43,573 nucleotides of DNA from a bacterium. Lineage in GTDB: Bacteria > Patescibacteriota > Minisyncoccia > Phycocordibacterales > UBA5272. Both the position numbers and the translations under genes were made by a program. The notes beneath the pieces are model-generated. The model was given only the letters and a program-made list of their open reading frames with translations. It was not told where the DNA came from and did not search any database. Positions 1-43,573 of this stretch are shown piece by piece. Location: assembly GCA_043745785.1 (NCBI GenBank), contig JAYTSG010000009.1, positions 1 through 43,573 of the forward strand, in the 5' to 3' direction. Position 1 is the stretch's first letter; the number at the start of each line of letters is the position of its first letter.

Positions 1-220
1 AACCCTTTTGTGTCATGTAGCTATTGTAGTTGAAAACCGAAGGTTTTCAAACTTTCCTACAAGGACCTGCGGCAGAGACCGCAGGGAATCGAGTTCAACA
101 ATTTAATGTACTTTTATCTAAAAATATAGAAAAGATTTTTTAAAATAAACAGCACTTTCAATGCTACCTTTTTTAAGAATTAAAAAAATGGTAGAGTAAA
201 CACTAGTAACAGAAATCTCT

Positions 221-1231
221 ATGTCCTCCATCCACACCAAAGCAATACAAAATATCAAAGACATACTTTCTATCTGTATCAAACATGATCAAGAGAGGGA
301 GAATGCGCTAGTAGTCCATGACAGCCAGTTTGGTCTCACGGATATTGTTCTTGCTGGCTATAGAGAAGCATTGCCGTCTGCGCATTTTATCAATTTTGAT
401 GAGATGAATAAAGAAGAAATTATTCATGAGTTTAATCAAATGAAGCCAAAAGATTTAGTGGTACTGATACAGTCAACCAATTTTCTCCTCAATGAATTTC
501 GTATACGCCTGCATTTGTTTAATAAAAATCTCAAAGTGATAGAACATATGCATTTAGCCAGAAATGCACCTCATATGTGGGAAACATACATTGACGCACT
601 CGCATATGATACGAGTTTTTACCCAGTAGTAGCTCCAAAACTAAAGACTAAACTCGACGCTTGTCAAAAGTTGGTCATTTCTTCAGGTGATGTGAAGCTC
701 GAAATGGAAGGAGGGCTCGAACCTGCTATGCTCAACATTGGAGACTATGTCAACATGAATAATGTTGGAGGAACTTTTCCTATTGGTGAAGTTTTTACAG
801 AAGGGAAAGATCTTACTAAGCTTCATGGATCTATTTCTATTTACGCTTTTGCTGATAAGGATTTTAACGTACGTATATATGAGCCATTTCTCGTTCATAT
901 CGAGCAGGGTGAAATAGTAGGAGTAGGAGAAAATGCTCCAGAGCTTTTTAGAGAAATACTCGCTTTGGTAAAGTCATATGAAAGATCTGTGATACGAGAG
1001 ATAGGGTTTGGATTAAACAGAGCTATCACCAGGGATCATTACTTGTCCGATATTACTGCTTTTGAGAGAATACTCGGTATGCATCTTTCTCTTGGGGAGA
1101 AACATAGTGTTTATAAAAAAGAAGGTATGACTACCAATAAGACCAAATTTCATATTGATATATTTCCTGTGGTAGAAAAAGTTACCTGTGATGGTGTGGT
1201 GATATTTGAAAACGGTATCTATGCGGTGTAA
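221..1231 (+). CDS. Thermophilic-metalloprotease (M29/aminopeptidase)-like protein
   Basis: Motifs GGTFPIGEVF, IREIGFGLN, ERILGMHLSLG and FHIDI resemble the AmpT/M29 metallopeptidase fold. Confidence 0.6.
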   Translation: MSSIHTKAIQNIKDILSICIKHDQERENALVVHDSQFGLTDIVLAGYREALPSAHFINFDEMNKEEIIHEFNQMKPKDLVVLIQSTNFLLNEFRIRLHLFNKNLKVIEHMHLARNAPHMWETYIDALAYDTSFYPVVAPKLKTKLDACQKLVISSGDVKLEMEGGLEPAMLNIGDYVNMNNVGGTFPIGEVFTEGKDLTKLHGSISIYAFADKDFNVRIYEPFLVHIEQGEIVGVGENAPELFREILALVKSYERSVIREIGFGLNRAITRDHYLSDITAFERILGMHLSLGEKHSVYKKEGMTTNKTKFHIDIFPVVEKVTCDGVVIFENGIYAV

Positions 1232-1263
1232 AAAATTTTTGATAAATATTGTATACTTAGTAT

Positions 1264-1539
1264 ATGAAAATGGAACAATTTAGTACAAATAAATATGAAG
1301 CTTCAAAAGTATCTGATAAAGAATTAAGAGCAATGACAGAAATGAAAGCAGTTGTACAAGAAGCACTTATGGAGAAAATGTATGATCATTATCCAACAAA
1401 TGATGAAGCAATGGCCTGGATTGAAAAATATGCGGAAGATCTCAATTTTTATTTCGTTGAACATCCTACTACAACCATGGATACTATAGCAGAAATACAT
1501 AAATATCTTATCGAAAAAACAAAGGTTACTCTTCATTAG
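1264..1539 (+). CDS. Hypothetical protein (91 aa)
   Basis: Clean ORF; TATACT (1252-1257) lies 6 nt before the ATG. Confidence 0.6.
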   Translation: MKMEQFSTNKYEASKVSDKELRAMTEMKAVVQEALMEKMYDHYPTNDEAMAWIEKYAEDLNFYFVEHPTTTMDTIAEIHKYLIEKTKVTLH

Positions 1540-1547
1540 AATTTTTC

Positions 1548-2549
1548 ATGCAAAAAAAATCTGTGTTTCTTAAAGACTTGACCACTTTTCGTATGGGTGG
1601 AAGAGTGACACTCGTCTCACTTTCTTCTCATGCTGATGTTGAAAGTTTTTTTTATGATGAGAATAAATATCATATTATCGGAAGCGGTTCAAATATTCTT
1701 GTTTCTGAAAAAGAATGGGACATACCCTTTGTGAGCTATGTAGATGTTAATGTACTTTACACAGAAATAAATGACAGCACTACCTTCGTTACTGTTTCTG
1801 CTGGTAAAAATTGGGATGAATTTGTTTCTGAAACAGTAGCCTTAGGGTATGGCACGTTTGCAAATCTTTCACTGATTCCTGGCACTGTTGGAGCAGCTCC
1901 TGTACAAAATATTGGAGCATATGGCACTGAGGTAAGTGAGAGTATTTTCTGTGTGAAAGGCTATGATACACAAGAAAAGAAATGGAAGGAATATCACAAT
2001 AGTGATTGCTTTTTCTCGTACAGGAAAAGTATTTTTCAAGGAATCAAATCTTTTTTGATTACTGAGGTTGTTTTTAAACTCAGTAAAGGTGTGCCAAAGT
2101 TGCCAATCTACGGAGCGCTAAAAAAAATTTTTGAAGAAAAAGAATCTATTTCGCCAGAAGAGCTTCGTACTGAAGTTATACGTATTAGAGATAGTAAATT
2201 ACCAAGAATAAATGTGACAGCTTCTGTAGGCTCATTTTTTAAGAACCCTATCGTATCCCGCGCTGTGCTAGAAAAATTACGAGAGCAATTTGAAACTATC
2301 CCATCTTTTGCAGTAGATGAGGGGAAAGTCAAACTCGCAGCTGGTTTTCTGATTGAGTATTCTTGCAGCGAGATTTTTGAGTACAAAAATCTCGCGCTCT
2401 ACGAAAAAAATAGGTTAGTAATGGTAAATCTTGGAGATAAAACTTCTCTTAGTGAGGTAATCGAGTATGCCACACTCATCAAAACACAAGTCAAAAAAAA
2501 ATGTGGAGTTGAAATTGAAATTGAACCAGAAATACTTAGAGAAGTGTAA
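1548..2549 (+). CDS. murB: UDP-N-acetylenolpyruvoylglucosamine reductase
   Basis: LTTFRMGG, GSGSNIL, IPGTVGAAPVQNIGAYG, GSFFKNP, C-terminal EPE. Confidence 0.95.
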   Translation: MQKKSVFLKDLTTFRMGGRVTLVSLSSHADVESFFYDENKYHIIGSGSNILVSEKEWDIPFVSYVDVNVLYTEINDSTTFVTVSAGKNWDEFVSETVALGYGTFANLSLIPGTVGAAPVQNIGAYGTEVSESIFCVKGYDTQEKKWKEYHNSDCFFSYRKSIFQGIKSFLITEVVFKLSKGVPKLPIYGALKKIFEEKESISPEELRTEVIRIRDSKLPRINVTASVGSFFKNPIVSRAVLEKLREQFETIPSFAVDEGKVKLAAGFLIEYSCSEIFEYKNLALYEKNRLVMVNLGDKTSLSEVIEYATLIKTQVKKKCGVEIEIEPEILREV

Positions 2550-2629
2550 ATAGGTGCGCTTAGTTGAGGAGATTTTTGAGTGAGATGTACGGAACTTTTC
2601 CTCATTTTACTATTAGACCAAAATAGATA

Positions 2630-2670
2630 AAAAGTAAGAGTGTAGTCCTTATGGCTACACTCTTACTTTT
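2630..2670. terminator. Bidirectional intrinsic terminator between convergent murB and hsp20
   Basis: aaaagtaagagtgtag...ctacactcttactttt 16-bp inverted repeat with A/T tails. Confidence 0.8.
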
Positions 2671-3219
2671 TTATATTGACTTTACTTTAATCTTTGACTG
2701 CCTTGCTTTGTCTATCTTTGGCATACGTATGATGAGTAGTCCATGTTTTTCAACTGCTTCTGCTTCCTCTATTTCTATTTCATGAGGGAGTAATATACTT
2801 CTTGAAAAAGGACCCCAGTAGAGTTCTTTGTAAAAATAATCATCTGGTGGTATCTGAGTGTTGGCATCTCTTCTTCCTTTAATGGTTATCATGTCGCGAG
2901 TAATAGAGAGATGAAGATCCTCTGGTTTTACTCCAGCAACCATGGCTTCAATAATGATTTCTGATTGTGTCTGATACACATCAACAGAGAGCTCTCCTTC
3001 TTCATCTTCTGAAACAGATTCTTCGACTACATGATGGACCTTTCGGGTAAGGGGTCTATCTTCGATAGCACGTTCTTCTCTACCACGTTTTTGAGTGGAT
3101 CTAACAGGGAGGACTTCTTCTTCATCTTGTTCATCAACATCGAGATAAGTCTCTTCTTCATCTTCGACATTGATAGACCCAGCTAGTCTTTCAAAAAATG
3201 ATTTCTTTTCTTTAAGCAT
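2671..3219 (-). CDS. Hsp20/alpha-crystallin small heat shock protein
   Basis: LSVDVYQT...AMVAGVKPEDL...ELYWGPFSRSILLP...GLLIIRMPK; ATG at 3219 preferred over TTG at 3225. Confidence 0.9.
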   Translation of the reverse strand: MLKEKKSFFERLAGSINVEDEEETYLDVDEQDEEEVLPVRSTQKRGREERAIEDRPLTRKVHHVVEESVSEDEEGELSVDVYQTQSEIIIEAMVAGVKPEDLHLSITRDMITIKGRRDANTQIPPDDYFYKELYWGPFSRSILLPHEIEIEEAEAVEKHGLLIIRMPKIDKARQSKIKVKSI

Positions 3220-3331
3220 AAACAAAATAGTAAGTTAGTGTGTATAAGGATAGTATACTCTCTTTTTTATTTGCATGTGAGAGTAATCCACAGAAGAGAT
3301 GGATGGTTTAAGGTTAAACGTTTTAGAATAC

Positions 3332-3370
3332 AGTTATTAGTTATTAGTTATTAGTTATTAGTTATTAGTT
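3332..3370. repeat. Heptamer tandem repeat (AGTTATT)x5.5
   Basis: Read directly from the sequence. Confidence 0.95.
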
Positions 3371-3378
3371 GAATCAGT

Positions 3379-3430
3379 TTCTAATTTAAGAAAGTAACGC
3401 CCGAAAAGGTACTACTTTCTTAAATTAGAA
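3379..3430 (-). terminator. 18-bp perfect inverted repeat downstream of valS (probable terminator)
   Basis: ttctaatttaagaaagta-N16-tactttcttaaattagaa. Confidence 0.6.
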
Positions 3431-3460
3431 TGGTTAACGTAGAACGTTTAACGGGGTCAT

Positions 3461-5608
3461 CTACCATTTCGCTACCATCAGCATATCTTCACCATCATCC
3501 TTCAGGTATTTCCAGATTTCTTCAGTAATGAAAGGCATGAAAGGATGTAGTACTTTTATTTGCTCTCGAAGAAGGGTAAGAAGTAATTTCTGCGCACTAT
3601 CCTTATCTTTATTTTCCATAATTCTCACTTTGTGGGTCTCAATAATCACATCACAGAATGTTTTCCAGAAGTAGTTATAGATTTTCTCAGAAGCAAGGTG
3701 AAGGCGATAGTTTTCAAGGTCACTTGCGATATCATTTTTGACTGCCTCCCACGCAGAAAGCAGTTGTGTATCTTCTTCTATGAGTTCTACAGTATCATCT
3801 TCAAAGTCTGCAGTTTTTTCTAAAACAAACCTTGTAGCATTCCATATTTTATTGGCGAAAAGTTTATAGGCTTTTACTTTATCTTCACCGAGCTTGAGAT
3901 CATTCCCTGGGCCATTGGCTACCATGAGCGACATGCGAAGAGCATCAGTACCGTATTTTGCGGTAAGGTCACGAGGGTCGAGTACGTTGCCGATAGATTT
4001 GCTCATCTTTCTTCCTTGTGCATCTCGCACGAGTCCGTGGAGGTATACCTGTTTAAAAGGGACTTCATTTAATGCATAGGTCGAAAAGAGTATCATACGA
4101 GCTACCCAAAAGAAAAGTATATCGTGCCCGGTCTCAAGGAGATTCGTTGGGTGAAAGGTTTTAAGATCAAGCGTCTCATCTGGCCAGCCAAGTGTAGAGA
4201 ATGTCCACATGCCGGAAGAGAACCATGTGTCCAGTGTATCCTCATCCTGTATCCAGCCGTCCCCAAGAGGAGCTTCAATACCAACAAACATTTCCTCATC
4301 TTTATACCAAACAGGTACTCGATGTCCATACCAGATTTGTCTTGATATACACCAGTCGCGGAGATTATCTATCCAGTGATGATAAACTTTCTCAAATCGG
4401 TCGGGGAGTATGTTCGTTCGTTTGCTTGCAACTGCGTCATGCATGAGTTTTTTGAGTGTGGTCGTGTTACTAAAATGCTTAAATTCTTTGTTCACTGCGA
4501 TGAACCATTGCTTCATGATTTGTGGCTCAACGATACCACCACTACGCTCTGCAGTAGAAATATTATGAGTATAGTCTTCTATTTTTTCTACGAGATCTTT
4601 AGCTTGTAATTTTTCAACTATTTTATCTCTAGCATCTTTTATCTTCATACCAGCAAATTCTTGTGCGATAGGGAGAAGTTTTCCGTACTTGTCGATGATC
4701 TGTTCATAGTCCAGCTCATATTTTTTTGCGATGTCAAAATCAACGACCGAGTGCCATGGTGTGATTGTCATGACTCCTGTGCCAAACTCTGGATCAGCTG
4801 ACTCATCTTTAATGATGGTTGCTTCGAGAGGTCCATTAATCCATTCGACCATCAGCTTGTCACCGTGCTTATATTCTTGGTATCTGACGTCATCTGGATG
4901 CATGACGACATATTTGTCACCAAATTTTGTTTCAGGTCGAGCTGTGCCGATAGTAAATGGTCCATATTTAAAATAATAAAACTTTGATTTTTCTTCAGTG
5001 TAAACGAGCTCATCATCGGAAATGGTAGTCTGGCCTTTTGGATCCCAGTTAACGATACGATTTCCTTTGTAGATAAGTCCATCTTCATACATTTTTTTAA
5101 ACATCGTTTTCACTGCAATATTACGCTTTTCGTCGATGGTAAAAGCAAGCCTTGACCAATCAAGCGATGCTCCCATCGAGCGGAACTGAGAGAGGATTGT
5201 CGACTGACTTTCTTTTGCAAACTGGTTGATGCGACTCAACATCTCTTCTCGTCCTAAATCATGACGAGATTTTCCTTCTTCTTTCTGAATTTTTTTCTCT
5301 ACTACTGATTGTGTTGCAATGGCAGCGTGGTCTGTACCAGGAAGCCAGAGCGTTTTCTTGCCATTCATGCGGTGAAAACGAATGAGAGTGTCTTGTATAG
5401 CGAGCATGATGGCATGCCCTGTGTGGAGTGTGCCGGTCACGTTCGGTGGTGGAAGGATGATGGTAAATGGTGTAGTTCGCTCTTTTCCATCTACCTTTGG
5501 TAGATTGTCTGGATTAAAGTAGCCACCCTTTTCCCACATAGTATAAAGTTGTGGCTCGACGCTCTCAGGATTGTACGGCTTTAATAATTGTTCGGGTACT
5601 ATTTTCAT
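3461..5608 (-). CDS. valS: Valine--tRNA ligase (short form, no C-terminal coiled coil)
   Basis: PPPNVTGTLHTGH, PGTDHAAIATQ, DWCISRQIWYGH, DTWFSSG, KMSKS. Confidence 0.97.
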   Translation of the reverse strand: MKIVPEQLLKPYNPESVEPQLYTMWEKGGYFNPDNLPKVDGKERTTPFTIILPPPNVTGTLHTGHAIMLAIQDTLIRFHRMNGKKTLWLPGTDHAAIATQSVVEKKIQKEEGKSRHDLGREEMLSRINQFAKESQSTILSQFRSMGASLDWSRLAFTIDEKRNIAVKTMFKKMYEDGLIYKGNRIVNWDPKGQTTISDDELVYTEEKSKFYYFKYGPFTIGTARPETKFGDKYVVMHPDDVRYQEYKHGDKLMVEWINGPLEATIIKDESADPEFGTGVMTITPWHSVVDFDIAKKYELDYEQIIDKYGKLLPIAQEFAGMKIKDARDKIVEKLQAKDLVEKIEDYTHNISTAERSGGIVEPQIMKQWFIAVNKEFKHFSNTTTLKKLMHDAVASKRTNILPDRFEKVYHHWIDNLRDWCISRQIWYGHRVPVWYKDEEMFVGIEAPLGDGWIQDEDTLDTWFSSGMWTFSTLGWPDETLDLKTFHPTNLLETGHDILFFWVARMILFSTYALNEVPFKQVYLHGLVRDAQGRKMSKSIGNVLDPRDLTAKYGTDALRMSLMVANGPGNDLKLGEDKVKAYKLFANKIWNATRFVLEKTADFEDDTVELIEEDTQLLSAWEAVKNDIASDLENYRLHLASEKIYNYFWKTFCDVIIETHKVRIMENKDKDSAQKLLLTLLREQIKVLHPFMPFITEEIWKYLKDDGEDMLMVAKW

Positions 5609-5871
5609 ATAGCTATTCTAACATAAAATAAAAAACGAAAATAAAAATGAGTGAGTGGTAAATGTCTAAATTTATCGCATACTTACAAGTACATTACTTG
5701 AAAGATGGATTTCCCACTAAAAAAGCAAATTTCTCTTTTTTGAGTAAACAGCTTTTAGTATAATGGTTTTTGGAGAGAGATTTTTTGAGCTGGATGCATT
5801 TATGGGAAAGTGCGCAGTGTTACGGATGGGCACAGAAAATAGTACAATTAATTGTACAGTAACTCATATTT

Positions 5872-6177
5872 ATGGAACCAACAAACACACAAACTCAAAC
5901 TACCCAAAATCAACCAGTAATAGAAGTAAACAAGATAGACTCAGTTATTAAGGACATGCGTATCAGTCCAGAATGGATGATAACATTGGTACTCGCTTTC
6001 TTTCTAGGGGTAATTGGAGTTCATCGTTTTTATAATGGAAAAATAGGAACAGGTATTTTAACGGTTCTTACACTTGGAGGGTTTGGTATTTGGGTGATTA
6101 TTGATTTAGTCATGGTACTTTTTGGTAAATTTACAAAAAAAGACGGAACACTTATTACAGTGAGAATGCTAGCATAA
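5872..6177 (+). CDS. TM2 domain membrane protein
   Basis: LAFFLGVIGVHRFYNGKIGTGIL...GGFGIWVIIDL. Confidence 0.9.
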   Translation: MEPTNTQTQTTQNQPVIEVNKIDSVIKDMRISPEWMITLVLAFFLGVIGVHRFYNGKIGTGILTVLTLGGFGIWVIIDLVMVLFGKFTKKDGTLITVRMLA

Positions 6178-6251
6178 TCAAGCATTGATTTATTTAAAAA
6201 ACGATAATTTTGCTTGAGACAAAAGACTCTCTGTAGTATGCTCATTACATC

Positions 6252-6854
6252 ATGAACAAAAAGCAGTCTACTATTTTAAAAAAAGGAGGAACTATCAGTA
6301 AAGAAGCGATGAAGAACGTTGCAAAAGTTATTGAAAAAGATAAGTTAACTAAAGGTATAGCGGACAAGGGTTCCGTAAAGCTTCCCGATCATCATTTTAA
6401 GCAAGTCAAGGTAAAACGTGGTCTCGCAGGTCTCGGTCTCTTTGCAGAGGAACCAATAAAAAAAGGAGAACTTATTATTGAATATATTGGCAATATCTTA
6501 AACAAAGAAGAATCAGAAGCTATTAAAAGTAATCAATACCTTTTTGAAATCAATCGTAATAAAACTATTGATGGTTCAGTGAGATGGAACATTGCACGCT
6601 ACTGCAATCATTCTTGCGATGGTAACGCTGAAAGTGAAATCACTAAAGGGAGAATACTTATTCGTGCTACCAAGAATATAAAAACAGGGGATGAGATAGT
6701 GTATGACTATGGCGAAGAGTTCGTGAATGAGTTTATCTCTTCCAAAGGGTGTCGTTGTACCTCAAAGAAGCATAGCTATGGTGCAAAGGGCGCAGAGACT
6801 ATGATAGACGTAGTAGGGATGAGTACAATAAATGTAAAAGAAATTGAAAGTTAA
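6252..6854 (+). CDS. SET-domain protein-lysine N-methyltransferase
   Basis: GLGLFA, IIEYIG, ARYCNHSC, EIVYDYG and post-SET-like CRC. Confidence 0.92.
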   Translation: MNKKQSTILKKGGTISKEAMKNVAKVIEKDKLTKGIADKGSVKLPDHHFKQVKVKRGLAGLGLFAEEPIKKGELIIEYIGNILNKEESEAIKSNQYLFEINRNKTIDGSVRWNIARYCNHSCDGNAESEITKGRILIRATKNIKTGDEIVYDYGEEFVNEFISSKGCRCTSKKHSYGAKGAETMIDVVGMSTINVKEIES

Positions 6855-7121
6855 TGAAAAATTCTTTAGTATTTATTTCTATAGTGAAGAATTTTCGGCT
6901 TTCACCACAGGGAATCAGATGCAACCTAAACATTGTATTGTAGAAATGACTTCGTCATTTCTTATATTTGCTCCCCAACATACTCTTGTGCGTAGCACCT
7001 AAGATACCCCACAAGTGTCAACGCGGAGCGTGCGAGAGGATAGCTCTGCTATGGGAGCTTCATTACAAAATATAACTCTCCATATTCCCTGACTTATACC
7101 ACAGGGTGTTCTATGAGGAAT

Positions 7122-7170
7122 AAAAAAAACGGCGCGCTTCTCCTCCATGGGGGAGGGAAAGCGCGCCGTC
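7122..7170. terminator. GC-rich hairpin, probable terminator (U-tract on minus strand)
   Basis: aaaaaaacggcgcgctt...aagcgcgccgt. Confidence 0.7.
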
Positions 7171-7298
7171 AGAGCAAGTCCATAGCATTGTCAATCAGTA
7201 CCCTCCACGATGTTTCTTCCCTCCCTAACCCTGGGAAAGATGTAGTGAGGGCAGGCTGGGTGCTGATTCTCGAGACTTTGATATGGATAACTCAAAAC

Positions 7299-7961
7299 TT
7301 ATTTCGATACTGCGAACACTACCAAGCCAGGAGACTTACCAGTGATTCCCTGGCCAAAAGTAGTGACATAACTGAGAGTTACTGGTACTTTGTCATTGCT
7401 AGGAATGATGATGACAGGATATCTTCCGGTAGACTTGTTACCCAAGAGTAGCCAGCTTACCCCAAAAGTACTTAAAGTTTGCCTCGCATCATTTGCAAGA
7501 TGCGAAATAATCTCAAGCATAATGTAAAGGGCTGGGGTCTTCACTTGAGGGTTAGTCATTTTTGCCTCCTTATATAGATCATCAATAGACTTGAGCTGTC
7601 GAGGATTTGTTATGACCATGATGCAGTGCGTAGGATTTTCTGCCGTCAGAGTACTTCCTACGCCACTCAACTCTTCAAGCTCACCATGCGACACATGAAT
7701 GACTTCTTTTTCGTCAGCTTGTGCTATTGCAGCCAAATATGGCTCAACCGCCTCAGACATCCTTGCATACTGAGTATAGGGTAATGTTGATATGCAAATA
7801 GTTGAGCTTACTTTTTTGATGAGTTCAAACTCAGGGTTTGTTACCCCTTGTTCACGAATAAAGCCGGCAAGCAGTGAAACAAAAACAGTCGCCCGTTGAT
7901 TTTTATCTTTTAGAAAGACTGAGGAATCTATTACTCTTTCAGTTATTTTCTTCGTTGACAT
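7299..7961 (-). CDS. Hypothetical protein (220 aa)
   Basis: Long ORF with AAGGGA SD-like site and a downstream terminator. Confidence 0.65.
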   Translation of the reverse strand: MSTKKITERVIDSSVFLKDKNQRATVFVSLLAGFIREQGVTNPEFELIKKVSSTICISTLPYTQYARMSEAVEPYLAAIAQADEKEVIHVSHGELEELSGVGSTLTAENPTHCIMVITNPRQLKSIDDLYKEAKMTNPQVKTPALYIMLEIISHLANDARQTLSTFGVSWLLLGNKSTGRYPVIIIPSNDKVPVTLSYVTTFGQGITGKSPGLVVFAVSK

Positions 7962-9022
7962 AGTTATCCCTTATAAGACTGAACTTTTTTTGCTAAGAGT
8001 CTATGCCTGTATAAACAAGCAAGTCTAACATGTATTTAATCATACTATAGTAATAATAAGAAAGTTATATTGACAAACTGTCAATTACATTCTATAAACT
8101 AAAAATACTCAGCATAAATTAATTTAAAAAGACTTACTCCATAAGAGTTATTTAGATTTAGAAGCATTTCAGGGTAAGAAAAAATTAAGTTTTTAGTTGT
8201 CATAATTAGCGTTAAGTATACGTTTTACCGTCTTTTTACTTGTTCTCTTTATGGAAGTGTCTCTTTTCTTTACAGAAAATAAGAGCTTTAGTGTCAAATT
8301 CTTTAGTGCTAATGTCTTTCTTCGGACTTACTCCACCGAGTATCATGTGTAATACATAGGGTTACACCATCCAAAGAGTATAGTTGTTTACTTGACTACC
8401 ATTGAGTTACGCTACGTCCCCAGACTGACTTTATGGGGTTACATGCGACTAAAAGTAGTGAGTAACATTTTATTTAACCATCAAACTAAATCTGTCTTAG
8501 ACCAAAGCTCTGTTGTGTTCCTTGTGAATAGATGAGTAAGTAGAATAAACTTTTTTTAAAAGTCATATCTCTCTATTGTAACGGAATTTTGCTATCCACG
8601 CTGTAATATATTTAATATTGAGTCTTTTTAGTCTCTATTTTAAAATCGTGTTAGTGCGTATGAGTAGCTTAATAGACTTGATCTAAGGGGTAATTAGACA
8701 GTTTATGAGTAACATTTTTAATCTTAGTACTGACGTTTTGTTTTTTATTCTGCAAAAATACTCCGTAGAGTAAACAAGAGATATGTAGTAAGATTGTGTG
8801 TTGTACTGAGCACACAACAAACATCGAAGATGTTTGTCCGATACAACGCTCGCATTGTATCGGACACCTTGTGGCATGAGTCTAGGGATGTTTATTTTAC
8901 ATACTCTATGTATGCTTTTTTATATTACCTCTCTATTTTAAACGGGTATCTCTGTGCTACTCACAAAATTATTTATTTTATTTATATGCATATGCAAAGT
9001 ATTTGCATATAAATAAAAAAAG

Positions 9023-9031
9023 TTATCCACA
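9023..9031 (+). promoter_or_regulatory. Perfect DnaA-box consensus TTATCCACA upstream of the promoter of the H1-like gene
   Basis: Exact 9-mer; promoter-like TTGTAC-N16-GATACT follows at about 9050-9077. Confidence 0.4.
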
Positions 9032-9158
9032 ATTTTTTTTATAATATGCTTGTACGTTATCTGCGAAATGAGATACTTATATACAGAGAGTTTGTGTCGC
9101 TAAGGTCGTCGTCATTAACTTAACTCTCTTATTTATATAAACAATAAAAATAACAATT

Positions 9159-9311
9159 ATGGCAGTAAAAAAAGTAGCAAAAAAAGTTGCAAAGAAGGTG
9201 GTAGCAAAAAAAGTAGCAAAGAAGGTGGTAGCAAAAAAAGTAGCAAAAAAAGTTGCAAAGAAGGTAGCACCAAAGAAAGTTGCAAAGAAGGTAGTTTCAA
9301 AGAAGAAATAG
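9159..9311 (+). CDS. Histone H1-like lysine-rich small protein (50 aa), absent from the ORF track
   Basis: MAVKKVAKKVAKKVVAKKVAKKVVAKKVAKKVAKKVAPKKVAKKVVSKKK*; 23 of 50 residues are Lys; synonymous codon variation between repeats; own promoter and terminator. Confidence 0.9.
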   Translation: MAVKKVAKKVAKKVVAKKVAKKVVAKKVAKKVAKKVAPKKVAKKVVSKKK

Positions 9312-9391
9312 TTTCTCTTAAGTTTCTCACAAAAAACGCATCATTCCCACGATGTGTTTTTTGTTTGGTATACTTATTGCTATGAAAGAAA
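9306..9391 (+). repeat. Terminator-promoter-ATG module, copy 1
   Basis: Aligns with 10140-10223; contains hairpin acaaaaaacgcatc...gatgtgttttttgt, then TATACT and ATG. Confidence 0.85.
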
Positions 9392-10062
9392 GTAATCCAT
9401 TTGAAGAAGAAAATATAGCGGTACAGTGGATATCCTCAGTCGAAGGAGAGAGAGGTTTAATGCGAGACAATAAAATATACCCTTCTCTACAAAAATGGTT
9501 TGAAAAAACTTCAAAAAGTGTGGTCGTGGATATTGGATCAGGTCAGGGGATTTGTTCTTCGAAAATATCTGGCTACTCCCGCTACATAGGCGTTGAACCA
9601 TCATCATTTTTAGTTGCAAGAGCAAAAGAATTATATTTTTCCCCAGAGAGAGACTTTCTGGAGGGAGATGCCTATGCGCTGCCACTTTTAGGCACAAGCT
9701 GTGACAATGCATTCTCAATCAATGTCTGGTTTCATTTAGAAAATCTACAAAAAGCGAGTGAGGAGCTCGCAAGGGTTTTAAAAAGAGGGGGAAAGTTTTT
9801 CATCCATACGGCTGATGGTGACGCATTAGATTTTTGGAAAGCATGTTATATTAATCCACAGATTCAGGGTAAAAAAATGACAGGTGAAGTCAAAGTTCCC
9901 ATAAATAATCTTTCGGTAAATACTTTTTATATGTACGACAATGCTGAAGTTTTTAGTGCACTAGAGAAAGCTGGGTTGAAAATTTTAAATGTTACTAAAC
10001 TTGGGCTTCCAGAAAAAGAGAAACCAATCTTTATTGCTATTGAAGGAGAAAAAATACTATAG
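9382..10062 (+). CDS. Class I SAM-dependent methyltransferase
   Basis: VVDIGSGQG, YIGVEPS, GDAYALPL, ELARVLKRGG; start moved to the ATG at 9382 after TATACT. Confidence 0.9.
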   Translation: MKESNPFEEENIAVQWISSVEGERGLMRDNKIYPSLQKWFEKTSKSVVVDIGSGQGICSSKISGYSRYIGVEPSSFLVARAKELYFSPERDFLEGDAYALPLLGTSCDNAFSINVWFHLENLQKASEELARVLKRGGKFFIHTADGDALDFWKACYINPQIQGKKMTGEVKVPINNLSVNTFYMYDNAEVFSALEKAGLKILNVTKLGLPEKEKPIFIAIEGEKIL

Positions 10063-10139
10063 GCGCAATGATTAAGAATAAAAAAATTATCTTTTTTGAT
10101 GGAGATAGAGACGTCGTCAACGCGGAGATATTTCCTTAA

Positions 10140-10223
10140 AAATAGTTCCTCTTAAGTTTCTTACAAAAAACGCATCATGTACGCGTGCGCTTTTTGTTTG
10201 GCATACTCACCCTATGGAAGAAA
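10140..10223 (+). repeat. Terminator-promoter-ATG module, copy 2
   Basis: aaatagttcctcttaagtttcttacaaaaaacgcatcat...tttttgtttggcatact...atggaagaaa. Confidence 0.85.
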
Positions 10224-10701
10224 TAAAAGAAATTGAAGCGAAAGCAAAACTAAAAAATAAAGATGAAATTTCCTTCGTATAAGAGAAGTAAATGGTACGT
10301 ACGAATTTACTTTAAAACAGTCTCAATCAAATGAACTCGATGTTATAAAAAGAACGATAGAGATCTCTGATAAAAAAGCTCTCCACGACATCCTTCTCTT
10401 CTTGGGTTTTAAAGAAATCATTACGGTCACGAAAGAAAGGCGTCACGCATCATATAAAGAATGGATACTTTGCTTGGACGAAGTAGAAAATCTCGGTTCA
10501 TTTCTAGAAATAGAATATATTGGGACTAAAAATGTAGAGATCGTACAAAAAGAAGAGAAAGATTTTTTGAAAACGCTTCTGATTTCTGAAGAAGATATTG
10601 TTCTTTCTGGATACCATGCGATGTTATGTCAAAAACTTTTCTCAAAAGACAGTGAAAATAAGGGTAAAAAGTGGAGTACAAGTGTTTTTTTTATGGTATA
10701 A
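10214..10701 (+). pseudogene. CYTH-domain (class IV adenylate cyclase-like) pseudogene with internal deletion and frameshift
   Basis: MEEIKEIEAKAKL (ExExK motif) stops at 10280-10282; another frame continues FLRIRE...FTLK...LGFKEIITVTKERR...CLDEVENLGSFLEIE. Confidence 0.8.
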
Positions 10702-10711
10702 TTAGGTACTT

Positions 10712-13297
10712 ATGTCACTACTTACAAAGATTTTCCCGAAAGAAGAAGAGCGTCTTGTTAAAAAACTTACCCGCGAGGCAGAGGCAGTATTTCTCCTTGA
10801 GGAAGAGTTTAAAACGCTCACTCCAGATGGACTTAAAGAAAAAAGCGCACTACTTCGAGGCAGGGTTATGCAAGCTATCGATAGCAAAGATGGGCAAGAG
10901 AGGAAACTCGCTGAGACAAAAATCTTAGACGAAGTGCTTCCTGAGGCTTTTGCTCTCGTCCGTGAGGCTGCGCGCCGTACACTTCATATGATGCACTATA
11001 AGGTACAAGTAGTTGGAGGTATACTTCTTCATCGTGGTAATATCGCAGAAATGAGAACAGGAGAAGGAAAGACTTTAGTAGCAACTCTACCTGCGTATTT
11101 AAATGCGCTCACTGGGCGCGGAGTGCATGTGGTGACGGTCAACGACTACCTTTCACGTCGTGATGCCGTATGGATGGGGCAGGTATATCACGCTCTCGGT
11201 GTTAGTGTCTCTGTCATCAATCACCAGTCATCATTTACCTATGACGCCCTCCAAGCAGGAACCGCTGTCGAAGAGACAGAAGAAACGAAAGCAGAAGAAA
11301 GCTTTAAAGTTATGTACGAATTCCTCCGCCCAGCTTCTCGTAAAGAGGCGTATGCTTGTGACGTCACCTACGGTACCAATAATGAATTCGGTTTTGATTA
11401 TTTGAGAGACAATATTGGCTATGATGAAGGAAGTCTCGTCCAAAGAGGTTTTCATTACGCTATCGTCGACGAAATAGACTCGATACTGATTGATGAATCT
11501 CGTACACCACTGATTATCTCTGCTCCAGCTCGTGAGTCAAGCGAAGAATATAAACGGTTCGCACGTATTGCTGATGAACTTGAAGAAGGTCCTCATTATA
11601 CTGTTGATGAAAAACAGCGAGCCATTTCACTTTCCGAAGAAGGTATTGAACGCGCAGAACTTCTTCTTGGAGTTAAAAATATCTATACTACTGAAGGCAT
11701 GAAACATGTGCATCATTTAGAGACTGCCATCAAAGCAAAGGCTCTCTTTTTACTTGAAAAAGAATATGTGGTGAAAAATGGAGAGGTAATTATCGTCGAC
11801 GAATTTACTGGGCGTATGCAACCAGGGAGACGTTGGTCAGACGGACTGCATCAAGCTGTCGAGGCTAAAGAAGGTGTTGAGGTGAAAGAAGAGTCGAGGA
11901 CACTCGCTTCGGTGACTTTTCAAAATTATTTTAGATTTTACGAGAAACTTGCTGGCATGACCGGTACCGCAGAGACATCGAAAGAAGAATTTTATAAAGT
12001 GTACGGCTTGCCCGTAGTTCCTGTGCCAACACACAATGCTATTCGTCGTAACGATCACAGTGATCTTATTTTTCAAAATGAAAAAGGAAAGTGGAAAGCG
12101 CTTTCAAAACGTGTAAAAGAATTGTATGAAAAAGGTCAGCCAGTATTGATCGGCACTATTTCTATCGAGAGAAATGAACTTCTTTCTAAATATCTTGAAA
12201 GAGAGGGAGTGCCTCATGCTATCTTGAACGCTAAGAATCATGAAAGAGAAGGAGAAATAATCGCTGAAGCGGGAAAAAAATCTGCAGTCACTATTGCTAC
12301 GAACATGGCAGGGCGCGGTGTGGATATCAAACTCGGCGGACCACTAGCGACACAAGCAGAAAAAGAAGCTGTGATAGGTCTCGGAGGGCTTTTTGTCATT
12401 GGTACTGAGCGTCACGAGGCACGTCGTATCGACAATCAGTTACGAGGTCGGGCAGGTCGCCAAGGTGACCCTGGTGAGACACAATTCTTTGTGTCTCTTG
12501 AAGATGATCTCATGCGTGTCTTTGGTGGAGAAGGTGTCAAAAATATGATGGGTAAAATTGGTCTTCCTGAAGATGAAGCAATACAATCAAGATTTGTCTC
12601 GAAAGCTCTTGAAAGTGCTCAAGAAAAAATCGAAGGATTTCATTTTGATTCTCGTAAGCACACTCTTCAATATGACGACATACTGAATGTGCAGCGTAAA
12701 AGTGTGTATGAAAAACGTAAAAAGATTTTAGCTGGCGACGTAGTGTATATCGATGGACTTATTACTGAACTTGAAGAAAAAAAACCTGGTATCAAAGTAC
12801 TTCTTGAAGAAAAGTATGAGAAGTTTGGACAAGACTCAGTGCGCTATACTTTCTCTGTTATGCTTCTTCAAATTATAGATGCTTTCTGGATGGAGCATCT
12901 TGATGCTATGGAACATCTTCGCCAAAGTGTGGGACTGCGTGCTTATGGTCAGCGTGATCCTCTCGTTGAGTATAAGAAAGAGGCGTTACATATGTATAAA
13001 GGTCTTGATGGTCAAATTAAAAATGACGCTATTCTTTTTATTGAAAATATGGAAAGTATCTTTACCGTAAATAGAGCAGCAGAAGGTAGAGAGATGCCGA
13101 CTAATGTTTCGCTCTCTACAACGGCGACAAATATTTTAACTGCTTCTGGCGATATACAATCTCCCGTCAAGAATATTCAAAGCGCTTCTACTCCTTTAGA
13201 AACTGAAAAATATGGTAGAAATGATCTCTGTCCTTGTGGTAGTGGAAAGAAAGTGAAAAAGTGTGATTGTCAAGAGTTTGGACATTTGAGGAAGTGA
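10712..13297 (+). CDS. secA: Preprotein translocase ATPase SecA
   Basis: EMRTGEGKT, HVVTVNDYL, VDEIDS, ATNMAGRGVDI, QLRGRAGRQGDPG, SEC-C motif GRNDLCPCGSGKK. Confidence 0.99.
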   Translation: MSLLTKIFPKEEERLVKKLTREAEAVFLLEEEFKTLTPDGLKEKSALLRGRVMQAIDSKDGQERKLAETKILDEVLPEAFALVREAARRTLHMMHYKVQVVGGILLHRGNIAEMRTGEGKTLVATLPAYLNALTGRGVHVVTVNDYLSRRDAVWMGQVYHALGVSVSVINHQSSFTYDALQAGTAVEETEETKAEESFKVMYEFLRPASRKEAYACDVTYGTNNEFGFDYLRDNIGYDEGSLVQRGFHYAIVDEIDSILIDESRTPLIISAPARESSEEYKRFARIADELEEGPHYTVDEKQRAISLSEEGIERAELLLGVKNIYTTEGMKHVHHLETAIKAKALFLLEKEYVVKNGEVIIVDEFTGRMQPGRRWSDGLHQAVEAKEGVEVKEESRTLASVTFQNYFRFYEKLAGMTGTAETSKEEFYKVYGLPVVPVPTHNAIRRNDHSDLIFQNEKGKWKALSKRVKELYEKGQPVLIGTISIERNELLSKYLEREGVPHAILNAKNHEREGEIIAEAGKKSAVTIATNMAGRGVDIKLGGPLATQAEKEAVIGLGGLFVIGTERHEARRIDNQLRGRAGRQGDPGETQFFVSLEDDLMRVFGGEGVKNMMGKIGLPEDEAIQSRFVSKALESAQEKIEGFHFDSRKHTLQYDDILNVQRKSVYEKRKKILAGDVVYIDGLITELEEKKPGIKVLLEEKYEKFGQDSVRYTFSVMLLQIIDAFWMEHLDAMEHLRQSVGLRAYGQRDPLVEYKKEALHMYKGLDGQIKNDAILFIENMESIFTVNRAAEGREMPTNVSLSTTATNILTASGDIQSPVKNIQSASTPLETEKYGRNDLCPCGSGKKVKKCDCQEFGHLRK

Positions 13298-13392
13298 GGA
13301 AGATAGTCGTTCTAGGCTGTTGGTATTTTTGATTAGTTAGACACAAAGTATGGTCGTAAAACGACTGTGTCTGTGTTATTTTAGTGCCCCTA

Positions 13393-13550
13393 TGTTATTC
13401 TGGAATTTCACTATGCATTCTGTGAAATGTCTGATTTAGTAAAATCACGTATGACGCTGGGATCTAGGTTCGCATCTTGTTTGTAAGTAAAAAATATATA
13501 ATCCAGGTCTGGATCCCAGAATTTTTGGTTACAAAAATTCTGGGATGACA
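13393..13550. repeat. REP/WPE-like palindromic element, copy A
   Basis: tgttattctggaatt...gggatctag...tctggatcccagaatttttg-gtta-caaaaattctgggatgaca; shares a core with 27498-27658 in inverted orientation. Confidence 0.7.
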
Positions 13551-13665
13551 TTCTTGTTGATACTCAGTCAATTAAATGTAATCTCGGCAATAAAAAATCT
13601 CTCTACCCTCAGTAGGCTCTTTCACTTTATGATAAACTACATCCTATATAAATAGCAACAACATC

Positions 13666-14943
13666 ATGAAAGAACTCGCTAAAAAAATTATCATTGCCAT
13701 TTTGAATTGGGAGGCACTACGTGTCCTTAAAAAGAAAAAACCATTTGTCATTGCTGTCACGGGGAATCTCGGTAAAACTTCTACTAAAGATGCCATCTAT
13801 GCCGTCATGAAGGAACATTTTCATGTGCGTCGTAGCGAAAAAAGTTTCAATAGTGATTTTGGAGTACCTCTCACTATTTTAGGAGAAAAAAGTGCGTGGA
13901 GTCACCCGCTCAAATGGCTAGGTATTATGTATCGTGGATTTTTTGTGGCAAATGATGCGCAGTATCCGACGCATCTCGTGCTCGAAGTCGGAGCGGATAA
14001 GCCGGGAGACATAGAAAATGTTTCCAAGTGGCTGAAGCTCGATATAGCCGTCATGACACAATTTGCTGAAGTTCCTGTGCATGTAGAATTTTTCAAAGAT
14101 AGAAATCATCTTGTCAAAGAAAAAGAATATTTACCCAAAGCGCTCGATAAGGAAGGACTCTTTATTTACAATGCTGATGATCATGACTCGGTGCTGATGA
14201 AAGACAGAATCAAGCGCCGCCATCTTTCCTATGGCATAGAGACCGTCTCAGACGCGTACGCTCATGACATTACTTTTTATGGTGAGCCAGATGGTACCGA
14301 GGCAAAGGCTGTCGTCCGTAGTGAAGAGGTGACGCTCGTTCTCCCTGAAGTGCTCGGTAAGAGTTCTGTTTATGCGGCCCTCCCTGCGCTTCTCATTGCG
14401 AAAGAACTAAACATTCCGCTTTCCCTTGCGGTAGCTTCCATTCGTGATGAAGAAAAACCAAAAGGTCGTATGAGAATACTTTCTGGGATGAATGATTCTA
14501 TTATTATCGATGATACCTATAACTCTTCGCCCAAGGCGGTGACTCATGGTCTCAAATCTCTTGAGTCCCTTGAAATAAAAGGACGTAAGATTGCAGTCTT
14601 AGGTGACATGCTTGAGCTTGGCCTCCATACCAGAGATGAGCATTACAAAGTGGGAGCACTGGTAGCTAAGAGTGCTCATATGCTCATCACTGTCGGCGTG
14701 CGCTCACGTTTTATTGCAGAAGGTGCGCTCGATAATGGTATGTCCGATGTACATATACTCGAATGTGACAATGCTATTGATGCAGGCAGAGAACTAGCAC
14801 AGCTCATTCGCGAAGGTGATCTCATTTATGTCAAAGGGTCACAAAGTATGCGTATGGAAAAGGCAGTGAAAATGATATTGCGGGCCGAACATGATCCAGA
14901 TAAGCTACTGGTAAGGCAAGATAAAGAGTGGTTACTGAAGTAG
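13666..14943 (+). CDS. murF: UDP-N-acetylmuramoyl-tripeptide--D-Ala-D-Ala ligase
   Basis: VTGNLGKTSTK, NSDFGVPLT, IDDTYNSSP, VLGDMLELG, VKGSQSMRME. Confidence 0.92.
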   Translation: MKELAKKIIIAILNWEALRVLKKKKPFVIAVTGNLGKTSTKDAIYAVMKEHFHVRRSEKSFNSDFGVPLTILGEKSAWSHPLKWLGIMYRGFFVANDAQYPTHLVLEVGADKPGDIENVSKWLKLDIAVMTQFAEVPVHVEFFKDRNHLVKEKEYLPKALDKEGLFIYNADDHDSVLMKDRIKRRHLSYGIETVSDAYAHDITFYGEPDGTEAKAVVRSEEVTLVLPEVLGKSSVYAALPALLIAKELNIPLSLAVASIRDEEKPKGRMRILSGMNDSIIIDDTYNSSPKAVTHGLKSLESLEIKGRKIAVLGDMLELGLHTRDEHYKVGALVAKSAHMLITVGVRSRFIAEGALDNGMSDVHILECDNAIDAGRELAQLIREGDLIYVKGSQSMRMEKAVKMILRAEHDPDKLLVRQDKEWLLK

Positions 14944-15045
14944 CTCCTTCACAAGTAATAGATAGTGTGATACCATTGTCTAACTTGTGTGTACGGGAGA
15001 TTCTCTCTCGTATGCTCCAAGTGTGTCAGGATGGAGAAAAATCAA

Positions 15046-15552
15046 ATGAATTTGACAATCTCAGGTCATCACATTGATGTGACGCCCGCACTCCGCCAGT
15101 GTGTCATCACCAAACTCGACCGGATTATCCGGCACTTCAGCCAAATGATCAACATCACTGTTCTGCTGACGGCTGAGAACTTGAGGGAGGGTCGACGGCA
15201 AAAAGTTGAAATCACCATCTGTGCCAAGGGTAAGAAGATCTTCTTGAAGCAAGTGAGCGAGAGCATGTACTCAGCTATCGACCAACTGATGAGCAGGCTC
15301 GATACCCAGGTCTGTCGGCACAAGGGCAAGGTGCAAAAACATGACCGTAAAAATTCCAGGTGGAAACAATGTCAGGAAGCCGATGTTGTCACTGTCGGTA
15401 CAACTGAGATTCCTTTTGTACCGTCAGGTCGTCCGGCAATCGTACTCGGTGATTTCACCGTTGCGAGCGCAAATGAACCGGCTTACGAAGTGATTCGTCG
15501 CGCGATGCATCCACTAGGTGTCAGTGCTCCTACGGCCACCTCTACTGCCTGA
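15046..15552 (+). CDS. hpf: Ribosome hibernation promoting factor (HPF/RaiA) with C-terminal extension
   Basis: MNLTISGHHIDVTPALR...KLDRIIRHF...MYSAIDQLMSRLDTQVCRHKGK; GGAG SD 9 nt before the ATG at 15046. Confidence 0.85.
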   Translation: MNLTISGHHIDVTPALRQCVITKLDRIIRHFSQMINITVLLTAENLREGRRQKVEITICAKGKKIFLKQVSESMYSAIDQLMSRLDTQVCRHKGKVQKHDRKNSRWKQCQEADVVTVGTTEIPFVPSGRPAIVLGDFTVASANEPAYEVIRRAMHPLGVSAPTATSTA

Positions 15553-15582
15553 CCACCCAAGCGACTCACCCTCGCAAAAACT

Positions 15583-15610
15583 CCGCCCTTTCTCCGGGCG
15601 GTTTTTCTTT
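15583..15610 (+). terminator. Intrinsic terminator after hpf
   Basis: ccgccc-tttctcc-gggcgg followed by a T-run. Confidence 0.8.
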
Positions 15611-15677
15611 TATATCTCCACTAAATAGTAGAGATAATATTCCTATAAAGAAAACATGGTCATGGTTTAAAGACGAT

Positions 15678-16331
15678 ATGAAATTTACAGCAGAGTCTGG
15701 AATACCCTTAAGTCTTGGTAATTTCTATAAACTACTACAAAATACTTTTTATTATGGAAGATTTGAGTACCCTAGAGATTCAGGTAATTGGTACAATGGT
15801 GCACATAAGCCAATCATATCAAAAGATATTTTTGACTTAACCCAAGAAAAGATTAAGAGTCAAATACTAGAAGCACGTCACGGGCAGAAAGAATTTGCTT
15901 TTACCAAGATAATGACTTGTGGGTTATGTGGTTCAGGTATTACGGCAGATGAAAAGTTCAAACATCAACAAAATGGAAATGTGCATCGTTGTGTATATTA
16001 CAGATGTACTAGAATAAGAGATCAGAATTGCAAGTATACAGCTATCAATGAAGATGACCTTACAGAACAATTGAAAGGTTTACTTGACGATGCTGATATT
16101 CATACAGTTTCAATGAAGGAGAAAATAACAAGAGAAGTAAAAAGATTTAAGAAGTTTGAGTATATGTTACTGGGAAATAAAACACCTGTCGCGGTAAAAG
16201 ACATAGACATTAGAAACTATGCAAAGTTTATTTTACAGGAGGGAGACATAGAAGAAAAGCGAGAACTATTAAGGTGTTTAAAGAGTGGAATAGTCTTAGA
16301 TAACAAAAAGATTTCACTTAAAACTTATTAG
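15678..16331 (+). pseudogene. Large serine recombinase C-terminal fragment (recombinase and zinc-ribbon domains; catalytic domain missing)
   Basis: LLQNTFYYG, GAHKPIISKDIF, CGLCG...YYRC...C; no N-terminal YxRxS resolvase domain upstream. Confidence 0.8.
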
Positions 16332-16464
16332 ACTAAGTCTATTTATTGTATAATTTTCAACATATGAAATCGTAGAAGTTCTTTCAATTTCAAGTTTAGC
16401 ATCTATCGCTTATTTTTTATGAAGAAAATGTACAGAGACTGGTATTTAGTATATTGATATCATC

Positions 16465-16496
16465 CTCATAATTTCTTCATAATTAAAGTATAATAT
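16465..16496 (+). promoter_or_regulatory. Direct-repeat operator plus -10 (site 1)
   Basis: CTCATA-atttc-TTCATA-N9-TAATAT. Confidence 0.7.
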
Positions 16497-16504
16497 GACT
16501 AGAT

Positions 16505-17176
16505 ATGAGAATACTTATTGTTGAAGACCAAGAAAAACTAGCAAACTCTATTAAAAAGGGATTGGAGCGTATTGGCTATGCAGTAGATATGGCACATGAC
16601 GGAGCAAAAGGACTTCGTATGATAGAAGCGATGCCAGACCACTTTGACTTGATACTGCTTGATATTATGCTTCCTGAAATTGATGGACTTACAGTATGTA
16701 AGCGATTACGTGAAAAACATAATATGGTTCCAATCTTAATGCTGACAGCTAAAGATACACTTGATGACAAAATAAGTGGTCTTGATGTTGGAGCAGATGA
16801 CTATCTTGTTAAGCCATTTGAATTTGATGAACTAACTGCACGAATGAGGGCACTACTTCGTCGTCCAAAAGTTGCTCTTGAAGTAGAATTGAGTGGATCA
16901 AAAATAACACTTAATACCGCAAAATATATTGTTGAAAAAAATGGTAAAGAAGTGAAATTAACCTCAAAAGAGTTTGCAATACTAGAACTCTTTTTGCGAA
17001 ATAAAAATCAAGTACTCCATCGCGACAAAATAATTGCCCACGTCTGGGATTTTAACTATGATACCTTTTCAAATATTGTTGATGTGCATATAAAAAATCT
17101 ACGAAAGAAACTACAAAGTAAAAATGAAGATATTTTTGAAACAGTACACGGAGTTGGTTATAGATTTAACGCATAA
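16505..17176 (+). CDS. OmpR/PhoB-family response regulator
   Basis: MRILIVED, LLDIMLP, LTAKD, GADDYLVKPF, ETVHGVGY. Confidence 0.97.
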   Translation: MRILIVEDQEKLANSIKKGLERIGYAVDMAHDGAKGLRMIEAMPDHFDLILLDIMLPEIDGLTVCKRLREKHNMVPILMLTAKDTLDDKISGLDVGADDYLVKPFEFDELTARMRALLRRPKVALEVELSGSKITLNTAKYIVEKNGKEVKLTSKEFAILELFLRNKNQVLHRDKIIAHVWDFNYDTFSNIVDVHIKNLRKKLQSKNEDIFETVHGVGYRFNA

Positions 17177-17179
17177 TAT

Positions 17180-18148
17180 ATGAAAAATAATATCTTCCAA
17201 AAAGCTCGAATAAAACTGACTCTCTACTATATTGGGATTATGGCAGTTATTCTTTTTACTTTTAGTAGTGTTTTGATATTTACTATTGAATCAAAAATAA
17301 GGCAAGGATTTAGAGATAGAATTATCATGACAGAAACAGAGGGAGATCCAGTTCAAAATACAAGTGATGATATAGAAATGCTCATATATATTGTAGATGG
17401 AATACTCTTAGTCATCATAGGTTTTTCTAGTTACTTTCTTGCAGGGAAAACATTAAAACCGATCAAAGAAGCACTCGATGCGCAGAAGAAATTTTCTGCC
17501 GATGCATCGCATGATTTGCGTACACCACTTGCAATTATGACTACAGAATCAGAAGTTATACTACAGAATAAGAGTGCGTCTACGGACGAATTACGAAATA
17601 CTATTGGGAGTAACCTAGAAGAAACTAAAAAGATGTCCAAGCTTGTCAACGATTTATTGCTTATTTCTAGGGGAGATAATCAAGCTTCAATATATTCATA
17701 TACTGAAATAAACTTACACAAATTTATTAGTGCAACTGTAGCCAAAATTAAACCACAAGCAGAAAGTAAGGGGTTGGGGTTGAATCTATGTGAATACAAA
17801 GAAATACTAGTTACCATAGATGAAGATAACTTTGAAAGAGCGATTCTCAATATTCTTCAAAATGCTATTAAATATAGTGAAGTTGGAAGTATTAGTATTG
17901 AACTAAGCAACACTATTAATAGTATATATATAGTAATCAAAGATACGGGAGTAGGTATAAATCAAAAAGATTTATCGTATGTGTTCGACAGATTTTACAA
18001 AGCTGAACATTCAAGAAATGATTCATCTTCATCTGGTCTTGGTTTACCTATCGCAAAACTGATAATAGAGGAGCATATGGGAAGTATTGCAATTGAGAGT
18101 GAAGTTAATAAAGGAACTATCGTAACTATTATTTTATCAAATAAATAA
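17180..18148 (+). CDS. Sensor histidine kinase with a short extracytoplasmic loop
   Basis: Two TM segments, ASHDLRTPL H-box, NILQNAIKY, DTGVGI, FDRFYK, GLGLPI. Confidence 0.96.
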   Translation: MKNNIFQKARIKLTLYYIGIMAVILFTFSSVLIFTIESKIRQGFRDRIIMTETEGDPVQNTSDDIEMLIYIVDGILLVIIGFSSYFLAGKTLKPIKEALDAQKKFSADASHDLRTPLAIMTTESEVILQNKSASTDELRNTIGSNLEETKKMSKLVNDLLLISRGDNQASIYSYTEINLHKFISATVAKIKPQAESKGLGLNLCEYKEILVTIDEDNFERAILNILQNAIKYSEVGSISIELSNTINSIYIVIKDTGVGINQKDLSYVFDRFYKAEHSRNDSSSSGLGLPIAKLIIEEHMGSIAIESEVNKGTIVTIILSNK

Positions 18149-18151
18149 CTC

Positions 18152-18859
18152 ATGTATCCCTTATATAAAGATACCAGAGCCCTCTGGCTAAAACTAAAGA
18201 TAGATAAACAGTTTAGAAATAACTTACTAAAGACTATAGTAGTGAGCGCATTATTTTTCTGGCTATTATTCTACCTTGGATCTGAAGCAAAAGAAGCCAA
18301 CTTCCTCACTCAAGCAAAAGTACAACATTTTATTTTACAGTATGGCTACTTTTCTTGGCTTGTATACATAGGAGTACTCTTGGTTGCTATCATGTCTCCC
18401 TTGCCAGATACCCCTATAGTATTAGCTGGTGGTTTTATCTTTGGACCATATGTGGCTATTCCTTTAACAATCATTGGACAAGTACTCGGATCAACTGTTG
18501 ATTTTTATCTCGCAAGAAAATTAGGAAGAAGTTTTGTCACTAAGAAGTTTCCTAAGGCAACCAGCACTCTCAATGCATACAGCCATAAACTTGGCTGGCA
18601 AACAGTATTTCTTATGAGGCTTACCCCAACATTATCTTTTGATATTTTAAGCTATGCAGCAGGTCTTTCAACGATACGATACAAGTCCTACATACTTGCC
18701 ACTCTCTGCGGTATGATACCTTTGAGTATAATAACTGCCTTGCTTGGTTATAGTGCTGGGCTTCATTCAAAAATGTCACCTATAATAATACTTATTATAG
18801 GTGCGATTACCATTACTGTTGTATTTTTCCTTTTTAAAAAGATAAATAAAAAGCCTTAG
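18152..18859 (+). CDS. TVP38/TMEM64 (VTT/DedA superfamily) membrane protein
   Basis: PLP...LAGGFIFG...GSTVDFYLARKLGR...RLTP...SYAAG. Confidence 0.9.
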   Translation: MYPLYKDTRALWLKLKIDKQFRNNLLKTIVVSALFFWLLFYLGSEAKEANFLTQAKVQHFILQYGYFSWLVYIGVLLVAIMSPLPDTPIVLAGGFIFGPYVAIPLTIIGQVLGSTVDFYLARKLGRSFVTKKFPKATSTLNAYSHKLGWQTVFLMRLTPTLSFDILSYAAGLSTIRYKSYILATLCGMIPLSIITALLGYSAGLHSKMSPIIILIIGAITITVVFFLFKKINKKP

Positions 18860-18862
18860 TTG

Positions 18863-18894
18863 TTCATTATTTCCTCATAGTATATTTGTATAGT
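18863..18894 (+). promoter_or_regulatory. Direct-repeat operator plus -10 (site 2)
   Basis: TTCATT-atttc-CTCATA-N9-TATAGT. Confidence 0.7.
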
Positions 18895-18953
18895 TATAAT
18901 AATTCATACTCGTCATATGAATAATTATTAGTAAGTTAATTACAAATATAACT

Positions 18954-19439
18954 ATGAAAAAAACAAAATTACCCATGTTCGCATTAGGAGCATTATTGCT
19001 CGGAGCAGGAGGATCAATCGCTGTACAGACATTTGCACAGACACCAGAACTTGTTCAAAGAAGTGCAGTAGTTTCAAACCAAACTATTGACCAGAAAGAC
19101 GATCAAGGAAATGATGTCGAATCAAATAATGATCAAGAGGATGTTGTACCAGCAAGTATTCTCGCTCAAGTTAAGATAACTGAGACGCAAGCAAGACAAA
19201 TTGCCTTAAGTGCAAATCCAGGGACAACCATAAAAACAATTGTCATTGGAGACGAAGACGGTAAAGCAATTTATGAGGTTGAATTATCTAACAATACAGA
19301 AGTTAAAATTGATGCAGTAAATGGTGCTACTTTAAAGGCTGATAAAGAGGATATGGATGTTGAGAATGACCACACTGACAAGAAAGATGCTCGAGGAAAT
19401 GATGTTGAGGAAAATGATAGTCCTGATGCAAACGATTAG
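18954..19439 (+). CDS. Secreted PepSY-domain protein
   Basis: Signal peptide; KITETQARQIAL...DEDGKAIYEVEL...VKIDAVNGATL. Confidence 0.9.
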   Translation: MKKTKLPMFALGALLLGAGGSIAVQTFAQTPELVQRSAVVSNQTIDQKDDQGNDVESNNDQEDVVPASILAQVKITETQARQIALSANPGTTIKTIVIGDEDGKAIYEVELSNNTEVKIDAVNGATLKADKEDMDVENDHTDKKDARGNDVEENDSPDAND

Positions 19440-19473
19440 TCGATACTATTACTAAATATAACTATAAAAATAC

Positions 19474-19788
19474 ATGAAATATAAAAGACAACTCGTAAGC
19501 GGTATGTTTGCTCTAACTCTATTAGTTACTGGTTCATCTGCATTTGCAGCTGATATTCCAGTAATAGGATCAAAGATGATGCAACAGACTAATCAAGTAA
19601 AAATGAAGTCTGGTGTTAGTAAGGATAGGATAGTTGATGCAAAAGATGCGAATGGTAAAGATCTTGAAACAAAAGATGATACAGTAAAAAAAGTATCAAC
19701 TATAAAGAAACATAAGAAAGCTCACACCATGAAAGTAAAAAATACATCCACTATTTCTACTACCCCTGCAACTAAGCCACTCCCATAA
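19474..19788 (+). CDS. Secreted hypothetical protein
   Basis: Signal peptide ending SSAFA. Confidence 0.75.
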   Translation: MKYKRQLVSGMFALTLLVTGSSAFAADIPVIGSKMMQQTNQVKMKSGVSKDRIVDAKDANGKDLETKDDTVKKVSTIKKHKKAHTMKVKNTSTISTTPATKPLP

Positions 19789-19805
19789 ATATCACTTTTG
19801 ACAGA

Positions 19806-19842
19806 GTATTAAAAAACACCTTTGAGAGGTGTTTTTTAATAC
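19806..19842. terminator. Intrinsic terminator
   Basis: gtattaaaaaacacct-ttgag-aggtgttttttaatac. Confidence 0.85.
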
Positions 19843-19992
19843 GTCACTCCGGGAATAACAAATAATTTATCAAGACTTAAAGTAAAAGTTTTTTACTTGT
19901 TTGCATATTTTCTATTAAGTAACTGATCTGCTAGTTCATATAATTTATCTTAGCATTTTTATACAAGTAAAAATATCTACCAAAAATTGTAA

Positions 19993-20024
19993 TTCACGCT
20001 TTCCTCATAACTTTATTTTATTAT
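19993..20024 (+). promoter_or_regulatory. Direct-repeat operator plus -10 (site 3)
   Basis: TTCACG-ctttc-CTCATA-N9-TATTAT. Confidence 0.65.
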
Positions 20025-20032
20025 AGAAACAT

Positions 20033-20800
20033 ATGACACAAACAACAAAAGACTTACTGATAAAAGTCCCTGCAGTAACACTTGGATTTTGGATTATTAA
20101 AATCCTCTGTACAACGCCTGGGGAAACTGGTGGAGATGCATTTTCTATGACATTGAATCTCGGATATCTTGTGAGTACTGGTATATTTGCAATACTACTT
20201 ATCGGGCTTGTAGTTGCACAAATAAAAGCAAAAACATTTAAACCATGGCTGTACTGGGCAACAATTATCGCATCTACTACCGCAGGTACCACGCTTGCAG
20301 ATTTTGCTGATAGATCGCTTCATATTGGGTACACTGGTGGATCATTATTACTTCTCTCTTTACTACTCATCACATTATTTGCGTGGAAGAAAAGCACCGG
20401 CACTATTTCAGTAGATAGTATTTCAAATCCAAAGAGTGAAATGTTCTACTGGACGGCCATTACTTTTTCTCAAACATTAGGAACTGCACTTGGAGACTGG
20501 TTTGCTGATACCAATGGTCTTGGGTATTTGCATTCTGCATTTGCTTTTGGGGCGTTACTTTTGTTTGTAACATTTCTTTATTTTAGAACCAAGGTTTCAA
20601 AAGTCGTGCTTTTTTTGGCAGCGTTTATCCTTACTCGACCACTTGGTGCAGTAGTTGGTGATTTCCTTGATAAGCCCTTTGCGAAAGGCGGACTTGATAT
20701 TTCAAGACCAATGGTATCTCTAATACTTCTTGTTGCAATAGTTATTTTAATTGCAGTACTTCCACAGAAAGCAAGCATTCTAAACACGCATAAAGTATGA
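20033..20800 (+). CDS. COG4705 (DUF347-repeat) membrane protein
   Basis: KVPAVTLGFWIIKILCTTPGETGGD, LGTALGD, TRPLGAVVGD. Confidence 0.88.
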   Translation: MTQTTKDLLIKVPAVTLGFWIIKILCTTPGETGGDAFSMTLNLGYLVSTGIFAILLIGLVVAQIKAKTFKPWLYWATIIASTTAGTTLADFADRSLHIGYTGGSLLLLSLLLITLFAWKKSTGTISVDSISNPKSEMFYWTAITFSQTLGTALGDWFADTNGLGYLHSAFAFGALLLFVTFLYFRTKVSKVVLFLAAFILTRPLGAVVGDFLDKPFAKGGLDISRPMVSLILLVAIVILIAVLPQKASILNTHKV

Positions 20801-21180
20801 AAAAATATCTTTGGCTAATACCATCACTCTATGTCGCATTTGAATTCGGGGGAAAGTTTTTTGAAGTATTAAATGACAATACAGAAATCACAAGTATCAT
20901 TTCTGTTATAAAACCACTATCTGGAATAGCTGGATACCTTTCGTATTTTCTGACTAGCTTTGATTTTTTGGTTGCAATATCACTTCTTGTCTTTTCTTGC
21001 TTTGCAATAACTAAAAAATATCACAAATATATATTTATATGGACTATTATTTGGCCATTTATACCTGCTTCTTTTAGATATTTTGGAGGAGTCGGGGATT
21101 TTGAAGTAATTCAAGTTTTAAGTATTTCGGTCTCCGCATTTATAGCATACATTTTGTATGAAAAATATTACAATTCATAA
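20797..21180 (+). CDS. Hypothetical membrane protein
   Basis: Hydrophobic ORF with ATGA-type overlap on the upstream gene. Confidence 0.7.
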   Translation: MKKYLWLIPSLYVAFEFGGKFFEVLNDNTEITSIISVIKPLSGIAGYLSYFLTSFDFLVAISLLVFSCFAITKKYHKYIFIWTIIWPFIPASFRYFGGVGDFEVIQVLSISVSAFIAYILYEKYYNS

Positions 21181-21205
21181 TTTCCTCATAACTATTATAT
21201 ATACT
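21174..21205 (+). promoter_or_regulatory. Direct-repeat operator plus -10 (site 4)
   Basis: TTCATA-atttc-CTCATA-N9-TATACT. Confidence 0.75.
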
Positions 21206-21212
21206 TTCTTAT

Positions 21213-22415
21213 ATGAATATCACAACTAAAAAGTTACTCAACAAAGTCCCAGAGGTTACAGCATATTTCTGGATTATTAAAATACTCTGTACAACAGTTG
21301 GAGAAACAGTAGCTGATTTTCTTAATGTGAAGCTGAGTTTTGGCCTTACAGGGACTTCTATAGTTATGGGTATTCTTTTGGCTGTCGTTCTCATCTTTCA
21401 ATTCAAAGCAACAAGATACATTCCTACGGTCTACTGGTTAACTGTGGCACTTGTGAGTGTTTTCGGAACATTGGTAACTGATAATCTGACTGATAAACTT
21501 GGTATTCCTCTTGAAACAAGCACGGTCATCTTCAGTGTGCTTCTTGCTCTTACATTTATCATTTGGTATCTCAAAGAAAAAACACTTTCAGTTCACAAGA
21601 TTGTTACAACGAGACGAGAAGTTTTTTATTGGCTCGCAATTCTCTTCACCTTTGCGCTCGGTACTGCGTCAGGTGACCTAATGGCAGAAGGACTTGCTTT
21701 AGGTTACTTTACTACAGGTATTATTGTTGCTTCAGTTATCGCTATCACTTCAATCGCTTGGAAATTAAGATTAAACTCAATCCTTTCATTTTGGGTGATA
21801 TACATCATGACACGACCACTCGGTGCTTCAATTGGGGACTTTCTTTCTCAACCGACAAATCATGGAGGATTAGGACTTGGAGCGACGGTAACAAGTCTTG
21901 TCTTCGTTGTAGGCATTGTTGCTATTGTTACCTATCTCTCATCAACAAAGCGTGATGTAATTGCATTTTCTAAAACAGAATATATAGACGAATCAAAAGA
22001 AAAGGGGGGTTTGTGTCAGACTGCCATGGTTTTATTGTTGTTTCTTATTGTTGGTGGAACAGGATATCATATCTTACATACCCAACTTCAAGCAAAGATA
22101 GATGCACCGACAAGTACCGCAACTTCCACGATAACTTTTGCCTCACCTCTTGGTGATCTATCTTCCTTCAGGATTGTTACCCAAGATACTCTTGATAAAC
22201 TAAATGCTAATGATCAGTCTGGTGCTACTGCTCGTATTAGTGATTTAGAATATGCGTGGGACCAAGCTCGACCAATACTTAAAGCAAAAAATAGTACAGA
22301 ATGGACTAAGGTTGACGGAAAGATAGATACTGTGCTTCGTGAGCTACGAGGAGTGAGTCCAAATCAAGTAAGTGAAAAGTCTGCACTGGAAGCATTGCTT
22401 ACAGTTCTTAAATAG
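21213..22415 (+). CDS. COG4705 membrane protein with extra C-terminal helical extracytoplasmic domain
   Basis: NKVPEVTAYFWIIKILCTTVGET, FALGTASGD, TRPLGASIGD; tail LGDLSSFR...DLEYAWD. Confidence 0.88.
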   Translation: MNITTKKLLNKVPEVTAYFWIIKILCTTVGETVADFLNVKLSFGLTGTSIVMGILLAVVLIFQFKATRYIPTVYWLTVALVSVFGTLVTDNLTDKLGIPLETSTVIFSVLLALTFIIWYLKEKTLSVHKIVTTRREVFYWLAILFTFALGTASGDLMAEGLALGYFTTGIIVASVIAITSIAWKLRLNSILSFWVIYIMTRPLGASIGDFLSQPTNHGGLGLGATVTSLVFVVGIVAIVTYLSSTKRDVIAFSKTEYIDESKEKGGLCQTAMVLLLFLIVGGTGYHILHTQLQAKIDAPTSTATSTITFASPLGDLSSFRIVTQDTLDKLNANDQSGATARISDLEYAWDQARPILKAKNSTEWTKVDGKIDTVLRELRGVSPNQVSEKSALEALLTVLK

Positions 22416-22451
22416 TAAGGTATGCACTACCCTTCTCGTGCTAGCTGTTGA

Positions 22452-22526
22452 TGGTGACCCTACAGAGAGTCGAACTCTGCTTCCATCCTTGAGAAGGATG
22501 TGTCCTAACCGATAGACGATAGGGCC
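22452..22526 (-). tRNA. tRNA-Glu (anticodon CTC), CCA encoded
   Basis: GGCCCTATCGTCTATCGGTTAGGACACATCC-TTCTCAA-GGATGGAAGCAGAGTTCGACTCTCTGTAGGGTCACCA folds as a cloverleaf. Confidence 0.97.
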
Positions 22527-22574
22527 GTTTGAGGCTTTACTTTTTTTAAAAGTCTTAAAAACCAGTAAGCGAAA

Positions 22575-22602
22575 TAATAGCACATTTTTTACATTATTGC
22601 AA
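22575..22602 (-). promoter_or_regulatory. Sigma70 promoter for tRNA-Glu
   Basis: TTGCAA-N16-TATTAT with TG extension. Confidence 0.6.
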
Positions 22603-22640
22603 GTAAGCCTTATTCTATAAGCCTTTTAAGGACTTATCCT

Positions 22641-22700
22641 TTGACAGACTAATGTTTTTGTGATAAAATACTTGACAAAGAGTGTTCGTTGTGCTAGAAT
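22641..22700 (+). promoter_or_regulatory. Two tandem near-consensus sigma70 promoters
   Basis: TTGACA-N17-TAAAAT (22641-22669) and TTGACA-N17-TAGAAT (22672-22700), both with TGn extension. Confidence 0.8.
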
Positions 22701-22805
22701 GTTATTACACAATTATAAAAGCTTTATGTCAAATACCGATTAGGTATTTTCATTTGCTTAAACAAATCCAGAGATGATCCGTTCCGGAAGCGTAATCCGG
22801 ATACC

Positions 22806-23348
22806 ATGACAAAACAACTATACAAAGCAGGTCAAGTGATGGCATTCGTTCCAATGATGATAATGCCAGGAGCTTCTCTTGCTATCAAAGATGTTTCAAT
22901 AACAAAGGCACCAGTAACAAGGAATGTTGTTGAAAGATCTAAGGAAGAAATCCGTAAGGAGCGTGCAGCTGCTATTAATAAATACTTTAGCGACAAAGAT
23001 ATGCCTCTCTATGGAAAAGGTTTACAATTCGTGCTCGTTGCTGAAAAGTACGGACTCGATTGGAGACTACTTCCTGCCATCTCTATTCGTGAAAGTTCTG
23101 GAGGAAGACAAGACTGTGGTAACAATCCATTTGGATGGGGATCATGTAAGCTCCATAATTTTAAGTCATATGATGAGGCTATCGAGATTGTCGGTAAACA
23201 CTTAGGGGGTGCAGCTGAATCGACTTCGCGTTATTATGCTGGAAAAACTTCTGCTGAAAAATTGTATTATTATAATGGCTCAGTAGAGCCTGCATACCCA
23301 GGAGAAGTACTCGGAATCATGGAAGACGTCGAGATGAGACTTGAATAA
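22806..23348 (+). CDS. Lysozyme-like (glucosaminidase/transglycosylase-fold) secreted cell-wall hydrolase
   Basis: KYGLDWRLLPAISIRESSGG...NNPFGWG...YYYN. Confidence 0.75.
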   Translation: MTKQLYKAGQVMAFVPMMIMPGASLAIKDVSITKAPVTRNVVERSKEEIRKERAAAINKYFSDKDMPLYGKGLQFVLVAEKYGLDWRLLPAISIRESSGGRQDCGNNPFGWGSCKLHNFKSYDEAIEIVGKHLGGAAESTSRYYAGKTSAEKLYYYNGSVEPAYPGEVLGIMEDVEMRLE

Positions 23349-23380
23349 TATTCTGTCAGTATCGTACAGAGGGTCAATTC

Positions 23381-23420
23381 AAATAAATCGCGTACCGAAA
23401 GGTTCGCGATTTGTTTTTGT
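23381..23420 (+). terminator. Intrinsic terminator
   Basis: aaatcgcgtacc-gaaa-ggttcgcgattt followed by a T-run. Confidence 0.75.
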
Positions 23421-23436
23421 TGAGTAGTGAGAGAAA

Positions 23437-23482
23437 TAGACTTGTTCCTAAATAACAACGTTGTTATTTAGGAACAAGTCTA
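23437..23482. repeat. Perfect 46-bp palindrome without spacer
   Basis: tagacttgttcctaaataacaac|gttgttatttaggaacaagtcta. Confidence 0.95.
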
Positions 23483-23503
23483 ACATGCTATACTTTTTTG
23501 CAT

Positions 23504-24553
23504 ATGGAAATACTGCTTTTAATTGTCGGGTTTGTTATTGCGTTACTGCTTTTTATTATTTTACTACGACAAAATACAAAAGGTAGAATGAATGAAGATA
23601 AATCTTTTTTCATGCTTCAAGATCAATTAGAGAGAATGACAAAAACTATGGACGAGAGACTGCATCGCTCTTCTAGTGAGCTTCATCAAGTACTACACCG
23701 TCAAGATAGTGAGGCGAAGAAGCTTATCACGGATATCACTAAAGAATTAACTGAAGTTAAAGAAGGAAATAAACAAGTGTTTTCTGTGACAGAACAGTTA
23801 CAGAATTTAGAAAAAGTGCTGACTCATCAAAAACAGCGTGGCAACTTAGGTGAAGTACAATTAGAAAATATACTTTCAAACATGCTTGCTCCAGGGCAGT
23901 ACGAAATGCAGTATCGCTTTGAAACAAATGAAGTAGTGGATGCAGTGATACATACCAAAGATGGTATTATTCCTATAGATGCTAAATATTCACTGGATAA
24001 TTATCAGCGTCTCATGAGTGCTGATGGCGAAGATGACACGCTTTATTTTAAGAATGAATTTAAAAAAGATATACAAAAAAGAATTGATGAGACGAGTAAA
24101 TATATTAAGCCTGAAGAGGGTACCTTGCCTTTTGCTTTTATGTTTATCCCCGCTGAGGGGATATATTATGATCTCCTGATTAATCAGACAGCCAAAGGGT
24201 CTGCGAGTTCGCAGAACCTTATTGAATACGCGTATAATAAAAAGAAGGTCATCATTGTTTCGCCGACTACTTTTTATGCGTACTTACAGTCAGTGCTTTT
24301 TGGTTTTAAAGCATTTAAAATAGAAGAGAGTACTAAACATATACAAGCAAGAGTTGAAGAGCTGGGTAGACATATTGCGGTATATGAGGACTATGTGAAG
24401 AAGCTCGGTGTGACACTCGGAACGGCGGTCAGCCATTACAATGCATCGTACAAAGAATTGAAGAAAATTGATAAAGATGTGACGAGGATAACAGGGAGTA
24501 GCGTTGGTATCGAGCCAGAATTGTTAGAGAAGCCAATGTTTGAGGAGGAATAG
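23504..24553 (+). CDS. rmuC: DNA recombination protein RmuC
   Basis: N-terminal TM and coiled coil, RGNLGEVQLE, PIDAKYSL, FAFMFIPAEGIY, VSPTT. Confidence 0.92.
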   Translation: MEILLLIVGFVIALLLFIILLRQNTKGRMNEDKSFFMLQDQLERMTKTMDERLHRSSSELHQVLHRQDSEAKKLITDITKELTEVKEGNKQVFSVTEQLQNLEKVLTHQKQRGNLGEVQLENILSNMLAPGQYEMQYRFETNEVVDAVIHTKDGIIPIDAKYSLDNYQRLMSADGEDDTLYFKNEFKKDIQKRIDETSKYIKPEEGTLPFAFMFIPAEGIYYDLLINQTAKGSASSQNLIEYAYNKKKVIIVSPTTFYAYLQSVLFGFKAFKIEESTKHIQARVEELGRHIAVYEDYVKKLGVTLGTAVSHYNASYKELKKIDKDVTRITGSSVGIEPELLEKPMFEEE

Positions 24554-24578
24554 GAAATGTAAATGAAAAGATAAGCAT

Positions 24579-24623
24579 AAAAAACGGACTGTGAAGCTAA
24601 GCCTTCACAGTCCGTTTTGTTTT
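24579..24623. terminator. Bidirectional terminator
   Basis: aaaacggactgtgaag...cttcacagtccgtttt. Confidence 0.8.
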
Positions 24624-24628
24624 TACTT

Positions 24629-24907
24629 TCATGACTTTTTCCATTCATGATACGTAAAAGCGGTGACAATGATGATGCCAAATTGACCAAAAAAGAGAAG
24701 GAGGAAGAGCTTGGTTAAGAGCCCTAATTCTTGGTCGAAGATAGCTCTGTGTGCTTCAAGGCAAGTATTTTTGAATTGCCAAGCACCAGTACGTTTTCTG
24801 TTTCTTTTAAGAATATCGATAAATCCTGCGAGTAAAGTCACCCCAATATTGAGGCTAAAAACTAACAGGAACCAGACTGGTAAGTTATCTTTCAAAAAGT
24901 CTCTCAT
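24629..24907 (-). CDS. Hypothetical 2-TM membrane protein
   Basis: AAGGA SD; two hydrophobic segments. Confidence 0.65.
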   Translation of the reverse strand: MRDFLKDNLPVWFLLVFSLNIGVTLLAGFIDILKRNRKRTGAWQFKNTCLEAHRAIFDQELGLLTKLFLLLFFGQFGIIIVTAFTYHEWKKS

Positions 24908-25029
24908 CGGGTTTCCTTTGCAGAGTTTAGAGTAACTCTAACACTTTTTAGTATTTTTGAAAGTGAGTAATAGACCCCTTATAAAAAAAGCTTGCGAATC
25001 TTTGAGAAATGCGGTATAATTTGCCTACT

Positions 25030-25347
25030 ATGGATTTTGCAGTCATTAAAACAGGTGGAAAGCAGTACAAAGTTTCTGTTGGAGACACTCTCAAAATTGA
25101 GAAGATTATTGGTGATTTTAAGGTAGGAGACAAACTTTCTTTCGAAGAAGTTCTTCTTACCGAGCTTGCTGGAACGACAACCGTTGGAGTCCCTACTGTT
25201 GTTTCTGCAAGTGTTGATGCTACTATTACAGAAATAGACAGACTCGAGAAAGTGATGGTAGTGCGATACAGACAAAAGTCTCGTTATCATAAGAAAAATG
25301 GCCATCGCCAGCCTTACTTTGGTATTAAGATTGAGGCAATCAAATAA
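25030..25347 (+). CDS. rplU: 50S ribosomal protein L21
   Basis: MDFAVIKTGGKQYKVSVGD...YHKKNGHRQPY; start at the ATG at 25030. Confidence 0.97.
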   Translation: MDFAVIKTGGKQYKVSVGDTLKIEKIIGDFKVGDKLSFEEVLLTELAGTTTVGVPTVVSASVDATITEIDRLEKVMVVRYRQKSRYHKKNGHRQPYFGIKIEAIK

Positions 25348-25520
25348 ATCGGGCTTGTTTGGAAAAAAAATGTACGAAAGTACGTTTTTATTCTTTGTAT
25401 ATGTTTGAATAGCAAAGTTATATGAGTGTTTTTTGATCGACTTGTGAATGCGATAAATATGAAAACGGACCACAAGGGTCCGTTTTTCTACTTCTTTCCC
25501 GATCTTTCTAGGCACTTTTT

Positions 25521-25901
25521 TCATGCTTTGAAAGAAGTAAAAAGAAGTATCCTTGATAACGTATATATGCCAACAAGAGTGTAGAGAGTTATCTTGTCTC
25601 CTTGGCGCAAGTCGTCTACAGTGTAGATGATGATAATCAGAAAAATGGCGCAAGCGGTGAGTTCCAAGAGATGAGACGGGGGTTTGCGGGGAGCTCTTCT
25701 TCTTTTGCCAATTTCTCCTTCGAGTACCGTGTCGCCACGGTAAAGGAGAATCATGAGTAATACAATGAGGCATACTATTGCTGTTACTTTGCCAGATAGT
25801 GGGGGCGGATACCTTAATAGAAAAGCAAGATATCCTGTACCGAGCACGAGGTACAGACAGTACAGTTTTCTGATAATGTTGGCCGTGGAATTTTTGTTCA
25901 A
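25521..25901 (-). CDS. Hypothetical 4-TM membrane protein
   Basis: GGAG-N6-TTG start; hydrophobic segments; hairpin at 25462-25487 downstream. Confidence 0.6.
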   Translation of the reverse strand: MNKNSTANIIRKLYCLYLVLGTGYLAFLLRYPPPLSGKVTAIVCLIVLLMILLYRGDTVLEGEIGKRRRAPRKPPSHLLELTACAIFLIIIIYTVDDLRQGDKITLYTLVGIYTLSRILLFTSFKA

Positions 25902-25969
25902 TTTGATCTCCAAGTTGATATTGATGAAGGCTCTCGCGCATTCTATAAGCTTACTTGTTTCTTGTAAAG

Positions 25970-26593
25970 CTATTCTCTATGTTCAAAAGCACTTTTGAAC
26001 GTGTCTTTGTCGACATATTCGAGTTCAAGACCAGAGGAAAGTCCACGTGCGAGCATAGTAAAAGTAACTTTTTCTATACCAACAATTTGTAGTAATGTCT
26101 TTTTTGTATAGTCGGTAGTGATGTCTCCTTGATTGGTGACAGGGAGGGCAAAGATGATTTCTTCCAGTATTCCACTCTCTACTTTCTCATGAACGAGGCG
26201 AGCGAGCTCACGAATGCGTATGTAGTCACTCGGCTTCTCTGCGAGGACAGGGAGTATGCCCCCTAGGACGAAATATTTGCCATTGTAGGCACTTGTTTTC
26301 TCTATTGCGTCTATATCGAGTTCTTTCTCAACGAGCATAAGCTTACCAGCTTCCCTGGTCTCACTTTCACAAATGAGACAAAGGTCTTTATTGCTTAGGC
26401 GAACTTGTCCAAAGAAACAAAAACATTCGGAGCATTGTTTGCCGTGATTTTTGATGGCCTCGACGCTACGGATGAGTTCATCTTTAAAACGAGCATCTTT
26501 TCGAATCAAATAGTATACAAAGCGTTTGGCTTGTTTTGGTCCGATGCCAGGAAATTGGGTAAAGAGATGAGTAAGAGAATCGACAGGGTTCAT
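25970..26593 (-). CDS. recR: Recombination mediator RecR
   Basis: FPGIGPKQAKR, CSEC...CLIC, YNGKYFVLGG, ARGLSSGLELEYVD. Confidence 0.95.
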   Translation of the reverse strand: MNPVDSLTHLFTQFPGIGPKQAKRFVYYLIRKDARFKDELIRSVEAIKNHGKQCSECFCFFGQVRLSNKDLCLICESETREAGKLMLVEKELDIDAIEKTSAYNGKYFVLGGILPVLAEKPSDYIRIRELARLVHEKVESGILEEIIFALPVTNQGDITTDYTKKTLLQIVGIEKVTFTMLARGLSSGLELEYVDKDTFKSAFEHRE

Positions 26594-26692
26594 AGAAGAA
26601 AAGTGTAACATGAAAAGAATTAGTTGACGTAATTGCATTATTTTGGTAGAAAGAGGTCACTGTTCTACGTTCAAGTCACACAGGAGTAAATC

Positions 26693-26953
26693 GTGAAAAG
26701 TAAGAAAAAAGGTAAAACTGACACAAAGCTTTGGATGGTCAGTGTGAATGACGGCGAGGTATGGCTTAAAATATATTTCTTAAAAGAGAAGGTTGCGAGA
26801 AAATACTTTGAAGCTTTTATCGGTACGAAAGTTCAACCGAAGGAAGTGCCTGTAAAGGTCGAAGTATTCTCATCTCAAAGCCCAAAGAAGTACTTTTTGC
26901 TAGAAAAGAGAGGGAAAGTTGGAAAAGAGATTACCGACATCAGATTTTTTTAA
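26693..26953 (+). CDS. Hypothetical basic protein
   Basis: AGGAG SD plus GTG; hairpin cgagccgaaaggctcg downstream. Confidence 0.6.
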   Translation: MKSKKKGKTDTKLWMVSVNDGEVWLKIYFLKEKVARKYFEAFIGTKVQPKEVPVKVEVFSSQSPKKYFLLEKRGKVGKEITDIRFF

Positions 26954-27112
26954 TCAAGGTAATGTCTTTGACGCAGTGCGAGCCGAAAGGCTCGTCTATT
27001 TTTTTACAAATAACAAACTTAAAAATATAACAAATAGTCTTATGCTGTCATAGTATAAGCAATAATAAGCATACTCTCGCTCAACCCCCGAAAAAGTTTT
27101 CTGGAGTTAATC

Positions 27113-27388
27113 ATGAAGAATCGTGAAAAAATTGCAGTTTGTTTTGCGTTCTTTTTCTTTTCTGGAACATTGACTTGCTACGGTATAGAGCACTATATAC
27201 CACTTGTTGTGACCCTAAGCCCTGATTTGAGTTTGGACAGTAAAGGGCTTCCGATTATCACTCAAGTCGCTACCATGTTGATACTCGGTATTTCCCTGTT
27301 TCTACTCCTCTTCTTTACAGGGATATTGTCTTTAGGTATTTACCATCTTATTTCTGAAAAGGAATGGCAGCCGTCATCCTCCTCATAA
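27113..27388 (+). CDS. Hypothetical 2-TM membrane protein
   Basis: GGAG SD; hairpin cacgcga...tcgcgtg with T-run downstream. Confidence 0.6.
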   Translation: MKNREKIAVCFAFFFFSGTLTCYGIEHYIPLVVTLSPDLSLDSKGLPIITQVATMLILGISLFLLLFFTGILSLGIYHLISEKEWQPSSSS

Positions 27389-27497
27389 AAGTTTTTCTAT
27401 GAACCAGACCTCAGTAAGTGATTAGCTTAGTCATCACGCGAATCGAAAGGATCGCGTGTTTTTCATTTTGTAATAGACTTCTTTCAAAACTCTCCCA

Positions 27498-27658
27498 TGT
27501 CATTCCTGAATTAGCAGATTCACGATTGGAGCTGAGCAGTTTTGTCATCAAAAGTGAGTCCAGAATCTAGGTTGTATTTCAAAGGGAAGATCTGGATCCC
27601 ACCGTCATACGTGAATCTGGTAATTGAGATATTGTGAGTACACAATTCTAGTATGACA
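27498..27658. repeat. REP/WPE-like palindromic element, copy B
   Basis: Imperfect terminal inverted repeats tgtcattcctgaatt / aattctagtatgaca; internal tctggatcccaccgtcatacgtga. Confidence 0.7.
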
Positions 27659-27695
27659 ACTATGATAATGAAGGTTTTGAAAGAGGTTTAATGTA

Positions 27696-29144
27696 TTAAA
27701 AGTCTACGGCAATTTTAGGGAGTGAAAAATCTCCAAAGTCACTTTTTTCAACAGAAACGAAACTAGCTTTTTTGTCGTCAAACATCAGCTCGACCATACC
27801 TGTTGGTCCATTTCTGTGTTTTTCAATAAGTATTTCAACGACATTATTTTTTTCATTATTGTCACCATATTTATCTTCACGGTGAATCAGTAATACCACG
27901 TCCGCATCTTGCTCGATGGAACCAGAGTCACGAAGGTCAGAGAGACGAGGTTTACCTCCACGAGATTCAACAGCACGAGAAAGTTGTGAGAGAGCAATGA
28001 CGGGCACGTTGAACTCTTTAGCGAGACCTTTAAGAGAACGAGATATTTCGGTTACTTGATTGACGATAGAGTCATAACTTTTGAGGGTGCTCATAAGTTG
28101 AAGGTAATCGACGATGATGAGACCGATAGGGCGTTCCGAACTAATACGACGCAAAACAGATCTCATATTCATGATGTTATTTGCGGCTTTATCATCGATA
28201 TACAGCGGTGCTTGCATAAGTTCATGCATACCTTGTTGTAAGCGTTCAAACTCATCTTCAAGAGAAAGGCGACCAGTACGGAGTTTCCATCCATCAACTT
28301 GTGACTGTGCCGCGAGCATACGGTCAACGAGTTGTTCTCGTCCCATTTCTAATGAAAAGACAGCTGTGGGGACACCAGCTTTGACTGAGGCGTGCCTAGC
28401 AATGTCAAGAGCAAAGGAAGTTTTACCGACTGACGGCCTTGCGGCGAGAATAATGAGGTCTGATTTTTGAAAGCCAGAGAGTTTGTCGTCGAGCGCTTTG
28501 AAACCGCTCGGCACTCCGCGCATGCCACCTCCATGTTCTTGCATTTTTTCTAGTCTAGCCCATGTTTCTTCAGCGAGTTCACGCAAGGGGATGAGTTTGT
28601 CAGAACCGCCACCACGAGAGGTAATGGAGTAAATTTGTGATTCTGCTGTTTCAAGTATCGCGTCTATCTCCTCTTCCTCTTCGTAAGAAATCTCAGCGAT
28701 ATGAGTACTGGCTTGTATCAATTTGCGAAGGAGTTCTTTTTTTCTGATAATGTTTGCATAATATTTGATATTCGCAGAAGTGCCAATGAGTCCAACGATA
28801 TCTCCCAGATAAACAGGGCCACCAATTTGGTCAAGCATTTTTTGATCACGGAGTTTAGTTGTGACGGTAAGGAGATCAATAGGTTCTTTTTGAAGTAGTA
28901 GATTTTCTATACAATCAAAAATAATAGCATGTTTTTCTGCGTAAAAACTATCACGCGAGACGAGATCAGCAACATCGTAAAGCGCTTCACCGTTTAAAAG
29001 GAGTGAGCCAAGAAATGCCTTCTCACTTTCGAGATCTTGAGGAGGAATGCGTCCCCCAATGAGAGGTGTCTGATTGCTCTCTTTTTGATAGGAGTTTTTG
29101 CGAGGTTTCTTTTCACTTTTTCGTAAATCGTTGAGTAGTAACAT
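27696..29144 (-). CDS. dnaB: Replicative DNA helicase
   Basis: RIPPQDLESE, LAARPSVGKT, FSLEM, IVDYLQL, ALSQLSR, DLRDSGSIEQDAD, KHRNGPTG. Confidence 0.98.
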   Translation of the reverse strand: MLLLNDLRKSEKKPRKNSYQKESNQTPLIGGRIPPQDLESEKAFLGSLLLNGEALYDVADLVSRDSFYAEKHAIIFDCIENLLLQKEPIDLLTVTTKLRDQKMLDQIGGPVYLGDIVGLIGTSANIKYYANIIRKKELLRKLIQASTHIAEISYEEEEEIDAILETAESQIYSITSRGGGSDKLIPLRELAEETWARLEKMQEHGGGMRGVPSGFKALDDKLSGFQKSDLIILAARPSVGKTSFALDIARHASVKAGVPTAVFSLEMGREQLVDRMLAAQSQVDGWKLRTGRLSLEDEFERLQQGMHELMQAPLYIDDKAANNIMNMRSVLRRISSERPIGLIIVDYLQLMSTLKSYDSIVNQVTEISRSLKGLAKEFNVPVIALSQLSRAVESRGGKPRLSDLRDSGSIEQDADVVLLIHREDKYGDNNEKNNVVEILIEKHRNGPTGMVELMFDDKKASFVSVEKSDFGDFSLPKIAVDF

Positions 29145-29741
29145 AGTCTATTTTGTAGAAAGTAAGACTAGTGTACTCTTGTTCGCTTTTTTTGGTAAGT
29201 CTTGCCAAACTGTGGATACAGTGGATGATGGGGAAAAAGTAAGAAACAATTGTAGTAAAAAGGTTTTTTGATGAAGTTTATTTTGAAAATTATTTTTTCT
29301 ATCAAGGTGAGTACTCACATTACTATTCATAAAGAGGTTTTTAGTTTTTTCTTTTTTCCATAATATTTTCTGCAATTGCCTTGAATTTGACCCAAGAGAT
29401 ACCTTTGCTAAGTTAGCTTCGAAGAGTTGAAATTGACTACAATTTTTAACAAAACAAAACAAAACAAAATTTACCTTTACGGTTCCTTGTGGTATTTACA
29501 GCGGAGTATAGTTATACTATGTCTTATTGTTTTCCATATATCTGCATCCAAAAGTTACATCCAGTATTCTATAGTTACTTCACAATGAAGGGCGCATCTA
29601 GTGTGTTCTCTGCTGGTGCAATTCAAGAGTCTGAGTAGTCTGTTGAGAAAAATATTTATTGCAAGAAATAAAGAATATCAAATGAAGTACGCGGGAAGGT
29701 TGTGCCTTCCCGCGCTGAATTTCTCATGGTTTCTGGTCATT

Positions 29742-29963
29742 TTAAAAGACTTTGAGTATGCCACCAAACCCGAGTGCTTGGTATATGTCTTCAATGAGTC
29801 TTTGATGATTTTTAGAAGGTCCTACTTTTTTAACGGCTGGGAGTTGCTCGGTGTCAGAGTTACCAGCACACAATGAATCTCTTGTATGAATGGTGTCACC
29901 ACCATTCATACGTGGTGGGAGGCTCTGTAAAAGATAGCTCAGCTTTGTTTCTGTGATCTTCAC
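29742..29963 (-). CDS. Small hypothetical protein (73 aa)
   Basis: AAGGAG SD before the GTG at 29963; hairpin cgcgggaagg...ccttcccgcg at 29690-29714 downstream. Confidence 0.45.
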   Translation of the reverse strand: MKITETKLSYLLQSLPPRMNGGDTIHTRDSLCAGNSDTEQLPAVKKVGPSKNHQRLIEDIYQALGFGGILKVF

Positions 29964-30066
29964 GGCAGTACTCCTTTTTTCATTGTTGAGGTGAGAGTCC
30001 TTCGTGAGTGTAGAACAATGTTGAATGAAAAGGAAGGAGTTTGTGAACTTTTTTGAGAATGAGTTT

Positions 30067-30116
30067 AAAAAAGTAAGACAAAGTGGCACCTTTTAGGGTA
30101 CCACTTTGTCTTTTTT
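30067..30116. terminator. Hairpin downstream of pfkB (probable terminator)
   Basis: aagacaaagtgg...ccactttgtctt with A/T flanks. Confidence 0.7.
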
Positions 30117-30280
30117 AAATGCAGAACAAATCTTCCTGTAGTAAAATTCTTCTTCACTCACTCTTTTCTTTACTTACGGAGTGTCAAAGAAAAGTTCCTC
30201 AAGGAATACTGGAAATTAGTTTTTTATTTTTTCCACAAGGATACCGCGAGCTTGAAGCTCATAGTATAAAAGTATTAAGA

Positions 30281-31294
30281 TTATAGTGTCTTCACCGTAT
30301 AGTCTGTCGGTGCCTTTGCAATGTATTCGAGTAGTTTCTCACGAGTGAGTAACCCTTTCTGAGCTCCTACTTCATGGACGACACTCATACTATTAACTGG
30401 TCCCCAGGTCAGAGCTTCTTGTGGAGTTTTTCCGAGAACTATTGCAGAAACGAATGTTGAACAGAAGGCATCTCCTGCTCCCGTGCGTTCTACGGCAGGT
30501 GTGACATCAGGATAGAGTCCGACAGTGTAGTATTTATTTTCTACTTTCATAAAAGCTCCATGAGGTCCATCAGAAAGAAGAATAATCTTTGGTCCAAAAG
30601 TTTCCATTTTATCCATGAGTGCTTTCACGTCAGTGGTAGTCTCTCCGAGGATTTGCATATATTCTTCTTTGTTTGCACAGAATATTTCTGTGCGAGCATA
30701 GAGTCGCTTGAGCACTTCTGTACCCATTTGTATTTGGAATGTTCCAGGCTGGAAAGCAAGCTTTACCTCAAGGTGTGTTTCCAAATAGGCCATGAGTTCT
30801 TCATGAAGTTCTTTGGTGTGAGACCCTAATGAAGAAAGATATATCCACTTTGGTGTGCCAAGGTCTTTTGGTATATGTGATGCAAACGTATCATGCTTTA
30901 CTAAAATAGTTCTCTCATCACCATGCCATAGGACGTAATGATAATTTGTTTTTTTGTCACTTTGTACAGAAATAAAACGCGTATCAACCCCATCGCTTTT
31001 TAGGTGTTCTATGCAACTTTTACCATCCGCATCATCTCCGACAAAAGAAATGAGTGCTGATGATAGACCGAGACGCGCCGCACTGACCATTGCGTTTGCA
31101 CTGTTACCGACAGCGGATAATACTTCAACGCTTTCGAAAGGAATCTTTGATCCAAAAGGAACGCAGTATTCTGTTTCCCCGTGATTTTGAATAACTTCTC
31201 CAACATTTAATCTAATAAAAGCATCGACGACTAAGTCTCCGATGCCGACTATATCTAATTCTTTTTTTGTTGTAAATAAATCTACTATGTTCAT
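30281..31294 (-). CDS. PfkB-family carbohydrate kinase
   Basis: GNSANAMVSAARLG, VGDDADG, AFQPG, ERTGAGDAF. Confidence 0.93.
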   Translation of the reverse strand: MNIVDLFTTKKELDIVGIGDLVVDAFIRLNVGEVIQNHGETEYCVPFGSKIPFESVEVLSAVGNSANAMVSAARLGLSSALISFVGDDADGKSCIEHLKSDGVDTRFISVQSDKKTNYHYVLWHGDERTILVKHDTFASHIPKDLGTPKWIYLSSLGSHTKELHEELMAYLETHLEVKLAFQPGTFQIQMGTEVLKRLYARTEIFCANKEEYMQILGETTTDVKALMDKMETFGPKIILLSDGPHGAFMKVENKYYTVGLYPDVTPAVERTGAGDAFCSTFVSAIVLGKTPQEALTWGPVNSMSVVHEVGAQKGLLTREKLLEYIAKAPTDYTVKTL

Positions 31295-31327
31295 ATTGAA
31301 GAGTATACGATATACTCTTCAATATGA
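31291..31327. promoter_or_regulatory. Palindromic bidirectional promoter
   Basis: tcatattgaagagtata-cga-tatactcttcaatatga; each strand reads TATACT-cttcaat-ATG. Confidence 0.85.
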
Positions 31328-32232
31328 CTACATATGGATATGAAGGTAAGTTGTTTGTGCTCCCATTTGATCATCGTGCAAGCTTCTCTGAAAAGATGCT
31401 TGGTTTTAGCGGCGACCTTACTGATGCGCAAAAGCAAACCATTACCGATTACAAAACTATTATTTACGAGGCAATAGACAAAGCTATAGAGCTTGGAGTA
31501 CCACTAGAATCTTCTGCGGTACTCGTGGATGAAATTTTCGGTCTCGAAATACTGAAGGACGCAAAGAGTCGTGGTATTGTCACTATGCAGACTGTTGAAA
31601 AAAGTGGTCAAGACGAATTTGAATGTGAATTTGGTGATCAGTTTGGAGAGCATCTCCTCGCAGTGAAGCCAACATTTGCAAAAGTACTCGTCAGGTACAA
31701 CCCGTCTGGTGATCAAGATGTGAATAAGAAACAAAGAGAGAGGATTAAAGTTGTCTCTGATTTTGTACATGCAAATGGCATCAAACTTCTCATCGAGCCA
31801 CTCGTTCCTTCAAATGAGGGCAATCTCGCGCAGGTTGGTGGTGATAAAGTACAGTATGATAAAGAAATCAGACCGTCTCTCACCGTTCAGATGATAGAAG
31901 AATTTCAAGCAGCAGGTATTGAAGCAGACATTTGGAAAATTGAAGGTATGGAGGATAGAGAGCATTATGATGCCATCGTACACACGGCGCGCATTGGTGA
32001 CGCAAGAAAAGATGTAGGAGTCATCATCCTTGGGCGTGCTGAGACAAAAGATCGAGTGAGTCACTGGATCAATGCGGGGAAGCATATCGAAGGAGTTGTC
32101 GGCTTTGCTGTCGGACGCACTGTTTTCTGGGACCCTCTCGTCCTCTATCGTGATGGTAAGATTTCAAAAGAAGAAGCGATAGGGATGATAGCGAAGGAGT
32201 ACTATTCTTATTACACACTCTTTACGAAATAG
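31324..32232 (+). CDS. DUF2090 (IolC C-terminal, LacD-like class I aldolase fold) protein
   Basis: LFVLPFDHR, VEKSGQDEF, AKVLVRYNP, DIWKIEG, GFAVGRTVF. Confidence 0.85.
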   Translation: MTTYGYEGKLFVLPFDHRASFSEKMLGFSGDLTDAQKQTITDYKTIIYEAIDKAIELGVPLESSAVLVDEIFGLEILKDAKSRGIVTMQTVEKSGQDEFECEFGDQFGEHLLAVKPTFAKVLVRYNPSGDQDVNKKQRERIKVVSDFVHANGIKLLIEPLVPSNEGNLAQVGGDKVQYDKEIRPSLTVQMIEEFQAAGIEADIWKIEGMEDREHYDAIVHTARIGDARKDVGVIILGRAETKDRVSHWINAGKHIEGVVGFAVGRTVFWDPLVLYRDGKISKEEAIGMIAKEYYSYYTLFTK

Positions 32233-32243
32233 TATATTTCTCT

Positions 32244-32570
32244 ATGCCATACGATGTCTATCATATTGCTGAAATAGAGGTAACGTATTCAACTAGAGAA
32301 GAAGCTAAAAAGATTTCTTTTGATCTCATAGAGGAAAAATTAATTGCGTGCGCAACTCTTACAGAGGTGACCAGTATTTTCCCATGGGAAAGTAAAATAG
32401 GCCAAGGGGATGAGATAAAACTGACAGTAAAGACTCTTGATAAGTATGTAAGTGAAGTAAGAGATATGATTCTTGTTCGACATTCGTACGAAATACCAAT
32501 GGTGCTCACGACGATGAAAGTGATTAATGAAAGTTATTTTAGGTGGATGGAGAGAGTTTGCGGAGAATAG
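32244..32570 (+). CDS. cutA: Divalent-cation tolerance protein CutA
   Basis: EKLIACA, SIFPWE, VKT, HSYEIP, YFRW. Confidence 0.9.
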   Translation: MPYDVYHIAEIEVTYSTREEAKKISFDLIEEKLIACATLTEVTSIFPWESKIGQGDEIKLTVKTLDKYVSEVRDMILVRHSYEIPMVLTTMKVINESYFRWMERVCGE

Positions 32571-32571
32571 T

Positions 32572-32883
32572 ATGTGGGTACTTTTCCTTTTCTTGATGGT
32601 GACAATAAACACGATAGGTAATGCTGTGGCGAATTACTGGCAATTACATGGTCACAAGTTACCATACGCTCTAGTGGCTCTCGGTCTCTTTCTTCTTGCA
32701 AATGTCATGCTTCTTTTTATGCTGAAGAACCACTCTGGTCTCGGAAGAGCTGTGGTCAGTTTCGGTGTGCTTTCCGCTATTACAGGTCTTGCCGTCGCTA
32801 TTTTTGTTTATCATGAAAGTTATAATTTGATACAAATTATTGGACTTAGACTTGGCCTTACTTCACTTTTTTTATTGTACTAA
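32572..32883 (+). CDS. Small 4-TM SMR/DMT-like membrane protein
   Basis: Four hydrophobic helices; FVYHESYNLIQIIGL. Confidence 0.65.
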   Translation: MWVLFLFLMVTINTIGNAVANYWQLHGHKLPYALVALGLFLLANVMLLFMLKNHSGLGRAVVSFGVLSAITGLAVAIFVYHESYNLIQIIGLRLGLTSLFLLY

Positions 32884-33085
32884 TCTCTCTTTGAATACAA
32901 TCTCCCCACAGCTTGCTGTGAGGTAATTTATTTGAATAAGTTATGTTATTGTGACTGGTGCATGGAAGTGTATATTTACAACAGAGTATTCTTGTGCGTT
33001 TGAATTTATGTAGCAGTAAGTTACACTAAAAGATGAATGTTCTTCGGGTTCAATTTCAATCTAAAATAAAACATGGAGTGTGTCT

Positions 33086-33598
33086 ATGTCTTTTCTGAGA
33101 TCACTTGTAAGTTTGCTATGGGGGAAGTTTTCTCAATCTATCCAGTCTAGTCAACTGCTATTTGAAAACACTTCAGTACTAGAACCAAAAGGGGGAATAC
33201 AACTTGAAAGTTTGTGTCTTGTAAATAGCTCTGAGGATAAGACTGTACTAGAAAAACTAAAGAAAGCTCATCCACAAGGTTTTGCCTTCTCTTCGAGAGA
33301 AGAGTTGTATTTTTACATAAGTGAGGATACAAAGAATATAAAGAATCGGAGTCATCCAGGTAAAAATAAAAAACCGCTTGTCCTCTTAGGAGATAATTAT
33401 TTAGACATGGACAGCCAAGGAACTTTGTGTTTTTTCTTTATAGGAGATGAAAAAAATAAATCACTAAGGGCTGTATACTTGAAATGTGAGTACAATGTTT
33501 ACGGTAAACTCTCAATCGAAAAGATAGTTTGGGACCCATCTCTCCACAGCCAAACAATGTCCTCCGACACGAGGATAGTAGTGAGGCTATGGCTGTGA
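33086..33598 (+). CDS. Hypothetical protein
   Basis: GGAG SD before the ATG at 33086; hairpin at 33602-33628 downstream. Confidence 0.6.
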   Translation: MSFLRSLVSLLWGKFSQSIQSSQLLFENTSVLEPKGGIQLESLCLVNSSEDKTVLEKLKKAHPQGFAFSSREELYFYISEDTKNIKNRSHPGKNKKPLVLLGDNYLDMDSQGTLCFFFIGDEKNKSLRAVYLKCEYNVYGKLSIEKIVWDPSLHSQTMSSDTRIVVRLWL

Positions 33599-33680
33599 AG
33601 AGAAAAGCTGGAAGACTCCCAGCTTTTTCAACTGTAAAAATACTTTACACCACATACCCATAGGGGTATACTAAAAAAAT

Positions 33681-34829
33681 ATGAATCATAATTATAATAA
33701 AGAAGCGATAGAGCTTCACAAAAAATTTGGAGGAAAGCTCGGCATCATTTCAAAAGTCCCGCTTACAAACCGTGAAGATTTATCCTGTGCTTACACACCA
33801 GGTGTTGCCGAAGTATGTCTCGAAATAGCAAAAGATGAAAATCTCGCATACGACCTCACTCTCAAAGGAAACACCGTCGCAATTATTTCTGATGGTTCAG
33901 CGATACTCGGACTCGGTAATCTGGGAGCAAAGGCAGCGATTCCCGTCATGGAAGGAAAAGCTGTCATCCTTAAAACATTTGCTGGAGTGGACGCCTTTCC
34001 TATTTGTTTAGATACACAAGACACAGAAGAAATTATCAAAGCAGTTAAGCAAATCGCACCAGTCTTTGGCGCAATTAACCTCGAAGACATTGCAGCCCCA
34101 CGATGTTTTGAAATAGAAGAACGCCTCCGTTCTGAGCTTTCTATTCCCATCATGCATGATGATCAGTGGGGGACAGCGACTGTGGTCTTGGCGGGGATGA
34201 TCAATGCTCTTAAACTTCGAGATATTTCTCAAGAAGAAGTAAAAGTTGTGATAAGTGGAATAGGGTCTGCTGGAGTGGCGGTGTCTCGTTTACTTCTTTC
34301 TTACGGCATTAGAGATATTTTGTTTGTTGATAGTAAAGGAATCATTCACGAAGGAAGAACTGACATAACTAAAGAAAAGAAAGAGCTACTCGGAGCGAGT
34401 GTTGCAAAAGCTTTTGAAGGAACACTCGCAGATGCGATGAAAGAAAGAAATGTTTTTATCGGCCTCTCCAAGCCCGGCACAGTAACACAAGATATGGTAA
34501 GGAGTATGGAAGAGCGACCAATTATTTTTTCGCTTGCAAACCCTGTCCCTGAGATTCTTCCAGAAGAAGCGAAAGAAGCTGGCGTGTATATCATGGCAAC
34601 AGGGCGAAGTGACTATCCAAATCAGCTCAATAATTCACTCGTCTTCCCTGGGCTTTTTAAAGGAATACTCGAGGCTCGACTACCACAATTTGAAATAGGT
34701 ATGTTTACTACCGTTGCCATAGCTCTCGCAAGCGTTGTTGAGAATCCAACGTCAGAAAATATTTTACCAAGCATGTTTGATACAAAGGTTGTGACTGTAG
34801 TGAGCAAAGCAGTGGTGAGTCATAAATAA
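33681..34829 (+). CDS. NAD(P)-dependent malic enzyme
   Basis: AYTPGVA, DGSAILGLGN, VMEGKA, INLEDI, HDDQWGTA, ATGRSDYPNQLNN. Confidence 0.96.
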   Translation: MNHNYNKEAIELHKKFGGKLGIISKVPLTNREDLSCAYTPGVAEVCLEIAKDENLAYDLTLKGNTVAIISDGSAILGLGNLGAKAAIPVMEGKAVILKTFAGVDAFPICLDTQDTEEIIKAVKQIAPVFGAINLEDIAAPRCFEIEERLRSELSIPIMHDDQWGTATVVLAGMINALKLRDISQEEVKVVISGIGSAGVAVSRLLLSYGIRDILFVDSKGIIHEGRTDITKEKKELLGASVAKAFEGTLADAMKERNVFIGLSKPGTVTQDMVRSMEERPIIFSLANPVPEILPEEAKEAGVYIMATGRSDYPNQLNNSLVFPGLFKGILEARLPQFEIGMFTTVAIALASVVENPTSENILPSMFDTKVVTVVSKAVVSHK

Positions 34830-34866
34830 TAGTAGATTATTGCTTACTTGTAAAGAGAGAACAAAG

Positions 34867-34895
34867 ACGACCCGAACGTAAAACGTTCGGGTCGT
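34867..34895. terminator. Hairpin between convergent genes
   Basis: acgacccgaacg-taaaa-cgttcgggtcgt. Confidence 0.75.
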
Positions 34896-35380
34896 TATGT
34901 GGTTATGGCGAGCAGTTTTTTAATGTGTGCTTGAGGTTTTAGAATCTTTTTCTGTTCTTGTTTTGCACTCTCTTGCAGAATGTATTCATCTCCTACTTCG
35001 TTTACAAAGCGAGAAACTAGATCATTTCTCATCCAGTTGCAAGTCGGAAGTGTATACATGAAGTAATGCTTCCGAAAACAGTTTAAGTCAACATCTTCTT
35101 CAGTATTCTTTTCTATTTTAGCGAGAAAAAGCGATATATAGGCAAAGTAGACGGGAAAGTTTTTCGTTCGAAGTATTGAAGTAATATCTGCCGTATTGTC
35201 ATTGCTACGAGCGAACAGTCTATAAAAAAGTGAACCTTTCTCGGTACTATTTTCGAGTAAACTTGCGGAAGACTCCGGGCCTTGATACTTCGAGATTATT
35301 TGTTTGGTTCGTTGTATTAAGAGTGACGCTGGCTAAAAGTCTTCATTTAAAGCAGGGATATGTATTCGTCTGTGTGTCAT
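34895..35380 (-). pseudogene. 162-codon orphan reading frame interrupted by a single TAG at codon 16
   Basis: GAGG SD plus ATG; MTHRRIHIPALNEDF*PASLLIQRTK...KKLLAITT*; TAG at 35335-35333. Confidence 0.65.
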
Positions 35381-35714
35381 AAAAATCCTCTCATGGTTGT
35401 GCAAGAGGTCTATTTCCTAAACTCTACTATAAACAAAAATAAGACGCAAAACAGCCCCACATTCGCGGGACCTCGTGCTGTCTATATCTTATGACAACCA
35501 TTTTCGAAACTGTTGCGTGTAATCCTTTGACAGACATAGTAGTCTGGCGAGACTTCCAATACAAAAAGGGACAGCTACGAGTGTGAGAGCTGGAATAAAA
35601 ATGATTCCTATCACACAGACTTCTCTCAGACTTATTTTTTTCATACAAAGCTCCAAAAGTTTCTTTTATACTACACAAAAAGTTGAAGCAAGTAAAATAT
35701 GGTAGTATAGACCA

Positions 35715-37049
35715 ATGTCATTTTCATTTGAAATAGTTACAAAAGATAAAGAAGCAGTACTGGCTCGTGCTGGTGTTATTCATACACCTCATGGCGATAT
35801 TGCTACGCCAGCATTTATTACTGTAGGAACTAAGGCTACAGTAAAGTCTCTCACTCCAGAACAAGTGCGTGACATAGTAGGTGCGCAGGCAGTGCTTGCC
35901 AATACCTATCATTTATATCTAGAGCCAGGGGAAAAGCTAGTTAAAAATCATGGAGGATTTGCAAAGATGATGGGATGGTCGAGGAGCGAAAGCGCGATTA
36001 GGGGAGCGAACTGTGAGGAACGAAGAGTTCCAGAGCTAGTAAGCGAAGGAGTAATAGTAAATGTGGATATAAGTTACAAGATGAAAGAAAATCTGAGTCC
36101 ATTACCGAGCTTTACGGACAGTGGAGGTTTTCAAGTTTTTTCTTTAGGGCAAGCACTAGGACACGGAGTCGGTAAAATAGCAACAAGTGAGGAGATTAGT
36201 AAGAGAGAAACGAAAGAACATGACAAGACACATGAAAAGCTTGCGAAGATTGATGATGAAGGGGTGACTTTTCGTTCCGTTATTGATGGGACTGAACATC
36301 GTTTTACTCCAGAAAAAAGTATGCAAATACAGCATGATTTAGGAGCGGATATTTTTTTCGCTTTTGATGAGTGTACTTCACCGCTAGCTCCTAAAGAGTA
36401 TCAACTCAAAGCAATTAAGAGGACTCATGCATGGGCAGAGAGAAGTTTAGATGAACATAAAAGACTGGGTAAGAGTGAGGCGACAGGGGAAATGCAAGCA
36501 CTTTTTGGAGTGGTACAGGGTGGTGCGTATGAAGATTTGCGCAGAGAAAGTGCCCGCACACTTGCGACAATGGATTTTGACGGGTTCGGAATAGGTGGCA
36601 GTTTTACAAAAGAAGATATTGGTACTGCAGTGCGCTGGGTTTGTGAAGAACTTCCCGAAGGAAAGCCGAGACATCTCCTTGGTATCGGTGAACCTCTCGA
36701 CATTCTTTTAGGTATAGAAAATGGTATTGATACTTTTGATTGTGTGACACCGACTCGTATAGCGAGGAATGGGTCACTACTGACCAAGGATGGGCGTATC
36801 AACATACTCAATGCAAAATATCTCAGTGATATGAGTCCCGTATCAGAGGAGAAGAGTTGGTATACTCATCAGTATACGAAAGCCTATTTAGCTCATCTCT
36901 TTCGCGCTGATGAAATGACTGGAGCGAGTATTGCATCATTGCATAATCTTAAATTTTTAACTGTTCTTGTTGAAGACGCAAGAAAAGCTCTCCTCGAGGG
37001 AAAATTTTTGCAATACAAAGATTATTTTTTGAAAAGATATTATAAATAA
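35715..37049 (+). CDS. tgt: tRNA-guanine(34) transglycosylase
   Basis: HTPHG, VGTKATVK, LANTYHL, TDSGGFQVFSL, FDEC, GVVQGG, PRHLLGIG, DTFDCVTPTR. Confidence 0.95.
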   Translation: MSFSFEIVTKDKEAVLARAGVIHTPHGDIATPAFITVGTKATVKSLTPEQVRDIVGAQAVLANTYHLYLEPGEKLVKNHGGFAKMMGWSRSESAIRGANCEERRVPELVSEGVIVNVDISYKMKENLSPLPSFTDSGGFQVFSLGQALGHGVGKIATSEEISKRETKEHDKTHEKLAKIDDEGVTFRSVIDGTEHRFTPEKSMQIQHDLGADIFFAFDECTSPLAPKEYQLKAIKRTHAWAERSLDEHKRLGKSEATGEMQALFGVVQGGAYEDLRRESARTLATMDFDGFGIGGSFTKEDIGTAVRWVCEELPEGKPRHLLGIGEPLDILLGIENGIDTFDCVTPTRIARNGSLLTKDGRINILNAKYLSDMSPVSEEKSWYTHQYTKAYLAHLFRADEMTGASIASLHNLKFLTVLVEDARKALLEGKFLQYKDYFLKRYYK

Positions 37050-37323
37050 TGACAGTAATGCTTTTACTTAGCAGAGATAGTATTTAAGTAAAGCTTAATT
37101 TATTTTGATTATAGTTACTACTGATAAAGTACCATCATTTACTTTTGTCTCTATCTACAATACGAATAGAAAATAGTGTTAGTCTCTACAAAAAAATGAA
37201 GAGACTGTTACTGTTTACCTCTTCGTCGTAACATGAGTTCATACTGTTAATAACTATGTGTAAGTAAAAGTAATATGTACTATACTCAAACTAGTTTTCA
37301 TCATCTAAAAGACTATTTTATCT

Positions 37324-38709
37324 ATGAGATTTTTCCAAATCTGCTTCGTACTCTCAAAACATCTCATTTTCTACCAACTTACTAGCCAAAGAGATAAAGA
37401 ATTTGGAGAAAGACTGAGAATTTCTTGTGAAATTCTCGGAATTACTTTTATTAAGTTTGGGCAAGGTCTTTCCATGAGGTACGACTTACTTCCTGAATCT
37501 GTTTGCGAAGAATTACAGAAACTCCTTGATAAAGCAAATGTTATACCATATGAAGTGATACGCGATATTCTTGAAAAAGAATATAAAGGTCCTCATACAA
37601 GAATTTTTAAGGAGTTCTCGAGAGAGCCTCTCGGATCAGCTTCTGTTAGTCAGGTACATAAAGCAGTACTCCATGATGGTCGAGTTGTTGCTGTTAAAAT
37701 AAAGAGACCTTTGGTGGATAAATACTTACGAAGTGATATTGCTATTTTAAAAGGGATGGTACTCTTTGGAATGATTTTTTCAAAGTTGCTTCGTGATTTT
37801 AGAGCCTATGAAGTCGTAACTTACTTTGATAAATGGATACAGCAAGACACTGATTTTCTCCAAGAAGCAAAAAATATTGTAGCGATCAGAAAGCAAGAAG
37901 AAAGTTCAAATACAATAGAATCCGAAAAAATGGTATGTATGGATATTGTTCCAGAGTTTTCAAGCAAAATAGTCATTGTCATGGATTTTATTGATGGAAT
38001 ACCAATGAATCACAGAAAAGAAGCTGATCAGAATAAAGCGTATGACGTAGAAAAAAGCATTAAGGCGTATATGAATGCATCGATTAGAACTTGGTTTCGA
38101 GAAGACTTATCTGAATTTTACTTTCAAGCAGATCCACACCTTTCAAATATTTTAGCGCTTCCGGGTGGACGTGCTGCTAATATTGATTGTGGTTTGGTAT
38201 GCCATCTATCCAAAAAAGAGGCACTTATTTTTAAGAAAATGATCATTGCCATATATCTCAAAGATGTTAAAGCTATTGTAAAAATAGCAGCTAGTTGGGG
38301 GAATTTAGATGTAGATGACCTTCAGAAGCGTATGGAAAAAGATATGAAGAAATATTTTGATAAAACTGATGAAGAAGGAATTGGTTTTTGGTTTTTTGAG
38401 TTAACAAAAATTTTTATTAAATATAAAATACGATATCCTTCGTACCTTATAACGCTCGGTCGTGCAAATACCGTCATGGATGGGCTCATAACGACAAACA
38501 TACCCGATTATTCTATGATTGATATTTTAGGTGATGAGCTGAGAACTCAAACAGTTAAAAGAATAAAAAAAGAATTACAAGGCCCTCATCTTTTGCGTAT
38601 TGGTAATGTCTTTTTAACTAAAATGAAAGACAGTTTAGATGAAACTGATTCAATGTTACGCGCGATATCTGACGTATCAAAAGCACTTTCTGGAGAATTT
38701 GATAGGTAA
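37324..38709 (+). CDS. AarF/UbiB/ABC1-family atypical kinase
   Basis: FIKFGQ (KxGQ), LGSASVSQVH, VAVKIKRP, ADPHLSN, IDCG. Confidence 0.9.
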   Translation: MRFFQICFVLSKHLIFYQLTSQRDKEFGERLRISCEILGITFIKFGQGLSMRYDLLPESVCEELQKLLDKANVIPYEVIRDILEKEYKGPHTRIFKEFSREPLGSASVSQVHKAVLHDGRVVAVKIKRPLVDKYLRSDIAILKGMVLFGMIFSKLLRDFRAYEVVTYFDKWIQQDTDFLQEAKNIVAIRKQEESSNTIESEKMVCMDIVPEFSSKIVIVMDFIDGIPMNHRKEADQNKAYDVEKSIKAYMNASIRTWFREDLSEFYFQADPHLSNILALPGGRAANIDCGLVCHLSKKEALIFKKMIIAIYLKDVKAIVKIAASWGNLDVDDLQKRMEKDMKKYFDKTDEEGIGFWFFELTKIFIKYKIRYPSYLITLGRANTVMDGLITTNIPDYSMIDILGDELRTQTVKRIKKELQGPHLLRIGNVFLTKMKDSLDETDSMLRAISDVSKALSGEFDR

Positions 38710-38791
38710 TGTAATTGTGGATATATCTCCTTGCTATTTTTTCTTAAGTGGTATACTTAAAGAGCAATTAATAATTTATTATTTATATAAT

Positions 38792-38983
38792 ATGGCAAAC
38801 GATATTGTTGATAAAACAAGAGATGAAACAAATGATCGCATTAATGATGTCATTGATCATTTTGATGAAGTAAATAAGAAGACTTTTGATCTTTTAGAAA
38901 AGCTTTCAAGAAGTACTTTCAAAATAGCAAGAGATGTTCACGAAGATATTGCGGACAGACAAAAAGATAAAAAAGATAAGTAA
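38792..38983 (+). CDS. Small helical hypothetical protein (63 aa)
   Basis: MANDIVDKTRDETND...; promoter-like TTGCTA...TATACT upstream, terminator at 38993-39025. Confidence 0.7.
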   Translation: MANDIVDKTRDETNDRINDVIDHFDEVNKKTFDLLEKLSRSTFKIARDVHEDIADRQKDKKDK

Positions 38984-39142
38984 AAGCAGACACAAAAAAT
39001 CTAGAAGTAAACTCTAGATTTTTTGTTTTCTTTAAGCGTGTTTTTTGTGGAGAGTCTAAGTGGAGAGCGTAAAGAGAATGAAGTATTTATCTGATATACT
39101 ATATCTTGTCTAAGAATACTCTTACTTCTACAAAATTTTCTT

Positions 39143-40726
39143 ATGTATAAAAAATTGTTTTTTGGTGGTATCTGCGCACTTTTTATTTGCTTAGGAGGAG
39201 CTTTCTTTTATTTCAAAGAATATCACAATCAAAATAGCGCATTTGCTAAAGTTGAAAAGAGGTCTTTGTCGAGTGAAATATTTGCCTCAGGTAAAGTAGA
39301 ATCTTCTTCTGAAGTTTCTTTATTTTTTAAAAATGTTGCCAAGGTAAACACAGTTTTAGTTAAAGTTGGTGATTCAGTTAAAAGTGGAGACGTACTTGTA
39401 CTACAAGACGCAAAAGATTTAGATGCAGAAGATGTTGAGCTCAATGCTGCTATAGCATTACAGAGAGCTCGCATTAGTCAATTCAAAGCAGGGTCATCTG
39501 AAGAAGAAATAAGTAAAGTAAAAGTAACGTTAACTAACGCTTCTACCACATATTCAAGCGCGACTATTTCTCTTGAAAATGCTAAAAAAGAAATGCTGGC
39601 ATCTCTTGAAAATGCTTATACAAATGCTGATGATGCAATCTACAACAAAGTAGATCAACTTTTTATTGGTCCTACACAGCAAACCCCAAGTCTCTCTTTT
39701 GCAGTTGTTTCTTTTTCCCTGGGCAATGAAGTTGGATTCCAGAGAAAAGAAGTCGAAACTATTCTTAGTTCATGGCGTTTACAGAGGAAAGAGTATGGAG
39801 CAGAAACCGATATTGTGAAAGAAATAATTATCACGAAACAGTCAATAATTAAAGTAAAAGCTCTTATAAATAAAATAGCAATAATCGTCAATAATCCAGT
39901 CAATAAACCAACTCAAATAAGTGAGGACTCGTGGAATGTGATACGAGAAAGTATTGCAAGTGCTCGTCTTAATTTAGATGTAGTCACTAGTCGCCTTCTT
40001 CTTTCAGAAAGTGTATTAGCGCAAGCCGAATCTTCTCTTAAGGCTTCGCAAGGACAAGTAGACAGCGCAAAAAGTGATGTATTTATTAAAAAAGCAAAAG
40101 TAAGGTCAACAGATCTTGCGGTTTACTATGCGCAGCTTGAGCAAGCTATTGCTGCAAAAGAACGTAGTATTTCATCACGAAAAGACCTTCAAATAACAGC
40201 ACCTTTTTCAGGTATAGTGACTACTGTTGACGTCAAGAGTGGAGAGATGTCGATACCTCAAAAGAAAGTGGTGACGCTTCTTGCCGAGAACGACCTTACT
40301 ATTAAACTTAATGTCATTGAAACTAATATAGTAAAAGTTCAACTCGGACAAAAAGCTCGAATAACTTTAGAAGCACTTCCAGAAAAAGAGCTTGAAGGTG
40401 TTGTCACTTTTATTGATCCTGCTGAAACTATTGTTGGTGGTTCTGTATATTATAAAGTAACGGTAACTATCAATGAAAAACAGAGTTTTATTCGCTCGGG
40501 CATGACAGCAAATGTGTGGATTGAAATAGCGAGAAAAGAGCAAGTTTTATCATTACCATTTAGTGCTCTTTTTAAAGAAGGTGAGTCGTCAGTGGTATTC
40601 TTAAAAGGAAACTCATTCTCCAAAAAAGAGAAAAGAGTGGTAGATGTCGGTAATGAAGACAGAAATGGTTTTTTTGAAATTCTCTCTGGTGTTAAAGAAG
40701 GAGAGATTGTATTACTTGAATCATAA
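39143..40726 (+). CDS. Membrane-fusion (HlyD/MacA-like) adaptor with long coiled coil
   Basis: N-terminal TM, VKVGDSVKSGDVL, ITAPFSGIV, SGMTANV, SGVKEGE. Confidence 0.9.
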   Translation: MYKKLFFGGICALFICLGGAFFYFKEYHNQNSAFAKVEKRSLSSEIFASGKVESSSEVSLFFKNVAKVNTVLVKVGDSVKSGDVLVLQDAKDLDAEDVELNAAIALQRARISQFKAGSSEEEISKVKVTLTNASTTYSSATISLENAKKEMLASLENAYTNADDAIYNKVDQLFIGPTQQTPSLSFAVVSFSLGNEVGFQRKEVETILSSWRLQRKEYGAETDIVKEIIITKQSIIKVKALINKIAIIVNNPVNKPTQISEDSWNVIRESIASARLNLDVVTSRLLLSESVLAQAESSLKASQGQVDSAKSDVFIKKAKVRSTDLAVYYAQLEQAIAAKERSISSRKDLQITAPFSGIVTTVDVKSGEMSIPQKKVVTLLAENDLTIKLNVIETNIVKVQLGQKARITLEALPEKELEGVVTFIDPAETIVGGSVYYKVTVTINEKQSFIRSGMTANVWIEIARKEQVLSLPFSALFKEGESSVVFLKGNSFSKKEKRVVDVGNEDRNGFFEILSGVKEGEIVLLES

Positions 40727-40729
40727 AGT

Positions 40730-41965
40730 ATGGAAGCATTTTTTACTGATTTAAAACTTTCATATTTTGTCGCAAAAAAAATGATTACAAAAGGGAATCG
40801 GTCAACATCTTTACTGCTTGTCTGTATTTTGTCATTAGCATTCCTTAACTTACTTTTTATCAAAGGTTTCTTATCTGGTTTTTCTGATGGAGTACTTCAA
40901 TCAGTCATACGCTCAAGTACTTCACATATTATCCTTTCCCCAAAGGAGATACCTATACTTAAAAAGTATATTGTCAATGAGCATCTCATTCGTAAAGAAA
41001 TAGAAACAATACCTGGAGTTATAGCTGTTACTCCTCATTACATAGAAAATGGAGAAATACGATACGATAAAGAAAAAAATGGAACATTTCGCACGTTATC
41101 AGTACCCATTATTGGTATTGACCCAATGAGTGAAAAAGCTGTTATGGATATACATAACAACATGGTAGACGGAACATTTCCTGATAATCTTAAAGAAGAC
41201 GAAATTATTTTAGGATCTAATGTTTCAGGAGGGTATGATAGTTTTATGCCACTTGATTTGGGGGGTGCAAGGGCAGGAGATAAAGTTCATATTACTTACA
41301 CAAATGGTGTCGACAAGTTATATACCATTCGTGGTATTTTTCGCATTACACTTGGTTACTCTTCAAGTAATGTGTATGTTTCAAAAAAAGAAATAGAGAA
41401 AGTTTTTCAAATAAATGACTCCGCTTCTGAGATTTTAGTTAAACTTGATTTAAAAAGAAATACTATAAAAGAATATCTTGCACGGTTTCAGACAACGTAC
41501 CCAACACTTCGAGTTGAAGATTATAAAAAACGTCTATCTTCTATTGGTGTGTTGATTGAGGCCTTTGATGCAATAGCTTTTGTGGTAACAATTATTAGTA
41601 TTGTGGTTTGTTTTGCAACTATTTTCGTTATGATTTATATCAACGCCACCAGCAAGCAAAAGCAAATAGGTATTCTAAAAGCAATTGGCATCAATGAGAG
41701 AATAATTAGTTTGTCTTATATTTTCCAATCCTTTTTTTATGCAGTTATCAGTACTTTTATTGGAATCTTCTTTCTTTTTTTCGCAATCATACCTCTTCTT
41801 TCTTCACATCCAATACTTATGCCGTATGGGTACGCCTACCTTGTCCTTTCATCTCAAGATATACTACTGACTACAGCACTAATGTTGTTCTCTTCGATCG
41901 TTGCTGGTTTTATTCCAGCAAGACTCGTCTCTCATCAGGAAATATTAAAAATAATACGAGGCTAA
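40730..41965 (+). CDS. MacB/FtsX-like ABC permease
   Basis: Four TM segments with a large external loop; QIGILKAIG. Confidence 0.9.
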   Translation: MEAFFTDLKLSYFVAKKMITKGNRSTSLLLVCILSLAFLNLLFIKGFLSGFSDGVLQSVIRSSTSHIILSPKEIPILKKYIVNEHLIRKEIETIPGVIAVTPHYIENGEIRYDKEKNGTFRTLSVPIIGIDPMSEKAVMDIHNNMVDGTFPDNLKEDEIILGSNVSGGYDSFMPLDLGGARAGDKVHITYTNGVDKLYTIRGIFRITLGYSSSNVYVSKKEIEKVFQINDSASEILVKLDLKRNTIKEYLARFQTTYPTLRVEDYKKRLSSIGVLIEAFDAIAFVVTIISIVVCFATIFVMIYINATSKQKQIGILKAIGINERIISLSYIFQSFFYAVISTFIGIFFLFFAIIPLLSSHPILMPYGYAYLVLSSQDILLTTALMLFSSIVAGFIPARLVSHQEILKIIRG

Positions 41966-41967
41966 CT

Positions 41968-42690
41968 ATGATATCCGTAGAAAATCTTTCAAAAATATAT
42001 AATGACGATGACGTCAAGACGAATGCTCTTGTAAATGTCTCTTTTACAGTCAAGAAAGGTGAATTTATTGGACTTATGGGGCGTAGTGGTTCAGGCAAGT
42101 CAACGCTACTTCATCAGCTTGGACTTTTAGACACTCCTACATCTGGGAAAGTAACCTTGCTTGGAAAAGACGTTCTTGCTATGAGTATTGTAGAAAAAAC
42201 ATATTTCCGTTTACATCATCTTGGTTATGTATTTCAAGAATATGGTCTTATTCCAGAATTTACGGCACTTGAGAATGTAGCATTTCCAGCTCTTGCAACA
42301 AATAATAGTCAAGCATATGAACGAGCTCTCGAACTTCTCACCTATGTTGGTCTCAAAGAAAGAGCTCATCATAATCCACTTCGTATGTCTGGCGGAGAAA
42401 AGCAAAGAGTAGCTATCGCAAGAGCGCTGATCAATGATCCTGATATTATTTTTGCTGACGAACCAACTGCAAATCTCGACTCACACTCATCAGAAGTTGT
42501 TCTTTCTTTATTTAAACAACTACAAATCGATTTTAAGAAAACTATTTTAATGGTAACTCATGAAATAGCGGACAAAAAGTACACCGATAGAATAATTTTT
42601 TTGAAAGATGGAGAGATTATTGAAAATGTTTCAGGGGATGGGACTCCTACTACTTTTGAAAAGATTGGTAATGTGCTTCGTCCTTTTTAG
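41968..42690 (+). CDS. LolD/MacB-like ABC ATPase
   Basis: GRSGSGKST, MSGGEKQRV, FADEPT, VTH. Confidence 0.95.
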   Translation: MISVENLSKIYNDDDVKTNALVNVSFTVKKGEFIGLMGRSGSGKSTLLHQLGLLDTPTSGKVTLLGKDVLAMSIVEKTYFRLHHLGYVFQEYGLIPEFTALENVAFPALATNNSQAYERALELLTYVGLKERAHHNPLRMSGGEKQRVAIARALINDPDIIFADEPTANLDSHSSEVVLSLFKQLQIDFKKTILMVTHEIADKKYTDRIIFLKDGEIIENVSGDGTPTTFEKIGNVLRPF

Positions 42691-42864
42691 ACTAAAAGTA
42701 TTTTTTATTAAAAACACTCATGAGTAACAACTCAAAGTAAAGTTCTTGTCTCAGGTTCTCGGTAGTTTTCTAAGACTGTGTTTTGCAAGAGCAAAGTATA
42801 ATTCTCTATTATTCGAGATAGAAATGAAAAAGAGTCGAGTATTTTTCATACTCGGCCCTGTGTT

Positions 42865-43068
42865 TTACTGACATGTAAGCATACCTACGACACCGACGAA
42901 GACTAATGAAACGGCTGTAGCAATAGTTGCAGCAGTTTTTAGCCTCCCTCTATTTATTGCCTCAGTAGTTGCTTCCTTGGGCTCTGGCATGCAAATCACA
43001 ATGACATGAGCGATGCCTGCAATGAGTAGGAATGCTGTTGCAATCATCATTATCAGTTGAGAGTTCAT
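42865..43068 (-). CDS. Small 2-TM hypothetical protein
   Basis: GGAG SD plus ATG; two hydrophobic helices. Confidence 0.6.
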   Translation of the reverse strand: MNSQLIMMIATAFLLIAGIAHVIVICMPEPKEATTEAINRGRLKTAATIATAVSLVFVGVVGMLTCQ

Positions 43069-43320
43069 GGTTTTCTCCGAAGGTAATTGGGAAGTTCTTC
43101 TATGGCGTAGTGCAGTCTATGTTTAATAACAGTTGAAATTACTATCGTGATAAAATTAGCTCCTAGTACCGTAGCCTTATTCCTTGGTTTTGTTACACGA
43201 AAGGTACAGCTAACTGCGATAGTACTTTATTTTTACACAAGTGTAAAGTGATATTGATTGGTAAGAAAAAAGAAAACGGCCAGCTCGAGACTGGTCCGTC
43301 ATGCTCAACAAACTTGAAAT

Positions 43321-43470
43321 TCAGCGTGCCTTAATCGAGAAGGAGTACTGTTGATGTGTGTTCCGACTGTCTGCCCACAAGTTGAAGCAAAGAATCAACA
43401 AGAAAATACTTCCCATCGAAATTAGCATACTGAATTTAGTCGCAAGTATTTTGCGCGCTATGGTATTCAC
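43321..43470 (-). CDS. Possible small 1-TM protein (49 aa)
   Basis: VNTIARKILATKFSMLISMGSIFLLILCFNLWADS...; hairpin at about 43275-43299 downstream; start uncertain. Confidence 0.3.
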   Translation of the reverse strand: MNTIARKILATKFSMLISMGSIFLLILCFNLWADSRNTHQQYSFSIKAR

Positions 43471-43573
43471 AGTAAACACTAGACTTGTCCGGAAATAATT
43501 AATCCCCTATACTATAACCATACTCATTTATGATACTTCATATGGATCTCAACAAAATTCTCTCAACCAAGCG

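Follow-up and report, generated by a model that had tools for sequence, protein, structure and literature searches.

The closest described precedents join a SET-domain lysine methyltransferase to an H1-like or DNA-binding protein of the same cell. In Chlamydophila pneumoniae, cpnSET binds Hc1 as well as Hc2 and methylates the former (Murata et al. 2007, as relayed in PMC3980110), and in Methanosarcina, Go1-SET methylates MC1-alpha (PMC3980110). The same review also records that NUE did not methylate Hc1 and that SET effectors of Legionella and Burkholderia target host histones (PMC3980110). A limited literature collection yielded no paper that connects Patescibacteria with SET domains or with H1-like proteins, and nothing relevant on secA together with a lysine-rich ORF and a DnaA box. 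Here we describe a 43,573-nucleotide stretch of DNA (the window) from a member of the Patescibacteriota. The original prediction had grouped a SET gene, a 50-aa (VAKK)n ORF (here called the mini-gene), and a class I methyltransferase gene into one chromatin-marking module. The ORF list and Pfam place all three on the plus strand at the coordinates given below. Nevertheless, we reject the three-gene module: the region combines two old core genes, each transcribed on its own, with inserted passenger genes.

The SET gene (6252..6854, plus strand) encodes a candidate writer of 200 aa that matches the full length of the Pfam SET profile (PF00856, positions 1-105; E value of 5.5e-24, 85 bits against a cutoff of 22.4). 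It is a core gene, found in every one of the 53 genomes of the genus. Among 30 aligned orthologs, no variation occurs at the GxG, NH(S/A)C, and YDY positions or at the individual residues G60, G62, N119, H120, and Y153, which align with KMT2D and Set1. We take these to be the SET-family motifs, namely the SAM-binding GxG, NH(S/A)C, and the catalytic Tyr of (E/D)xxYDY. The gene encodes a catalytically intact protein-lysine methyltransferase, as predicted from these residues. The nearest solved chains are KMT2/MLL SET domains (E value of about 6e-15). The best NCBIfam match is an AnkI/LegAS4 effector model, at 40 bits against a cutoff of 550, and the translation read by eye has no obvious signal peptide. 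A consensus scan placed a terminator-like hairpin after the gene (6942..6962, plus strand), and in the sister species a GC-rich hairpin and T run immediately 3' of SET were seen by inspection. Separately, the SET protein itself carries a lysine-rich tail in 3 of 27 loci from other families (L051, L055, and L058, by inspection).

The mini-gene (9159..9311, plus strand) encodes a 50-aa Lys/Ala/Val polycation of the form MAVKK(VAKK)n...SKKK, and is the sole ORF of such composition in the 780-kb genome. The ORF is carried by 27 of the 30 SET loci of the sister species, on the same strand and downstream of SET; of the remaining three, two are truncated by contig ends and one is broken off where the ORF begins. 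Every length change is a whole number of codons, and substitutions between species fall preferentially at third codon positions (e.g., 12/18, 9/13, and 4/5). Because of this conservation, the whole-codon length changes, the third-position bias, and a strand bias upstream of secA described below, we conclude from sequence comparison that the mini-gene is a real gene rather than a chance frame. Across the order, gain and loss of repeats makes the peptide anywhere between 13 and 117 aa long, and both K-rich and R-rich versions occur; the sister species have 33- to 37-mers, compared with the 50-mer in the window. The Pfam HC2 family gave 7.2 bits for the window peptide (E value of 6.5) and at best 20.9 bits for six relatives, against a cutoff of 40. 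No Hc1 family match was listed by Pfam for the mini-gene peptides, and NCBIfam gave nothing. The winged-helix globular domain of linker histones was also absent (Pfam, E values up to 10), leaving only the repeat. By sequence, the product is a free-standing Lys/Ala polycation resembling a histone H1 tail without a folded domain, and its composition suggests putative DNA binding. The gene is widely conserved and probably abundant, and is overlooked by annotation pipelines and by trypsin-based proteomics: short ORFs of this kind are often skipped by gene callers, and their composition is rejected by homology searches.

The mini-gene has its own regulatory region. A palindrome of the TATGCAAA..TTTGCATA type (8984..9010; inverted repeats I1/I10), kept in most of 24 aligned family sequences, lies upstream of the promoter. 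It is followed by a GTTATCCACA box (9022..9031, plus strand) located about 40 nt upstream of the -10 element and invariant in all 24 sequences. The 9-mer in this box is identical to the textbook DnaA-box consensus. Across the order, 55 of 70 loci have an exact TTATCCACA no more than 300 nt before the mini-ORF, and 68 of 70 have a match with at most one mismatch; the copy upstream of the mini-ORF is the single exact one in the window. The promoter itself (9050..9077, plus strand) comprises a -35-like TTGTAC (9050-9055) and a -10-like GATACT (9072-9077); among 54 sequences from across the order, every TTG and (G)ATAAT/ATACT column is invariant or conserved to at least 90%. Promoters with a LexA-like GAAC-N4-GTTC box fall into the TTATCCACA-box class as well.

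The 5' leader (9084..9158, plus strand) matches no Rfam family and has a predicted stem, AGAGAGU (9085-9091) with ACUCUCU (9123-9129), around GGUCG (9104-9108). The z-score of this stem is only -1.0 for the single window sequence. GGTCG occurs in 48 of 54 leaders, compared with 0.9 expected, and an A-T to G-C compensatory change in the inner hairpin was seen by inspection in L003, L011, and L028. At the 3' end (9300..9364, plus strand), the stop codon sits in the loop of a small hairpin and is followed by an intrinsic terminator with stem 9329-9342/9351-9364 (-19.3 kcal/mol, z = -3.6, matched by none of 200 shuffled sequences). The terminator stem covaries across the sister species around a constant CTCCCAC loop (by inspection), and a hairpin with a T run lies 3' of the mini-gene in 34 of 70 order loci under a strict filter and, by eye, in almost every one. 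From these elements we conclude that transcription of the mini-gene starts at a promoter of its own, which has a TTATCCACA box a constant distance upstream, and ends at its own strong terminator. With a terminator-like hairpin after SET and a promoter before the mini-gene, the two are not one operon, as had been anticipated.

In the family to which the window belongs, the gene order is ValS | SET > mini-gene > SecA. At the left edge of this conserved block, valS (3461..5608, minus strand; valyl-tRNA synthetase-like, named from a reading of its translation rather than a family scan) is the divergent neighbor of SET. It adjoins SET in 29 of 30 sister-species loci by tblastn, the exception (L025) being cut by a contig end. 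The order SET > mini-gene also occurs in the second genus of the family (G069). These comparisons identify SET and the mini-gene as ancestral neighbors in this family. In the window they were parted by a roughly 2.3-kb accessory insert, as judged from the sister loci: a 220-aa orphan gene (7299..7961, minus strand) together with 6900-8980. The opposite-strand orphan and the 1,197 nt after it that hold no convincing ORF (7962-9158) had both been noted earlier and are indeed present. Pfam and NCBIfam assign the orphan to no family, only 2 homologs were found among 5.8 billion proteins, and it does not occur at the corresponding place in the 30 sister-species loci. GC content is 41-50% in the insert versus 24-35% in its flanks. 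The orphan ends at its own terminator hairpin (7129..7169, minus strand; inverted repeat I6, 18-nt arms, 89% complementary), which is followed by a T run on the minus strand. A TM2-domain gene (5872..6177, plus strand; Pfam E value of 1.2e-16) is an accessory insert between valS and SET, and tblastn found no match to it at the corresponding place in the same 30 loci.

Outside this family the two genes are apart. None of 27 SET loci from other families had a mini-gene within 1.5 kb, and none of 80 loci anchored on MAAKKKA-type mini-ORFs had SET within 3 kb. High-scoring, orthologue-type SET genes, defined by scores of 77.7 bits or more (the next score below, across a natural gap, is 61.4 bits), were found in 29 genomes from 26 families; in these, except in family f1, SET and secA lie on different contigs or 68-590 kb apart. 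The two genes nonetheless share genomes. In the 140 genomes compared, the mini-gene was present in 29 of 29 genomes with a high-scoring SET versus 73 of 111 others (Fisher P = 3.6e-5, a statistic that, like the others here, treats related genomes as independent). With any SET counted, the values were 51 of 57 versus 51 of 83 (P = 2e-4). Two controls were flat: low-scoring SET types alone (22/28 versus 80/112, P = 0.63) and the equally patchy CYTH family (37/52 versus 65/88, P = 0.84). SET and the lysine-rich gene co-occur, as a pair of the cpnSET/Hc1 type would, and are adjacent in family f1; the absence of any linkage or co-occurrence, named originally as the outcome that would count against a shared role, is not what we see. 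The order-wide nesting of orthologue-type SET within mini-gene genomes is new here.

One explanation for this distribution is that SET and the mini-gene product form a writer-substrate pair, with putative methylation of the peptide; on the present sequence comparisons we consider this plausible, if somewhat short of probable. Alternatively, the two could be neighbors by descent only, with SET acting on another substrate (ribosomal or translation proteins, or host-cell proteins), the mini-gene encoding an independent DNA-coating polycation, and co-occurrence reflecting shared lineage history. We regard this second reading as a serious contender that likewise falls somewhat below an even chance. 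It is favored by the separate transcription units, by adjacency in only 1 of the 26 families having a high-scoring SET, and by the 51 of 102 mini-gene genomes that lack any SET; SET is also absent from 4 of 10 other Patescibacteria genomes bearing such a mini-ORF. The peptide, moreover, has the same composition with and without SET: length and K/(K+R) are alike between SET classes (0.85 versus 0.81, P = 0.72), and its sequence bears no mark of adaptation to SET. Other targets are on record for bacterial SET proteins (PMC3980110, above), and the best NCBIfam match of SET, far under its cutoff, is to an effector model. Against descent alone stand the 29-of-29 nesting with its two flat controls, the lysine-rich tails on SET itself in some orthologs, and a SET sequence in which no obvious signal peptide is apparent by eye.

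The most widely conserved neighbor of the mini-gene is secA (10712-13297, plus strand, in the window). Reading 140 of 148 secA-upstream regions across the order, we found a basic mini-ORF just upstream of secA in 102 of the 140 sampled genomes, where a genome was scored as lacking the mini-gene if the roughly 0.9 kb upstream of secA contained none; G017 and G152 show that other locations occur, and 5 of the 38 negative genomes are truncated loci. A filter applied to these regions returned a basic ORF in the orientation of secA in 100, and on the opposite strand six short ORFs, comprising one true mini-gene (G152) and five chance-like frames of 12-21 aa. Among the 80 pattern-anchored mini-ORF loci, 8 have secA as neighbor, all in Patescibacteria-type records. 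The mini-gene is linked to SET beyond the window, and its most widely conserved partner, secA, was missed in the original prediction.

This proximity raises the alternative that the mini-gene serves RNA, the ribosome, or secA, as a tiny rRNA-binding polycation resembling small basic ribosomal proteins or as a regulatory upstream ORF, with SET irrelevant. Besides the conserved position, two observations lend it some weight: the GGUCG leader could be an autoregulatory RNA site as in ribosomal-protein operons, and in Parcubacteria the ribosomal protein uS19 carries an added Ala/Lys-rich tail (PMC9297842). We nevertheless consider it quite unlikely. In nearly all loci the strong terminator and then an extended -10 of secA's own, seen by inspection across the order directly after the terminator, part the two genes. 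The 13- to 117-aa length range is unlike that of proteins with a fixed ribosomal site, and no NCBIfam ribosomal model matches the product. Since both K-rich and R-rich versions exist, the mini-gene is not a lysine-sensing leader. A SecM-like leader-peptide attenuator or arrest peptide was considered separately and does not fit, given the promoter of secA after the terminator, the stop codon about 20 nt before the terminator stem and so probably too far for a terminating ribosome to act, and the freely varying length and K/R usage of the peptide.

Between the mini-gene and secA the window holds two cassettes. In the sister species, secA visibly comes straight after the mini-gene in 13 of 30 loci. 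The class I SAM methyltransferase (9382..10062, plus strand; Methyltransf_11, E value of 1.5e-16) has an alternative start at 9352; because that ATG falls inside the terminator stem, translation probably begins at the ATG at 9382, which lies 71 nt beyond the mini-gene stop, near the 70 nt first proposed. It is preceded by TGGTATACT (9366-9374). This sequence belongs to a terminator/promoter junction that overlaps the mini-gene terminator (copy 1, 9306-9376, plus strand) and is duplicated, as terminator plus TGGCATACT, at 10140..10209 (copy 2, plus strand; direct repeats D3, 39 nt, 95%, and D2, 23 nt, 83%). A third copy (10682..10704, plus strand; D2, 87%) lies directly upstream of secA and contains the secA promoter TGGTATAAT (10694-10702). 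The second cassette is a broken CYTH-domain gene (10214..10701, plus strand) that covers only Pfam profile positions 107-179 of 179; a genome search reads 51-179 through one TGA, and the N-terminal 22 codons (MEEIKEIEAK..) are in another frame. By this sequence evidence, the methyltransferase and the broken CYTH gene are cassettes, each with a junction copy, and are irrelevant to the pair. Of 52 other genomes in the genus, 4 have a methyltransferase ortholog (E values below 1e-50), on contigs other than that of SET and with no secA or mini-gene in the fetched flanks, so that in every other genome examined the gene is linked to neither SET nor the mini-gene. That SET, the H1-like peptide, and this methyltransferase form one two-writer chromatin-marking module, as originally proposed from their closeness on one strand, is therefore highly improbable, given the intervening terminator, the bounding 39- plus 23-nt duplication, the absence of the methyltransferase from this place in all 30 sister-species loci, the unlinked orthologs, and family matches of small-molecule types that all fall below their cutoffs, with no NCBIfam model reaching its own.

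Returning to SET and the mini-gene product as writer and substrate, the polycation would coat DNA, and SET may methylate some of its lysines, tuning the tightness of binding in a manner akin to the action of cpnSET on Hc1 or Go1-SET on MC1-alpha. In a wider and more doubtful proposal, Paceibacteria-type ultra-small bacteria would run a minimal chromatin system in which a tail-only H1-like polycation is joined, in roughly a fifth of lineages, by a SET writer that tunes nucleoid compaction through methylation of the polycation's lysines, the polycation promoter being putatively wired to the replication initiator through the DnaA box. If true, a bacterium of the free-living type would possess an analogue of histone marking that is tied to its replication cycle. 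Should SET mark the peptide, chromatin's logic of a writer plus a lysine-rich substrate would extend to some of the smallest cells known and beyond pathogens that target host histones. The system would be simple enough to rebuild in a test tube from a 200-aa enzyme, a 20- to 50-aa peptide, and SAM. The prediction is methyl-lysine on the peptide in SET-bearing lineages only.

Among known systems, the SET protein most resembles KMT2/MLL SET domains (4z4p, 5f59, 2w5y, and others; E values of 6e-15 to 3e-14), with which its NHSC and YDY motifs align. Unlike them, it has only 200 aa, lacks WDR5/RbBP5-type partner regions, and has a post-SET region reduced to a GCRC..H stretch. The mini-gene product is like the C-terminal tail of eukaryotic linker histone H1 in its AKK/VAKK/PKK repeat composition, with about 45-60% Lys+Arg and no acidic or aromatic residues; unlike H1, it is a stand-alone gene with no globular domain and no Pfam family match. 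Lys/Ala/Pro tails on bacterial proteins such as mycobacterial HupB share this type of composition. As for the pair, cpnSET with Hc1/Hc2 offers the same proposed logic, a bacterial SET enzyme and the cell's own lysine-rich H1-like protein (PMC3980110). Hc1 and Hc2 are larger and have Pfam families of their own, whereas the product here is a pure tail far below the HC2 cutoff, and its gene has a promoter of the TTATCCACA-box class and keeps a constant position ahead of secA. The host of cpnSET is a chlamydia; the candidate pair here belongs to an ultra-small Patescibacteria-type bacterium. Go1-SET is likewise a minimal prokaryotic SET protein, comparable in size, whose target is a small DNA-binding protein from its own cell. 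MC1 is folded and has one target lysine, whereas the candidate substrate here is a disordered repeat with about 20.

The three genes behind the original prediction are all present, as ORF and Pfam scans of the window confirmed. The SET-domain lysine methyltransferase gene (6252-6854, + strand) encodes 200 aa and matches the Pfam SET profile over its whole length (85 bits; cut-off, 22.4). The mini-gene (9159-9311, + strand) encodes a 50-aa polycation, MAVKK(VAKK)n. The class I methyltransferase (Methyltransf_11) ends at 10062; its start is 9352 or, more probably, 9382. The genome has 780 kb (57 contigs, 38% GC), of which contig C9 is the window, and a composition scan of all 780 kb found the mini-gene to be the sole ORF of its composition. 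An opposite-strand orphan and about 1.2 kb of non-coding DNA had also been said to part the SET gene from the H1-like gene, and both exist: a 220-aa orphan gene (7299-7961, - strand; terminator at 7129-7169) lies between them, followed by 1197 nt without a convincing ORF. SET and the mini-gene are separate units, not one operon, as had been anticipated. The orphan gene has a GC content above that of its flanks, just two homologues (51 to 54% identity) among 5.8 billion proteins, and no family match. The AT-rich part of the gap, upstream of the mini-gene promoter (8100-8980), contains several hairpins, such as 8835-8849 with 8852-8866 (93% complementary); it has no conserved ORF and no Rfam match, and the gap is missing from the other species of the genus (sister species).

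Using SET as the anchor, we compared 30 loci from sister species, where the gene block reads ValS (divergent), SET, mini-gene, SecA. A same-strand ORF of 21 to 46 aa, MAAKKKA..(AKK)n..AKRA, lies 200 to 300 nt past SET in 27 of them; among the other three, two contigs (L010 and L026) stop too early and one locus (L020) is cut at the first codons of the ORF. Mini-gene lengths differ between species by whole codons in every case, nucleotide differences favor third positions (12/18, 9/13, and 4/5), and the peptide is identical in three species. The 240 nt 5' of the mini-gene are strongly ordered in all 24 sequences from the family, which comprises the genus and a second genus represented by genome G069. 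The first element is a palindrome, TATGCAAAT/ATTTGCATA; 3' of it come an invariant AGTTATCCACA, TTGTAT-like and CATACT/GATAAT-like hexamers, and a leader, the two ends of which pair (AGAGAG/CTCTCT) and enclose a hairpin that bears GGTCG in the loop. This hairpin carries one compensatory change, A-T to G-C, in three species. A small hairpin holds the stop codon of the mini-gene in its loop, and next comes a strong terminator (-19.3 kcal/mol, z -3.6, 0/200 shuffles as good), the stem of which, judged by eye, co-varies in sister species while the loop is kept. The mini-gene transcript is predicted to start near 9084 and to end near 9364. No Rfam family matched the leader or terminator at the gathering threshold, and the only rows at E <=1 were at chance level. 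Across the order, an exact TTATCCACA (9022-9031 in the window) occurs in the same orientation 75 to 232 nt 5' of the mini-ORF in 55 of 70 loci, and with at most one mismatch in 68 of 70. Order-wide leaders vary in length and could not be aligned by MAFFT; the leader evidence consists of the GGTCG count (48/54 leaders versus 0.9 expected) and the one compensatory pair.

Homology searches with the peptide failed on technical grounds. With the single protein as query, 1 of 24 sister genomes was recovered, and a profile of 23 orthologues, which found 1 of 151 genomes and missed even the window's own, was uninformative. A search of 5.8 billion proteins gave none at E <=0.001, NCBIfam gave nothing meaningful at E <=1, and a protein atlas returned unnamed clusters alone. 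The mini-gene was instead traced by its composition, by a DNA pattern, and by anchoring on other genes. The Pfam HC2 profile scored 7.2 bits with the peptide and 20.9 bits with its best relative (cut-off, 40), and peptides across the order range from 13 to 117 aa, with K-rich and R-rich versions both occurring. Judged by its sequence, the peptide is most likely a stand-alone polycation that resembles a histone H1 tail; it belongs to no curated family. The most economical reading, which is indirectly supported, is that it would coat DNA.

An even sample of the order comprised 151 genomes from 118 families, with SecA in 149. About 0.9 kb upstream of secA was read in 140 of 148 relatives; the eight left out were six with secA starting <500 nt from a contig end and two others. 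Of the 140 regions, 100 held a secA-strand ORF that passed a basic-ORF filter (>=40% K+R, <=2 D+E, 12 to 160 aa). On the opposite strand, the six short ORFs were one true mini-gene (genome G152) and five apparent chance frames of 12 to 21 aa. After inspection, the mini-gene was counted in 102/140 genomes: the match in G196 was false, G125 was flagged via a false frame and holds a true 15-aa ORF, and three true cases were added (one partly N-masked, one 2 kb upstream of secA in G017, and that in G152). Among the 38 negatives are five truncated loci; a negative denotes no mini-gene in the 0.9 kb upstream of secA rather than none in the genome. In one relative (locus L226, genome G187), a small, extremely acidic ORF, MDQEDDSNTFDDLEDE..DDDDDD.., with the same strand as secA, occupies the position of the basic mini-gene.

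A link between SET and the H1-like gene in related genomes had been proposed, and it stood in part. SET scores across the order separate naturally into two groups: 30 genomes score >=77.7 bits, taken as orthologue type, and the rest <=61.4 bits. The mini-gene accompanies high-scoring SET in 29/29 relatives from 26 families versus 73/111 other genomes (Fisher p 3.6e-5), and any SET in 51/57 versus 51/83 genomes (p 2e-4), counts in which related genomes are not independent. No link to the mini-gene was seen for the low-scoring SET types alone (22/28 versus 80/112, p 0.63) or for the CYTH family, an equally patchy control found in 56/151 genomes (37/52 versus 65/88, p 0.84). An enzyme found only where its candidate substrate exists, with the substrate often found without the enzyme, is the pattern that a writer-substrate relation predicts. 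We tentatively propose, as a possibility that falls short of being probable, that SET methylates the mini-gene peptide in the cell.

Physical linkage did not extend as far as co-occurrence. Adjacency is confined to the window's family, which we counted against the link; the mini-gene was within 1.5 kb of SET in 0/27 SET loci from other families, whose genomes carry SET and secA on different contigs or 68 to 590 kb apart. We also counted against it that the two genes are separate units, that 51 of the 102 mini-gene genomes are without any SET, as are 4 of 10 further Patescibacteria genomes with an ORF of this kind, and that the presence of SET makes no difference to peptide length or the K/(K+R) ratio. 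We also searched for the N-terminal pattern MAAKKKAxK in one representative genome per species, which yielded at least 120 stretches; at the 80 loci examined, SET was within 3 kb in none, and a control regained SET in 4/4 loci that hold it. That SET and the mini-gene are merely co-inherited is a possibility of the same weight as methylation of the peptide by SET. Tiny lysine-rich ORFs occur in many phyla among the 80 loci. Those with a MAAKKKA start and a lysine-run end (12 to 40 aa; loci L062-L141) come from records under the names Acidobacteriota, Alphaproteobacteria, Eisenbacteria, Dormibacterota, Chloroflexota, and Binatia and from two DPANN-type archaea. Other records have this N-terminus at the head of longer proteins, which reach 469 aa (L136); one example carries a ..PNAAFMKP.. 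domain.

The most widely conserved partner of the mini-gene is secA, which lies directly 3' of the mini-ORF in 8 of the 80 MAAKKKAxK loci (records titled Paceibacterota, Saccharibacteria, Adlerbacteria, Patescibacteria group, or plain "bacterium"). The peptide might accordingly serve secA, or else RNA or the ribosome, which we consider improbable. A terminator, then at once an extended -10 (TGnTAnAAT), then secA follow the mini-gene in 34/70 loci when filtered strictly and in almost every locus on visual inspection, indicating tandem but separate units. The distance of about 20 nt from the mini-gene stop codon to the terminator stem that follows argues against a leader-peptide attenuator for secA.

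Upstream of the mini-gene -10, TTATCCACA is identical to the textbook DnaA-box consensus, and GTTATCCACA is a candidate DnaA-binding sequence. TTATCCACA-N37-47-ATAMT is present in several copies per genome in 131/151 order genomes, with reversed-pattern controls near zero, and among the matches listed, some promoters carry GAAC-N4-GTTC, a LexA-like box, between -35 and -10. This distribution and the LexA-like members point to a small DNA-metabolism promoter class; the pattern has the appearance of a small class or regulon of promoters and not of a replication origin. Being common to other promoters, it was too unspecific for genome-wide detection of the mini-gene. An origin at the 1.2-kb AT-rich gap was rejected: the window has a single exact TTATCCACA, the genome has 11 versus 9.5 expected, dnaA is on another contig, and sister species lack the gap.

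The class I methyltransferase (9382-10062), which is intact, and a broken CYTH gene (10214-10701) form two cassettes between the mini-gene and secA. Direct repeats of 39 nt (95% identical) and 23 nt (83%) duplicate the mini-gene-end junction (9306-9376 and 10140-10209), from the last two mini-gene codons through the terminator up to the TGGTATACT element, and the promoter part of the junction recurs in a third copy just 5' of secA (10682-10704). The methyltransferase lies between copies 1 and 2 and the CYTH gene between copies 2 and 3, which suggests that the cassettes were inserted by duplication of the junction. The CYTH gene has its first 22 codons in another frame, and its family match starts at profile position 51 (genome search) or 107 (Pfam scan). 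Since the ATG of each cassette lies 7 to 9 nt past a TGGYATAMT element, a leader may be absent from the transcripts or very short. In the 30 sister-species loci, the methyltransferase, CYTH, orphan, and TM2 genes are at none of these places, and secA visibly comes straight after the mini-gene in 13. Methyltransferase orthologues (E <1e-50) were found in 4 of 52 other genus genomes, on contigs other than that of SET, and their fetched flanks held no SET, secA, or mini-gene; NCBIfam matches were to generic small-molecule types, all below cut-offs. The second methyltransferase is a passenger. Despite its position next to the mini-gene, its membership in a single three-gene module with SET and the mini-gene, as originally envisaged, is thus very hard to credit.

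In sister species, other inserts occupy the same two junctions around the mini-gene, so the positions on either side of it serve as sites where accessory genes land; in the window, an insert splits the SET/mini-gene pair. Strikingly GC-rich ORFs were noted at these junctions in AT-rich genomes (L016, ~2500-3060; L021, the same gene; L020, ~370-1050). Those of L020 and L021 are on the reverse strand in locus coordinates, and one GC-rich insert ORF has a signal-peptide-like start.

In the SET protein, the GxG, NH(S/A)C, and YDY tyrosine features are invariant in 30/30 orthologues, and among solved chains, KMT2/MLL SET domains come closest (E 6e-15 to 3e-14). A complex prediction with SET residues 45-185, the peptide, and SAM scored 0.00 against a mark of 0.32; it was run without controls and gives no verdict. 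By eye, SET proteins of three other families have lysine-rich low-complexity tails of their own, C-terminal in L051 and L058 and N-terminal in L055, as would suit an enzyme that acts on or close to a polyanion. In two other families, a small basic ORF of another kind, MAKR(A/S)TGVG(T/K)MKTSRS.KT.KRL.., is convergent to SET (L036, 2823-2966, - strand; L055, 2126-2260, - strand).

Our searches of one literature collection found no paper joining SET domains or histone H1-like proteins with Patescibacteria, and nothing relevant on secA with lysine-rich proteins and a DnaA box. New here are the order-wide test of SET/mini-gene co-occurrence with controls, the insert that splits the pair in the window, and the exclusion of the second methyltransferase. 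Methylation of the mini-gene peptide by SET would have precedents in SET proteins that act on a cell's own chromatin protein: according to one review, these are cpnSET with Hc1 and Go1-SET with MC1-alpha (PMC3980110).
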